Shown here piece by piece: positions 1 to 64,000 of a stretch of 64,000 nt of DNA (position 1 is its first letter; the number at the start of each line of letters is the position of its first letter). Below the pieces are notes generated by a model, which was not told the DNA's origin, made no database searches, and was given only the letters and a program-made list of their open reading frames with translations. This DNA is from Cyanophora paradoxa CCMP329 (lineage: Eukaryota; Plantae; Glaucophyta). The stretch spans positions 248,001-312,000 of the forward strand of contig QPMI01000610.1 in assembly GCA_004431415.1 (NCBI GenBank), in the 5' to 3' direction. The translations under genes were made by a program, and so were the position numbers.

Positions 1-703
1 CCACGGACATGGCGCGTGTACCCCCCTCTCTTGGCCTCGCCGCAGCCGCTCACGCCCGGTGCAGGCGCAGCACTTCGAGATCCTGGGCAACTTCAGGAAG
101 CGGGCCGCGGCGGGGGCGCTGGGGCCCCCCGAGGGCCCCGCCTCCTTCTCCGCGCGGGGCGGCCCCTCGCCCTCCCCCCGGGCGCAGGCGAGCCCGGGGC
201 CGGCCTCGCGGGACCGGGACCGGGAGCGGGAGGGGCCGGGCGGGCAGGGCCTCTCGGCGGAGGACCGGCGGCTGGTGCTGGCGGTGGCGATGAAGGGGAG
301 CGACATCGGGCACGCCTTCAAGCCCCTCGCCGCGCACGTCGCCTGGAGCGAGGCCGTCGCCTCCGAGTTCTACGCCCAGGGCGACCGCGAGCGCCTCCTC
401 GGCCTCCCCGTCTCCCCCTTCAGTGCGCCCGCCCGAGCCGCCGACCGTCGGGCACCCGAACGAGAGCGCTAACCCGAGGGCGGCGCAGTGGACCGGGAGA
501 AGGCGAACATGGCGCAGTCGCAGCTCGGCTTCCTGGACTTCGTCGTGCTGCCCCTCCTCAACGCCCTCGCCGCCTCCTTCCCCCGCCTCGGCGAGACCGT
601 CCTCGCCGGCGCCCGCGACAATTACGCCCACTGGAAGGCCCTCGCCGACCGCGCCGCCGCCCCCACCCAGGCCGCCGCCCCCGCACCCGCCGGCGCCCCC
701 TGA
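1..703 (+). CDS. Class I cyclic nucleotide phosphodiesterase, C-terminal part of catalytic domain (5' end outside window)
   Basis: Spliced translation (A)TDM|AQHFEILGNF...LAVAMKGSDIGHAFKP...WSEAVASEFYAQGDRERLLGLPVSPF|MDREKANMAQSQLGFLDFVVLP...NYAHW matches PDEase motifs. Introns 12-64 (GC-AG) and 423-488 (GT-AG); TGA at 701-703. Confidence 0.93.
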
Positions 704-1617
704 GCGTTGAGATAGATGTAACTGCATCCTTCCGATCCATTTCTTTCGCTTTTCGCTTGCAATTGCGATTTATTGATCCCTTTACCCCGTCTATATCCAT
801 TCCGCAATTTTTGTAGACGTGCAAATACGCTCACCAGTGCAGTATCGCTACTAGTACTTTCATTTCGGTTCACGCGTGGCCTGCACCCTTTGATCATGAT
901 CATGATCATGATCATGAATGGTAGTTCTGTCAAGCGGCTACGTCAAGCTTACGAAGACAAGGTCGCTTGAGAAGTCAAGCTTACGCATACGAGCCATTGC
1001 ATGATCGCCTAGTCGCGACTCGCGAAATCGAGCTTTTCGAATAAGCCTTAAAGCCTTGCAGCCTGGCAGCCCGCCCCGGGCCGGGGGGCATGCATATACA
1101 GAACGCATGCTCAAGGGGGCCGGGCCCGCCCCATGCCGCAGTGTGGGCCCCCGATTTAAAACCGGGAATTCGAACGGTGCCTATAGCTAACAGAGGCTCA
1201 GCTGCAGCGGCTAGCGCTAGCAGCAGCGCTAGCTGCTCAGCGGCTGCAACAGGAAGTCGAAAACCTAGGCCCTGCAGCTGCATGCGCAGGCTGCCGCAGT
1301 GCAGTGGGCAACAGCAATTGAATTCTTTTCGAATTATGATTCCGAGAATACGTTATACAGACTATAGCTAGCTATAGCTATATAGCCGGTCCGCTAACCT
1401 CCGTGACTTAACTGTGCTTAATTTAGAGAGCGATCAAGACAAAGCTACGAACGGACAAGGCTAAAACAAAGCCACGGGAGGGGCCGGATGATGAAGAGCG
1501 GGCGGAAACAGCGATGGCGCCGGTCGCGCACTACCTAGGCGCGGCCGCTCAGCGTGCAGGCGAACTAGTGCCACGAAGATACGAATGAGGACGGGCCGGC
1601 GGGCCCGGGCGGGCGGG

Positions 1618-2553
1618 CTAGAAGCTCTCGATCTTGGAGATGACGCGGCCGTTGCGGATGACCTTCTCGTGGGCGAGGGCGGCTCCGCCGGCGCCGGCGC
1701 CGGTGCCCTCGGGGAACTGGAGGCGGTAGTGGCTCTGGACGTCCCCGGGCGAGCGCTGCCAGCTGCCCAGCGAGATCGAGTGGTTCTCGTTCCGGTACTT
1801 CACGCGCTGGAAGGCGCAGAGCGGCCGCTCGAGGTACGCGTCTCGCGGAGAGGCGAAGGGGTCCCGCGCCGAGAGCGCCGGGCCCGCCTCCTCCTGCGCC
1901 CCCGCGCTCCGCGACGCCAGCGCTGCCTGCGCCGCGAGGAGGCTCGAGCTCGGCGCGAGCGTTACGCGGCCCGGCGGCCGCGCAGCTGCAGGCGAACGCA
2001 GGCCCTGCGCACCGGCGGAGGAAGCTTGGACAGAGCCAGCCTGACGCGAGGGGCCTGCGCGCCATCGCTCATGATCAGCAGGAGCGGAGAGGCGGGCTTC
2101 ATCGGCGCGGTCGCGCGCGCCATGGCTTCGAGGACCGGGACCTCGTTCGGATCGCGCAGCGGTGTCGGCTCCGGTTCATCCAACGCGACCTCGTGCTTCG
2201 GCGGCCGCGCGGGCTCAGCGGTGTGGCTGGAGGGGAAAACCTAGCCGGAGAGCGGTGTGGCTGGATCAGCCTCGGCCGCGGCCGCGGAACGGCGCGAGCC
2301 AAGCCTCGGCGAGCCTTGCTATAGCTAGCTCTAAAACAAAGCCTGCGGCGCTTACATGAAACTGCGTGACCTCCGCCCCTCTTAGCATTTTCGCGCGGTG
2401 CCGTCTATCTGTCAGTAGCACGTCCTCCGCGTTCGTCCTCCGCAGCTCCGCCTTAGTCATCACGGCCCTCGAAAACGCCAGCTCCGCATTCGGAGAGGGT
2501 CCGGGAAGCAGCCGGGGCGCGGCGCCGGCCTGCGGCCCAGGCTGCGGCGACAT
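1618..2553 (-). CDS. Hypothetical multi-exon protein
   Basis: Collinear minus-strand ORF pieces with protein-like composition (MSPQPGP...KAELRRTNAEDVLL; DEPEPTPLRDPNEVPVLEAM; KYRNENHSISLGSWQR...KVIRNGRVISKIESF*). No family recognised. Confidence 0.55.
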
Positions 2554-2634
2554 TTGGCCAGAGGGTGTACCCTTGTCAAGAATAGTATTCTGCCTCCAGC
2601 GGCCTCCAGCGGCTTCAGGGTTTCTTAGCGAGCC

Positions 2635-5600
2635 ATGCTTGATGGCGGGACCGCTGCTGGAGGCGCCAAGAGCGCCTGCCCCAAGTTTTTGCCGACGAGC
2701 TCAAGCGTCGCTTTCCTGAAGTCAGTAACGCCGGAGGAGTTCAACGTACCGGTTCGGCAGGAGGTCCGCTCGCCGTGGACCTCGCCGGATCCCGAAGTGG
2801 CACTGTGCATGGGCGTTGAAGCTCCGCGCAGGAGTGGAAGGAAGCAACGTACGTAGATAAGCTGGATGAACCGCTCAACAAGATCCGCATCGCTTTGGAG
2901 TCCGGCGGCCAGGTGCGGCGCGTCGCCTGCTGAAGCCTTGCGGAGCCTGGCGCGACGCGGCGCGGCCTGCAGGTCGATGCGGGGGCGCTGCTTCCCCTGC
3001 TGGACCAGGTCCGCAGCGAGCACATAGAGGCCGTCCGCAGGTGCTCGCGCCCGCGCCGCCGCATGCGCAGCGCGGCGGCGGCGGGGGCTCAGTCCCCCGG
3101 CCGCAGCGCGCGAGTGGCGCGGCCGGCGGCGGCGGCGGCGACGGAGGAGGAGGAAGCGCGGCCGGCGGGGCAGAGCGGGCGGCAGAGCGGGCAGACGTCG
3201 CGGCGGGGGTCGACGGAGTCGGAGCGGAACGGGCGGGCGGTGGAGGCGACCGTGCAGGCCGCCATGGAGCTCGCCGCCGCCGCCGCCGCCATCGAGCACG
3301 GCCGCCCCGGCGACGCCCCCCGCGTCCGCGCCCAGGTCGAGGGCGCCGTCCGGTGCGCGTTCCGCTCCGCTCCGGCCGGCAGCGGGGCGCGGCTCGGGCC
3401 GAGGCGCGGGGGCGGCGCAGGGCGCTGCTGACGGAGGTGGAGAGCCTGCGGCGCGCCCTCGCGGACGCCGAGCAGCGCGCCGCGCAGGCCGCAGCGCCCC
3501 CTGAGGTGCCCCGCCCCAACACCCCTCCCCGCCTGACCTGACCCGAGCGAAGGCACCCGCTGCGGCGCCGGAGGCGGCGGAGGCGGCGGCGGCGGCAGCG
3601 CGGCCGGCCTCTTCGGGGTCGCTCAGGCGGCGGGGCGCCCCGGCGGCGGCGGCGCCGCCGGAGGAGGAGGCGCACGCGCGGCGGATGCGGGCGGCGCTGG
3701 AGGCGGCGGTGGCGGGCGACGACTTCGACTTCGAGGCGGTGGAGGCGGAGGCCGTGCGCTGGGAGCTCGAGTCCGCCCGCCGCGCCGCCGCCGTCGTCGT
3801 CCCCCACTCCGCCTCCGCCGGCCGCCGCCGCCCGATGTCGAGCCCCGGCCACAAGCTCGCCTCCTCCGGCTCCTCCGGCAGCCTCGGGCGGGCGCCCGGC
3901 GAGGCCGGCGGCGTCGGTCCCGCCGCGGCGCCCCTCGACCCGCGCTCGCTGGAGGCCGAGGAGATGCGGGTCCGCCCTTCCGCCGGCCCGCCCTGCCGCT
4001 GGGATCGGGGCCGACGCCGGGCGGCAGCTGCAGGTGCGGCGCGTTGCCATGGTCGCCGAACTGCGGGCCCGCCAGGCCCGCGCCGAGGCCGACGGTGCGC
4101 CAGCGGCCCCCGCTTGGCTTGGCCCCTTGCCCGCGGCTCCCGCTGAGGGGCGGCGGCAGCGCGGCGGAGGCGGCGGAGCGGCGGGCGGCGGCGGAGGTGC
4201 GGCCGCTGCGGGCGCGCTGCGCGGAGCTGGAGGCGACCGTGACCGCCCTCCGCGCCGAGCACGCCCTCCACCTCGAGACCCTCAGGCGCCCCCGCCCCGC
4301 CCCGCCCCGCCCCGCCCGGCCTCGACGGGCGCCGGCGCGGCTCCTGACCGCCTCGGGGGCGCGCAGGAGCGTGCACGAGGCGGAGGCGGAGCGGGCGCGG
4401 CGGCGGGCGGCGGTGGCAGAGGCGGAGGCGGCGGCCCTCGCCCGCTCCATCCGACAGTCCGCCGAGCGCTCCGACGACCTCGGCACGAAGTACGCCCACC
4501 GTGCGTCCCCCGCACGCCCCTCCCCGCCCCTCTCTGCTGGCGCCCTCCGAGCGGACGCGGCGGCAGTCTCTGCGACGCTGGACGCGGCGCGGGAGCAGTC
4601 GGCGCGGGACGCCGCCGACTACCGCCGCTGGATCGACCACTGGTGCCCCGGGCCCCGCCGGCGCCGCACCGCCGCTCGCCCCTCGCTGAGCCCCCGCAGG
4701 CTCGCGGACGTCACGCCTCCTCCACCGGCGCCGCCCCCGCCCGAGGCCGCCGGGGCGGGGCCCTCGCGGCTCGCGGGGGTGCGGACGGCGGCGGAGGCGG
4801 CGGCGGTCGAAGCCGAGCTGCGGGCCGCGGAGGCGGAGCTGCGGGCGGCGGAGGGCGAGGTCCGAGGCGCCAAGGCCGACCTCGCCGCCTGGCTCGCCGG
4901 TGCGGCCCGAGGCCCGCCCTCGTCGGCCGGCGCCCGCGCCGCGCTGAGGCGGCGTGGGGCGCGGGGCAGACTTCGCGCGGGAGAACGGGGGCGGTACCCG
5001 AACGGGTCGGCGCCGGGGCCCTCGCGGCCCTGGGCGGGGCCGGCTCGAACGCCTCCCCGAGGGGGCGGGGCCCCCGGCGGGCCCCACGCGCAGGCGACGG
5101 CGCTCGAGTCGGTCCTCGCGGCCTGCGCGGCGCTGGAGCGGCGGGAGCGGGCGGCGCGGGGGCCCTCGCGGCGCTGCGCGGGGCCCTCGCTGTGCACGGC
5201 CTCGAGGCGCTGCGCGGGGCGGCGGCGCTCGAGGAGGCGGCCCGCCGCGCCCGCTCCGAGGTCGCCGAGCTCGAGGCGCGGGGGCGCGGCTGCGGGCGGA
5301 GCGCGCCGAGGCGGAGCGGGAGGCGGCGGAGCTGCGGGGCGAGGTCGCCGGCCTCCACGCCGACCTCCAGCGCCTCCGCCACCGCGCCCTCCTCGCCGCC
5401 CGCGCGCCCGCCTCCGCCCCCGCCGCCCGCTCCGGCTCCCCGGCCGCGCCGGCCTCGCCTCCCGCGGCGGGGGCGGCGGCCCCGCGCCCCTGCGGCCCCT
5501 CACCGCCGCGAGCGGCGCCGGCGGCCGCCCGCCAGCGGCTGCGGCGGCAGGCGGCGGGGTGTCGGTGAGCGGCCTGTCGGCCTTCTCGCCGGGCGGGAGC

Positions 5601-5894
5601 AGTGGGGCCTCGTGGGCGGCGCCTGCAGCCGGGGCCCGCGCCCGCTCCCGCCCGTCCTCCTCCGAGGCCGGCCCCGCCTCGGGCCCCGCGCCCCTCCTCG
5701 ATCCCTGGCCCCCGTCCCTGCCCGACGAGTTCAGCCGCGAGCACCCGGCGGCCGCGGCCCCGGCCGCGGCCCCGGCGCCGCTGAGCCCCTTCGAGCGCCG
5801 CCCGCTGCTCCCGCCGCCCTTCCCTTTCGGCGCCGGCGCGGGCCCCCTGGGGCGCCCGCCCAGCACCCCCTCCCTAGTCGCCGCCCGGTTCTGA
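2635..5894 (+). CDS. Ala/Glu/Arg-rich coiled-coil protein, multi-exon, function unknown
   Basis: Successive exons with heptad character (ALLTEVESLRRALADAEQRA; RCAELEATVTALRAEH; VEAELRAAEAELRAAEGEV), Pro-rich tail ending SLVAARF*, TGA at 5892-5894. Confidence 0.6.
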
Positions 5895-5920
5895 TCGTGC
5901 GCGCGCCCGCGGTCCGTGTA

Positions 5921-6161
5921 CTGTAAAACGTGAAATCTCCGGCGGCACTTAATATTCGGCGCTATTCGGCATAGGCTCACGGCGCCGAATATTTGAAACT
6001 GCCAGAATTGTGTAGGTGTATGGCAAAAGAGGGATCAATGTACCCGCCGCCTAGGCGGACTGGCTGTGTTGCCGAAAATATGATGCCGACGAACTACAAT
6101 TTCGGCGCATTTTTCGGGTTTTGCCGAAATAAAGTGACGCTGGATATTGCATGTTTTACAG
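5921..6161. mobile_element. Non-autonomous MITE (241 bp), TA target duplication, Tc1/mariner-superfamily-like
   Basis: Left end CTGTAAAACGTGAAATCTCCGGCGGCACTTAATATTCGGC versus reverse complement of right end CTGTAAAACATGCAATATCCAGCGTCACTTTATTTCGGC; TA at 5919-5920 and 6162-6163; AT-rich relative to flanks; no transposase. Confidence 0.85.
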
Positions 6162-6173
6162 TATACGTATATT

Positions 6174-6207
6174 GCAAGGGGGGGTCAGCTGCTCAAACCC
6201 CCCTTGC
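6174..6207. other. Perfect 10-bp stem hairpin GCAAGGGGGG-(14 nt)-CCCCCCTTGC
   Basis: Directly visible inverted repeat 6174-6183 / 6198-6207; function unknown. Confidence 0.7.
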
Positions 6208-6759
6208 TACCCGTCGGATTGTCTGTCCTTTTGTCCAAGCCGGCCAGTTTGCAAGTCCGTCTTTTTCTCAACGTCGAAAGTCTTTTTGAGGTACCCATAT
6301 GCATGGCCAGCCGCCAGCCGGCCGCGGCCGCATGCGCATGCGCGCGCAAGTCGAGCTCGCGTCGCCTCACGAGCGGCCCTCGCACGTCCTAGCGCTCAGC
6401 GGCTGCAATCTCCCGCCTGCAATCTCCCGGAGTCCGACCTCGAGCTCCCGTCGAACCGGCCGCGACCGTGGCAACGGCCTGAACCGGCCGCGACCATCGC
6501 AGCGCAGCTCCCACTACTAGGCTAGCTCCTATTCGGGCGCGGCGCGACGTCGCGCGCTCCGCGGCATCACAGAGCCGCGCGCCGCGCAATCGATGCCGCA
6601 GCGACGGGCGATGGGCGGTCACAACTGCAAACGGTGCGCGTGCATATGGCCAGGAAACGCTGCGAGGCGGCCCGCTGGTGCTCGCCGGACGCGGGAATGC
6701 GTGAGGGGCGGCTGCGCGGCTCGCTTGATGGGGCGGGGGCGCGCAGCGGGCAGCCGCGT

Positions 6760-7430
6760 GGCTCGCCGGGCGGGGCAGAGCGCGGTGGGCCGCAGGCGGC
6801 TCGCCAAAGGGCGGGGCGCGGGCAGCAGGCGGTGCGGAGGCGCGGCGGGCGACGGCACGGCTTGCGGGACGGGGCGGAGGCGCGGCGGGCGGCGGCGTGG
6901 CTCTCTGGGGGGGCGCAAGCGCGGCGGGCGGCGGCGCGGCTCTCTGGGCGGGGCGCAAGCGCGGCGGGCGGCGGCGCGGCTCGCGGGACGGGGCGGAGGC
7001 GCGGCGGGCGGCGGCGTGGCTCTCTGGCGGGGCGCAAGCGCGGCGGGCGGCGGCGCGGCTTGCCGGCGGGGCGGAGGCGCGGCGGGCGGCGGCGCGGCTC
7101 GCGGGACGGGGCGGAGGCGCGGCGGGCGGAGGCGCGGCTCGCCGGGCGCGGCGCAAGCGCGGCGAGCGACGGCGCGGCTCGCCGGCGGGGCGGAGGCGCG
7201 GCGGGGGCCGGCGCGGCTCGCCGGGCGGGCTTGAGGCGCGGCGGGCCGGGCGGCGTCGGGGCTCGTCGGGCGGGGCGGAGGCGCGGCGGGCGGCGGCGCG
7301 GCTCGCCGGCGGGGGCGGAGGCGCGGCGGGCGGCGGCGCGGCTCGCCGAGCGGTGCGGAGGCGCGGCGGGCGGCGGCGCGGCTCGCGGGATGGGGCGGAG
7401 GCGCGGCGGGCGGCGGCGCGGCTCGCCGCC
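6760..7430. repeat. GC-rich minisatellite, unit about 39-40 bp, roughly 16-17 degenerate copies
   Basis: Unit approximately GGGGCGGAGGCGCGGCGGGCGGCGGCGCGGCTCGCGGGAC with variants (GCGCAAGCGCGG, CTCTCTGG); unit length varies so it is not frame-preserving. Confidence 0.9.
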
Positions 7431-8108
7431 GGGCTGCCCAGCCCTACGCCTAGCGAACGCTCAGCTGCTACCTTCAGATGCTGTCTTTCAGAGTCTGTTA
7501 GTTTAGACCCCACCTTCCAGATCCTGAGACGAGCAGGGGGAGGGGGCGAGTCGAAGACCTAGTACGTACGGCGTGCCACAGTGCGTGTTTGTGTACAGAT
7601 ATAGACTGTTGTAGGCAAAGGCGCGCCAAGTTCTCGCATCACGTCGCCATCATGATTCAGTACTAGTAACTAGTACTAGTACTGCAGCTGAGGGATCCGG
7701 ATCCGGGCCGGAGTGGTCCAGGATTTCAGCTGCGAGCTCGAGCTGTGCTAGCGCTAGCGCTTACGCTGCAGGCCCGCTCCCGTTAGCGCTGCCAGGCTGT
7801 TCGTGCGCAAGCGCAACACTCAATGCGTAGCTTGGCGCGGTATCGGTGCGCGTGCGTGGCGCGCGCGAGCCCCGCGACTCGGCGATCAAATTTCATCATG
7901 CAAGCTAATCTAAGCTGAATTCGAAGCTGCAGCTGAAGTCCTAGGCGTTAACGTTGCATGCGCGATCTGCGCAGCGGCCCTGCCCGGCGACAAAGCGGCC
8001 TGAATTCGAAGCGTCGACGTCGAAGCAGCTCTTCGCGGGGGTACGCAGGTTTTTCGGCTTGCCGAAGTTGAGTGTGAAATTACAGCCGCGACCATCCTTA
8101 GCTTAGCC

Positions 8109-10869
8109 ATGCGCATACCGGCCGCATATTTGCGCGAGGAAGGCGCAAGAGAGGAAGCAGCGATCATCGGTTGCGCAACAGCGATCATCGCTTGGTTGCA
8201 AAATTGCTAGATGACCACGGCCAGCTGCATGCGCATTCGGCGCTGCCTGCGTTGCGCACGCGAGGCGTCTCCAATGGCGAAATGCTCCTTCTGACCAGCT
8301 ATGTGAATCATTGGCGCTGCGATAGCTGGCACAGCGCGGAATCACAGGGCGCTGGGAATTTCGCGCGAGCTAGCGCTCTAAATTAGTTGAACTCTTCGGA
8401 CGCCGGCCGCGGCTGCCGGGCCGTCCGAGCGAGCTCTCTGAAATTCCTTGTGCGCACTGCTCTTCGCTCGCTGGATCAATCGAATGAGTTGATTCTCGCG
8501 CAGGACGTTGGCCAGCACGTGCACCGTACGTGCACTCGCACACCGGCGACGTTTGACGTCAGTGCAGCTGGTCAAGAAATGGGGGGCGCCGCATCGCGCG
8601 CACGAGAGAAGAAGCGGCGGGAGGCGTACGACACGCGACCGGAGGCGGTGCGGCTGCACCGGACGCTCACCTACGCGGCTCGGCTGCAGGCCTTCGTGCG
8701 GGAGCGCATCGACTCCAACGCGTATCCCGACACGAGAGCCGTGCACGCGGAGCTCGCTGCGGCCCAGGAGTCCTCGCGATCGAACTCGTCGGGGGGCGAC
8801 GCGCACGTCAACGGCAGCCGGCGCGGCCGGTCGAACGTGGTCGCGGCCGAGCCGCCGCCGGAGCCGCCGCCGACGGCGGCGGCGGCTTGCGAGGCCTTCC
8901 ACGCCTCCAGCCGCGCCCTCGCCGGCCCCCTGCTCTACTCCGGGGCGGGGCCCCAGGGCGAGTCGACGTCGGGGAAGAGGCGGCGGCACGCGCACAGCGC
9001 GCGGGAGGGTCTGGAGGCGCTCCTGACGGCGCGCCTCTCCCTCCCCGCGCTGGCGGCGCTCGTCAATCACGCCTCCTTCGCGGCGGCCCCGGAGCGCTGG
9101 GCCCCCGCCCTCCTCGGCCTCGCCCTCGGCGAGCTCTCGGACCGCGGGATGGTCCGCCTGCTGCCGCCGCCCCCCTCGGGCGTCCTCCACGGGGACGGTG
9201 GGCAGGCCCCCCCTGCGCCCTGACGTGGACCTCGCCGGCGCGCCCTTGAATCTCTTTGCGCCGTCTTCCTCGCAGGGTCGTGGGGGGACTTCGAGGTGGA
9301 GCTGGTGGAGGGGCGCCTGCCCGAGCCCGGGGACGAGCCCCTCCCGGGCGCCCTCCACGCCCTCGTCGCCTTCGTCAGGCCCGCCCCGGCCCAAAGAAAC
9401 AACTCGGCCCTCCCGCCCCGTCTGAGGGCGGCGCGCAGGGGGCAGGGGGGCGCGGCCGGCTGCTTCGAGGTGTGCCGGGCCTTCCTCGCGCAGCGGGCCC
9501 CGGAGGCCGACCCCGAGCTCGAGGGCGTCAACGCCATCTACTCCAGGGTGCGCCCCGGCAGCGCGCTCGCCGTGGTCGCCGTGGGTGAATGACGCGGGGC
9601 CCCTCTCGATCGCGATCGGTCTCCGCAGCTCACGGGGATCGTCACGAAGGAGCTGACGGACGGCGGCCTGAAGCGCGTCCTCCCGCGCATGCGCAGCGGG
9701 GCCCGCGCCGGCCGCGCCGGCATCGACCTCGAGGCCGCCGCCGCCGCCCGCAGCGCCCTCGCCGACGAGCTCGGTGGCGGTGGCGCCGGCAGCGGCAGCC
9801 GGAGCGGGCGGGGCCGGGGCCGACGCCGCCGCCGCTGGACCTCTCGAAGGCGGCGGCGGTGCGGGAGGCGGAGCTGGCGGCGGCGGAGGGCCACGTGCTG
9901 CTCTCCCCCTCGTGCGCGCTGACGAGCGCCGGGCGGCGGGCGGCGGTGGCGGCGGCGGTGCTGGCGGGGGCCCTCTGGGAGGCCGAGGCCCGCCACCGGG
10001 CCCTCTCCCGCCTCGCCCCCGAGCTCCTCGTGCGTTCCCGCCCCCCGCCATCGGCCCCCGCTTCCTTCACTCCCCCCCCCCCCCCCCCCTTTTCTTTTTC
10101 TTTTCTTTGCAAGCCGCGAGGAGGGGCTGGAATCTTTGCCCCTCGCCCTCCTGCCCGCGCCTCCCGTACTCGTCTGACCCTCGGGCTGCGCGCGCGGCAG
10201 GTTCGGTTCCTGGCGACGCCGCTCTACGACCGCGCGCGGCGGCCGGTGTCGACGTCCCCCGCGGCGGAGCTCGCGTCGACGCCCGAGGGGGCGGCGGCGG
10301 GGGCGGGGAGGACGAGCCTGGAGAGCGCGGGCGGGGCGCACGCGGTCACCCTGGAGCTCGAGTTCGACACGGAGAGCGCCATCCTCATGGGCGCCGCCGT
10401 CCTCCTCGCCGTCCCGCCCCGCCTCCGCCCCCGCTTCTGGGCCCAGCACGAGGAGGCGCGCGGCGGGGGGCCCCTCCCCGGCCTCGGCCGCTTCCGCGCC
10501 CCGGCGGCGGCGGGTGCGGGGGCGGGGCCCCCGCGGGGGCTCAGCCGCGTGCTGGGGCAGAGCGACTCGGAGGAGTTCGAGGCGGAGCTGCAGCTGCTCG
10601 CCGTCGAGCCCATCGACGCCCCCGACGCCCTCGCGTCCGCCCCCGCACCCGCCCTCCGACCCGAGGCGCCCAGCGAGAGGCGGCTGACGGCGCGCGCGCA
10701 GGCGCGTCCTTCTGCTCGCGCAGTCGGCCCAGCCCTGGGGCGAGCACATGTGCGTCCTACCCGCTCCCGCCCTGTTCCGCCGGCAGATCTAGATCCCGCT
10801 CCCGCCCTGCTCCGCCGGCAGATCTACACCGAGATCTCTTCCCGGCCCGTCGACCCCTTATGGTTTTAA
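8109..10869 (+). CDS. Hypothetical multi-exon protein (start uncertain)
   Basis: Protein-like exons: EKKRREAYDTRPEAVRLHRTLTYAARLQAFVRERIDSNAYPD; FEVCRAFLAQR...VNAIYSRVRPG; HAVTLELEFDTESAILMG; IYTEISSRPVDPLWF*. No family recognised. Confidence 0.6.
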
Positions 10870-11462
10870 TCGACGCTCTAGAATTCGTGGTCCACATGTA
10901 CAATGACGCGAAATCTCGCGATCTAGCGCAATATCGCATTAACGCGCAATATTCGCGCGATCTCAATTTTCGCGAAGATCTAGGGCCGCAGCATCAGTTG
11001 ATTGTGGCGCGCTTTGCGATCGTGCCGCAGATGGGACAACGAGGCGACGCGGGCCCTCTGCTCCGAGGTCGATGAGCCCCCCCAAGCGGCCCCGGGGCCC
11101 GGCTCGGGGCCCGCCCCGCCCGCGCCCGGGCCCGCCCCCGCCGCCGGCCCCGCGCCCCCGCCTCCGGCTTCGGCTCCAGCGGGCGCCGGGGCCCCCGCCC
11201 AGCCGCAGGGATCCGTGCGGGATGCGCCCACGTCGACGCCCACGTCCACGGCGGTGCATCCGGATGCGGGGCAGGCGAATTCGAATCTGGAGACGCGGGC
11301 CGCCTGCCTGCGCGTGCCCGTCGTTGCCCCGCTGCGGGCGCGCGTTGCTCCCGAGCCCCACACCCCGTCCTCGGCCCGCGCTGCCTAGCTGCAGGAGCTT
11401 TCGCCCCGCATCCGCACCACCGCATTCTTCTTCTCATGCTCATTGATCCTACATTCTCATAG

Positions 11463-11608
11463 TTTATTACTCGCTTACTCGTATAATTGAAAGTTAATAT
11501 AAATCACAGCGGTATACGCGCCGGTAATTATAACTTTCAATCTTGTACTACGGTAATTGTCTGTAAATGCTTCCCCTTTGGTACCTTTCAATTCTATAGC
11601 GTAATAAA
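11463..11608. repeat. AT-rich island with degenerate inverted repeats (possible decayed MITE)
   Basis: TTTATTACTCGCT...TATAATTGAAAGTTA (11463-11496) resembles the reverse complement of TACCTTTCAATTCTATAGCGTAATAAA (11582-11608); another TAACTTTCAAT at 11531. Confidence 0.4.
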
Positions 11609-12093
11609 TTTATAATTATAACGTTCACGATACATATCTATACGTGTACATGTACGCGAACTTATAACCGACTCTGAGCCTCAGGGCCTAAGATCCTCCC
11701 CTCGTGTCTCCGGATCCCGGATCCGCCTGACAGTGATTTAAGCCTGATCGAAACAATTATAAGGCGGGCCTGAGTCCCCTGAGTTTCCCCTCTGAGTCTC
11801 CCCCTGAGTCTCCTCCGGATCCTCTTCTTGCGTCCTCAGAGTCCTGCCCCTGAGTCTCCGAGGCCCCTCCTCTTCTTGCGTCCATTCCCTCCGAAGGCTC
11901 CGATCGCGAGCTCCGAAGCTCGAGGCTCGTCCGACGGTCTTGCATGATCATCATGAGTCACTTTGTCCCCTCGTGCAAGTGGACATCGCGACACAGCGCT
12001 GTTGGTGTCGGTACCAGTGCAGTGCTTCAAAAGCCAACCGGGCCCCTTCTCCCTGCCAGCCATCGCGCGAGCTTAAGGTTCAACGATTTCTTT

Positions 12094-15000
12094 TCAATCG
12101 ACATCGATGTCGGAGAGCGCAGAGTCGCCGTCGCTGTCGCTGTCGCCGTCCTCGGATCCGGACCCGGCGGCCTCGCTGCGCTGGTCCTCCTCGATGGCCC
12201 CCTCGCACTGCGGCCCCGCCCCCTCGCGCCAGCCCCGGCCCCGGCCCCGGGCGCGAGGCCGGCGCGGCGCGCACGATGCAGCGCGGCTCCCCCGCCGCCC
12301 CGTGCTCCTCGATGAACCTGCGCCCGGCGTCAGGCAGGGCGGGCCGGCCGGGCGGGGCGGGGCGCATGCGCACTGGACGGCGCGGCGGGCGGCGGCGGCG
12401 GGCTCGCGGGCGGCGAGCGGGTCGTGGGCGCCGATGGGCGGCGGGTCCGCCTCGCCCGACACGACTGCCTCGCCGAACAGCCGCAGGTAGAACTCCTCCC
12501 CCTCGTACTCTGCCCCCGGGTACCGGTCTCGGGGAGAGGCGGGGCGGGGCGCGGGGGCGCGGGGGCGGGCCCTGGAGGGGGTGGTTGAGGCCCTTGCGCT
12601 CGGCCACCGCCGGCCCGCGCAGGGCGATGAGAAGCCGGTCCCGCCAGCGCCCCGCCTCCTCGAGGTGCTCGGGGTACCACAGGCTTCTGATCTGCCGCCT
12701 CCGCCACGGCACGTACGCCGCGTACCGCAGCGGCGCCGCCTGCGCAGGGTACACCCCGTACAGCCCTGCCCGGGGTTCGAAACGAAAAATCGGGGGGTAC
12801 AGCCCTGTGCAGGGCTGCGCGAGATTCGGAGGGGTTCCCACCAGTATCGGGACGGCGCATGTGCGCCTGCGACTGCACCTGCGCCGCACTTCGGCGCGAC
12901 GGCTTCTCCTGCGGTACGGTTTGGGGGTACATCGCGGATGTTGCGTCGAGGTGGAAGGGCGGAAGGGAGGGTACGCGAACCAGCGGGACGATGTCATGAC
13001 GCGCGAGAAAGGCGCGCAGGCGGCTAGCAGCCGCCTTCCGATCTTTCGTGTTCGGATCGTGTACCCCCACGGCCTCCTGCGGAGATTCGTGTACGCACTC
13101 CGGACGAGGCGGGGCGGGGCCCCGGGCGCACCGGGGGGTCGTCGACGAAGAGGGCCCGGTAGAAGCTCTCGTGCTCGTAGTCTGCGGGGGTACAGCTCGG
13201 GGCCCGTACCCGCCTGTACCCCTCCCCCCGGACCCTGGAGTGGGAAGTTGAGGGAGCGCTGTGCGGCGGCCTCCGGTCCGAAGCAGCAGAGCGCGATCCG
13301 GTCCCGGCACCGCGCCGCCTCCTGCCCCCCGGGGGTACGCCATCGAAATCAGAACAAGGGGGGAGAAGGTTGGAGGGGGTACGGAGGGGGCGCACCTCGC
13401 TGTTGGCGAACACGCGGTGAAACTGCGGGCGAATAAGGTGAGAGAATGCGGTGTGAACTCGGGTCCGCCGCCGGGGGTACCTGAATGTTGAGCCACGTGA
13501 CCTGAGGCTGATATGAGGGGCGCGTCTGAAGTGACTCTGAGCATGGAAGGCGAGTGCACCCTCGCAAAAAAAGTGGCGCGGCACGGCATGACTCCAAAGA
13601 AACCTACGCGAGGGTTTGGGAGCGAGCGGGCGTGATCGGAGGTAGCTACACAAGCAAGAGCAGGCAGAAGAGAAGCGCCGGTCGCAGGGTGCCGCTGCAG
13701 GGGAGGTAGTCGCGGCCGCGGCAGCGCTGCGCGCTGCGCGGGGATGGGCGTCGGCGTCAGCGAGGGCGCGCGCGCGCTCCACTGTGGCGGCGCGCCTCGC
13801 TCTCGAAGGCGGGGAGGGCGAACATCCAGTCGCGCAGGCGGGCGAAGGCCCCCTCCCGGTCGCCCCGCCCGCGCGGGTCGTGTACCCCCACCTGCCCCCG
13901 GCCCCGTCAGGCCGGCCCGGCGACCGCGGCGGGTGGGCGGGGCGGGGCGGGGCGCGCCGGCGGGGGCTCGCCGGGGCCGAAGAGGGACGCGAAGAAGGGC
14001 TCGTCGCGGTACCCTGCGCGGGCCCCGCTCGGGCGGAGCGGGCGGGCGGAGGGGAAGGCCGGCGCGCCCTCGAGGGGGAAGTTGAGGGGGGGTAGGCCCT
14101 CCGGCCCGGGGCCCCGCAGCGCGATCTCGAAGCGGTCCCTCCAGCGCGCCGCGTCCTGTACCCCCGGGCCGGCTCGAGGGGGGTGGGTGGGGTGGGGGTG
14201 GGGGGTGCGGGGCTTCACCGTGGCTGCGGTCCACACGCCAGCGTACTGAAGCGCGCGCGTGCGTCAGGGGAAGAACTTGGGAGGTGGCCAGGGGCAGAAG
14301 AAATTAATTATAAAACCCCGGGGCCCGGGGCGCACCCGCGTCGCTTTGGAAGCTATAGGTTCCCAGGGGCAGCGCAACATCGCTTTGAAGCCACCTCGTC
14401 CGTTCTTCGACGTCGTAACTCCAAGGAACCCTGGGCGAGCGTTAGTGCAGAGCGTCAGCGGTGCCGGTGCCGTGCCGGGCCGGGGGCCTCCTTGCGTGCC
14501 GGCGGCGCCGCGACGTCGACTAGTACTTGGATACCGCCCTGGCTTTGTTGGCCCGCTGGTGGCCGTGGCGGCCTCGAGCTCGTTGCTCGCGTCCTCTTGC
14601 TCGGAACACTCGGACGGCTGCTGCTGCCGACCGCGCAGGGCGACCCGAGCCGGCGCCTGTACATGCTCATGATCATGATCATGTTGAGCGCCGGAGCCCC
14701 GGCCGCCCCAGCGGCGGCCGCATCCTGGTCCGCGGCCACGCCCCCGTCCCCGCCCGCGCGGCGCGACAGCGGCAGCGGCGGCCGCCTCCTCCCCAGCCGC
14801 TTTCACCGTCGACGTCGCGCTGCCGCTCCGGCCGGCACCACGCCCGCGGCTGCTGCGGCCGCCGCCGGCGCCGCCGCTGCTGCCGGCTCGGGCGCGGGCT
14901 CGCGAGCCGCCGCCCCGCCCCACGCGCCGCGCGTCGCTGATGGAGTCCTCCTCGCCCTCGCGACCCGAGCCGGAGCCGGACGCGGCCTCCCGCCCGCTGC

Positions 15001-15255
15001 CCTCGCGATCGCACTCGCTGGCGCCGCTGGCATCGCCCGCAGACGCGCCCTCGCCTTCGCTTCCGTCGCTCTCCCTGTACGTCTTCACGCCGAGCCGCTC
15101 GGGCGGCTTCCCCCTGCGCGGCGCGTGCGCGGGCCGGTCACGGTCGATTGGAGGGGAACTCGAACATTTGCGCGGGCCAGCGGGGGCGGGGGCGCGCACG
15201 ACCGGCGGGGCCGCTTCCGGGGAGGTTCGCACTCTGCCGCGCCAAGCCGCGCCAT
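12094..15255 (-). CDS. Protein with three divergent AP2/ERF-like domains, paralog A
   Basis: MARLGAAECEPPRKRPRR (NLS-like); domain 1 GFLGVTTSKNGRGGFKAMLRCPW...YAGVWTAAT|DAARWRDRFEIALRGPGPEGLPPLNFP; domain 2 GFFGVMPCRATFFAR|VTWLNIQ|FHRVFANSE|EAARCRDRIALCCFG...LNFP; domain 3 GLYGVYP...YAAYVPW...EEAGRWRDRLLIALRG...LNHP; acidic tail ending SDIDVD*. Confidence 0.75.
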
Positions 15256-15533
15256 CGGTCGTGCCGAGAAGAGCCGAGGCCCGGCAGCACTGCCGGCCGC
15301 ATAAAGCAGTTAGCAGCAGCTGCAGCTGTACCCCGGCAGGCTAAGACGAATTCGAATTCGAAAACTCGTTAACGTTGACGTTTCATCCCGTCCAACTCGC
15401 GGCCCAAGATTCCCAACTGCAGCCGAGCATTCTGCAGGTGCGCATGCGAACTCTCCCGATCATTTCCTGGCCATGGTGGAGCAAGCGCGTGCGCACACAC
15501 ACAGGCCCTGCTCTCCGCTGGGCCCTAGCCGCC

Positions 15534-16903
15534 CTACATGACCGAGCAGAAGCTGCTCTTCTTCTTCTGCTTCTTCGCCGCCTCCTCCGCCTCGCGCCGG
15601 CGCCGCTCCTCCTCCGCCCGCGCCTCCTCCTCCCGCCGCCGCCCCTCCTCCTCCCGCCGCCGCGCCTCCTCGGAGCCTTCGCTTCGGCCCTCTCTCCTCG
15701 CCACCTGCGCCGCGCCGCGCGCCGCAGGGAAGCCCCGCCGAGTCAGCGGGGCCGAGCCACGGCGCGGGGCGCCCCGCCCCGGGCGCGCCTCGGCGACGAA
15801 GGCCTCCCAGGCGAGGCCGAAGAGCCAGGCGCGCTCCTCGCGGGCGCGCTCCTCACGGTCGCGCTCGAGGCGGCGGAGGCGCTCCTCGACCTCGCCCCGC
15901 TCCCCCGCCTCCTTCAGCTGCTCCTGCATCCCCCGCACCAGCTCGTTCAGCTCCGCCACCTGCGCCTCCATCTCCACGCTGGCCCCGCGCAGGCGTCAGG
16001 GATCGGAGCGGGCGGGGCGGGCGGGGCGGGGGGCGGCTCGCCTGCGGCGGCGCATCGCCTCGAGGTCCGCCGCCCCCGGCGTGCCCCGGGCCGAGGCCGC
16101 CGTCGCCGCCTCGCCCTGCGCCCGGGCTGCCAGGAGCTGCTCCATGCGCGCCATCTTCTCCTCGGCCTCGGCGCGCTCCGAGGGGGGAAGGGCGTCCAGA
16201 AGGCCGCCCTGGAGGCGGGCGCGGAGGTCCGCCACCTGGCCCGCCGCCCCCGAGATCCCCGCCGCCGCCCTCGCCTGCGCCTCCTCCACCTCCTTCGACG
16301 CCCGCCGCCGCGCGCTCTCCTCCTGCGCCGCCGTCGCCCCCGCCCCGCGCGCGCTCGCCGGCGCCGAGGGCGGGGCGCCAAGGCCGCGCACCCCGGCCTT
16401 CCGAAGCACGTCCCGCATCAGATCCTTCATAAGCGCCCCAACGACCTAGCGCCGCCTGAGCGCGCCTAAGGCCCCGCCGCGGGACTCCGCGCCGGGCGCA
16501 CCTCCGTGCCGGGGATCGCGACGGCCTCGAGCTTGAACTCGAACCAGGCGTCGGGCGCGTCCTGACGCGCGAGGTACGCCCGCAGCAGCCGCTCACGCGC
16601 CTCCTTCTCAAGCCGCCTCTTCAGCTCCGGCGTCAGCTCCTCCGCGTACCTGCGCCCGCCCGCCCCGTTCGAGCGCGGCGCTGCGGCGCTCCCCGTGGGG
16701 CGCCGGCCGCACCAGGAGAAGTAGTCAGCCTCTCCCTGCTTCATGGCGGGCGCCCCCGGTGCTGGCGCCTCCGGCTCTGCTTGCGGCAGGCCGTAGTTCG
16801 GGTCCAGGATCTGCGGGGAGTCAGCTGGGCGGACTGGGCCGATGCGCGTCGTCAGGCGCACCCTGCTCATGAGCACTTGGTCGGACTGGTCTAGGTAGTT
16901 CAT
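15534..16903 (-). CDS. Coiled-coil protein with polybasic CaaX C-terminus (5' end uncertain)
   Basis: Exons YAEELTPELKRRLEKEARERLL; EAQVAELNELVRGMQEQLKE; E/R-rich helix; ends KKQKKKSSFCSVM*. Confidence 0.65.
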
Positions 16904-17256
16904 CCTCGCCCGCTGCCGGGCTCCCGCGCGGGCGGGAGCCTCTGGGGCGCCCCTGCGCCTCGGCTGATGTGGCTCCCGCGAAAGATGTGGCTCTAACGCT
17001 GAAAAGCAATGCTGACGACGCAGACTCGCTGCCGACTGTTGCCGGATCGAGTTGTAGTCGTATGGATGCCTGTTCGGCTATTCTGCACCTCCCGCAGCTC
17101 AGAGTATGCCCAGGTGGGAGATGGCGGGGGAGCCCGGCGGAGTCCCAGCGGACAATTGGGGGGGTAGGCGAGAAATAGCTTGCCACAAAAAAAGGCGCAT
17201 CAGCAGCGCCAGATATCTAGACTGTGCTGACAGCCGCATGACCGTCGGACGCTAGA

Positions 17257-19361
17257 ATGGAGGAAGATGACACCGCCGCGGACGGCGCGCACGGCATCTT
17301 CTTAGCGGCGGCATTCATATTAGCTACACTCGAGCGCGACCTGCAGCTGGCGTTGGCGACGTCCGTCGAGGCAGCTGGCGAAAATGGAGAGAGCGCTGAG
17401 CTTGTTATCAGCGAGCCGACCCGGCGCACCCAGCTGTCCTTCCTCGAGTACAAGTCGATGTGGCTATCGGAGACGGTGGCGGGCGGTGCGTATGCATACG
17501 CGGCGCAGACACGGATTCCAGCTACGCGGACTGACTGCTCCCCGCGCCGCAGAAGCGGGGGAGCAGCCTTCCTCGGAGACTGTGGCGTCCCTGCTGAAGG
17601 CGGCCGTGGCCGAGGCCCGATCGGCCTTCAAACCGACGTGCAGGGAGCTCAGAGAGCAGCCGCTCGGGGAGAATCCTGCGGCGGTTCGCGGGCCCGCGGG
17701 GGCGGGAAGGGGGCCGGGGCCGGGGGCGCTCGCCGCCCATCGCTCACGGGCGCCGCAGCGGGAGGCGCGCATTGGGGCGGCGTACAAGGCGGCCGCGGAG
17801 GCGGCGTGGGAGCGCGTGCAGCAGCTGGTGGAGAAGGAGCGCGTCCCGCCGCCGCTGCTCCTCGAGGCCTGCGCGCTCGCCTCGGGCGGCCCGCCGCCGA
17901 CGGCCCGCAGCGTCGCGCGCGCCCCGGCGGACGGAGACGACGACGGGCCGGACGCCGGCGAGGCCGCGGCGGCCGAGGCGGAGCGTGCCGACCGCGCCGC
18001 CCGCTGGCACCGCCAGCTCGTGGAGCAGCAGCTCGCTCCCCCCGAGCGCCCGGCCGCCTCGGGCGCCTCGCCGCCCTCCCGCGCCCAGCGGCGCACCCCC
18101 TGGCGCACCAGCGGCGTCGTTCGCTCGGTCTCGCTGCCCCCGCAGAGCCGGCCGGCCGCCTTCCACCTCCCCGCCGCCCGCCCGCGGCCCGGCCCGCCGG
18201 CCCCGTCCTCGTCCCCGTCCCCTGCGGGGGCAGGCGACTCGAGCTCGGCCGGCTCGGGGTCCGACCGCCAGCCGCCCCCGAGGTCGCAGCAGAGGCCGCC
18301 CACCGGCTCGCCCTCCGCGCTCTACTTTCTGGACACCCCCGCCCCGGCCCCCGCCGCCCCCACCGCCCTCCGCCTGTGCGCCCCGCGCCCCCCGCCGCGC
18401 CGGCTTCGATCGGCGACCCCAGCTGACCCCCGCAGGCTCTTCGTGCCCCCGCGCCAGCGCCAGAGCCGCGGAGGCACCTCCGCGCGCCGCGCCCGCTGCA
18501 CGCCCCGGCCCCGCTCCTCCACCCGCCCCCGCTCCACCCTCCCGCTCACCCCGCGCCCGCCCGCCCCCCGCCAACCTGCCGGGCGGCGTGCCCCACGGGG
18601 GCGGCCTGCCGCTCCTCCCGGACCCTCCCTCGCCGTCGCGCCTCCCGCGCCACGGCGGGCACGGGGGCCCGAAGGAGGGGGCGGCCTCCTCCGCGCGCTC
18701 CTTGAGCGCCGCGCTCCTGCGCTCGCTCCTCGCCGCCGGCCCCGCGCCCCAGCCCTCCCCGCCGCCCCGGCGCCCCCACCCTCCGACCCGGCCCCTCTCC
18801 CCGCAGCGCCCCACGTGCACGGGGGCCGCCCGCGCTCGCGGGCCTCGCCCGGCGGCACGCCCTCCTCGACGCCGCCGCGCTCGGGGTCTTGCACCCCCGA
18901 GGGCGGCCCCGGGGCCCTCCCCCGAGCCCCCCTCGCCGGCCTCGCCGCAGGCCCCCGCACCCGCCGCGCTGCTTCTCGAGGCGCCCCTGGCGGCCGCGGG
19001 GCCGCGCCGCAGCTGGGAGCTCCGCCACTCGCGCTCCGCCTCGTCGGCCCTCCACGGCCACGGCCCCGGCGGCTTCTCCGCCGCCTCCTCCTCTTCCCTC
19101 CGCCCCCCGCCCTCGCCGCCGCGCCCCGCAGCAGCAGCCGCCGCCCGCGAGGCCGCCCTGCTGAGGACGTACCCCTCGTCGCTCGCGTTGGCCGTGGCCG
19201 AGTCGCTGTACGCCCCGCCGCGCCCCGTCCCCTCTCTCCTCCGCGGAAGCGCCTCCCTCCGCCGTCTCCACGCTGCCGTCGCCGGCCCCGCCGCCCACGC
19301 GCCCCCGCCCGGAACCGGGCCCGGGCCCGGCGGCGCCCGCGCCCCGCAGCTCTACTCGTAA
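17257..19361 (+). CDS. Hypothetical Pro/Ala/Ser-rich protein
   Basis: ATG 17257 MEEDDTAADGAHGIFLAAAF...LSFLEYKSMWLSE, GT-AG intron, then ETVASLLKAAVAEAR...AWERVQQLVEKE; low-complexity C-terminus ending PQLYS*. Confidence 0.55.
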
Positions 19362-19641
19362 ACCCCGGGGCTCAGCGGCTGCTCCATGGCAATTGCAACG
19401 CGGTGACGGCCGCTCGCGGGCGTTGTGGTGCTCTGCGCCAGTAACATAATGATATCGATATGTATAATTAATAGATTCGAATACATCTTCAAAGACTGAT
19501 ACATGTACATAGCTGCGGCTCCGGGCCTAGCTATAGGAGTCTGATCATGACGTCCGAGATGAATGGTCGCCGGCGCGGGTCGGGGGTATACGTTTCCTTG
19601 CCCATGGTTAGCTCTTAAGCTTGTCGCGTTGACCGACATCG

Positions 19642-22600
19642 ATGGCGCGTGCACGCAAGAGCGCGGCAGAGCGTGATCCTCCCCGAAAAAGGCCCCGCCG
19701 GTCGTACGCTCGCCTCCGCCTCTGCCCGCGTAAACGTTCCCCTCCAATCGACCGTGGCCCGCGCACGCGCCGCGCAGGGGGAAGCCGCCCGAGCGGCTCG
19801 GCGTGAAGACGTACAGGGAGAGCGACGGGAGCGAAGGCGAGGGCGCGTCCGCGGGCGATGCCAGCGGCGCCAGCGAGTACGCGTACGAGGGCAGCGGGCA
19901 GCAGGCGGCGTCCGGCTCCGGCTCGGTTCGCGAGGGCGAGGAGGACTCCAGCAGCGACGCGCGGCGCGTGGGGCGGGGCGGCGGCTCGCGAGCCCGCGCC
20001 CGAGCCGGCAGCAGCGGCGGCCGCGGCGCCGGCCGCAGCAGCCGCGGGCGTGGTGCCGGCCGGAGCGGCAGCGCGGCGGCGACAGCGGCTGGAGAGGAGG
20101 CAGACGCCGCTGCCGCTGTCGCGCCGCGCGGGCGGGGCGCGGGCGGGGCCGGGGCCGGGGCGCTGCGCATGCGCATGCCCTCGGACCCGCCGCGGCAGGG
20201 CCTGGGCGCGTGCGGGGGTCCGGGTCTGCTCAATCTGGTGCCGCGGCCGAGCTCGAAGGCCCCAGCCGCCGCGGCCGCGGCCGGCCGCGGGTCGCCAGCG
20301 CATGCGCTAGTCGACCGCGGCCGGAGTCCGGTCCGCTGATTGCGGTCGGCCCTCCCGAGCCGCAGCTTATGGCGCCGGGCTCGCAGGCTTCTTCGGAGTG
20401 GTCGACAAGCGCGGCCGCTTTGCAGCGCACCTCCCCTGCCCCTGGATGGACGGAAAGAAGAAGAACAGAGTGCGCCCCTGCCCGTCCCTATTCTGCCTCC
20501 ATTCAAGCTCACGTCGCCTCCGCTGCAGTACCCCGGTGTGTGGGACAAAGCTGAGGTGCGCTCACTCGCTCACGGCTTCACTCACTCCCCCCCCCCCCCC
20601 CCCCCCTCCCCCAGCCCACCCACCCACCCCCCTCGAGCCGGCCCGGGGGTACAGGACGCGGCGCGCTGGAGGGACCGCTTCGAGATCGCGCTGCGGGGCC
20701 CCGGGCCGGAGGGCCTACCCCCCCTCAACTTCCCCCTCGAGGGCGCGCCGGCCTTCCCCTTTCGCTGCTCCCCGGCCCCGCCCCGAGCGGGGGCGCGTGC
20801 AGGGTACCGCGACGAGCCCTTCTTCGCGTCCCTCTTCGGGCCCGGCGAGCCCCCGCCGGCGCGCCCCGCCCCGCCCAGCCTCGCCCTCCCGCCCGCCGGG
20901 CCGGCCTGCAGCTGACGGGGCCGGAGGCAGGTGGGGGTACACGACCCGCGCGGGCGGAGGGACCCGGAGGGGGCCTTCGCCCGCCTGCGGGACTGGATGC
21001 GCGCCCTCCCCGCCTACCAGAGCGAGGCGCGCCGCGGCCGCCCGAGTGCAGCGCCGCCCCGCGCGCCCCTGCTGCCGCCGACGCCCATCCCCGCGCAGCC
21101 CGCCGCGCGGCCGCGGCCGCGACTGGTCCCCCTCGAGAGGCACCCTGCGACCGGCAATCCCCCCCCCCCCCCCCCCCCCTGTTTTTCTCCCCCGGCCCCT
21201 CGCTAAGGGAACGCAGGTCTCTTCGGCGTGTTCCCGTGTCGCGCCCACTTCCAGATGAAGGTGGCGGTGGCTTTCTCGCTCGCACGCCCTGCGCGCCCCT
21301 TTCTCACCGCCGCCCTGAGCCCAGGTCACTTGGCTGAACATAGGGGTACGCGACTCACCTCTCCTCCCCCCAATCGGCCCACGCCCCTAGCGGTCGCCCG
21401 CAGTTCTATCGCGTGTTCGCCAGCAGCGAGGTGCGCCCTCTCCGTACCCCCGCGAACCTTCTCCCCCCTTGTTCTGATTTCGATGGTGTACCCCCGGGGG
21501 GCAGGAGGCGGCGCGGTGCCGGGACCGGATCGCGCTCTGCTGCTTCGGACCGGAGGCCGCCGCCGCGCGCTCCCTCAACTTCCCCCTCCAGGGTCCGGGG
21601 GGAGGGGTACAGGCGGGTACGGACCCCGAGCTGTACCCCCGCAGACTACGAGCACGAGAGCTTCTACCGGGCCCTCTTCGTCGACGAGCCCCCGGTGCGC
21701 CCGGGGCCCCGCCCCGCCTCGTCCGGAGGGAGTACACGAGTCCACGCAGGAGGCCGTGGGGGTACACGATGCCGGCACGGGGGATAGGAACGCGGCCTTC
21801 GGGCGCCTGCGCGCCTTCCTCGCGCGCCACGGCATCGTGCCGCTGGTCCGCGTACCCCCGCCCCCCCCCCCCCACCTGGAGCAACATCCGCGCTGTACCC
21901 CTAAGCTATGTCGCAGGGCACCCGTTCATCTCGAAGTGCGGCGCAGGTGCAGTCGCAGGCGCACATGCGCCGTCCCGATACTGGTGGGAACCCCTCCGAA
22001 TCTCGCGCAGCCCTGCACAGGGCTGTACTCCCCGATTTTTCGTTTCGAACCCCGGGCAGGGCTGTACGGGGTGTACCCTGCGCAGGCGGCGCCGCTGCGG
22101 TACGCGGCGTACGTGCCGTGGCGGAGGCGGCAGATCAGAAGCCTGTGGTACCCCGAGCACCTCGAGGAGGCGGGGCGCTGGCGGGACCGGCTTCTCATCG
22201 CCCTGCGCGGGCCGGCGGTGGCCGAGCGCAAGGGCCTCAACCACCCCCTCCAGGGCCCGCCCCCGCGCCCCCGCGCCCCGCCCCGCCTCTCCCCGAGACC
22301 GGTACCCGGGGGCAGAGTACGAGGGGGAGGAGTTTTACCGGCGGCTGTTTGGCGAGGCGGTCTTGTCGGGCGAGGCGGACCCGCCGCCCATCGGCGCCCA
22401 CGACCCGCTCGCCGCCCGCGAGCCCGCCGCCGCCGCCCGCCGCGCCGTCCAGTGCTTATGCGCCCCGCCCCGCCCGGCCCGGCCCGCGTGACGCCGGGCG
22501 CAGGTTCATCGAGGAGCACGGGGCGGCGGGGGAGCCGCGCTGCATCGTGCGCGCCGCGCCGGCCGCGCGCCGGGCCGGGGCCGGGGCCGGGGCTGGGGCG

Positions 22601-22712
22601 AGGGGGCGGGGCGCAGGGGGAGGGCACGATCGAGGAGGACCAGCGGAGCGAGGCCGCCGGCTCCGGATCCGAGGACGGCGACGGCGACGGGGACGGAGGG
22701 CGCTCCGATTGA
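19642..22712 (+). CDS. Protein with three divergent AP2/ERF-like domains, paralog B
   Basis: MARARKSAAERDPPRKRPRR; domain 1 GFFGVVDKRGRFAAHLPCPW...|YPGVWDKAE|DAARWRDRFEIALRG...LNFP; domain 2 GLFGVFPCRAHFQMK|VTWLNIG|FYRVFASSE|EAARCRDR...LNFP; domain 3 essentially identical to paralog A; same intron layout; TGA 22710-22712. Confidence 0.75.
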
Positions 22713-22773
22713 AAAGAGGCGGGGGAACATGACGGGGGGAGGGGGGAGGGGCGAGGGGCGAGGGGGTACGGGA

Positions 22774-23836
22774 TCAGTGGGCCGCGTGCTCCTCGTGCGG
22801 GGGCAGCGGCCGGTCGATGTAGTTGAAGTTCACGCGCGAGAGCATCGAGGGGATGGCCGAGATCAACGGTCCGTACCGCTGCGGGTACGGAATCAGAGGA
22901 GGGGGGGGGGGATTAAGGGGAGGGGGTGGCGCTCAAAGGGGGTACCTGGGAGTTGTCGTAGAGCTCGAAGAAGGGGACGGCGAGGAGCTTCAGGTTGCGG
23001 GGGACGGCGAAAACGCCTGCAGGGGTACGGCGCGTCGGCAGGGCGGGGCGGCGGCGGGTTCAAGCCCGCGCGGCGCACATTTCTCGGGGAGGCAGACGAG
23101 GAAGAGCTTCTTGCACTCCTTGGGCTTGGTGATGTGCGGGGGCACGTAGGGGTACAGGTACGTCTCGAAGTTCGGCCGCCACCAGACAGATGCGAGGTCG
23201 CCGATCTGTGGCCGGCGTGAGGCGGGGCGGGGCGGCCGGGCGGGGCGCCTCGCCGCGCTCGCCTCCCACTTGGGCGGGTACTGTGTCGACTGCGTGGGCG
23301 CCAGCTTGTTCGTCAGCTTGCGTTTGAGCCCCTCCACCTCGTCCTCGCCCGGCCGCAACCTCCCGCCCGGGCTGCGGGCGCAGCGTCGGCGCCTTGGCGC
23401 GCGGTCGGAGCGGGCGCGGGACCGCAGCGCACAGCTTGAAGAACGTGTTTCCGATCTGAAGGAGAAGAATGTGCGGATGGTTGTGATTGTGCACCTGCGC
23501 AGCGTGGTCAGCGAAGAACGCCAGCGCTTCGCCACAGGGTCCGCGGCGCGGCATGGTCGAAGATCGCAGCGCGGGATGGGAGCGAGCTAGCGGCAGTGAC
23601 GCACGAGGAGGATGCCCTCGACAGTTCGCCGGATGCCTTCCTTCTCGTACTTGGAGCGCATGCGATCAAGCCGCGCCTGCACCGACTTGTCCTTCTCGAG
23701 CTGCTGCTCCTTCACTCCGAACGTGTAGCTCTCCAGGCTGTACAGGTTCACGGTCTGCCCATCGCGTGAGCGGCGCGCTGGAAACGGTTCGTGAGGAACC
23801 AGTTCGCACCGGGCCCAACACCGGCAGGCCCTCCAT
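22774..23836 (-). CDS. NUDT21: Cleavage factor Im 25 kDa subunit (CFIm25/CPSF5)
   Basis: MEGLPVLGP|TVNLYSLESYTFGVKE...EKDKSVQARLDRM...RRTVEGILL|VHNHNHPHILLLQIGNTFFKL|PGGRLRPGEDEVEGLKRKL...WWRPNFETYLYPYVPPHITKPKECKKLF...LLAVPFFELYDN|RYGPLISAIP. Confidence 0.96.
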
Positions 23837-24106
23837 GGCTGTGCGGCACGGCTGCTGGCTGCGCTGGCGGTCGTGCACGGAGAAGGGTCCGGCCGGGATC
23901 CGAACCGGTGATTCCAGAGTGACCGACAAACCCAAGCACGGCGTCTGCGACATGGATGCCTCTCCAACCTGACTGCAGCGACGCCAAAGTGTCGAGCATG
24001 AGCCACTTCGACGTTACGCGCTCTAGGCGACCCACAGCCATCGACCCACTCCAGCTCAGGCGCTCTTGGAAGCGCGTCCAGGGCTTTCTCTAGAGGCCAT
24101 ACCGGG

Positions 24107-27100
24107 ATGTCGTTCGCCGCGCACCTCGATGTCGACCTCTACGACCAGAGCACAGAGGAGCTGCAGGCGAGGCTGCGCGAGCTCGAGATCCAGCGCTCCG
24201 CCGGACCCGGCTGGAACGCGTGCGCATGCCTCCCGCCTTAGCTAAGCGCCAGAGGCCGCATGTGCGTGTGCCGTGGGCGCCCTGCTAACGCCGGGGACGC
24301 TCGGGGCAGGTCGCTGGAGAAGCTGCGGCAGCTGATCATCGTGGAGCTGGAGGAGCGGCGGACGGGGGAGGACATCATTTTCGCTCTCGCGAGCACGTAC
24401 TCTACGCCGGCCGCCGTCCCGCTCATCGCCCAGCCCAGCGCCGCGGCCGCCGCCTTCAGCTTCCTCCCGCCCATCCCCGCCGCCTCGTCCGCGCGCTCCG
24501 CCTCGTCGGCCTCCGTGGAGCCGCCCCCGCCGCCGCAGCCGCAGGAGGAGCTGCGCCTGCCGCCCGTGCCGGGCGCGGCGGCGGCCGCGGCGGCGGCGCC
24601 GGAGCTCCCCGCGTACCGCGCCCCGACGGAGGACGACATCGACCGCATCCTCGCGCGCATGCAGAAGAAGGGGAAGAAGAAGGGGGCGGCGCCGCGCGCC
24701 AAGAAGAAGAAGGCCAAGAAGAAGGAGGAGGGGAGCGGGAGCGACTCCTCCTCGGGGGCCGAAGCCCCGCCGCCCCGCGCCGGCCCCGCCCACGCCGCCC
24801 CAGACGACCGCGCCTTCAGCGCCGCCACTTCTGCCGCCGCCGCCGCCACGCCCAAGCCCAAGGCTCCCGCCGCCGTCCCCGCCGCCCCCGGCCCGCCCCG
24901 GCGGCGCCCGCCCGGCCGCCCCGGCCGCCCGGCCGCCCCGGCCAAGCCGGTCGCCGCCCCGCCCCCGCCCCGCCACATCTGCTCCGGCTCTGGGCGCCGC
25001 GGCTGGACCCTCTTCCGCCGCTCCTGCAGGCAAGCCAGCTCCCGCCGCCGCCCCGCCAAGCCGGCGCCCGCCACCCTGCCGCCCTGCGCCGGCTGCTGCC
25101 GCACCCTCGCCTGCCCCGACCGCGCATCGTCTGCCTCGCCCCGTGGAGCCCCCCCGCGGCCCTCCCCGATCAGGCGCCTCGCGGGGGCCGAGGGGGCCCC
25201 TGCCCCGCAAGCCGTCCAGGGCCCTGCTCCCGAAGCTCCACCCCCAGGTCCCCCGCGGGGCCCGCGACGAGTTCCCCCGCCCTCCCTCGTCGGCCCCGGC
25301 GCCCGAGCCGGCGCCACCCCGCCTTGCGCCCCCCCGCCCTGCCCGCCCCGCGCCCCGCCTCCGCCTCCGCCCCTCCCTCCAATGCATCTCCGCCCGCCGA
25401 GCCCCCTCGGGCTGCCGCCCCCGTCCCGAAGCAGCTCGCTGCGCCCACCGCGCCTGCGCCCCTTCGGAGTCCTCCGCCGGCCCTCCTCCGACCCCTCCTC
25501 CCGCCCGCCCTCCGCCGCCGCAGCCAAGGCAGCTACACCACCGGCCGTGCCGGCCGAAGCCCGGCGCGCCTCGGCCCCCGCGGTGCCGGTGCCGCCGCTG
25601 CCGCCGGCGCCGGCTCCGCCGCCGGAGGAGGAGGGCCCGCCCTCGAGCGGGCGGGCGGCCATCGCGGCGTGGGAGGCGGTGCGCGCCGCGCAGGCCGCAC
25701 AGCCGGCCGCCGCCGCCGCCCGCGCATCGCCGTACCCGTCGTCGCGGCCCTCCCCCGCAGCACTCCGGTGGCGTCTCCGACTCCGAGGAGGAGGACGGCG
25801 ACGCACCCCCTCGGCCGCCCCCGCCGCGCCCAAGGCATCCGCTCTCCCGACCGCCACCGCCGCCGCCGCCGCACCGGCAGCGAAGGCCCCCCGCTCTGGC
25901 GCCACCGCGGCAGCCGCACGCACCCCCGACCCCCTCGACGACCTCTTCTCGCCCCTCGTCTCCGCCCCTGCAAAGGTGCGCGCGCCCCGCCGCCTCGCTT
26001 CTTCGCCCGAGCGGGGCCTCACGGCGGCGCGGCGCGCAGAGGGCGCCCCCCGCCGCGCCCCTCCCGACCCGCTTGACGACCTCTTCTCGCCCTTGTGTCC
26101 TCCAAGCCGCCCGCCGCCGCCCCCGCGCACCCTCCCGCGCCCGCGCCCCGCCCCCGCCTCCGCCCGAGGAGGACGAGGAGGTGGCGCAGTTCGTGGGCCC
26201 TCCACCCGCCCGGGGCCGGCCCCCGCGGTGTCGGCGGCGCCCCGGCCCCGCGCCCGCCCTCCGCCTCCCGCTCCGCCCCCTCCCGCGCCCCGAGTCGGCC
26301 CCCGCCGCCTCCAAGGAGTGAGCGAGTCGGCGCCACCCCACGCCCCTCGCCTCCCTCTGACGCGCCCCCAGGCGCCGCGCGGCGTCGCCGGCCGGCTCGG
26401 GCTCGGGCACGCCGCCGCTGCCGGCCGTGCCGGAGGATGGCGCGGTCGTCACGCCGCCGCCCGGCCCGCCGCCCTCCGCTGATCGCGACGGCCCCTCCGA
26501 CGACGACGACGAGCCGGCCGCCCCCGCCCCCGCCGCCCCCGCCGCCCCGCCCGCCCCGCGGCCCCGCAAGGCCCGCCCGCCCCGCGCCCCGCCCGCCAGC
26601 CCGTGCCCCCCGCCCCGTCGACTACACCCCCTACTATAAGGGCATCCACTCGGTCCGCGGAAAACCCGGCGTACCCCCGGGTGCCGCTCTGCTTACACGT
26701 ACCCCCGCCCCCCCGCAGATCTTCACGTGCTTCGCGGAGCGAGGGGATGCCCCCGAGACTCCGGACCTGCTCCAGGCCATGCAGGCCAGCCGCGCTCTGC
26801 CAGCTAGCGTACCCCCGCCCCGCACTCCCTCACGTACCCCCGCAGGAGCACCTGGAGCGGTGCGAGGCGGTGATCCCCGGGGTGCTCGCCTCGGAGAGCG
26901 CCCCGGACGGCCTCGTCTACCGCGTCGTCCAGAATAGGGAGGAAGTGTGCGTGCACTTTGGCGTACCCCTCCCGCCTTCCCTCCCCCGCCCCGCGTCACG
27001 TACCCTTCTCCGGCAGGTACGACATCGTGACGCGGGTGATGGACGACATGCCCGAGTGGGGCGAGCTGCACCCCGCCGCGCAGGCCCGGCCCGGCCCTCC

Positions 27101-28876
27101 CCGGCCCTCCCGGCCCCCCGCTTCCCTCCTCCTCACTCGCTCCTCCGGGGCGCAGGCGAACGGGTGGAACCTGCTGTGGACGTGGAGCCGCCCCCGCGTG
27201 AACGTCGCCGAGCTCCTCGTCTGGCAGAAGGCGCGCCCCCCCTCTGCAGGGCGCCGCGACCGAGGTCGAGCGGGAGGGAGGGGAGGGGCGGCCGCACGGG
27301 CCGTTGATAGATCGCCCGCCCGGCGGGGTCCTCCTGCTTGCCGATGCCACGGCGTCTCACCGCCGCCGGCGCGGCCCGACGCCGGCGCAGGTGAACCACT
27401 TCCCGCAGGCGAAGCAGCTGACCCGCAAGGTCCGCCCCGCCCCGCCCCGCGCGGCGAGCGAGGCCTGGGGTGACGCTGGGGCGGGGGTACAGGACCTGCT
27501 GAAGCGGAACGTGGGGCGCTACAAGAGCATCCCGGGCAAGGCGCGCCGCCCCCGGGGGCCCTCCCCTCCCCGCCCCGAGCCCCCAGCGCCGACCGGCCCG
27601 CCGGCGCGCAGATCGGGGAGGAGTTCGACATCGCGCCCGTCACTTTCAACCTGCCCCAGGCCCGCCCGCCCGCCCGCCCGCGGCCCCTCCGGAGCCCAGC
27701 TGAGGCGGGGCGGGCGCAGGAGTACGCGACCTTCGTCGACGAGTTCTCCAAGGCGCGCCCGCGCGCCCCGCTCGAAGAGAGGGCTATCCTCCGCTGAGGG
27801 CGGGGCCGGGGGCAGCACGCGGCGGCCGAGGGCGAGCACAACTTCTGGATCATGAAGCCCATCGGGCTCTCCCGCGGCCGCGGTCCGCCTCCCTCCCGTC
27901 CCGCCCCTCGCGCCCGGCCGCCCTCCATCTCAGGCCTGCGCGCAGGGATCTTCCTGTTCAACAGCATGGGGCAGGTGGCCTACGGCGAGAGCGTCGTCGT
28001 CCAGGCCCGCCCCGCCCCGCCCCGTCCCGCCCGCCCCGGCCCTCTCTGACGCCCCCGCAGAAGTACGTCGCCCGGCCGCTGCTGCTCGACGGGCGCAAGT
28101 TCGACCTCCGCCTCTACGTCCTCGTCACCCAGGCGCCTTCTTGTTGCTCTTCCTGCTCGCTTCACCCGATAGTGCCATCTCACGCATATCTAATCTGCCA
28201 TAACACGCTATGGCTGTAGCTAAGGCTGCGCCACCCGGGCCCCCGCCGGCGCGCCCCTCCTCCGGGGGCGGCCTCTGAGGCGCCTCTTGGGGGATCAGAC
28301 GGGCCCGCTGGAGGCGTTTCTGTACCGCGAGGGCTTCGGCCGCCTCTCCACCCGCCCCTACTCCACCGACCCCAAGCGTCCGCAGCCCCTCCCCGCCCCC
28401 TCCTCCCTCCCCCGGCCGTCCCGTGACGCCCTCCCTCCGCGGGGCCGCGCGCGCGCAGAGATCGCGAACCGGTTCATCCACCTGACGAACAGCTCGATCC
28501 AGAAGCACAGCGCGCAGGGGGGCGTGCCGCACGACCCCGGCATCGAGGGGGGCACGAAGTGCAGCCTGGGGTACCTCCGCCAGCGCCTCGCCGCCGCCGG
28601 CGTCGACGTCGACCTCCTCTGGCAGCGCATCACCGACGCGCGCACCCGCCCCCGGCCCCCCGGCCCCCCGGCCCTCCATCGCACCCCGACACGCCCCCGC
28701 CCCGCAGGTCATCCTCCGCTCCCTCTACTCCGTCCAGGTGCGGCGCCGGTTTGCGCCTCAGGTGCGGGTCCCCCGGGCTCACCCCGCGGGGCGGCGCAGG
28801 AGGCGATGCAGGCGCCGGGGAACGCGAACTCGTTCGAGCTCTTCGGCTACGACGTCCTCATCGACGCCAACGCGCG

Positions 28877-28913
<37 letters not shown>

Positions 28914-29685
28914 CCCCGCGCCCCACACGCACCCCTTAGACTGCGGTTACTCGATGTAGAGGGCGTTCCGCATTATTTGGCCCTTGCCGCTCCATCTTTC
29001 CCTGGCCTACACGCCGCTAGCCATAGCGCTGCCCTCTCGCGTGCCCCTTCCTGAGGCCCGCGCAGCTGAAGCCCTGGCTCATCGAGGTCAACTCCTCCCC
29101 TTCCCTCGCCGTCGAGAACCCCCTCGACGAGCAGGTACCCCCTCCCGCTCCGACGCGCGCCCCGTACCCCCGCTCAAGCCCCTCCCCCAGGTGAAGGTGG
29201 CGCTTGTGCGTGACGTCGTGCGCCTCGTCGCGCCCATACGCTACGACCGCGCCGCTCTCCAGGCTCGCCCGCGTACCCCCACCCCGAACCCACTCCGCTC
29301 CCCTCTTCTCTGAAAGCCTCGCAGGAGGTGCTCCGGCGGCGCCTCGCCGACCGCACGCGACAGCGCCCGAGCACCGCTGCCACCAACCGCGCGCCGCGTC
29401 CCGCCCCGCCCCTCCTTTCTTTCTCTGGGATGATCCGTACCCGCGCAGAGCTCAATGGGGACCTCTTCGCTGTGCTGCGGGGGGCGGTGCCGCGGGGGTA
29501 CGGCCAGCCGCCGTCCGAGCCGGGGAACTTCGCCATGATCGCCCCGTCACCAGCCTACTCCGCCATCTGCGCCCGGTCCGCCCCAAGCCAGGGATTTGGA
29601 CACCCCTTTGACGCCGCACGCCTGTGGCCGCAGATTCAAGAAGCCCGCCCCAGGGCCTCCCCCGACCCGTGCGGGGCGCGGCTAG
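24107..29685 (+). CDS. Tubulin-tyrosine-ligase-like (TTLL) enzyme, probable polyglutamylase, with long Pro/Ala-rich N-terminus
   Basis: QK|VNHFP...LTRK|DLL; WIMKPIGLSRGR|GIFL; VVQ|KYVARPLLLDGRKFDLRLYVLVT; EGFGRLS; IHLTNSSIQK; FELFGYDVLID; KPWLIEVNSSPSL. Confidence 0.93.
28877..28912 (+). repeat. Intronic poly(C) tract (about 35 nt); shorter ones near 10072, 20587 and 21159
   Basis: Direct homopolymer runs. Confidence 0.9.
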
Positions 29686-29975
29686 CGCTAGCCCCCGTGC
29701 AACGCTGCACCATGCAAAACTTTATCGTTACGTGTGCGGTGTCGTGTCGATCTGCAATCGGCCGCGGCCGCGGGCCGGCTGAAGGTCTAGGCGCGGCCGC
29801 GGGACACTGCGCGCGCGCGGCGGGGCGCCGGCGGCTGGCGCGCAAGGGCCGAGTGCGGAGGCCTGCAGCGCCATTGGCCTCGGCGCCGCCGACTCGCGCG
29901 CGGCGGTGGCCAACAGGCAGGGGGATCAAGTTGGGGGGGAACGAGCCACGGTTCAGTTCGGTACCCCTGAAACAA

Positions 29976-31453
29976 ATGGCCGCGAACTACGGCAACTACG
30001 GCCCTTCCAGCGGCGCCGGCTATGGCCCGACCAGCGGGTACGGCCCGTCCAGCGGCTATGGCCCGTCCAGCACGGGTGCGTCCCCCGCCGCAGGCATTGG
30101 ACCTACTTCGAACCCCCGACAGGATATGCCGCGCCCTCGTCGTATTCGAACGCCCCGGCGTCGACGTACGGCAATTACGGCGGCAGCTACGCGGCGGGCG
30201 CTCCCTCCGCGGGCTACGCTCCCGCTTCGCCTTCCTACTCCTCGCGGCTGCCGGAGTCCAACCTGCCCGTGAAGAGCGATTGGACCTCGTGCTTCGCAGG
30301 CCTCGGGCTCAACAGTAAGCCCGCCGACGTCCGTCAACGCCCTTCACCTGCTTAACCGCTTTGTCCGTTTTCAGACCTTCTGGACTGCTGGTCTCCCCCG
30401 TCCCCGGTGCGAACGAAAACGCCCACTGCGATGCCTGAGAGCTTTGGAGCGAGCCCCGTACGCAGAAGCTCGGAGCGGCCGCCGCTCCGCGCTCGTCGGC
30501 AGTCTCCGCGTTCGGCGCGGCGGGGCCGGCCCCGACCGGACCCTTCGATCCCTTCTACGGGCGGACGCAGGAGAAGGCGTCGAACTACTACGCCGGCGAG
30601 GACTACACTCGCTACCAGGGTGCGTTTTTCGTTTCCCGCCGTCCATCTCTCCTCCGAGTTCTGTTCTTGCCCTCTTGACGGCGCATGCTCTTTCTTTTCT
30701 TCTCTCTGTTGAGTTTCAGCTTCTTGGTTTCCGCTCACTTGGCCCTGCAGGCTACCCGGGCACTGGCGCTGCGGGCGCTCGCCCCGCGGCCGGAGCGGTC
30801 CCGCCCACCCAGAGCTACACCAACCAGGTCCGTGCCGTGGCTATAGATGGGAACTGTGCCGGAACGACCGCCCTTACTCTGCCGCCAGCACAATGCCTTT
30901 GTGTACGATCGCGGCGTGCCGGCGCGCGACGCCACTTCGTACGGCACGAGCGACTACGTCCCGCCGAGCTACGCCGGCGCGTCTACCGGCTACACCGACT
31001 TCAGGTGCAGCGCGCGTCACGTCCGGCCTCGCCTCGGCTGTCCCCTCACCCGCTCCCGCCCCCGCTCCCGCTCCCGCCAGCCGCCCGCCGCCCCGCACCG
31101 CGACCGGGCCCTCGTCCTACGGCTACGCCGCCGGCGGCACCGCCTCCGACCGTTACTTCGACGCCCAGCGCGCTAGCAACTTCTACGACGCCTCCCAGGA
31201 CGCCTTCTTCCAGCGCCAGCAGGCGAACGCGGCGTCCAGCACCGGCGCGTACGGCGGCTACAGCGGCTACAGCGGCTACACGCCGTCCACGTCGGGCACC
31301 TCCGGCGGTGAGCGTGCACGCGCCTCCCCTCCCCGCCCGCCCCGCTCAAGGGCCCTCGCAGCGGCGGCGGTCAGCTCCGGCCAGCAGCGCTACTCGACCG
31401 GGGGCGCCACGGCCAACCCCGCCAACTCGGGGCTCTCCGCGTACCGCTACTAG
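29976..31453 (+). CDS. Gly/Ser/Tyr/Ala-rich low-complexity protein
   Basis: MAANYGNYGPSSGAGYGPTSGYGPSSGYGPSS...STYGNYGGSY...AYGGYSGYSGYTPS...GLSAYRY*; GT-AG introns between exons. Confidence 0.75.
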
Positions 31454-31946
31454 ACTGCGGCGCCCGCCCGAGGGCGAAGCGACGCCGTCGATTTGATAGT
31501 AATCTCTTTTCTGTTCGTTTTCTCAATGCTTTGTTTTCCACGGCCAGCGTCCCCTCTGCAAATGCTGCATGCGCAGACTGCGCTACTCAAAAAACAATTT
31601 ACAGAAATGGCGCACATTAGAGCGAACTAGTTAATTATAACATATAAAATCACGTGTCACGATCTATTGCAAAAATGGCGCACAATAAACTGCGTGAAGT
31701 TCGCGCGAAGAAAAACAAAAACCTCAAAAGTATAGAGCCATCGGATCAAATCACCTCAGTATTATGGAAATCGAAATTGGCTACATATGGGGAGGTGCGA
31801 AAGACGAATTCGAAGCTGTACAAGAGCAAAAAAGCTAGTGCAAATCATCAAACCAAATCAGAAGGGAAAAGAGTTCGGATCCGGGCAACGTGCTGCATGT
31901 CGACGTCGATATCGACCTAGATATATCGATATCTATCATTATTATG

Positions 31947-32538
31947 CTACTTATGCGCGGACTTCTTCGGGGTCACAACGAAGACCTCGCTCTGCACGTC
32001 CCCGTCCTCGCTCTCATGCACGCCGGCGCCAGCGTCGTGCTCGAGCACGAGCCCCGCGCCGGCGCCAAAGAGCATGGCCGTCCCAACGCTGGCGAAGGCC
32101 GGAAGGAAGCTGCGGGACAGAGCGTCGAGTGTGGGAGCTACGTCTTCCGGGTGCGTGTAGAAAATCGCGGCTCCTGCAGTGGCAATGCCGAGTGCCGCAG
32201 CTGTCGATCCAGCGATCGCTGGCGCGTACGTGCATCAGATGGAGTGTACATGCAATAAAAAACATTATCCCAGCACTAGACTAGCCGCTGGACGCCGGGA
32301 CGCCCCGCGTCACAAGAACCCGTTTCGCCTCGGAGGCCCAGACGCACCTGAAAGGCATCTCGACACGCCATTTGGGGACTGTTTTCTTGAAGCGACTGCG
32401 ACGTAGGGAAGGCAATCCGATGAGCAGCGTACTGCGGCATACGGGCGAAATCTGATCCGGAACCACACCTGGCTTCTCTGCAAACGACTTCTTCTCCTCC
32501 ACCGCCTGAGGTGGAAGGTGCTGGGCAATGTGCTGCAT
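31947..32538 (-). CDS. Small hypothetical protein, possibly membrane-associated
   Basis: First exon MQHIAQHLPPQAVEEKKSFAEKPG; last exon FLPAFASVGTAMLFGAGAGLVLEHD...EVFVVTPKKSAHK*; middle exons not resolved. Confidence 0.4.
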
Positions 32539-32661
32539 TTGCTTAGATCTGCTCCTCAGTGTAACTGCTCGTCACGCTGTAGGGGTGTACCCTGCCACAG
32601 AACGCCCCCGCCACCGAACCCAAAAACCAGCAGCAGAACCCGCCGCTCGCAGCACGCAGCC

Positions 32662-33758
32662 ATGTGTAAGGCCGATCGCATGATATCGCTCGCCGCGTGC
32701 GTCCTCCTGCCCCACTTTCATCCGAAACGCTAGCGCATCCAATGGAGAAGTTCAGAAAAGTGGAAGTTGCGCCATCTGTGCCGTGCTGAGGCGGTGCTTG
32801 TCGGGCCGGGCTGCGCAGGCTCCAGGCGCAGTTGTCGGAGATGCGTCAGGGACATGGCGCCGTCCTCGTCGCCGGAGGCAAGGTTCGTATGCCTGAAAAG
32901 CGCTAGGATTGTGTGGCCTGCATCTGCCATCGATGGGGGACACCGTCGCGCCGCCCGTCCACGAGGCCGGCCATTGCTGGCGGCTCAGTGCGGCTGAAAG
33001 CAGCGGCGGCGCCGGCGCAGGTGCTCGGGGTCGGGATGAACGAGAACCGGCACTCCCGCTCGGCGATGGCGGCCGGGATCTGCTCCATCCACGCCGAGGC
33101 GCGCCGTGTTTCTGTACGGGCTGTTCGTGAAGTTTGGGCTGAGGGTGGGAGCGCAGGTGAACGCCCTGTCGTGCTTTAAACCGGGGGTCACAATTGGGTC
33201 GTTCGCTGCGGAATATGCCTCCGGCGGTCAGCCCCGGCTCCGCGACGCAGCACCCACCTTTCCCTTGACGATTGGCGCAAGCAGACGCTGCCCAGACATC
33301 ACTATCTCTATGTCAGCTACAGGCGTAAATTGAAGAACTCTTGCCTTTACGTCGTACGGGTCCGGCCGGCCGCCGATGCCGCTCCGGGTGACTGCGCGCC
33401 CTGCTACGCGCTCTCGCGCCCCTGCGCGGACTGCCTCCGCGAGATGGCCGCGCGCGGCATACGGTGCGCCGCCGGCCGCGCCGCGCCGCGCCGCTGGCCG
33501 CCCCGCCGACGCGGGGGCAGCCGCGTGGTCTTCTCGACGGGGAGCGGCCTGCAGTGGGCCAGCGCAAAGGTCGCCGACCTCCTCCAGGACCCAAGCGTTC
33601 AGCCATCTCTCAGCACTGTAGCCTGCAGGTGGGCTCCGGCCCTGCGCGCCATCTTCGCTCGGGCCGTCTCACGATTGCGCAGAGATGAAAGGAATTCGAG
33701 GCGTCAGACCCGGGCTCGCCTTGCAAACGGCCCCCGTCCCAGCAAGCAGAAGGGCTGA
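32662..33758 (+). CDS. Zinc-dependent CMP/dCMP-deaminase-like protein, copy 1 (needs +1 frameshift or alternative donor)
   Basis: MCKADRMISLAA|LQAQLSEMRQGHGAVLVAGGK|VLGVGMNENR...CSIHAE|VNALSCF... then KLKNSCLYVVRV...LSRPCADCLREMAARGIR|RVVFSTG: HxE and PCxxC zinc ligands. Introns 32697-32818, 32883-33020, 33099-33156 (GC), 33227-33284. Confidence 0.85.
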
Positions 33759-34075
33759 CTCGCGGTGCTCACATATGCATGCTTTTCGCGCCTCGTTCGC
33801 TCACTGTCGCTGAGCGCCGCGCCCAGAGCCGGAACCGTACGACAAATTCAGCAATTACTGTAGACAGGAGTATTAGATATCGATCTTGCCAATGTTCTGG
33901 AATCCGAAACATAGGCTCGAATTCAATGATCTTGGAATCCGAATTACTCCACGCACGACCTCTGTTGCGCACCACCATGCACATGCCATGATGGCGACCG
34001 TGGCACAGTTCACGCCCATGCGCATGGGCAGTTATAAAATCTCTCATTTATTTAAGTTTCAAAACGTCGTCGGAT

Positions 34076-35168
34076 CTACGTTGCAGGAGGCTTAAGAAGC
34101 TCGGACCCGCCAGTCCTTCTGAGGCTCCGGGGCGGAATTCGATCTGTGGGGCCCCTCTTGGCAGGAGTCTTTAGCCTCATATCGGCCCTGCGGAAAAAGG
34201 CAAGTTGACATCCAGCACGATAGGGAAGCGACAAGGCACTGCGGCACCTGCAGAGAGCCGTCTGGTATGAAGAGCGGACGGACGGGTCCTGGAGGAGGTC
34301 GGCGACCTTTGCGCTGGCCCACTGCAGGCCGCTCCCCGTCGAGAAGACCACGCGGCTGCCCCCGCGTCGGCGGGGCGGCCAGCGGCGCGGCGCGGCGCGG
34401 CCGGCGGCGCACCGTATGCCGCGCGCGGCCATCTCGCGGAGGCAGTCCGCGCAGGGGCGCGAGAGCGCGTAACTCGGGCCCCCTGTGCCAGGCGGCTCCT
34501 GGCGGATCCGGACGACGTAGAGAGATGCGTTGCGCAGCTTACGCTTCGACTTGTTTGCCTGCCGAAGAGCACGGTGAGGCCAGCGCGAGACTGCCGGGGA
34601 GCGCGCTCGCACCTTTGAGCGCACATTGTTTGGATTCTTCGGAATCCAGTGTGAGGCCCGGTTCAAAGCACGACAGGGCGTTCACCTGCGCTCCCGCCCT
34701 CAGCCGTCCGAACATCGCGAACGGCCCGTAGAGAACACGGCGCGCCTCCGCGTGGATGGAGCAGACCCCGGCCGCCATCGCCGAGCGGGAGTAGCGGTCC
34801 TCGTTCATCCCGACACCAAGCACCTGCACCGCCGGTGCCGTCAGGCCTACAAATGGCCGGCCTCGCTGACGGGCGGCGCGACTGTGCCCGCCATCGATGG
34901 CAGATGCAGGCCACACAATCCTAGCACCGTTTAAGAATACGAACCTTGCCTCCGGCGACGAGGACGGCTCCATGGCTGTTGCGCATCTCCGACAACTGCG
35001 CCTGGAGCCTGCGCAGCCCGGCCCGACAAGACCGCGTCAGCATGGCACACTTGGAGGGCGCAACTTCCACTTTTCTGAACTTCTCCATTGGATGCGCTAG
35101 CGTTTCGGATGAAAGTGGGGTAGGAGGACGCACGCGGCGAGCGATATCATGCGATCGGCCTTACACAT
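34076..35168 (-). CDS. Zinc-dependent CMP/dCMP-deaminase-like protein, copy 2 (needs +1 frameshift or alternative donor)
   Basis: MCKADRMISLAA|LQAQLSEMRNSHGAVLVAGGK|VLGVGMNEDR...CSIHAE|VNALSCFEPG...CALK|GKQVEA* then in the +1 frame KLRNASLYVVRI...LSRPCADCLREMAARGIR|RVVFSTG. Confidence 0.85.
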
Positions 35169-35293
35169 GGCTGCGTGCTGCGAGCGGCGGGAACTGCTGC
35201 TGGTTTTTGGGTTCGGGTTGGGGGAGCGTTCTGTGGCAGGGTAGAGCCTCATCGTGAGGGTACAGGCGAAAGCGGGTAGCAAGCGAGGTCGAA

Positions 35294-36362
35294 ATGGGGC
35301 GCGGTGGCAAGGCACAGGCTGGGGCTGTAAAGGTCCAAACTCGGCTGCAGCTTCGCGTCAAGAAGCAGACAGCAAAAGAGCGTGCCAAGCAGAAGGCTGA
35401 CACGCGCTGGACGAAGCGCCCTCCTGTGAGCCCGAAGGCTCAAGCAATGCTGCGCGCATACAACCCGCCAGAGCCCGCGCCCCCGAACCCGAAGGTGTGC
35501 CCTGCTTGTACGCCTTCCCGCCTCTTTCGCGCGCTGAGGCTGGGGCGGTCTCGCGCAATCGCAGGAATTCCAGGTTCCGGAAGAGGAGCTCAAGCGAGCC
35601 GTCGAGCGCTCGCAAAGGTACACGCCGGTCAGGGCGACTACGGTCAAGCTGGAGGTCAACGCCTTTCCCGTCATAGCCCTAGCTGCCGCGGCCCAGCGGG
35701 CTGATCGAGCGTTGCGTGAGTCTAACTGGATGCATGCTCTGCAGAAATTCAAGACCGAGGACGGCCGGGGCACGGGTGTGCGGACCCTCGAGCGCATCAA
35801 GGCAGGACAGGTGCTCAACTCGCGCACCCGGCGCCACGGACGATCGGCTGATCGCTTCATGGCGCAGTTCGTTTGTGAGTACGCTGGAAAGAACATTACC
35901 GAGAAGGAGGGCAAGCAGCGGGAGCTCAAGTATGTTGCCGAGAACGCCCAGGACTGGTACTTCTACTACTACCAACTGGGAAGTCGGCGCATGTGGTGAG
36001 TGGATGGCGCGTGCTTTCGAGCTTCCGCCGTCACCCGCTCAACCTGTTCTTCCCCCGCAGCGTCGACGCGATGCGCGACGAGCGGGGAATCTTCGGGCCG
36101 CCGGGCTTCGGGCGGATCATCAACCACAGCCGGACGAAGCCCAACCTGTGCACGCGGTGCGCTTCCCTTTTCTTCGCCAGCGCCGCGGCGGTTCGAGGCC
36201 GAGCGCAGGGCGCTGATGGTCCCCGGCACGGGGGACAAGCCGGACATGCCGCGGCTCTTCCTCTTCGCCATCCGCGACATCGACGAGGGCGAGGAGCTCC
36301 TCTTCGACTACGGCGACCGCGACGGGAAGAGCGTGCAGAACAACCCGTGGCTTCTCCACTAG
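35294..36362 (+). CDS. SET-domain lysine methyltransferase, PR-Set7/SETD8 (KMT5A)-like
   Basis: GRGTGVRT...GQ|FVCEYAGKNI...RELKY...YFYYY...|VDA...GRIINHSRTKPNL...PRLFLFAIRDIDEGEELLFDYGDRDGKSVQNNPWLLH*. The DYGDR....PWL terminus without post-SET cysteines is the SETD8 pattern. Confidence 0.85.
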
Positions 36363-36800
36363 GCCCCGCCCGCTCCTCGTCCCTCCCTGAGTCCCCTCGC
36401 CGAGTCCCAGGGCTCTCTTTGCGTAGAAGCCCCTGTTTCTTTCTTCTTTTTGCGGCCTCCTTTTTCGATTCCGCTGGCATAATGGGGCGCCGCCCTTTTC
36501 CCTCGGGCGGCTAGCCCCCGGCTCCTTTTTCAGTTCTTTGAACTTGATCCCCACATCCTATACATTAGATGCGTGTATGCAGTTAGGCAGAGCGAGGAAG
36601 CAGCGTTAGCACTCGGCTAGGAAAGTCTGTAGGCCGAATAAAAAAGACCGTTGTCAACCCGATGGACCCCCGCGAACGCAGCATCGGGCGTACGCTTCTT
36701 CAGGACGTCTCTAGATCTGACTAACTAGCTATAGGGTCGGTCATGCACTGCTGCAGCTGCGGAGGGGGACCACCAGCCGCTGAGCGAGGGCGGCGTCCCG

Positions 36801-39800
36801 CTAGCGGCGGCCCTTGCGGGCGGGCTTGGCAGACGGCTCCTCCTCCGTCTCCCCCGAGGCGGCGGTGCCTTCCGCGTCCGTCTCCTGCGCAGAGGCGGCG
36901 GAGCTCCCAGGCCCCTCCAGCGAGCCGGCGCGCCCGCGCTTCCCCTTCCGCCCGCCCGCCGCCGCTCCCGCCGCCGCCTCCTCCGGCGGGCGCGGCACGG
37001 CCGGCACGGGCGAGGGCGTCGTGCGGGCGCGCTTCGGGCGGGGCTCCTCCGCTGGCGCCGGCTCGCCGGGCGGCGCCGGCGGCGCCGTCAGGAACGACGC
37101 GAGCTGCGCCAGCAGCCGCGACACCTTCCCCTTCGGCTTCGCCGGCTCCGGCTCCGCCGCCGGCGCCGGCGCCGGCGGGGCGGCGGGGGCGGGGGCGGGG
37201 CGGGGGCGGCGGCGCCGACGCCGGCTCTTCCGCCTCGGTCGGGCCTCCTCCTCGACCTCGATCGCCTCGCGCCGCCGCTTCTTGCCGCGCCCGCCCGACG
37301 CCTGCTTCGCCCGCTGCGCCGAGCTCGGCGCTGCTGCCGCCTCCCCCTCGTCCTTCTCCTCCGCCTTCGCCTCCTCGGCGGCCGCCGCCGCCGCCTTCTC
37401 CGCCGAGGTGGCGGCCTTCTGCGGCCGCCCCCGCCGCCCCGGGCTCTTCGGGCTCTTCGCCGGCGTCGCGCCGCTGCCGGAGGCCTGCGGCGCTGGCTCC
37501 TCCGCCTTGGCGGCGGCGGCGGCGGCCTTGCCGCCGCGCCTCTTGCTCGCGGCCGGCGGCTCCGGCTTCGCCTCCTCCTCCGCCTCCGCCTCCTCCGCCG
37601 CCTCCTCCGCCGCCTCCTTCCCCGCATCGCTCTTCCGGCCCTTGCCCCGCTTCTTCCCGGGGCTCTTCGGGCTCTTCTCCGCCGCCGCCGCCGCTGCTGC
37701 TGCTGCTTCCGCCGCTCCTGCCGCCGCCTCAGCCTCCTTCGCAGCCGCCGCCGCGGCCTCTTCCTCAGCCGCGGCCGCGGCCGCTAGTTCTGCCTTGCTC
37801 CGCCGGCCACGCTTCTTGCCCGAGCTACCGGGCACGGGCGGCGCGGGCCGCTCGGGGGCCGCTTCCGGCACGGGGGCGGGTTCGGGCTCTGGCGCAGCCT
37901 CCGCCTTGCTGCCACGGCCACGGCCCCTCCCGCCGCTCGCCCGCTTCGCTGCTGCTGTCGGCGTCTTCTTTGTCTCCGCCTCCGCCGCCGCCGCCGCCGC
38001 CGCGCGCGCCGCCGCCGCAGCTGCGGCCGCCGCTTCTGCAGCTGCCGCGGCCGCGGCGGCCGCCTCGGCGCCCCTGCCGCGGCCCTTGCCCTTGCCCTTG
38101 GCGGCAGATGCGGCAGGGACCTTGGCCAGGCTCGAGGGGAGCGGAGGCGGCGGGGCAGTTCCGGGACGGGCGCCGCCGCGGCCGCTGCAGCCGCCGCCGA
38201 GGAGGAGGAAGCGCGGGCGCGGGCGCGGCCGCCCTTGCTCCCGCGCTTGCTGGAGGAGGGGGCGGGAGGGGCGGCCTCGGCCTCGTCGTCGAGGAGGCCG
38301 CCGGCGAACTCGGCGGCGGCGGCCTCGGCAGTCGCCTCGATCTCGTCGTTCTGCGCCTCGCGCCGCTCCGCCGCCTCCCGCGCCGCCTCCCGCGCCTCCC
38401 GTGCCTGCTCCGCCTCCACCGCCGCCTCCACCGCCTCCTCCGCCTCCTGCCCGCCGCTCTTCCGCTGCCCTCCCGTGAGCCCGCCAGCTGCGCCAGCTGG
38501 GGCGGGGCGGGGCGGGGCGACGCACCCCGCGGGGCCGCAGGCGGGCGGCGGCGCGGGCGCGGAGCGCCTCGCGGATCTCGGCGCGGTGGAGGGCGAGGGT
38601 CGCCCGCACGAGCGCCCGCTTCTTCTTCTCGCGCGAGTGCACCACGGCCAGGATGATGCGGCCCCGCTCCTGCCCGCGGCGTCAGGCCCGGGGAGGGGGA
38701 GGAGAGGCGGGCATGGGGGCCCGCGCACGAGGGCGCCGCGGAGGCGCATGCGCTTCTTGGCGGCCTCGGAGGGGCCCTTGCGGGACGAGGTCGGCTTGCC
38801 GCCGCCCCTCCGCTGCGCCGGGGGCGGGGCCGCCGGCCGCCCCGAGACGCGCGTCTTGCGGCGCCGCGCGGCGTCCTCGGACTCCTCGGCTTCGGCGGCG
38901 GCGGCGGAGGAGACGCCCGAGGGGCCGGCGACGGGCTCCGGCGCCGCCTCCGCGGCTGCGGCGGCGGCGGCGGCCTCGGCCGCCTTCGAGCCGCGCTTCC
39001 TGGCGGCCCCGGAGGGCCGCTTCTCCTTCGCGGCGGGGGCGGCTCCGTCGGGGGCGGGGGCGGCGGAAGAGGAGGAGGCGGAGGGGCCGAGGGCGGCGGC
39101 GTGGCGGGGGCAGAACATGCGGCGGATGAGGAGGGAGCCGCTGGGCTTGGCGGTCATGGCCGTCCCCGCGCGCAGGGCGCAGAGGACGTGGAAGTGCGTC
39201 GAGCAGCGCCCGTTGCGCCCCGCGCAGCCGATGCAGGCGCCGCCCTTCTCGGAGCAGAGGCCGCACGTCAGGAGGAAGCGCGCCGCGATGACGCTCGAGG
39301 CGTCCACCGTGTCGCCCTCAGCGTCGAGGCGCCTGCAGGGGCGGCTCGCGGGCGGCGCCCGGGGGCGGGGCGGGGCGGGAGGGCAGCGCACGTCTCGGGG
39401 AGCCACTGGTGGCAGGCGACGTGCACCCACTCGCCCGCGCCCGTCCGCTTCATCGGTGGGCCTGGCGCGCCCGCCTTCGCCGGGCCCCGGATCGGGCACA
39501 GCGCGCACGCCTGGGCGGCCGGTCACGAGGCGAGCCGGCGGTGACGGGGGGAGGGCGCCGGGGAGGGGTACCGGCGGCTTCTCGAAGTCCTCGCCGGCGG
39601 CGCAGAGGGCGCACTTCCACTCGTCGTCCGCGTCCGCCGGCACGTTGTAGCATCTCTGCGGGGCGCGTCAGCGGCAGCGGGTGCGGAGGCGGGGCGGCCG
39701 GGCGCGCCCTGTGGACGACGAGCTTGCAGGTAGAGCACTCGACGGGGGCCGACCCGTCCGTGTCGGGGCCCTCGTGCCCGCAGACGCCGCACCCCGGGCC

Positions 39801-42800
39801 CTCCCCCGTGCCCGCCAACGGGGCCGGCGCCCGCTCCACGGGCTTGGGCTCCGCCGCCGCCGCCGACTTGCGCGCGCGCGGGCGCGCCTCGCCCGAGGGC
39901 CGCGCCCGGCCCTTCTTGGGCGCGGGGCGGCCCCTCCTCGGGATCCTCGGCGCTGCTGGCGGAGCCCTCGCCGGCGGCGGCGGAGCGGCGGCGGCGGGCG
40001 GGCCCGGCGGAGCCGCGACGGCCGCGGCCGGGGCGGCGGCGGCCCCTGCCGGAGCCGAGGAGGTCGTGGGCGACCTCGGCGAGGACCTCGTCGGGGAGCT
40101 CGAGGTCCTCGTCCTGCAGGAGGCCCTCCGCCCGCAGCGCCGACGGGTCCCAGTCGTCGTCGCTCTCGTCCGCAGCCGCCCCGCCCCCCGCCGCCTCCGA
40201 GCCGGCCTCCGACGCCTCCGCCGCCTCCTGCGCGGCCTTGGCCTTGCCCGCCCTGCCCCGCCCGCTGGAGGGCGCCTTCGGCGTCTCCTTCGGCGTCCCC
40301 TTCGGGGTCCCCTTCGGGGTCCCCTTCGGAGTTCCGCGGGCGCGGCTCGTGGAGGACGGCGGCGTGCGCCCCGCGGGGGCCTCCGGCGCCGTCGCCGGCA
40401 GCCTGGGGCGCGAGCTGGAGCTCTTGGGCGGCAGCGGGTCCCCGGTGCACCAGCCGCGGTGCCGCCCGAGGGCGAAGCGGTTCTTGAAGCCGCGCCCGCA
40501 GCGGTCGCAGATCTGCCCCAGGCCCTCGTCGTTCTCCGCCGCCGGTTTCTTGATGCGGATCTTCAGCGGCCGCATCTCCGGCGGCGGCTCGCTCTGCCGC
40601 CGCGTCTTCCCGCCTGACGGCGGCGCTTGCGGCGGCGGCCGTGGGGCGGGCGCCGGCGGCGGCCCCGCCGACTCGCGCGCCTCCGGCGGCAGCGACTTGG
40701 CGCGCCTCCGCTCCGTGTCCTTGTTCGGCTTCTTCAGGTCGAGGTCCTGGCGAGGGCGGCGCTGAGTTCGAGCACAGGCGGCCGGCAGCCGGCGCGGCGC
40801 ACCCGCGTGTGCATCGGGCAGAACATGAGGCGGTTGAAGTTGCCCGAGCCCGGCGGCCGCTCCTCGACGTCGACGCGCAGCGCCGCGCGCTGCCCGCAGG
40901 AGGCGTGCATGGGGCGCACGCAGCCCATGCCGCCGCTCTTGCCGACGTAGCCGCACTGGATGCACGCGCCGGCGCCCTTCTCACCGCAGAGGCAGCACTT
41001 GAGGCGGTAGCGCGCCTTCTCGACCTTGGCCAGGTCGACCACCTTGTCGTTGCGCCCGATGCTCGGCTCGGGCAGCCAGTTGACGCACTCGACGTGGCAC
41101 CACTTGCCGCTCTCCCCGGACACCGGCTTCAGCATGCCGCCCATGAGCGGACAGAGCTGGCACGACTGCGCGGGCGGTTCGCGCGGCTTGAAACGGAGGG
41201 AAAGGAAGGCAGAGGGGCGGCGGACCAGGTCGTCCGGGTCCTCGCCGGCGCGGCAGGGCTGGCACTGCCAGGGGCCGGAGGGGGCGTCGTCGAGGCCGTA
41301 GCACGTGGTGGCGTGCACGAGGCCGCCGCAGCCGGCGCAGCGGATGAGCGGGTTGTCCTCCGTGTTCTCGTCCGTCCCGCACACGGAGCAGTCGCCCTCC
41401 TCGCCCGGCGGCACGCGGCACGGGCCCGTCGCGCTCCCCGCCTTCTTCGTCACGCTCACCCGCTTCACGACCTGCTCCGGCGCCGGGGCCGCCTTCTTCT
41501 TCCCCGGTGGCGGCGCGCTGGGCCCGGCCGACGACTCGGCGTCTGCCTTGGGGAGGCGGATGCGGAGGCGGTTGGGGGAGGTGGAGCCGCCGCCGTCCGC
41601 CGCGGAGGGCGTCGGCGAGGGCGAGGGCCCCGCGGCGGCCTCCGCTTCGCCGAAGGCGCCCGAGAGCTTGTTCCTTTTCTGGTTCGCCGGCGCGATGGTC
41701 CCCAGGTTCTTGCGCTTCTCCGCGTCGGGCCGCGGGTCCTTCGCGTCCCGCTCCTGCGCGGCCGTCAGCGGGCGGCTCGGGGCGGGCAGGCGTGCAGGCC
41801 GGCCGACCTTGCTGTGGCGGGGGCAGAACATGAGGCGGTTGAAGTTGCCCGAGTCGGGCGGGTTCTCGACGAGGTCGACGCGGAGAAAGGCGCGCTGCCC
41901 GCAGGAGGCGTGCATGGGCGTCGTGCAGCCGACGCCGCCGCTTTTGCCGACGTAGCCGCACTGGATGCACGCGCCGGCGCCCCGCATGCCGCAGATGCAG
42001 CAGCGGAGCTTGTGCCGCGCCTTCGCGACCTTGTGCAAATCGATGATCTTGTCGTTGGGGCCGACGGCCGGCTCGGGCAGCCAGTTGACACACTCGACGT
42101 GGCACCACTTCGTGTTGCTGCCCGCGACGCCCTTCAGCATGCCGCCCTTCGCGGGGCACAGCTGGCAGGACTGCGCGGGCGCCGCCGAGTCAGCAGGGGA
42201 GGGAGGGGGCGGCGGGTCGGAGGGCGGACGAGGTCGGCCGGGTTGAGGCCGGCGCTGCAGGGCTGGCACTCCCACGGCCCGTCGGGGACGTCTTCGAGGC
42301 CGTAGCAGGTCGTCGCGTGCACGACGCCGCCGCAGCCGGCGCAGCGGATGAGCGGGTTGTCCTCCGTGTTCTCGTCCGTCCCGCAGACGACGCAGTCCCC
42401 GGCCGCCTCGCCGGGCTTGATGACGCACGGGCCCGACGCCGTGCTGCGCGGCTTCCCCGCCTTCCCCTTCTTCTTCTCCTTCACGTCCTTCGTCTTCCCC
42501 TTCCACGTCTCCCTGCGCGCCGCGCGGACCGGCGTGAGGCCGGCGCGCGAGGCTCCGCGGGCGCCGGGGGGCGCACTGCGCGACGAGGGCGCCGCCGGCC
42601 TGGAGCTGCTCCTGCTTCTCCCGGAACCGTGGCTCCCGCTGCGATCCGCCGTTCAGGAGCGGGGGGCGCGCGCGGGGCGGCCCAGCGGGAGGGGCCGCAC
42701 CGAGTGCTTGACGCAGCGGGAGGCGAACTCGACGGAGCCGTCGGGGCGAGGGCGCGTGAAGATGTCGAACCCGACGCGCAGCGCGCACGGTGCGTGGTAG

Positions 42801-45800
42801 CTGTTCGCGCACTGGCCGTGCACGCACTGCACGCACGCCCCGCCCCGCCGCCCGCACCCCTCGCAGTCCTGCCGCGCCGCGCAGAGCGCGTCACAACGCG
42901 CCGCCCGCGAGCTCGGGGCGCGCCCGCACCAGGCGGAAGCGCTGGCGGTTGATGCCGCCGAGGTTGCCGACCAGCTCGCAGGAAGCCGGATTTCCGAAGT
43001 AGAGCTCTGCGGTACCCGGGGCGGGGCGGCGTGTGAGCCGAAAAGGCGCGGGAAGCATCCAGAGGGGGCAGAGGGGCGGACCGGGGAGGAGCTGGGCGCA
43101 GACGATGTGGACCCAGTTGCCGTCGTCGGTGGTGGTGAGGGCCCCGCCGCGGATGCCGCAGGCGGCGCAGGGCGGCTGCGGGTCGCCGGCGGCGCACGGC
43201 CGGCAGAAGAACTCGTCCTCGTGCGTGTCCTCCACCCCGTAGCAGCCGGGGTGCTGCCGGGCGGGGCGCGTTGGGGGTACAGCGGCGCGGGGCGGCGGAG
43301 GGGGGTACGCACGACGCCGACGCCGCAGCCGTCACAAACGAGGATAGGGTTCTCGTCGGAGGCCTCCAGCGAGCCGCAGACCTGCCGCGGGGTTCAGCGG
43401 ACGGTCCAAGGCCAGCGCGGACGCGGTCGGCGCGCCTTGCACTCGTCGGGATCCTCGGGGATTTCGGCAATCGCCCGCTGCTGCCTCGGTCGGCCCGCCT
43501 CGCCCCTCGGGGGGCCGGCCGCCCCGCCGGTCGACTGTCGCTGCGGCTGCGGGAGGGGCTGCGGCCCGCGGCCGGCATCGACCATGGGGCGGAAGGCTCC
43601 CTGCGGGTTCCGCATCGCCTCCTGCGGGGCGGTCAGAACGAGACAGGGGAACGCGATGCCTGGCTCCGACCATATGCTTGCGGCAGAAGATGCGGCAGGT
43701 GCCGGCCACGTCCGGGGGGAACATGGGGAGCCCGGCGGCCCGGGCGCAGAGGGGGTGGAAGGGGACGGTGCAGGTCCCGTGGGCGCACTGGACGGGGGCG
43801 CCCGCCTGCTTGCGGCAGTAGACGCAGACGAGGCTGTAGCGCTCCGCGGGGACGGCCGCCAGGTTGACCACGTCCACCTGGTCCGGCCGCTCGTAGAACG
43901 CCTCCTGCGCGCGCGATGAGCGAGGGCGAGGGGCCTGCGGCGGGCGGCGGGCGGCGGGCGGCGGGCGGCGGGCGGCGGCGCTGGCGCACGGGGACAGCAT
44001 TCGCGCAGGCGATGTGCGCCCAGCCGCCGTCGTTCGTCGCCGACAAGGCGCCGCCGGCGACGGGGCAGAGCGCGCACTCCTGGGAAGGGCAACGCGGTTC
44101 GAGCGGTGCGCGGGGGCCCGGGGCATGAAGGGGCACCTGGGGGTTGGGGAAGGCCTGGAAGCAGGGGCAGCAGAACCAGGGGGTGTCGGGGGGCACGGAG
44201 ACGCCGTAGCAGACGGGGTGGACGGCGATGTCGCAGCGCTCGCAGACAAGCAGCCGCTCGCCGGGCCCGTGCCGCACGCCGTCGCACACCGCGCACTTGC
44301 GCTCCTCGTCGACCCCGAGCCCCTTCGGCTCCCAGTTGTACTGCCCCCCGCGTGAGCCGCGCAAAGAGAAGGCCGGCGGCAGCCTGCGCGCACCTGGCAG
44401 GGCCCGCAGAGCCAGCGGTCCTGGGGGAGGTCCCACACGCAGTAGCAGTGCTGGTGGAAGGCGCGCGCGCAGCGGTGGCAGAAAACGAGATTGTTTCCGG
44501 GCTGGCTCTCCTCCCCCGTGCACATCCCGCACGCCCGCCCCGCATCTGCCCCGGTCCGCATCCGGTGCGCCGCGCGCCCGTAGTGCGACGGCAGGCCGAC
44601 AGGCGGTGGCCGCGGGGGCATAACGGCTTGCTGCTGCCGCGGGCCTTGTGACGACTGCCGCCCTAGCGAGGGCCGCCCATTCGAAGGCTTCTTCTCCTTC
44701 TTGCCCTTCTCGCGATTCTTCCTCTCCGGGTGCTGCGCGCGAGTCAGGTGCGACCGGCGCGCGGGGCGGGGCGATGGTGCACGAGGGCGTAGAGCTTGTC
44801 GGAGTTAATCGCGGCGAAGCGGGCGGCCTCGGCCGGCGCAGCGGCCTCCACATTCGCGAGCAGGCGGCTCCTGAGGGCCAGGTTCGCCCGTATGCGCTCC
44901 GCCAGCTCCAGCTGGCGCTCCTGGATCGCCTCCAGCACTTCGTCCTCCTCCTCACCCTCGTTCGGGGGTCCCGCCTCGTCCGCGTCCGTCGGCGGGTCGT
45001 CCTCCTGCTCCGCTGCGCGAGGCTCAGCGCGCGGCGGGTGGCCGCGTAGGACCGAGCAGGCGCACGTGGTCGCAGGGAGTAGTGTTTGCCGAGGCGCGGG
45101 ACGTAGAACGCGTCGTCCCAGCCGCCCGTGGCGGCCAGGTCCTTCACGAAGAGCGCCGACTTGTCTGAATCCACTACAGGGCGGAAGTACACCTCGATGT
45201 CCTCGTGCTCGAAGATACACTCCTCCTCATCCGACTCCTCGTCCTCGTCCTGCTGCTGCTCGCGCGCGCTTGCCCGACCCTGCTTCCGCTGCCGCTGCCG
45301 CGAGGGCCCGTCCACGGGCGCGCTCGAGCTGCTGGATACATGCGAATGCAGGTGGCTCATGTCGAGTGAGCTTGGAGACTGCTGGCCGGGCGGCGGCGAG
45401 GGCGCGAATCCGAGAGGGCTCTGCATCCCATGCAGATCCATGCCGCGCTGATCGTGCACGCCGAAAGGCATCGACGCTGGTGGCATCTCGCTTCCGGGCA
45501 TGGGAAGGACGAACTGCGCCGGCGCGCCAGACATCCCGCCGGGAGGCGGGAACGTGGACATCATCGCCGCGGTCGCCGCGAGCACAGGGTCGACGGGATG
45601 ATACGGCTGCTGGAGGTACGCGGGTCCCGCTTGTGCCTGCGGCCACGCCCCAGCGCCAGCGGCAGCCCAGCCCGCCGACGAGCCGAATGGCATGCCTGCG
45701 ATGCCGCTCAATGGCATGCCTGCAATCGGCGCTGACTGCGGCAAGTGGGGAGGCCTCCCGCCTGCGAGAGAGGGCGCGGGTCATTCAAACTTGGTCGACA

Positions 45801-45885
45801 GGACGAGCGCTAGAGGCCGGCGGATCTGCGGGACTCTGAAGTTTGGATGCTCACCTCCGCCGGAGGCCTGCCCGAGGCGAGGCAT
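36801..45885 (-). CDS. Large chromatin reader: Ada3-like N-terminal segment, one extra PHD, five PHD + extended-PHD (PZP; BRPF/JADE/AF10-type) modules, a C2H2-like finger and a basic tail
   Basis: Repeated CxxC...NPLIRCxGC...VHxxCYG...WxCxxC plus CxLC...GGxLK...WxHxxC...CxxC...GACIQC...HxxC...FCxxH near 44.3-43.7, 43.4-42.7, 42.4-41.8, 41.4-40.8 and 39.8-39.1 kb; ICDRCGRGFKNRFALGRHRGWC near 40.5 kb; GRRGRPQK in tail. Proposed start MPRLGQASGG at 45885. Confidence 0.88.
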
Positions 45886-46013
45886 TGATCCCGGTTCCTC
45901 GACGCAATCGTTTTGCGAACGAAGTTGGGGTACAGGGGCGTCAACAAGGCTGTACCCCTAGCCGCGGCAGCACTGAACTGCAGCGGCAGCAGCGGCGGAC
46001 CAGCATAGCCGTG

Positions 46014-47607
46014 ATGGGTAAGAAGAGCAAGAAGACGTCAGGTAGTGAGACGCCGAACTACTCGGCCAGTGGGACTCCCAACTATGCAGCGCCCGGTGGC
46101 GCGATGTCGCCTCGCGTGCACGGACTACACGGCACGCTCCAGGCAAGCTACAGCCGGACACCACGCGCAGCTCGGCGCACGCAGGCCCCTGCACCCGCTG
46201 ATCTTGCTCCGCGACAGGTCCAGATCTTCAAAGGAAGAGATTTCGACTGCAAACGTGCGTTTCCCGAGTTATCCGCCCGCGCCCTAGCGAAGGGCCTCCG
46301 GCTCCTAGCTACCATGCCTGGAGTGTCGCGAGATCTGTATGCGGTGGCTATAATGCTTGCTCTAAACCAAACGCAACCGCATTCGATATACGGCCAGCGC
46401 CAGGCGCGGGCACGATCAGCGCGCCTATGCAACGCCAATACTCGGCGTTACCTCCGACTTGCTTCCCGCCTTGCCTATCCCACCCTGCGACGCTCTCCCA
46501 CGATGGATCTTGCTTCCGCAGGCGCTTTCATCTCGCTGCGGGTTGGCGACGTGGAGGTGGGGACGCCAGTGACTGAGATCACGCCCCAGGTTCCTAGCGC
46601 CGCCGCCCCGCGCCGCCGCCCCGCAGCGAGATGAAGGTGCCGGCAGGGTGAAATGGTGTGGAACCAGGAGCACACATTCAACGTTGACAGGAACACGAAG
46701 GCGCACGTATGCGTGCAAGTGATAGACGCGGACACGTCCACGCGCATGGGTGGGCCCGCCCCAGCCCCCGAGCCATCCTTCTCGTGCTTCCGTCCCGTCT
46801 CTGACACCTGCGGCAGGATACGTGGAGGTCGATTTCGCGAAGATGGCTCATCGCACGGTGCGGGGCGGCGCAGCGCTGTGCGGCAGCGCGGCGGCCTGAC
46901 GCCCCCGCAGCCGCCGCTGGTGGACACCTGGCTACCCCTCGCCCGCTCCGCGAACGTAATCAAGGGCACGCTCCACATGCTCTTCTTCTTCAACCACTTC
47001 CGTGCGCCCGCCACGCCGCCGCGTCGCTCCTTTGGGCGCCCCGACACCCCGCAGCCGACTCGAACCGCTACGGCAACGGCATTCACGAGAGCGGGTACAC
47101 CAGCCCCGGGACGCCGAACACGATGACTCCCCTCTTCCCGCCCCGTATCATGGGCCAGACGAGCGCGGCGGCTCCCGCCTCGCCCTCGCCGGCGACGGCC
47201 GCCGCCGCCCCCACCTACGCCCTCACGCCGCAGCAGGTGCTCCGCCCGCGCCGCGCCGCGCCGCGCCGCGCCGCGCGGGCCTCTGACCGAGCCGGCGGAA
47301 GCCGGCGCTGGACATGTCGGCAGCGACGCTGCAGAGCGAGGCGTCGCCCTCGCCGGCCGTCTACAAGCCGCGCCAGTACTCGAGCTTCTCGGCCTCGGCG
47401 GAGGACGGGGACGAAGCGCCCAGGCCCTTCCAGCTCCAGGAGGGCGCCGGCTCGACCGTCCCCTCCCGCTTCTCCTGCCTCGCCTGCCTCCCGCTCTTCA
47501 GGCCCAAGGCCCCCGAGCTTCCGCGGGCCCCGACCCCCAAGAACCCGTTCGCCCCGCCCGTCGAGCCCGGCTGCGGAGCCCTCCTCGCCCACTGCAGCCA
47601 ACTCTGA
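46014..47607 (+). CDS. C2-domain protein with possible C-terminal CaaL motif
   Basis: GTLQ|VQIFKGRDF...AFISLRVG...VWNQEHTFNV...VCVQVIDAD...DTWLPL...KGTLHM follows the C2 strand pattern; ends GCGALLAHCSQL*. Confidence 0.75.
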
Positions 47608-47689
47608 CCTCCAGCCCGATCCTGCCCCGCTGTATCATAGATCCTGTCGCGAGTCTTGTAGAGAGTAAATGAAGGCAAGCTATATGGAG

Positions 47690-49311
47690 TCAGGCGACGC
47701 GGAGGGAGGCGAGGTCGGGGAGGGACTGCGCGTCCCAGAAGATGATGCGCCCGTCGAGCCCCGCGCTCGCCGCCGCCGCCCGCGCCCCCGCCGCCAGGCC
47801 GCTGGCCGCGGGGAGGGCGACGAGGGAGGCGATCGAGTTGGTGTGGCGGGCGCCGGGGGCGGCCCCGCTCGGGGAGGGCGGCTCGGGGGCCTGCTCCTGG
47901 CCCCGCTCCGCAATGTCCTTGAACTTCTGAAGCGCTGACTTGACCTGCGAGGCCGAGCGCTCGAGGCCGCCCGCCTCCGACGCCCGCGAGGCCTCCGACG
48001 CCCGCGACCCGACGCTGCCCCCGCTGTTCCCCGCCCGCTCCAGCGCCCCCTTCCGCGACCAGTTGCCCCGCGCGTCTGCCGAGAGCAGGTGCGGCATTGC
48101 GTCGAAGCCAGCCGCCAGCAGCGCCGTCTCCGAGAGCCACGCGAGGCACGTCGCCGGCAGCTCGCCGCCCCGCACGCTCTGCAGCGGCACCGACGCGTCC
48201 GTCATCTTGAACACGGTCACGTTCCCGTCGTGTGCTGCCCCGGCCCGCGTAAGTGGGCCGGCGGGCGCCGCGGGGGAGGGGGGCGCCTCGGGGACCACAC
48301 CTGCGGCCGCCAGGCGGTCGCCAGAGGGGCTCCACCGCACCGCGTGCACCCACCCGCCCAGCGTGTGCTCGTAAAGTACCTTCCCGAGGTCGAGCTCGGC
48401 GGGGCCCCGGGGCCACGGGGGCGGGCGCGGCGGCGCGCACCTCGCCGAACTTGGGCTTCTCGGGAAGGAGCACCGAGCGGCTCGAGGAGCGCTGGTCGAC
48501 GTCGCGCACGAACGCGGCGAACACCTTCACCTTGCAGTCCGCCGTGCCGGCCGCCAGCAGCACGTTGTCTGGGTGCCAGTCGACCGAGAGCACCGTCGAC
48601 TCGACCGCAGAGATCTTCTTCGCGCCCCACCTGCGCTCGCTCACGTGAGGCCGCTAGGGCGCAGAGGCTGCCTTGCAGCGCCCCGCCGCACCAGTCGTTG
48701 TCTTCCTCGTAGACGGCGACCACGACGCACTTCGCGCCCGTTCCCGCGGCGAACTTGTTCTCTGCGGGGCGGCGCGCGGTGAGGCGGGTGCCTACGCGCT
48801 AAAGCGGCGCTGGGCGCACCTTTGGGGCTCCACCGCACACACGTCAGCGCGCGGCTTGATTGCGCCTGGACTAGTGTCGGCTTCCATGCCCCCTTCTTCA
48901 TCTCCCACACGTATGCGTTCCGGTCGTGCGAGCATGTCACTATGCGGTTCTTCTGATGCCCCCAATCGATTCCCGATACGAGCTGGTCGTGCTGCGCCTC
49001 GGGCATCAATAGCTAGGAGCGTTCAGGTTCAACGGGCGCGGACCTCGGACAAGACCGCGATGCGCTCCCACTCGCCGCTCGGCATTAAGCGGAAGATGCG
49101 GACCTCGTTCGAGTTCGGGCACACGGCTATCACTGCGGAAACGCGCGTCGGCGCATGCGCAAGGAGTAATGGCCGACGCGAAGCTGGCGCAACTGGTCTG
49201 GTCGGCATTGTACGCGACCGAGGTAATTGACGGCGTCTCCGGTAGGACGATCTGTGAGCCGGGCGGCGGTGGAGCGGGGGCCGAGACCGCCGCTGTGTGC
49301 CGCCGGTCCAT
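47690..49311 (-). CDS. ARPC1: Arp2/3 complex subunit 1 (WD40)
   Basis: IAVCPNSNEVRIF; HDQLVSGIDW...NRIVTCSHDRNAYVW...WKPTLV; CVRWSPK|ENKFAAGTG; YEEDNDW|W; STVLSVDWHPDNVLLAAG; HTNSI...GLDGRIIFWD. Confidence 0.93.
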
Positions 49312-49827
49312 AGCCTATCCCTGCAGGCTTTGCGCTAGATTAAGACCAATCTACGAGCCCGGCAGCCGCAGCTGAGCTAGTAAGCGCCGCACCGAGGGGG
49401 GGGCAGTGGGACGTCCTTGGGGTACAGCGTGCTTGCTGCTCCCGCCGTTTCCAGCGAGCCGCGTCGATTTCGCTGGTCGATGAAAGAGACAGCGTGGAGG
49501 CTAGTCGAGGTCGATGCGGCGAGCGAGGCAGCCTCAGCGACCAGCGAGAGCGGCCTTGGTGACGCGCGAGCCGCGCGCTGGAACCCGAATGAGGATGGCT
49601 TCGTCGGCGTATGCTCTACTTCGGGGGCGTTTAGGTGCGCTTGTCTTCGTTTTGGCCAGTTGACCCCTGTCACGCCAACGCTCCTCAGGTACTTCAACAT
49701 CTGCGAGCCCGGGGCCACGCGCCACTTCCGGCTATTTGCCGCCCGCTACGGCGAGAGGCCTCAGCTTGAGGTGCTCGAGGCTCGCGCGCATCGCGCCTAG
49801 CTAGACACTTAGCCGCCCGGCCGGCAG

Positions 49828-52450
49828 ATGTCCGGCGCCACGGCGTGGGTGAACTTCTACTTCATCCCGCGCGTGGGCCGCCAGCTCGTCTTCCTCCTCT
49901 CGCACAGCAACAAGGTTCGGATCTCGCCGCGTTCCGCCGCCGCCGCTCCTTAGCTTTTCTTCTGCGCAGATCCTGCGCGTCGCCCTTCCGCCCCCGAACC
50001 TGCGGCCGGAGGACGTGTACGAGCGGCGCGACGAGGCGCTGGACTTGGTCGAGGGCATCGCCTCCGCGATCGTTTTCGAAGCCGGCTCCCACGAGGGGCG
50101 CGTCTGCGCCATCGCCGCCGATCCCCGCGGTCCGTTGTCCGCTCCCGCCCCTGCCGCAGCCCGCCCACGGCCGCTGCAGGCCGCTTCTGCGCGTCGGGCG
50201 ACGATGAGGGGAACGTGAGGCTGTGGGACCTGTTCGGCGGCGCGACGCCGGCGGCCGCCATCGCCGCGCACACGGCGCCCGTGCTCTGCATCGCTTTCAC
50301 CGCCAGCGGGGCGCTCGCCACCGCCGGCCTGGACCAGCGCGTCCGACTGTGCGCGCGCCTCCTTCCGATCCCGGCCCGCGCGCTCTGAGGGGCGGCGCAG
50401 GTGGGACGTGCACGCGGAGGCGTGCCTCCGCGACCTGGTCGCCGAGAGCCCGACCATCTCGCTCTCGGCGGCCGCGCCCTCGCTGCGGGGCGAGGGCAGC
50501 TCGGGCCTGCTGGCCGCCGGCGACGCGAGCGGCGCGGTGACGGTGTGGGACCTGGACGCCGGCCCGGCCGCCACGGAGGCGCGGCACCGGCTGCGCGGCC
50601 CCGCCTGGGGCCTCGCCGTGCTCGGCCTCTCCTCCGCCCTGGTCGCCGCCACGGGCGAGGGCGAGGCGCACGCGCTGCTGCACCGCGCTGGCGGCGGCCT
50701 CGAGCCCGTCGCCTCCACCTCCTTCGACTCCGCCGTCGTCTCCTGCGACCTCCTCGGTCCGCCCCGAGGAGCTCGGCGGGCTTCTAGGGCGGCCCGGCTG
50801 ACCCGCGCCCGCAGGCCAGAGGACCCTCGTCTGCTGCCGCTCGGGGGCCGTGCACGTGTGGGCCCCCCTCGTCTCCAGCCGGCCGCGCCCCGCCCCGAGC
50901 GAGGCGAGGGGGAGCGAAGGCGGCCTAGCGTGGGCAGAGCTGGTGCGGCGGTCCGGGGGCCCGCCGGAGGAGGAGGCGGAGGAGGGGGCCCGCCCGGCGC
51001 CGGCGGCGGTCTACGACGCGGCCGGCGTCCCGGAGTGGGAAGAGATCGGGGAGGAGCGGGCGAGCGAAGAAGAGGAGGATGGGGAGGAGGAGGGGCGGGC
51101 CTCGGACGGCGAGCGGCCGGGGAATGCGCGTGCCCCGCGCGCCGTCCGTGCCGTAGCCGAGGAGGAGGAGGAGCAAGACGAACCGCGCCCGGCGCCGGCG
51201 CCGCGGAGCCCGGAGCCCGAGCCGGCAGTACGGGTGTCGCGCGCTGGGGAGAGCGAGGAGGAGGAGGCGCACGGGGTACGCCGCCCCAATCCATTCGGTA
51301 GCCCGCCACTGAAGGCGCCGTTTCCCCCAGATGCCGCGGGCGAGGAGGTGGACGCCCAAGCCGACTGCGGTCTCATTCGACGCGAGGCTGGCGGCCAAAG
51401 GCGTCGTAAAGGCAAGCACAGGCATCAGCAGGGCGGAGCCGCCGGCGCCAGCGCCGCGCCGGACCGCAGCGGCGCCGCAGCCGAGGGTGGTCAGGGCCGC
51501 GCCGGCCGCCGCCAAGGCGGCGGCAGCGCCAGCGAAGGCGGCCGCCCCGACGGCGACATGGACAAGCGGGCCGCGGAGAGCACGGGCGTCGCCCCCACCA
51601 CTCGCGGGCACGGCGGCGGCTGCTGCGACGGCCGGCCCCTCCTCGGGCCGCACCGGGCCACGCCTGGGGGACCCAACCCGCCCAAGGGCGCTCCTGGCGA
51701 CGGCGGCCGCCTCGGAGGGGGCGGGCGAAGCGGCGACTGGGAGCCCGCTGGCGCAGGCTGCACTAAACACGACGGCGCTGGTGGCGAAGCGCCTCGCGGA
51801 GGCCGAGCAGGCGCGCTTCGACGCCCTGCGGGAGATCCGCCGGCCCGAGAACGCCCCCCTCGTGCGCGCCGCTTTCGAAGCTTCGCGAGACGCTTCGCAC
51901 CTGAGTCGCATCACCCCCTCCCGCTCGCAGGTGCGGCAGGCGGCCGCTTCGGTTCCGAGCCCCTCGCTGGCCCTCAACGCGGACCTGCACGAGCGGATCT
52001 ACGACTACGACAAGCTGGTGCAGCCGCGCGCTGTTTGCGGGCTTCCGCCCCTCGGAAACCTGACGCGGGGAGGACGCAGCCGCAGCTGAAGGTGGAGCCG
52101 GAGCCGCGGCCGCCCCCGCGCCCCGCGATCAAGAAGCAGCTGGACCCCGCCTGGGTCAAGTCGCTGGAGCCCAAGCCCTCGCTGCTCGCCCTGTGCGGCC
52201 CGCCCGGCCCCACCCCCGCTCGCTCCCCTCATCGTCGTCTTCTCGCAGGCTGGGCCCCGAGCGGGAGCTGGAGTTCAGCGGCACGGAGGGCTCGCCCATC
52301 ACGGCTCTGGCGGCGCGGGAGCCGCAGTTCTTCCCCCCCTCGTGGTCCCTCTCCCACATGCTCGTCGGCCTGCAGCTCGACTCGGAGCTCGCCTTCGGGC
52401 CCGGCGGCGGGGGCGACCTCCTCGGGGGCCCCACCGAGGAGAGGCAGTAG
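49828..52450 (+). CDS. WD40-repeat protein with acidic and Pro/Ala-rich C-terminal region
   Basis: SHEGRVCAI...CASGDDEGNVRLWD; AHTAPVLCIAF...ATAGLDQRVRL|WD; LAAGDASGAVTVWD; TAG at 52448-52450. Confidence 0.8.
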
Positions 52451-52520
52451 ATGCAGGGTTCTGTTCTGTACACTAGCATAGTATGCACACCACACGAGCA
52501 CGCAGCGATGGGCCTCCGGG

Positions 52521-53710
52521 TCAGCGGAGGACGGAGACGAGGACGGGGATCAGAATCTGTTCGGAGGAAGCACAAGCGAACATGAGCGGGAGATGAGGTG
52601 GGGAGGGGCCGCCGAGCAGAAGCACGCACGGCTGCGACAAGGAGGCACAGGATGACAGCGAGGATGATTCGGTAGCGCCTGCAGGCGGGGGGCAGCGTGA
52701 GGGCGTGAGGGCAAAGTGAGCCGAATCCGAAACTTAAACGCACACACCAGTGCCGCCAGTAGAACCGGCGCTGTGCCGCGGTTGATCTCCGCTGGAAGGT
52801 GGCAGCGTGGTCCCGCAGCTCCTCCGTTTGGTTGTTGACCTCCTCGATGGTGTCCGTGTTCTGGAGGAGGGTCACCACGTTCTGTCGGCGCAGCAGTAAG
52901 CTAAAGACAGCTGCAGGTCGAAATTCATTGAGAGCCATTCAGATGCAAGAAAGCCGCCGGTCGTCCGCACCGTCCGCATAATCTCTTTTGCCTCCTCGAC
53001 TTTAGCATGGACTGAAGTCAACTTGTCGACCTCCTTGAGGTCCTCGAACTTGGTCATGAGTGCTTGCAAGTCACCCTGGAGCACGAGGTTCTGCGGCAAA
53101 AAGTTTTCGAGAATTCGAGCGCGATGGGCAGTGTACACACGCGGCGCGGCCGGCGCGGCTCACCAGCCCGTGAACAGGCGATACTTTCACAGACCACTCG
53201 TGCTGCCCCTCAATAATCGCTTGGAGCTCACTGAGCATCCGGAACGCTGCGCGCTGTGGGTAGGATCTCGCTGTGCATGCTGCGAGCGACGACTGGCGGT
53301 CGCATGGCCAATTGCAGAGCGAGCGGCGGGGGAGGCACCAGCATAGACAATCTCGTTTTCTGCTCGCAGCAGATGAACCTCCATCGTGTCGTCCTGCGCG
53401 TGCGCAGCTCCCGGTATCGGTCGGCGGCAGGGGTGGCGCCACGCAGTGGCAGCAGTGCGCCGGGAGGCCCGGGACCTCTACAGAAAGACGGTCCCTCTCG
53501 TCGAGGGACGAGCTCCGGGCCATTGAGGAGAGTCGATCCTCGTCCTGCGGCAAGTTTCGACCGCCAACTCGATAAAAGGGCCAGAGAGACACGTACTGGC
53601 TGCGGGCTCGCGTATGGGCTCTTTAGGATCGCCACGCACAAGCCCGAGCCCCTGAAGACACCAAGCGCCTTGACCGAGGAAACGCGCGCAAGCGGGACGA
53701 CGGACGCCAT
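52521..53710 (-). CDS. Longin R-SNARE (VAMP7-like synaptobrevin)
   Basis: Longin helix SYPQRAAFRMLSEL; DKLTSVHAKVEEAKEIMR|QNVVTLLQN...QTEELRDHAATFQRRS...RFYWRHW; C-terminal TM IILAVILCLLVAA|ILIPVLVSVLR*. Confidence 0.85.
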
Positions 53711-54002
53711 CAAGCGTCGGCGCGGCGAGGAGAGCGCGCTGAAAAGATCGGTATCCGGGCCGGGCGCGGTTGCGCTCAACTGCAAGAGATGCAGAGCGGC
53801 TTCTCTGATCGCGTACGCGAGGCCGCTGAAGTTCGTACGTACGTACACGGGGCCCGCTTGCACTCTTGCCTCTCGTACCCGTGCCAGCGACATTCCGACA
53901 CATTCGGACTGGAAATTCTGGAATCCCAAGACGCAGCGTCGCGTAGCACGGCGAACGGCGATCCGATCGACTACGTGACGTCCGATCCCCGTCAGCGAAG
54001 CT

Positions 54003-54107
54003 TGCATTTCAGACACGACCCGACATCTGGACTAGCCCTAGTAGCTGTTTGGCTAGCAGTGGGCCGCCGGTCGAATCCATGGGCTCAGACAGATAGGCAA
54101 GTGACGT
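54003..54107 (+). repeat. About 105-bp dispersed direct repeat, copy 1 (copy 2 at 62522-62628)
   Basis: TGCATTTCAGACACGACC--CGACATCTGGACTAGCCCTAGTAGCTGTTTGGCTAGCAGTGGGCCGCCGGTCGAATCYATGGGCTCAGACAGATAGGCAAGYGACGT occurs twice with one 2-nt indel and two substitutions. Confidence 0.92.
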
Positions 54108-54132
54108 GCAGCGCTTGTAGCTTGCAGCGCGC

Positions 54133-54683
54133 ATGTCGGCGCCGCCGTCCGTCCACGCTACCTCGTCCAGCGCAAAGGAGCCGCGCTTCGTCTGCTACAT
54201 CTGCGCTTTTCACAGCCACGTCGACGCACGCGGCAACAGGGCGCCGTGGGCGCCCACTCTCGCTTTCTTGGAGGAGAGCGCGTGCCTTGTTCGTGCACCC
54301 GTCTGCGGACCTCGCACGTTCTGCTGACCGCCGGACCGTGCGTAGATCGCCGACCCCACTGCTGCAGACGGCTTTCCAATTTTTATCGGCGCCGACTGCT
54401 CAAACTGCTTCAAGTGCGTTATTCTGCACGCGTAACGCAGTTGCATACCAAAACACTCCGCGATATATAATATTGATGTGGTTCTCAATCGCAGGTCCGT
54501 CTGCCCCCAGTGCTCGGTATTCTACACGAAGCGCTTATGCCTTGAGTGCGGCAAAAAGATAGCAGGTGTGTTGAGCTTCTTCTGTGTATGATGACTTGCA
54601 TTTGATTTTTTTCTCGGGCGGGCGAAGAATACTTGCCTTCCGAGATTCAGAAAGAACTGGAGAAGAAATGGAAGCAGACATGA
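54133..54683 (+). CDS. CDPF1: Cysteine-rich DPF motif domain protein (C6_DPF)
   Basis: FVCYIC...P...FLEES...IADP...FIGADCSNC...VCPQCSVFYTKRLCLEC...LPSEIQKELEK matches the CDPF1 pattern (LEE.Y...DPF...LG..CS.C...CS.FY.KR.C..C...P.EI). Confidence 0.82.
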
Positions 54684-54747
54684 GAAGCAGAGAAGATGTG
54701 TCGTGTCAAAAAGCAAGAAAGCACAGAAGATGCAAAAAACAAAAATG

Positions 54748-56348
54748 CTATTGCACAACACAGCCAGTCTGAAGAGCCACTACAGACGCCACCGCAGCAG
54801 CAGCTGACTGTGTCACCATCATTGGCCAGTCTTGCTTTTCGTCGAGGGGCTCGTACTCGACGGCCCCCTTCTGTATTGTCCTCTGCAGCCTGATGTCAGC
54901 ACAGTGTCACATCCAAATGAAAGCGCAAGCTTGACTCACTGCAGCAGCAGCAGCGAACAGGGCTGCCACCCATGGAACTTCATTTGGAAGCACGTACTCC
55001 TTGTCGTTGTTGGTTGGGCACTGCCTCGAGTTTTCTACGACGCAGACCTGGCAAGAAAATGAGTCCAGAGCAGTATTTGAAGTGGCGCCCAGACTCACAG
55101 GAACGTCCACAGTCGGGATGACCTTGCCAACTGCCAGTGTTTCCCGAATAGCTGTGATTACGACCTTGCTCCGACCCTGAGCAACTCTCGAGTAAGATTT
55201 GGCAATCGAGTTGTTAATATATGCTGACCAGGAAGTAGTCCTGCCAAGTCATATCATCTGGTGGAGCGAGGACTCCATGGGTCAGCACCAGGATTGTGTG
55301 GGTCCACACTTTCCGCCCCAGCACCCTCGTGAGCTCCGACATGATACACCGATCAGCGTATTCGACCCGCTTGGAGTCCAGCCTGTCCACGTAAAAGACG
55401 ACATCAACCTGCCCAATAACATGGGTCAGCAGGCGAGGGTGGCAGCAGACACGGGCACCCACCTGCCCCTCTCGCAACCGGGACCGAAGTGCCTCTGTGA
55501 CTTGTGCAGCCGATGCTGGAGACGAACGCCCCTCCAGAAATCCGGGCATGTCGATCAAGCGAACAGTGAACCCGTCGAGCGTTCGAACGTGCTCCTCCGG
55601 AAGGCCCATCTCGGTCTGCTATATGTTGAGGAAGCGCGTTCTAACGTTTTCTTAAGTATTCACATGCGCAGACCTCTCTCGAGAGGATGGGCTCGCCAAG
55701 GAGGCTGCTGATGGTGGCTGTCTTTCCTGAGCCACTTCGACCAAGGACCAGCACTGTTATTGATGTCCGCCCGCTCGCACGGAGGCGCAAAACCGAATCT
55801 CGAATCTTCCGCTGTGTCTCATGTGGGTGCCGCCAAATGCGGAACGCGAGCTCGTCTCCGCCGCGCGCCGAGTCGAGCACGTCCCCTGGAACGCGCGGTC
55901 GACGAGTGAGCTGAAGTGCATCAGATGCGAGGGCTTCAAAAGCGAACCCGGAGTTTCGCGCAGGGTCTCCATCGTTGCAGGGCCTCGTGCGCTTGTTGAT
56001 CCGTCTACTCGGCGCGGCGCCACGCCTGAGATCATGGGGAGCGGTAGAGACGGCGCGCTGATGCGCTGTAGACTCATAGCAGGAGTAACCGGACCGCCGG
56101 GGCTCTCGAGGTGCCGTGCTGGAAGCGTTCAAATCAGCGTTCAGCTACGGAGGCATTGCACGGGAGGGGCGCGGCGCACCGCTATCGCCTGATTCGTAGT
56201 TGGAAGATTCATCGTCTCGCGGAGACGCGCTGAGCTGGTTCGGCGAGGCCGTGGGCTGAGGGGCAGTCTGGGTCTGCGGGAGCGCGAGCTTCGGTATGGG
56301 GAACGATCTGGACCCCGGAAGCGAGACTGGATAGCCCTTTTCCGTCAT
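54748..56348 (-). CDS. Toc34-like plastid outer-envelope import GTPase (AIG1/Toc family)
   Basis: ITVLVLGRSGSGKTATISSLLGE; GFTVRLIDMPGF; VDVVFYVDRLD; VWTHTILVLTHG..PPD; VVENSRQCPTN..EYVLPN..PWV; weakly hydrophobic C-terminus. Confidence 0.88.
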
Positions 56349-56610
56349 CCTAAGCTGTGCTGGAACCTGAAGCTCAGCTTTTGATCTGGAAGCGAGCTGT
56401 ACCCCCCCGGCCAGGGCGGACCCCGGCGCGCGGGGCCTGCAGCTGGCCATATGCATGGCGCGCGCGGGCCGGCGCCTGCCGGCGCCAGGCTGCAGCTGGG
56501 CGGGGCCCGGCGGGCCTAGGCCTGGGCGGCTGAGCTGTCCTGGGAGCTCGAGTGTCTTTTGCAATTGCTTTAAGCGGCTTGCAAGTTGCTCTCTAGCTAT
56601 AGCTATAGAT

Positions 56611-56632
56611 CTCTCTCTCTCTCTCTCTCTCT
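56611..56632 (+). repeat. (CT)n microsatellite
   Basis: About 11 CT units directly visible. Confidence 0.9.
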
Positions 56633-57007
56633 GCTCAGCTCCGAGGCTCGAGGGCGCCAACTGCGTGCGCGCGCAGCGCGGCGGCCGCGCCATGCTGCAG
56701 CTGAGCAATGTCTGATGAATCTCAAATAGCTCATTGAAATACAGATACCGATGACAGCTAGTTACGTGTCACGATCTGATGCAGATATCGATATCGATAA
56801 CGAACAACAACTTAGCAATACGTTGAAAGTCTGGACAAAATAGGTGTTCCTGGTGTAATTATAATCTACCGTATGCTACTCATCGAGAAAATTGTAGGTG
56901 ACCGTGTCTTAAAAAAACTGCCAGTGCTACGGATCATAAAATCGCCCCGCGACTTGAAATGGAGCAGAAAGCAAAGCCCGAACCCCAGCTGCAGGAGGCC
57001 TGCAGAA

Positions 57008-60000
57008 TCACAGTACGTCGTCGCGGACGGGCCGGCGGCTGGCCGGGACGTGAGCTGCGGTCAGCGGCGTGCTCACGACGCGGTCTGCCCGCAGGTCCTC
57101 CTCCTCCTCCTCGTCCATCAGATCGAAGTCCTGCGGATGCGTGAGCCGCGAGGGCGGAGAGCAATGGCGAGGCGGCGGGGCGTCGGCTCGCCTCGTCCAT
57201 GTCCTCCTCCTCCGACTCCTCGTCGAGGGGGCTGGGCGCGAAGAAGCGGGGCGAGGGCACCCCTGCGTCCTCCAGGTCCTCAAACGGCGTCTCCGTGGCC
57301 TGCACCGCGGGGCCGGGCCGTGAGCGGCGCGGGGCGGGGCGGCTTCGCGGTCGGCCTGCGTGCCTGCTCGGAGCCCTCGACGAGGCAGCAGAGCTTGCGC
57401 TCGTAGGCCTCGATGAGGCACCGGTAGGCCTCCTGGTCCTCCTTGAGGCCCGCCCGCCTCATCGACGCCCGCACCTGCCGCCCCCTCAGGACGGCGCCGC
57501 GGCCAGCGGGCGGAGCGCGGCTCGCCTGCTCGCACGAGTCGACGTCCCCGAGGGCCGCGAAGTGCCGCAGGAAGGCGTTGTACACGAGAACGTTGTCCCT
57601 GCGCCGCCACGTCAGCCGGCCCCGGCTGGGGAGGCGGGGGATGGGGCGCACCGGATGGCTCGGCTGTGCATCTCGGCGCGCAGGCGCTCGGCCCCGTCGA
57701 GGTCGCCCCGCCGGCAGAGCGCGGCGATGAGCCTGTGGGGCGTGAGCGGGTTTCCGGCGGCCCGGGCAGGCACGGTATGAAGGGGAGCGCACGCGGCGTA
57801 GGTGAACGCGTTCTCGCGGAGTCCGGCCTCGCGCATCTCCTCGCGGAGGGCGTAGGCGCGCTCGAGGTCGGCGTGGCGCGCGTAGTAGTCGATGAGGGCG
57901 TTGAAGGAGGTGACGGTGTCGCGCATGCCGGCGTTGCGCGCCTCCTCGCGCAGCTGCAGCGCCTCCCCGATCCGGTTGTTCTTCGCGTACGCCATCACGA
58001 GGGCGTTGAAGACGACCTTGGAGGCGGGGACGCCCGCGCGGCCCATCTCGCCCCGCAGCTGCCGCGCCGTCTCCAGCTGCCCGTCGTTCCGCTTGCAGTA
58101 CGCGTCCAGCAGCGCCGCCGTCGTCAGCGAGCGCTCCGAGGCGCCCCCGAAGCCGGCCTTGCGCATCTCCTCCCGCAGCTGCGCCGCCGTCGCGAAGTCC
58201 CCCGCCTTCGCGTACGCGTCCACGAAGGCCCTGCGCGGTCCCGCCGGCTCGCCCGGAGGGGAGGGGGCGGGCGCGCCGCTGCGGGACGGGCGGCGCACGA
58301 GTAGGTAATGAGGTTGTCCCGGATGCCGTGCAGCCGCATCTCTGCCTTGAGCTGGAGGGCCGTGCCGAGGTCCCCCACGCCCGTGTACGCCCCGATGAGG
58401 ATGTTGTACTGCGCAGGGCGGGCGGGCGGGAGCCGGCGTGGGTGGCGGGCGGGGTGGAACGGAGCAGAGCAAGTCGAAGCGGGGCGCCGCGCACGGTAGT
58501 AATGTTCTTGCGGACGCTGGCGCGCTTCATCTCGCGCCGCAGCGACAGCATCATGTCGAAACGCTGCTGCGAGACCGCCGCCGCTGCCTGCGCGTCAGCA
58601 AGGGAGAGTGGCCCGGGCCGAGGGGGCGGGGGCGGCCGCACTCAGGAGGCTGTTGTACGTGACAACGTCCTCGCGGATCTGGGCGGCGCGCCGGCGTGAG
58701 CGCGATGGGGTCGGGAGTCGAGGGCGGGGCACAGGATCGCACCCTCTTCTCCTTCATCTCCCTCCGGAGCTGCCGCACGTCCTCCCAGAGGCCATTCGCG
58801 GTGAGCGCCCCCAGCAGCGCATTGCACGTCACCGTGTTCTCCTTGCTGCCGGCCGCCGATCGCTCCCGGGCGGCCGCGGCGGGGCGGGGCGGGGGGCGGG
58901 GCGCACATGTCCTGGGCCTGCATGTCGGCGCGCAGCCTGAAGGCACGCTCGAGGTCCCCGCTCTTGATGCAGGCGGTGATGAGCACGTTGAAGGTGGCCG
59001 TGTCGGGCGTTATCCCCGCCGCCCGCATCTCGTCCAGGATCTCCATGGCCCCGTCAACCCTGTTCCGGTCCATCTTCGTCCGCGCGTCTGGGCCGCGGAT
59101 GTTTAGGTCGTTGTTGGCCCAGGGGGGTGTGCGCAGCGGCGCCGCACAGAGGAGCGTGTTGAATGTCGTCGCGTCGGGCTCCACACCCTCCGCGCGCATC
59201 TGCTCGCGGAGCTCGATGGCGCTCTCCCACTTGCCCGCCTTGGTGCAGATGTCGATGAGCACGTTGTAGACAACGCTGTCCGGCGCCACGCCCGCCGCCC
59301 GCATCTCGGCGAGCGCAGCCATCGCGCGCGTCAGGTCCCCACGCCGCGCGTGCGCCCGCATGAGCACGCTGCGGTCGCCGCGGGGTGAGCGGGCGGAGGC
59401 GGCGGGGGTGGACCGCGGCGCGCCTGTAGCTGACGACGTTCGGGGTGACGCGGGCCCGCTGCATGTCGCGGAAGGCGCGGATCGCGAGGCCCACGTTGCC
59501 GCGCTTCAGGTAGGACGCCATGACGGACGTGTAGTACGTCACGTCGGGCTCGATGCCCGCCGCAATCATACGGTCCCGTACGCGCCGCGCCTCCACGTCC
59601 TTCCGGTGGTCCAGCAGCCCTTTGATCAGCACACCGTACCTGGAAGCGCTCGTGAGGCGCAGCTGACAGGGAAGAAGCGATGCATAAGCCATCGAGCGCA
59701 CGTTATCCGGTTGGGGGAGACCCCGCGAAGCTGCATCTCCTCGAACTGGCGCAGCGCTTCGGTAACACGGCCATACCGAAGCGCCGAGCTGATCGATTTG
59801 GTCCACTGCACGACGGGCAATGATGACGAAGGCGATGGTGGCGAGAGCGGTGCCGAGATCGCCTTGACTACGCCGAAGTGCGTCGTTTCAAACGTTGTTC
59901 CCGAACGCGCCAGGCTCGGCTCGAAGACCAAGCGCCGCTCCCCGAAGAAGCGCGGTTTGATGATCTCCAGAGTCGAAGTTGCCGCTGGGTGACACCTGGG

Positions 60001-60214
60001 ACGCTGGGCTGCATCTTGCCGCGAGCGAAATGACCTAGTGGGCGCCGCGCCACACCCGAGGGACGCAAGGCAGGGCGGGATCTACGCGAGAAGCGTTAGC
60101 TAGGACGAGCGTGCGGCGAGGGTGCGGCTGCAGCCGCCCAGCGCGCGGGGCGCCGAACGCTGCGCGCACCACGGTGAAGGCCGCCTGCAGGGGCGGGGCC
60201 TCCGAGGGCTGCAT
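57008..60214 (-). CDS. P-type pentatricopeptide repeat protein (a dozen or more motifs), probable organelle-targeting N-terminus
   Basis: 35-aa repeats such as VVYNVLIDICTKAGKWESAIELREQMRAEGVEPD and TSFNALIDYYARHADLERAYALREEMREAGLREN; Ala/Arg-rich N-terminus containing AAF motifs; start codon tentative. Confidence 0.92.
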
Positions 60215-60454
60215 GTGCTCGCTAGCTAACGCACGAAGCCGCTCTCTTGCTGTCACGCACGAACCGACCAGGCTCCGACCGGGGTACAGGTCTGCGGCGA
60301 GCAAAGTAAACGTTCCCCTATTTATTCCCCTGTTTCCTGAATCCATCCGGTACGCTGCGCGCCTGCATCCTACTGTCCACGCCTAGCGCCCCGCCCTGTT
60401 GCGCAACTTGGCGCTGTTCGATGTTCGCTCGGCGTTCGCTGTTCGCAGTAAGCG

Positions 60455-61723
60455 ATGTCTCGCCAAGCGCTCGCGGCCGCTGCGCTGCTCCTCCTGGCGC
60501 ACCAGGCTGCCGGAATCTACCTCCTCCTTGGGCCGCACGACCCGCCTCGGTGAGCGCGCTTTCCGCGCGCCCACGCCAAGGCGCACACTCGCGCGGCTCA
60601 AAACAGCTCTGATCGGTGCGCGGCGTGCAGGTGCCTCGTTCTTGACGGTGCGTGATCCGCTTTAACTTTTGCTTGCGCTTCGCCGACCCTGCAACTGCCG
60701 CGCAGTTGTGCGTCGCCCTTTTCTCAGCGGCGCTGCCTGAGCGTTCGTCGTCCTTCGCTTATCGAATTCGCTGCAGCCATCTCAGACACCGTGCCTCATC
60801 GAGGCGTGCCTGCGCTGTTGAGCTCTTGCGCTTCCTGTTGGCGCCCTAGCCTTGAGCTTGTTTCGCAGTATCGGTCTCCCGATCAGACCGCATGCTTCGG
60901 AGAGGAGTGCGTGGGCATGCAGATTTCCATCAATCCCGTAGCAGTTCGAATGACTGGTGCGCTTTTTCAGAGCGCGTTCTGGTCCTCTCTAATGAGAAGG
61001 CCTTCAGTGCGAGGCCCCGACGCGAAAGGCACTGAAGTGATTGCTAGTACCCTGAGCGATAAGTCGGGCAAAGTCGCGTTCACTTCGCGAAAAGATGGGG
61101 AGCACTACATCTGCTTTCAGGTTGCAGTCCACAAACTTGATGACTGAGTTCCTGCTCACGTTCGAGCAGCTGAACGACACTGCTGTAGCGAACGATGCCC
61201 CCCTCGTGCAAACGAACTTACGCCCCCAATGTTTTAGTGCCCTCTCAAATGTGCTCTGCAGCGATTCTATGTTGTGGCAAAGACCGCTGATGAGGCTGTC
61301 GACTACTCTGCTCTTGCAGATGCAGCCCACATGTCAGGTGCAGTTTTTCACCGCTTGGTCTTCCAACTTGGCTCGCCAATGCTTCTCTTTAGAAATGGAG
61401 GTGGAGGTTCGGCGTCTGAACGACAAACTTGCTTTCATCCGCTTCGAAATGACTTACCACAAGGCTCTTGATGACGTGAGCCTTCTCTGAGCCTCATATC
61501 ATTGCTATTATCTAACAGGCCGCAGGTCTTCACTCGCATGAGCGGTGCTGTCGGTCGCAAGATAACAATCTGGCAAGCTTGCTTGAGGCCCTGAATTCCC
61601 TTGCCTTATTGTGTGGCTCATTCTGTTCGCAGGATGCTCATCCAGGCGGCCATCTTCTGTGGGGCCACCTATGCCCAAATGTACTTCCTCAAGTCCATGT
61701 TCGTGAAGAAGAAGCTCGTGTAG
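60455..61723 (+). CDS. p24/emp24/gp25L (TMED) GOLD-domain cargo receptor
   Basis: Signal peptide MSRQALAAAALLLLAHQAAG; KSGKVAFTSRKDGEHYICF; coiled coil MEVEVRRLNDKL; TM then QMYFLKSMFVKKKLV* dilysine tail. Confidence 0.9.
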
Positions 61724-62521
61724 AGTCACGATCATCGCAACGCGAAGGTTGTTCTTCCTTAAAGAGAGCATCTTGCCAGTTGCCACATATAATGTGTGCA
61801 GGCTTCAAGTGTAGAGTTTCCACTCTGTGGCATTGTATCAACGCTAACAGCTGTACATATTAACAATTTGTACATTTCTACATATCTAGCAGTCGAAGTC
61901 GAGGAAATCAGAGTCGCAGCGGCTAGTAGAGGCAGGACGCGCGGGCCCGACGACGAGCGGCACGCGTCTGGCGCCACGTGCGCGTGTTCTACTCCATCTG
62001 CATGCGCGTGTCAATCGATAACAGCGATCGAGCTATGGAGCTGTGGACTCGTGAGCTGTAGAGAGCGCGCCTTCACCGTCGTCCCGCAGGCAGAGCAGCC
62101 GAGCCGCATCTGACCCGCTGTCGTCATGCCTGCACCGCAGCCAGGGCAGCGCACCCCACCGTGAACGCCTGCAGCCGGCGCCGCCCTGTGTACAAGCTTA
62201 AGCGTCGGCCTCCGAGGCTCCGCGCATCGAGTTGAAATTAACAGGACGCGCGAGGCGCGCGGCGCGCAAGAGAAAGGGCGCGCAGGGCTATTGCCGCAGT
62301 GCCGACGCGCACCGCGGGTTCGACTTCACTCGTGCAGCGCGGCGCCGGCGGATCGCGTCGCGCATGCGGCGAAAGTACGGAATGGGATTAATCAAGGGGA
62401 TACATATGAAGATGAAGGTCATCCTCGCGCGCGGCGGCTGGCAAGCTCGAGCAGGTTGGTCCGGGAACTTGGCCGAGAAACGGGTACTGGCCCTTCAAAT
62501 TTCCCTGGCCCCCGTCTAACG

Positions 62522-62628
62522 TGCATTTCAGACACGACCAACGACATCTGGACTAGCCCTAGTAGCTGTTTGGCTAGCAGTGGGCCGCCGGTCGAATCTA
62601 TGGGCTCAGACAGATAGGCAAGCGACGT
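62522..62628 (+). repeat. About 105-bp dispersed direct repeat, copy 2
   Basis: Near-identical to 54003-54107. Confidence 0.92.
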
Positions 62629-63502
62629 CGAAAATCGAAATCGAATACCGAAGCTCGAGATCGAAACCCTAGGTCTACTTACCCTACGGGCTTAAGATCA
62701 AAAGATCAAAGGTGCGGGCCGTGCCCGGAGGCTCGCCCGTTCCCGCCACGGACTGGCCCTAAGGGAGAGGAATGCTGCCCGAGGGGGCCGAAACCCCCAC
62801 GAGCCCCGGACCGGGAGATCTGCACCTGCAGCTGCGGCTCTCTGAGCTCAGCGCGTGGCGCGCGGCGTGGGGGCGCGGCGCCCCCGTCCCGTGCGACGAA
62901 GCCCGCTGCAAGCGCGCCAGAGCTGGGGCTTTGATACGCATAGATAGCTGCGCATGCGGTCTGATCCCACTGGGCGCAGCACAAGCACGATCATGAGGAG
63001 TCCCAAGGAGGATCGCGGTCAGGACTATCTATGATGCTGAGCCTGAAACGCACGCCCTCCCCCGAGCGGGCCGTCCCTCGCTCCCCGTCGCCCGTCCGCC
63101 GCCACGCACCGCCGCCCCCGGCCAGCCGAGATCGTGACCGCCCGCGGGAGCCGGCCGCCTCATCACGGTTCATCTCCGGCTCATCTCGTTCACGAGGCGA
63201 GGGCGCTTGAAAAAAAATCTCATTCTCAGCATGCCCTTGCAAATTTGAAGGGGGAAAAACTACATGCTGACTGGGCAGGTGAGGATATGGTGTGTGTGAG
63301 TGTTGTTGGTGTTAGTTAAAGTCATAGTAGAGTTGAAAGTCAGTGGTCCCGCTAATCCCGTCATGTTGCAAGCTGTCTGAAGCACAAAGCAACCGGATGT
63401 CACGGGGTCCGAAAGTTGGTAGATTAATGTCACAGTACGTCGTGTCAAAAGTGAAAGTCGGTTGAAAGCAGGGGTATTACCCGCCAAGCTGCTTGATCTG
63501 TG

Positions 63503-64000
63503 TTATTTGTTCTGGGTCAGCTGCACATCAACCAAGGAATCATTGATTGCATGGCTGACCTGATCCGCAGCCCACTTCGCAGTCTCAACAGTCTGCGAGT
63601 CATCAGACTTCTTGGCATCCTTGATAATGCCCTTGATAAAGTCTGCAATGCCATTAGATGCGCCAGTTTTGCCAGAAAACGAAAGCATTGACCTTGCCGC
63701 ATGTGGCCGGCGACAGCTGGGCCACAAGAGGAGGCAATGTCGCCAATGACACCAACAGCTGCCCGGATGACAGTCTCGGACTTGTTCTGGTCCTCATACA
63801 CTCGCCGAAGCAAGTCCATCACGCCGTCAACGTAAGCAAGGAAGACCTCAGCTGTAGTTGGTGTCATGCAGAGAGGATAGAGGTGTCGAGCACAGAGGAC
63901 AGGAGAGCGAAAACTGACTCACCCCGCTTGTCGGTCTTGAGGCCCTGCAGGATACCCGTATACGCCTCGAGGATGCTCTCGCGCAGCTGATTCAGGTACT
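63503..64000 (-). CDS. KPNB1: Importin beta-1, C-terminal exons (5' part outside window)
   Basis: YLNQLRESILEAYTGILQGLK; VIRAAVGVIGDIAS; TVETAKWA...; TAA at 63503-63505. Confidence 0.92.

Follow-up and report, generated by a model that had tools for sequence, protein, structure and literature searches.

Two reading frames for one zinc site

How is an active zinc-dependent deaminase made from a gene whose HxE motif is in one reading frame and whose PCxxC motif is in another? Two genes of this sort lie in the window, the whole 64,000-nucleotide stretch of Cyanophora paradoxa DNA analysed here, which has a GC content of about 70% and is rich in short introns (54–195 nt). They form a tail-to-tail inverted duplication and are about 88% identical across their first 600 nt, with the linker diverged. 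Each has at least five introns, at positions common to both copies. The intron after HAE (intron 3 in copy 1) is GC-AG in each, and GC donors are the majority in the neighbouring gene, where about 10 of 16 introns have them. A tract that is identical between the copies, with intron 5 included, points to recent gene conversion. The features are as follows.

32662 to 33758, plus strand: copy 1 gene, its N-terminal half being the published model tig00021348_g20584.t1 (P0155)
32662–32696, 32819–32882, 33021–33098 and 33157–33226, plus strand: copy 1 zero-frame exons 1–4, matching P0155 and encoding the HG motif, HAE and helix 2
33172 to 33181, plus strand: copy 1 proposed +1 shift site, TGC TTT AAA C, with TTT (codon 66) in the P-site and AAA in the A-site
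33227 to 33284, plus strand: copy 1 intron 4, 58 nt, GT-AG, phase 1 in the zero frame, used by P0155
33326 to 33328, plus strand: copy 1 zero-frame stop, TAA, giving a 96-aa product
33285 to 33463, plus strand: copy 1 exon 5, +1 frame, with the end of the linker, strand 3 (LYVVR) and the SRPCxxC helix
33521 to 33758, plus strand: copy 1 exon 6, +1 frame, with strands 4–5, the last helix and a variable tail
33405 to 33592 and 34284 to 34471: 188-nt tract identical between the copies
34076 to 35168, minus strand: copy 2 gene, its N-terminal half being the models tig00021348_g20587.t1 and.t2
35168–35134, 35008–34945, 34823–34746 and 34685–34613 (or –34625), minus strand: copy 2 zero-frame exons 1–4, matching P0002 and P0151
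34661 to 34670, minus strand: copy 2 proposed +1 shift site, TGC TTT GAA C, codons 65–67
34559 to 34624, minus strand: copy 2 intron 4, with annotated donors at 34624 (66 nt) and 34612 (54 nt), the frames being the same with either
34539 to 34541, minus strand: copy 2 zero-frame stop, TAA, giving an 89- or 85-aa product
34413 to 34558, minus strand: copy 2 exon 5, +1 frame, with LYVVR and SRPCxxC
34076 to 34355, minus strand: copy 2 exon 6, +1 frame, with strands 4–5, the last helix and a variable tail

The 3′ end of copy 1 is uncertain, there being a possible sixth intron from about 33629, and that of copy 2 is uncertain also.

A sequence-only reading of this DNA had placed donors at 33227 (GTCAGC) and 34612 (GTGCGA), acceptors at 33284 and 34559, and a GCG-TAA at 33323–33328 and 34544–34539, and had put the second half, once spliced, into the +1 frame. 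All of these coordinates are correct, as is the frame relationship. The spliced zero-frame lengths that it gave, 96 and 89 codons, are those of the published g20584.t1 (96 aa, P0155) and g20587.t2 (89 aa, P0151). Copy 2 has a further model, g20587.t1 (85 aa, P0002), in which the donor is 34624, 12 nt farther upstream, and the TAA is the same. BRAKER1, with RNA-seq as evidence, produced the published Cyanophora models on a PacBio assembly that had been corrected with Illumina data (PMC6704402). Support for the introns and stops is from this annotation, not from reads; the deaminase genes are absent from the supplements of the genome paper.

Without splicing the offsets of the two copies are unequal, −1 in copy 1 and +1 in copy 2, so the shared +1 offset depends on intron 4, which in copy 1 sits within the dual-frame overlap. 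No stop interrupts the +1 frame between the second codon of exon 4 and the second half, across the spliced junction. Since this frame is open far upstream of the TAA, a shift is possible anywhere in some 25–35 codons, and GCG-TAA is simply the end of that overlap.

A donor matrix was built from 20 of the window's introns, one of them mis-set by 1 base; on it the out-of-frame donors present in the models give 7.1 (34624), 5.2 (34612) and 0.5 (33227). The in-frame alternatives raised earlier as a caveat do poorly: 33187 scores −5.7 and 34622 below −2, and neither is in the published models. Minor in-frame splicing could be permitted in copy 1 by a phase-2 GC donor at 33237 (score −0.1) with later AGs, and in copy 2 by a weak phase-0 GC donor at 34604 (score 2.9, 46-nt intron). 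A frame-restoring 22-nt intron in copy 2, 34612–34591, is unannotated and far under the window's 54–195 nt, and was rejected.

Breadth of the frame break

Two queries were used to look for homologs: the model of the uninterrupted paralog, P0001, and aligned N-terminal halves. Many of the proteins returned end shortly past HxE, and in the DNA that encodes them the second half follows in the +1 frame. The offset is +1 in all 22 distinct split loci with short linkers, and +2 in none. Random indels would yield +1 and +2 equally, and the uniform sign argues against them. The sequence-only reading had proposed a search for the offset in other eukaryotes and giant viruses; it recurs in other eukaryotes and in a giant-virus genome bin.

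Split loci are present in an intronless contig (L002), in haptophyte contigs (L004, L008, L012–L027, L041 and L043, assigned by similarity to Scyphosphaera and Coccolithus proteins), in the amoebozoan Balamuthia mandrillaris (L010), in the basidiomycete Violaceomyces palustris (L011), in ascomycete-type loci (L009, L029, L040, L057, L074 and L075) and in a compact fungus-like contig (L180). They also occur in a giant-virus genome bin (L174) and a contig from a viral collection (L176), and there are several further loci. Five of the loci (L002, L004, L010, L174 and L180) have no room for an intron and have the same break. Most phage-like and giant-virus members of the family have a single uninterrupted frame, and the third Cyanophora paralog, P0001, which is known from its protein model alone, is uninterrupted too. 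Paralogs of the two copies are also annotated as tig00020801_g13880 and tig00000147_g9488.

Thirty-one NCBI fungal models bridge the break by introns at many different positions; these introns look like improvisation of the kind that predictors resort to. A phase-0 intron lies directly after HxE in both Cyanophora and the haptophyte L008, and its sharing hints at old vertical descent. In a tree of N-terminal halves (61 columns) the split loci cluster, with 10 changes against 22.7 when shuffled, at least two being forced. The base of this 61-column tree is unresolved, and it settles neither a single origin nor the direction of transfer between virus and host.

The second half has been kept. Every split locus retains an intact LYVxR and SxPCxxC. 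Among 11 haptophyte pairs dN/dS is 0.16–0.79 for the second half, and for the first half it is 0–0.39 in haptophyte pairs. The downstream half, for which a dN/dS analysis had been suggested earlier, is under purifying selection. Most loci lack an AUG between the site considered below and LYVxR, though a few have one, and in copy 2 there is none before PCxxC in the +1 frame. A CDA-fold fragment that has HxE and lacks both zinc cysteines cannot be active alone. The unshifted 85–96 aa product, having HxE and missing both cysteines, would therefore not be catalytic by itself.

A conserved codon pair in the overlap

What do the overlaps have in common? In 25 of 26 distinct overlaps there is an in-frame (T/C/G)TT followed by TTA or NAA, as against 1.7 expected from shuffles, and the looser NUU-NNA is found in 25 as against 9.2 expected, counts which carry no formal probability as the loci are related, about half being haptophytes. 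The pairs observed are NUU and then UUA, GAA, AAA or CAA; a narrower form of the motif had been set from the window and four loci before most of the others were seen, with CUU and CAA added later. The pair is nearly absent from the other two frames of the overlaps. The codon before it is usually for Cys, Trp, Arg or Tyr. It is present as well in 17 of 87 uninterrupted linkers, chiefly those of AT-rich viral relatives, and one split homolog, L178 (TCG TAT GAA AAA), is without it.

Some loci leave little latitude. In Balamuthia the overlap is 7 codons, the +1 frame opens five codons ahead of the TTT, and TGC TTT AAA TGA closes the zero frame. In several haptophytes and the giant-virus bin the zero frame closes with GTT or CTT, then TTA, then TGA. 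The stop directly after the pair in Balamuthia and the haptophytes pins the position of the site. Across the loci the zero-frame stop is from 2 to more than 100 codons past it.

The TGC TTT AAA of copy 1 is found, as the identical nine bases, in Balamuthia and in the fungus-like L180, and Violaceomyces has TGT TTT AAA CCG. The TGC TTT GAA of copy 2 is also that of the fungal L009, and TTT GAA is present in nine of nine ascomycete-type loci examined; in ascomycetes the conserved peptide is in the zero frame before TTT GAA and in the +1 frame after it. Within the 64 kb the Cyanophora 10-mers TGC TTT AAA C and TGC TTT GAA C are the sole matches (0.08 expected), and both are upstream of intron 4. 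The site codons are rare in Cyanophora, where GC3 is 0.93: TTT is used 1 time in 19, AAA 0 in 65 and GAA 8 in 76. TTA is used 0 times in 29 in a haptophyte neighbour gene. In AT-rich hosts the site codons are not rare.

Over the remainder of exon 4 in copy 1, codon preference favours the zero frame (0.39 versus 0.19), so that the placing of the Cyanophora site rests on homology. No stable conserved 3′ structure was found in 12 homologs (z −1.1 to 1.4). Transcriptome-derived peptides from two haptophytes contain GFYE, which is what the intact site, all four U included, encodes in the +1 frame.

Explanations other than a shift at the codon pair

The sequence-only reading had envisaged an antizyme-like shift at the stop, and in Cyanophora a shift at GCG-UAA, alone or besides the upstream site, would use a position at which the +1 frame is open. 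GCG-TAA is also kept in both copies though the CGT that it requires is rare (4 of 68 Arg codons), and codon use in exon 4 of copy 1 does not favour +1. However, GCG-TAA is the other-frame reading of Arg-Lys in a conserved R-K-L, and the copies are recent paralogs with gene conversion that would share sequence anyway. The family site is intact upstream in both. As a family-wide site GCG-TAA fails: GCG precedes the zero-frame stop in none of 22 homologs, ten different codons are found there, and the position of the stop varies. Further, GCG is the commonest Ala codon in the Cyanophora genome (109 of 208), unlike in yeast, where GCG shifting depends on a missing tRNA. A shift at this stop is quite improbable. 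Of the recoding claim, the need for a selected +1 event that links HAE with PCxxC is supported, and an antizyme-like shift at GCG-TAA is not. The earlier observation is real and reaches more widely than it supposed; the site itself is probably UUU-(G/A)AA, upstream, instead of the stop. Regulated or minor alternative splicing, through the weak GC donors in Cyanophora or a 40-nt intron in ascomycetes, deserves very little credence as the means by which the frame is restored. GC donors are common in the Cyanophora genome, to judge by the neighbouring gene, weak in-frame options do exist there, and NCBI fungal models span the break by an intron. The splice switch offered earlier founders as a general mechanism, however, on intronless homologs with the same break, among them the five loci without space for an intron. 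The fungal models cross the break at too many differing places, and a real 40-nt intron across the ascomycete site was rejected, as its acceptor is missing in L029 and L074. The Violaceomyces counterpart of that intron is placed elsewhere.

Could the frame be corrected in RNA, through loss of one U from the U run, whether edited out or skipped by a slipping polymerase, or could ribosomes shift by −2? All sites do have three or four U, and the haptophyte G-GUU-UUA is similar to the −2 site of arteriviruses. Runs of three to four U are short for polymerase slippage, though, and a −2 shift would give no A-site re-pairing at UUU-AAA or UUU-GAA. The haptophyte peptides imply that the assembled mRNA retains all four U; they are presumably the output of a frame-correcting predictor, and being frame-corrected in that way they argue against editing or splicing in the bulk mRNA. 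Little weight is given to these possibilities. Hardest to credit is that the loci are pseudogenes, that assemblies have indels, or that two half-proteins are made separately, although homopolymer runs in the window are typical of long-read assemblies and a few loci have an AUG before LYVxR. The same +1 sign and motif recur across unrelated assemblies and many lineages, dN/dS is below 1 in both halves, and in most loci, copy 2 among them, the +1 frame offers no AUG ahead of PCxxC. The recurrence of one +1 offset in several supergroups of eukaryotes, together with the purifying selection on the second half, refutes the caveats of an assembly error and of a pseudogenisation shared by the two copies.

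A probable shift by P-site slippage

The preferred reading, to which considerable confidence attaches, is programmed +1 ribosomal frameshifting at the NUU-(UUA/GAA/AAA/CAA) pair, by which the zinc site would be completed. Ribosomes would read HxE and helix 2 in the zero frame and then arrive with NUU in the P-site (UUU in Cyanophora, fungi and Balamuthia, and GUU or CUU in haptophytes and others) and an A-ending codon, AAA, GAA, CAA or UUA, in an A-site that fills slowly. During the slow filling the peptidyl-tRNA would slip by one base, from NUU to UUN, the re-pairing at UUN being deduced from codon rules. Decoding in the +1 frame would then proceed through the variable linker into strand 3 and PCxxC. 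Ribosomes that do not shift would soon stop, and a fragment of 85–96 aa with HxE only would be released. In the predicted structure of P0001 (pLDDT 85) the site is just past helix 2, in a low-confidence loop before strand 3, and on this model a variable junction is tolerated there.

There is precedent for P-site slippage by +1 in yeast Ty1, ABP140 and EST3 (PMC5009743), and for a +1 shift at UUU in PA-X and PLEKHM2, where a 3′ structure is not required (PMC11451614). Like such cases of +1 P-site-slippage shifting, the deaminase genes have overlapping frames whose fusion would be the functional protein, and conservation across species, and a P-site codon that can re-pair at +1 is in frame in 25 of the 26 overlaps. 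We infer that ribosomes do the shifting, and the same holds for the precise codon, for efficiency and possible regulation, and for the substrate.

In wild-type yeast the rate of shifting at a bare CUU-AAA-C is about 0.2%, and it is ten times as high when tRNAs lack the U34 side chain (PMC4627075), so the efficiency here may be low or conditional. A likely purpose of the arrangement would be to keep active deaminase low or conditional; the sequence-only reading had likewise suggested that regulated recoding might restrain a harmful activity. AAA, GAA, CAA and UUA are read by tRNAs modified at wobble U34, and CUU and GUU by tRNAs with inosine at position 34. The dependence of all four A-site codons on U34 tRNAs is a lead. 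One could imagine, though it is doubtful, that the frameshift is a sensor dating from early eukaryotes, with tRNA hypomodification, tRNA depletion or infection turning the deaminase on. If so, it would be a second regulatory circuit on the scale of that of antizyme, common to some giant viruses, and what it releases might be a defence enzyme that edits nucleic acids or depletes nucleotides.

Identity of the enzyme

The family is a zinc-dependent CDA-fold deaminase family, an uncharacterised subfamily of PF00383 (phrog_174). P0001 scores above the cut-off for PF00383, has HxE on helix 2 and PCxxC on helix 3 of a five-stranded core in its predicted fold, and has matches among dCMP and cytidine deaminases. 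When exons of the window were scanned one by one against Pfam, none gave a deaminase match. Exons and published proteins entered the searches, the folding and the tree separately. Three of the four features of canonical dCMP deaminases and ComE that were tested (PMC3239186 Table 1) are lacking. After strand 2 there is NEDR or NENR and then the LYVVR of strand 3, and the canonical dCMP/ComE insert (PMC3239186 Table 1) is absent. The NA motif that follows HxE in dCMP deaminases and ComE (PMC3239186) is there as HAEVNA in both copies, and is lost in most homologs.

The nearest matches in sequence and in fold are CMP/dCMP-type deaminase-domain proteins of giant viruses and phages. The layout of HG, HAE, LYVVR and SxPCxxC is the same in Pyramimonas orientalis virus A0A7M3UNY8 and in FirrV-1-A29. 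These viral and phage kin are uncharacterised and, unlike the split genes, mostly have one uninterrupted frame and a short linker. Some phage PF00383 proteins are 5mC-selective deaminases of single-stranded DNA, a polyphyletic trait (bioRxiv 2024.12.05.627091). The best guess for the substrate is a cytosine nucleotide or nucleic acid.

Comparison with known frameshifting

Searches of the open literature returned no earlier description of a frameshift in this deaminase family. The mechanism is already known in kind; the gene family and the set of shift sites were not found in the open literature searched. To our knowledge antizyme is the sole nuclear-gene frameshift of comparable breadth. If the preferred reading is true, shifting at the codon pair would be a second case of that breadth, extending over glaucophytes, haptophytes, an amoebozoan and fungi, where very few conserved frameshifts in nuclear genes are known (PMC11451614), and would bring a new family of shift sites and a frameshift that splits the metal site of an enzyme. 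It accounts for mis-annotation in public databases, with truncated models in Cyanophora and Balamuthia and invented introns in fungi, and offers a readily testable way into an uncharacterised deaminase of which cells seem to limit the amount.

Yeast Ty1, ABP140 (TRM140) and EST3 shift at CUU-AGG-C and CUU-AGU-U. They are confined to budding yeasts, some 150 My, and are tied to the tRNA set of these organisms. The deaminase genes, in contrast, have UUA, GAA, AAA or CAA in the A-site and a P-site codon that varies between UUU, CUU and GUU, and their break is found across several supergroups of eukaryotes and in some viruses. Influenza PA-X and vertebrate PLEKHM2 (UCC-UUU-CGN) also have UUU in the P-site, the Cyanophora context being UCG-UGC-UUU. 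However, their tRNA gains a perfect pair at UUC, whereas the +1 codon of the deaminase genes is mostly UUA, UUG or UUU; and their shift yields a minor alternative C-terminus, whereas that of the deaminase genes would be needed for the catalytic domain.

Another deaminase gene with a frameshift is Bacillus cdd, for cytidine deaminase. There the shift is at A-CGA-AAG and is −1, incidental and productive of a C-terminal extension only, and the family is a different one. Ornithine decarboxylase antizyme is likewise a cellular gene with a +1 shift for the active product and with very deep conservation. In antizyme, at GCG-UGA in budding yeast, the A-site is occupied by a stop codon, and the shift responds to polyamines; the conserved element of the deaminase genes is a pair of sense codons.

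Deaminase genes and their neighbourhood

Two features lie beside the tail-to-tail deaminase genes (copy 1, 32662..33758, +; copy 2, 34076..35168, −):

26700-29400, +, tubulin-tyrosine-ligase-like gene, recognised by eye
35700-36360, +, SET-domain gene (PF00856), adjoining copy 2

Roughly 10 of the 16 introns in the tubulin-tyrosine-ligase-like gene belong to the GC-AG class, and for some of these the exon does not end in AG; in C. paradoxa a GC donor seems to be the usual case. A long C homopolymer, whose length may be an assembly artefact, lies within an intron at 28870-28912.

The inverted deaminase pair shows signs of patchy gene conversion: 188 nt are identical between 33405-33592 and 34284-34471, intron included, and the adjoining linker is highly divergent. 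After the last helix CTGCAG-GT occurs at the homologous place in both copies (33629 onward, +; 34247 downward, −), where it probably marks a sixth intron, and because of this the C-terminal tails of both are uncertain. One haptophyte homolog has an intron right after the HxE codon (L008:1-100), which matches intron 3 of the Cyanophora copies in position and phase.

Uninterrupted models exist for two more C. paradoxa paralogs, P0001 (tig00020801_g13880) and P0015 (tig00000147_g9488). Since P0001 has SCFG at the position of the proposed shift site and P0015 lacks the entire linker, the break may be hidden behind predicted introns in both genes.

Split homologs elsewhere

Most viral homologs have an uninterrupted frame, unlike a giant-virus genome bin (L174:1170-1201) and a 1.47-Mb contig from a viral collection (L176:1133-1180), both of which are split with CTT TTA as the proposed +1 shift motif. 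The sole split homolog without the motif is L178 (2163-2228), a near relative of the unassigned locus L002, in which TCG TAT GAA AAA replaces the TGG TTT GAA AAA of L002.

Many ascomycete genes have up to three in-frame motif copies within the overlap (L009:1420-1435, L029, L074), namely TGY TTT AAA in KPCFKL, GTT CAA in QVQE and TTT GAA in RFE. Such copies may act as shift sites in tandem, and a nascent-chain signal could reside in the zero-frame peptide that the ascomycete genes conserve.
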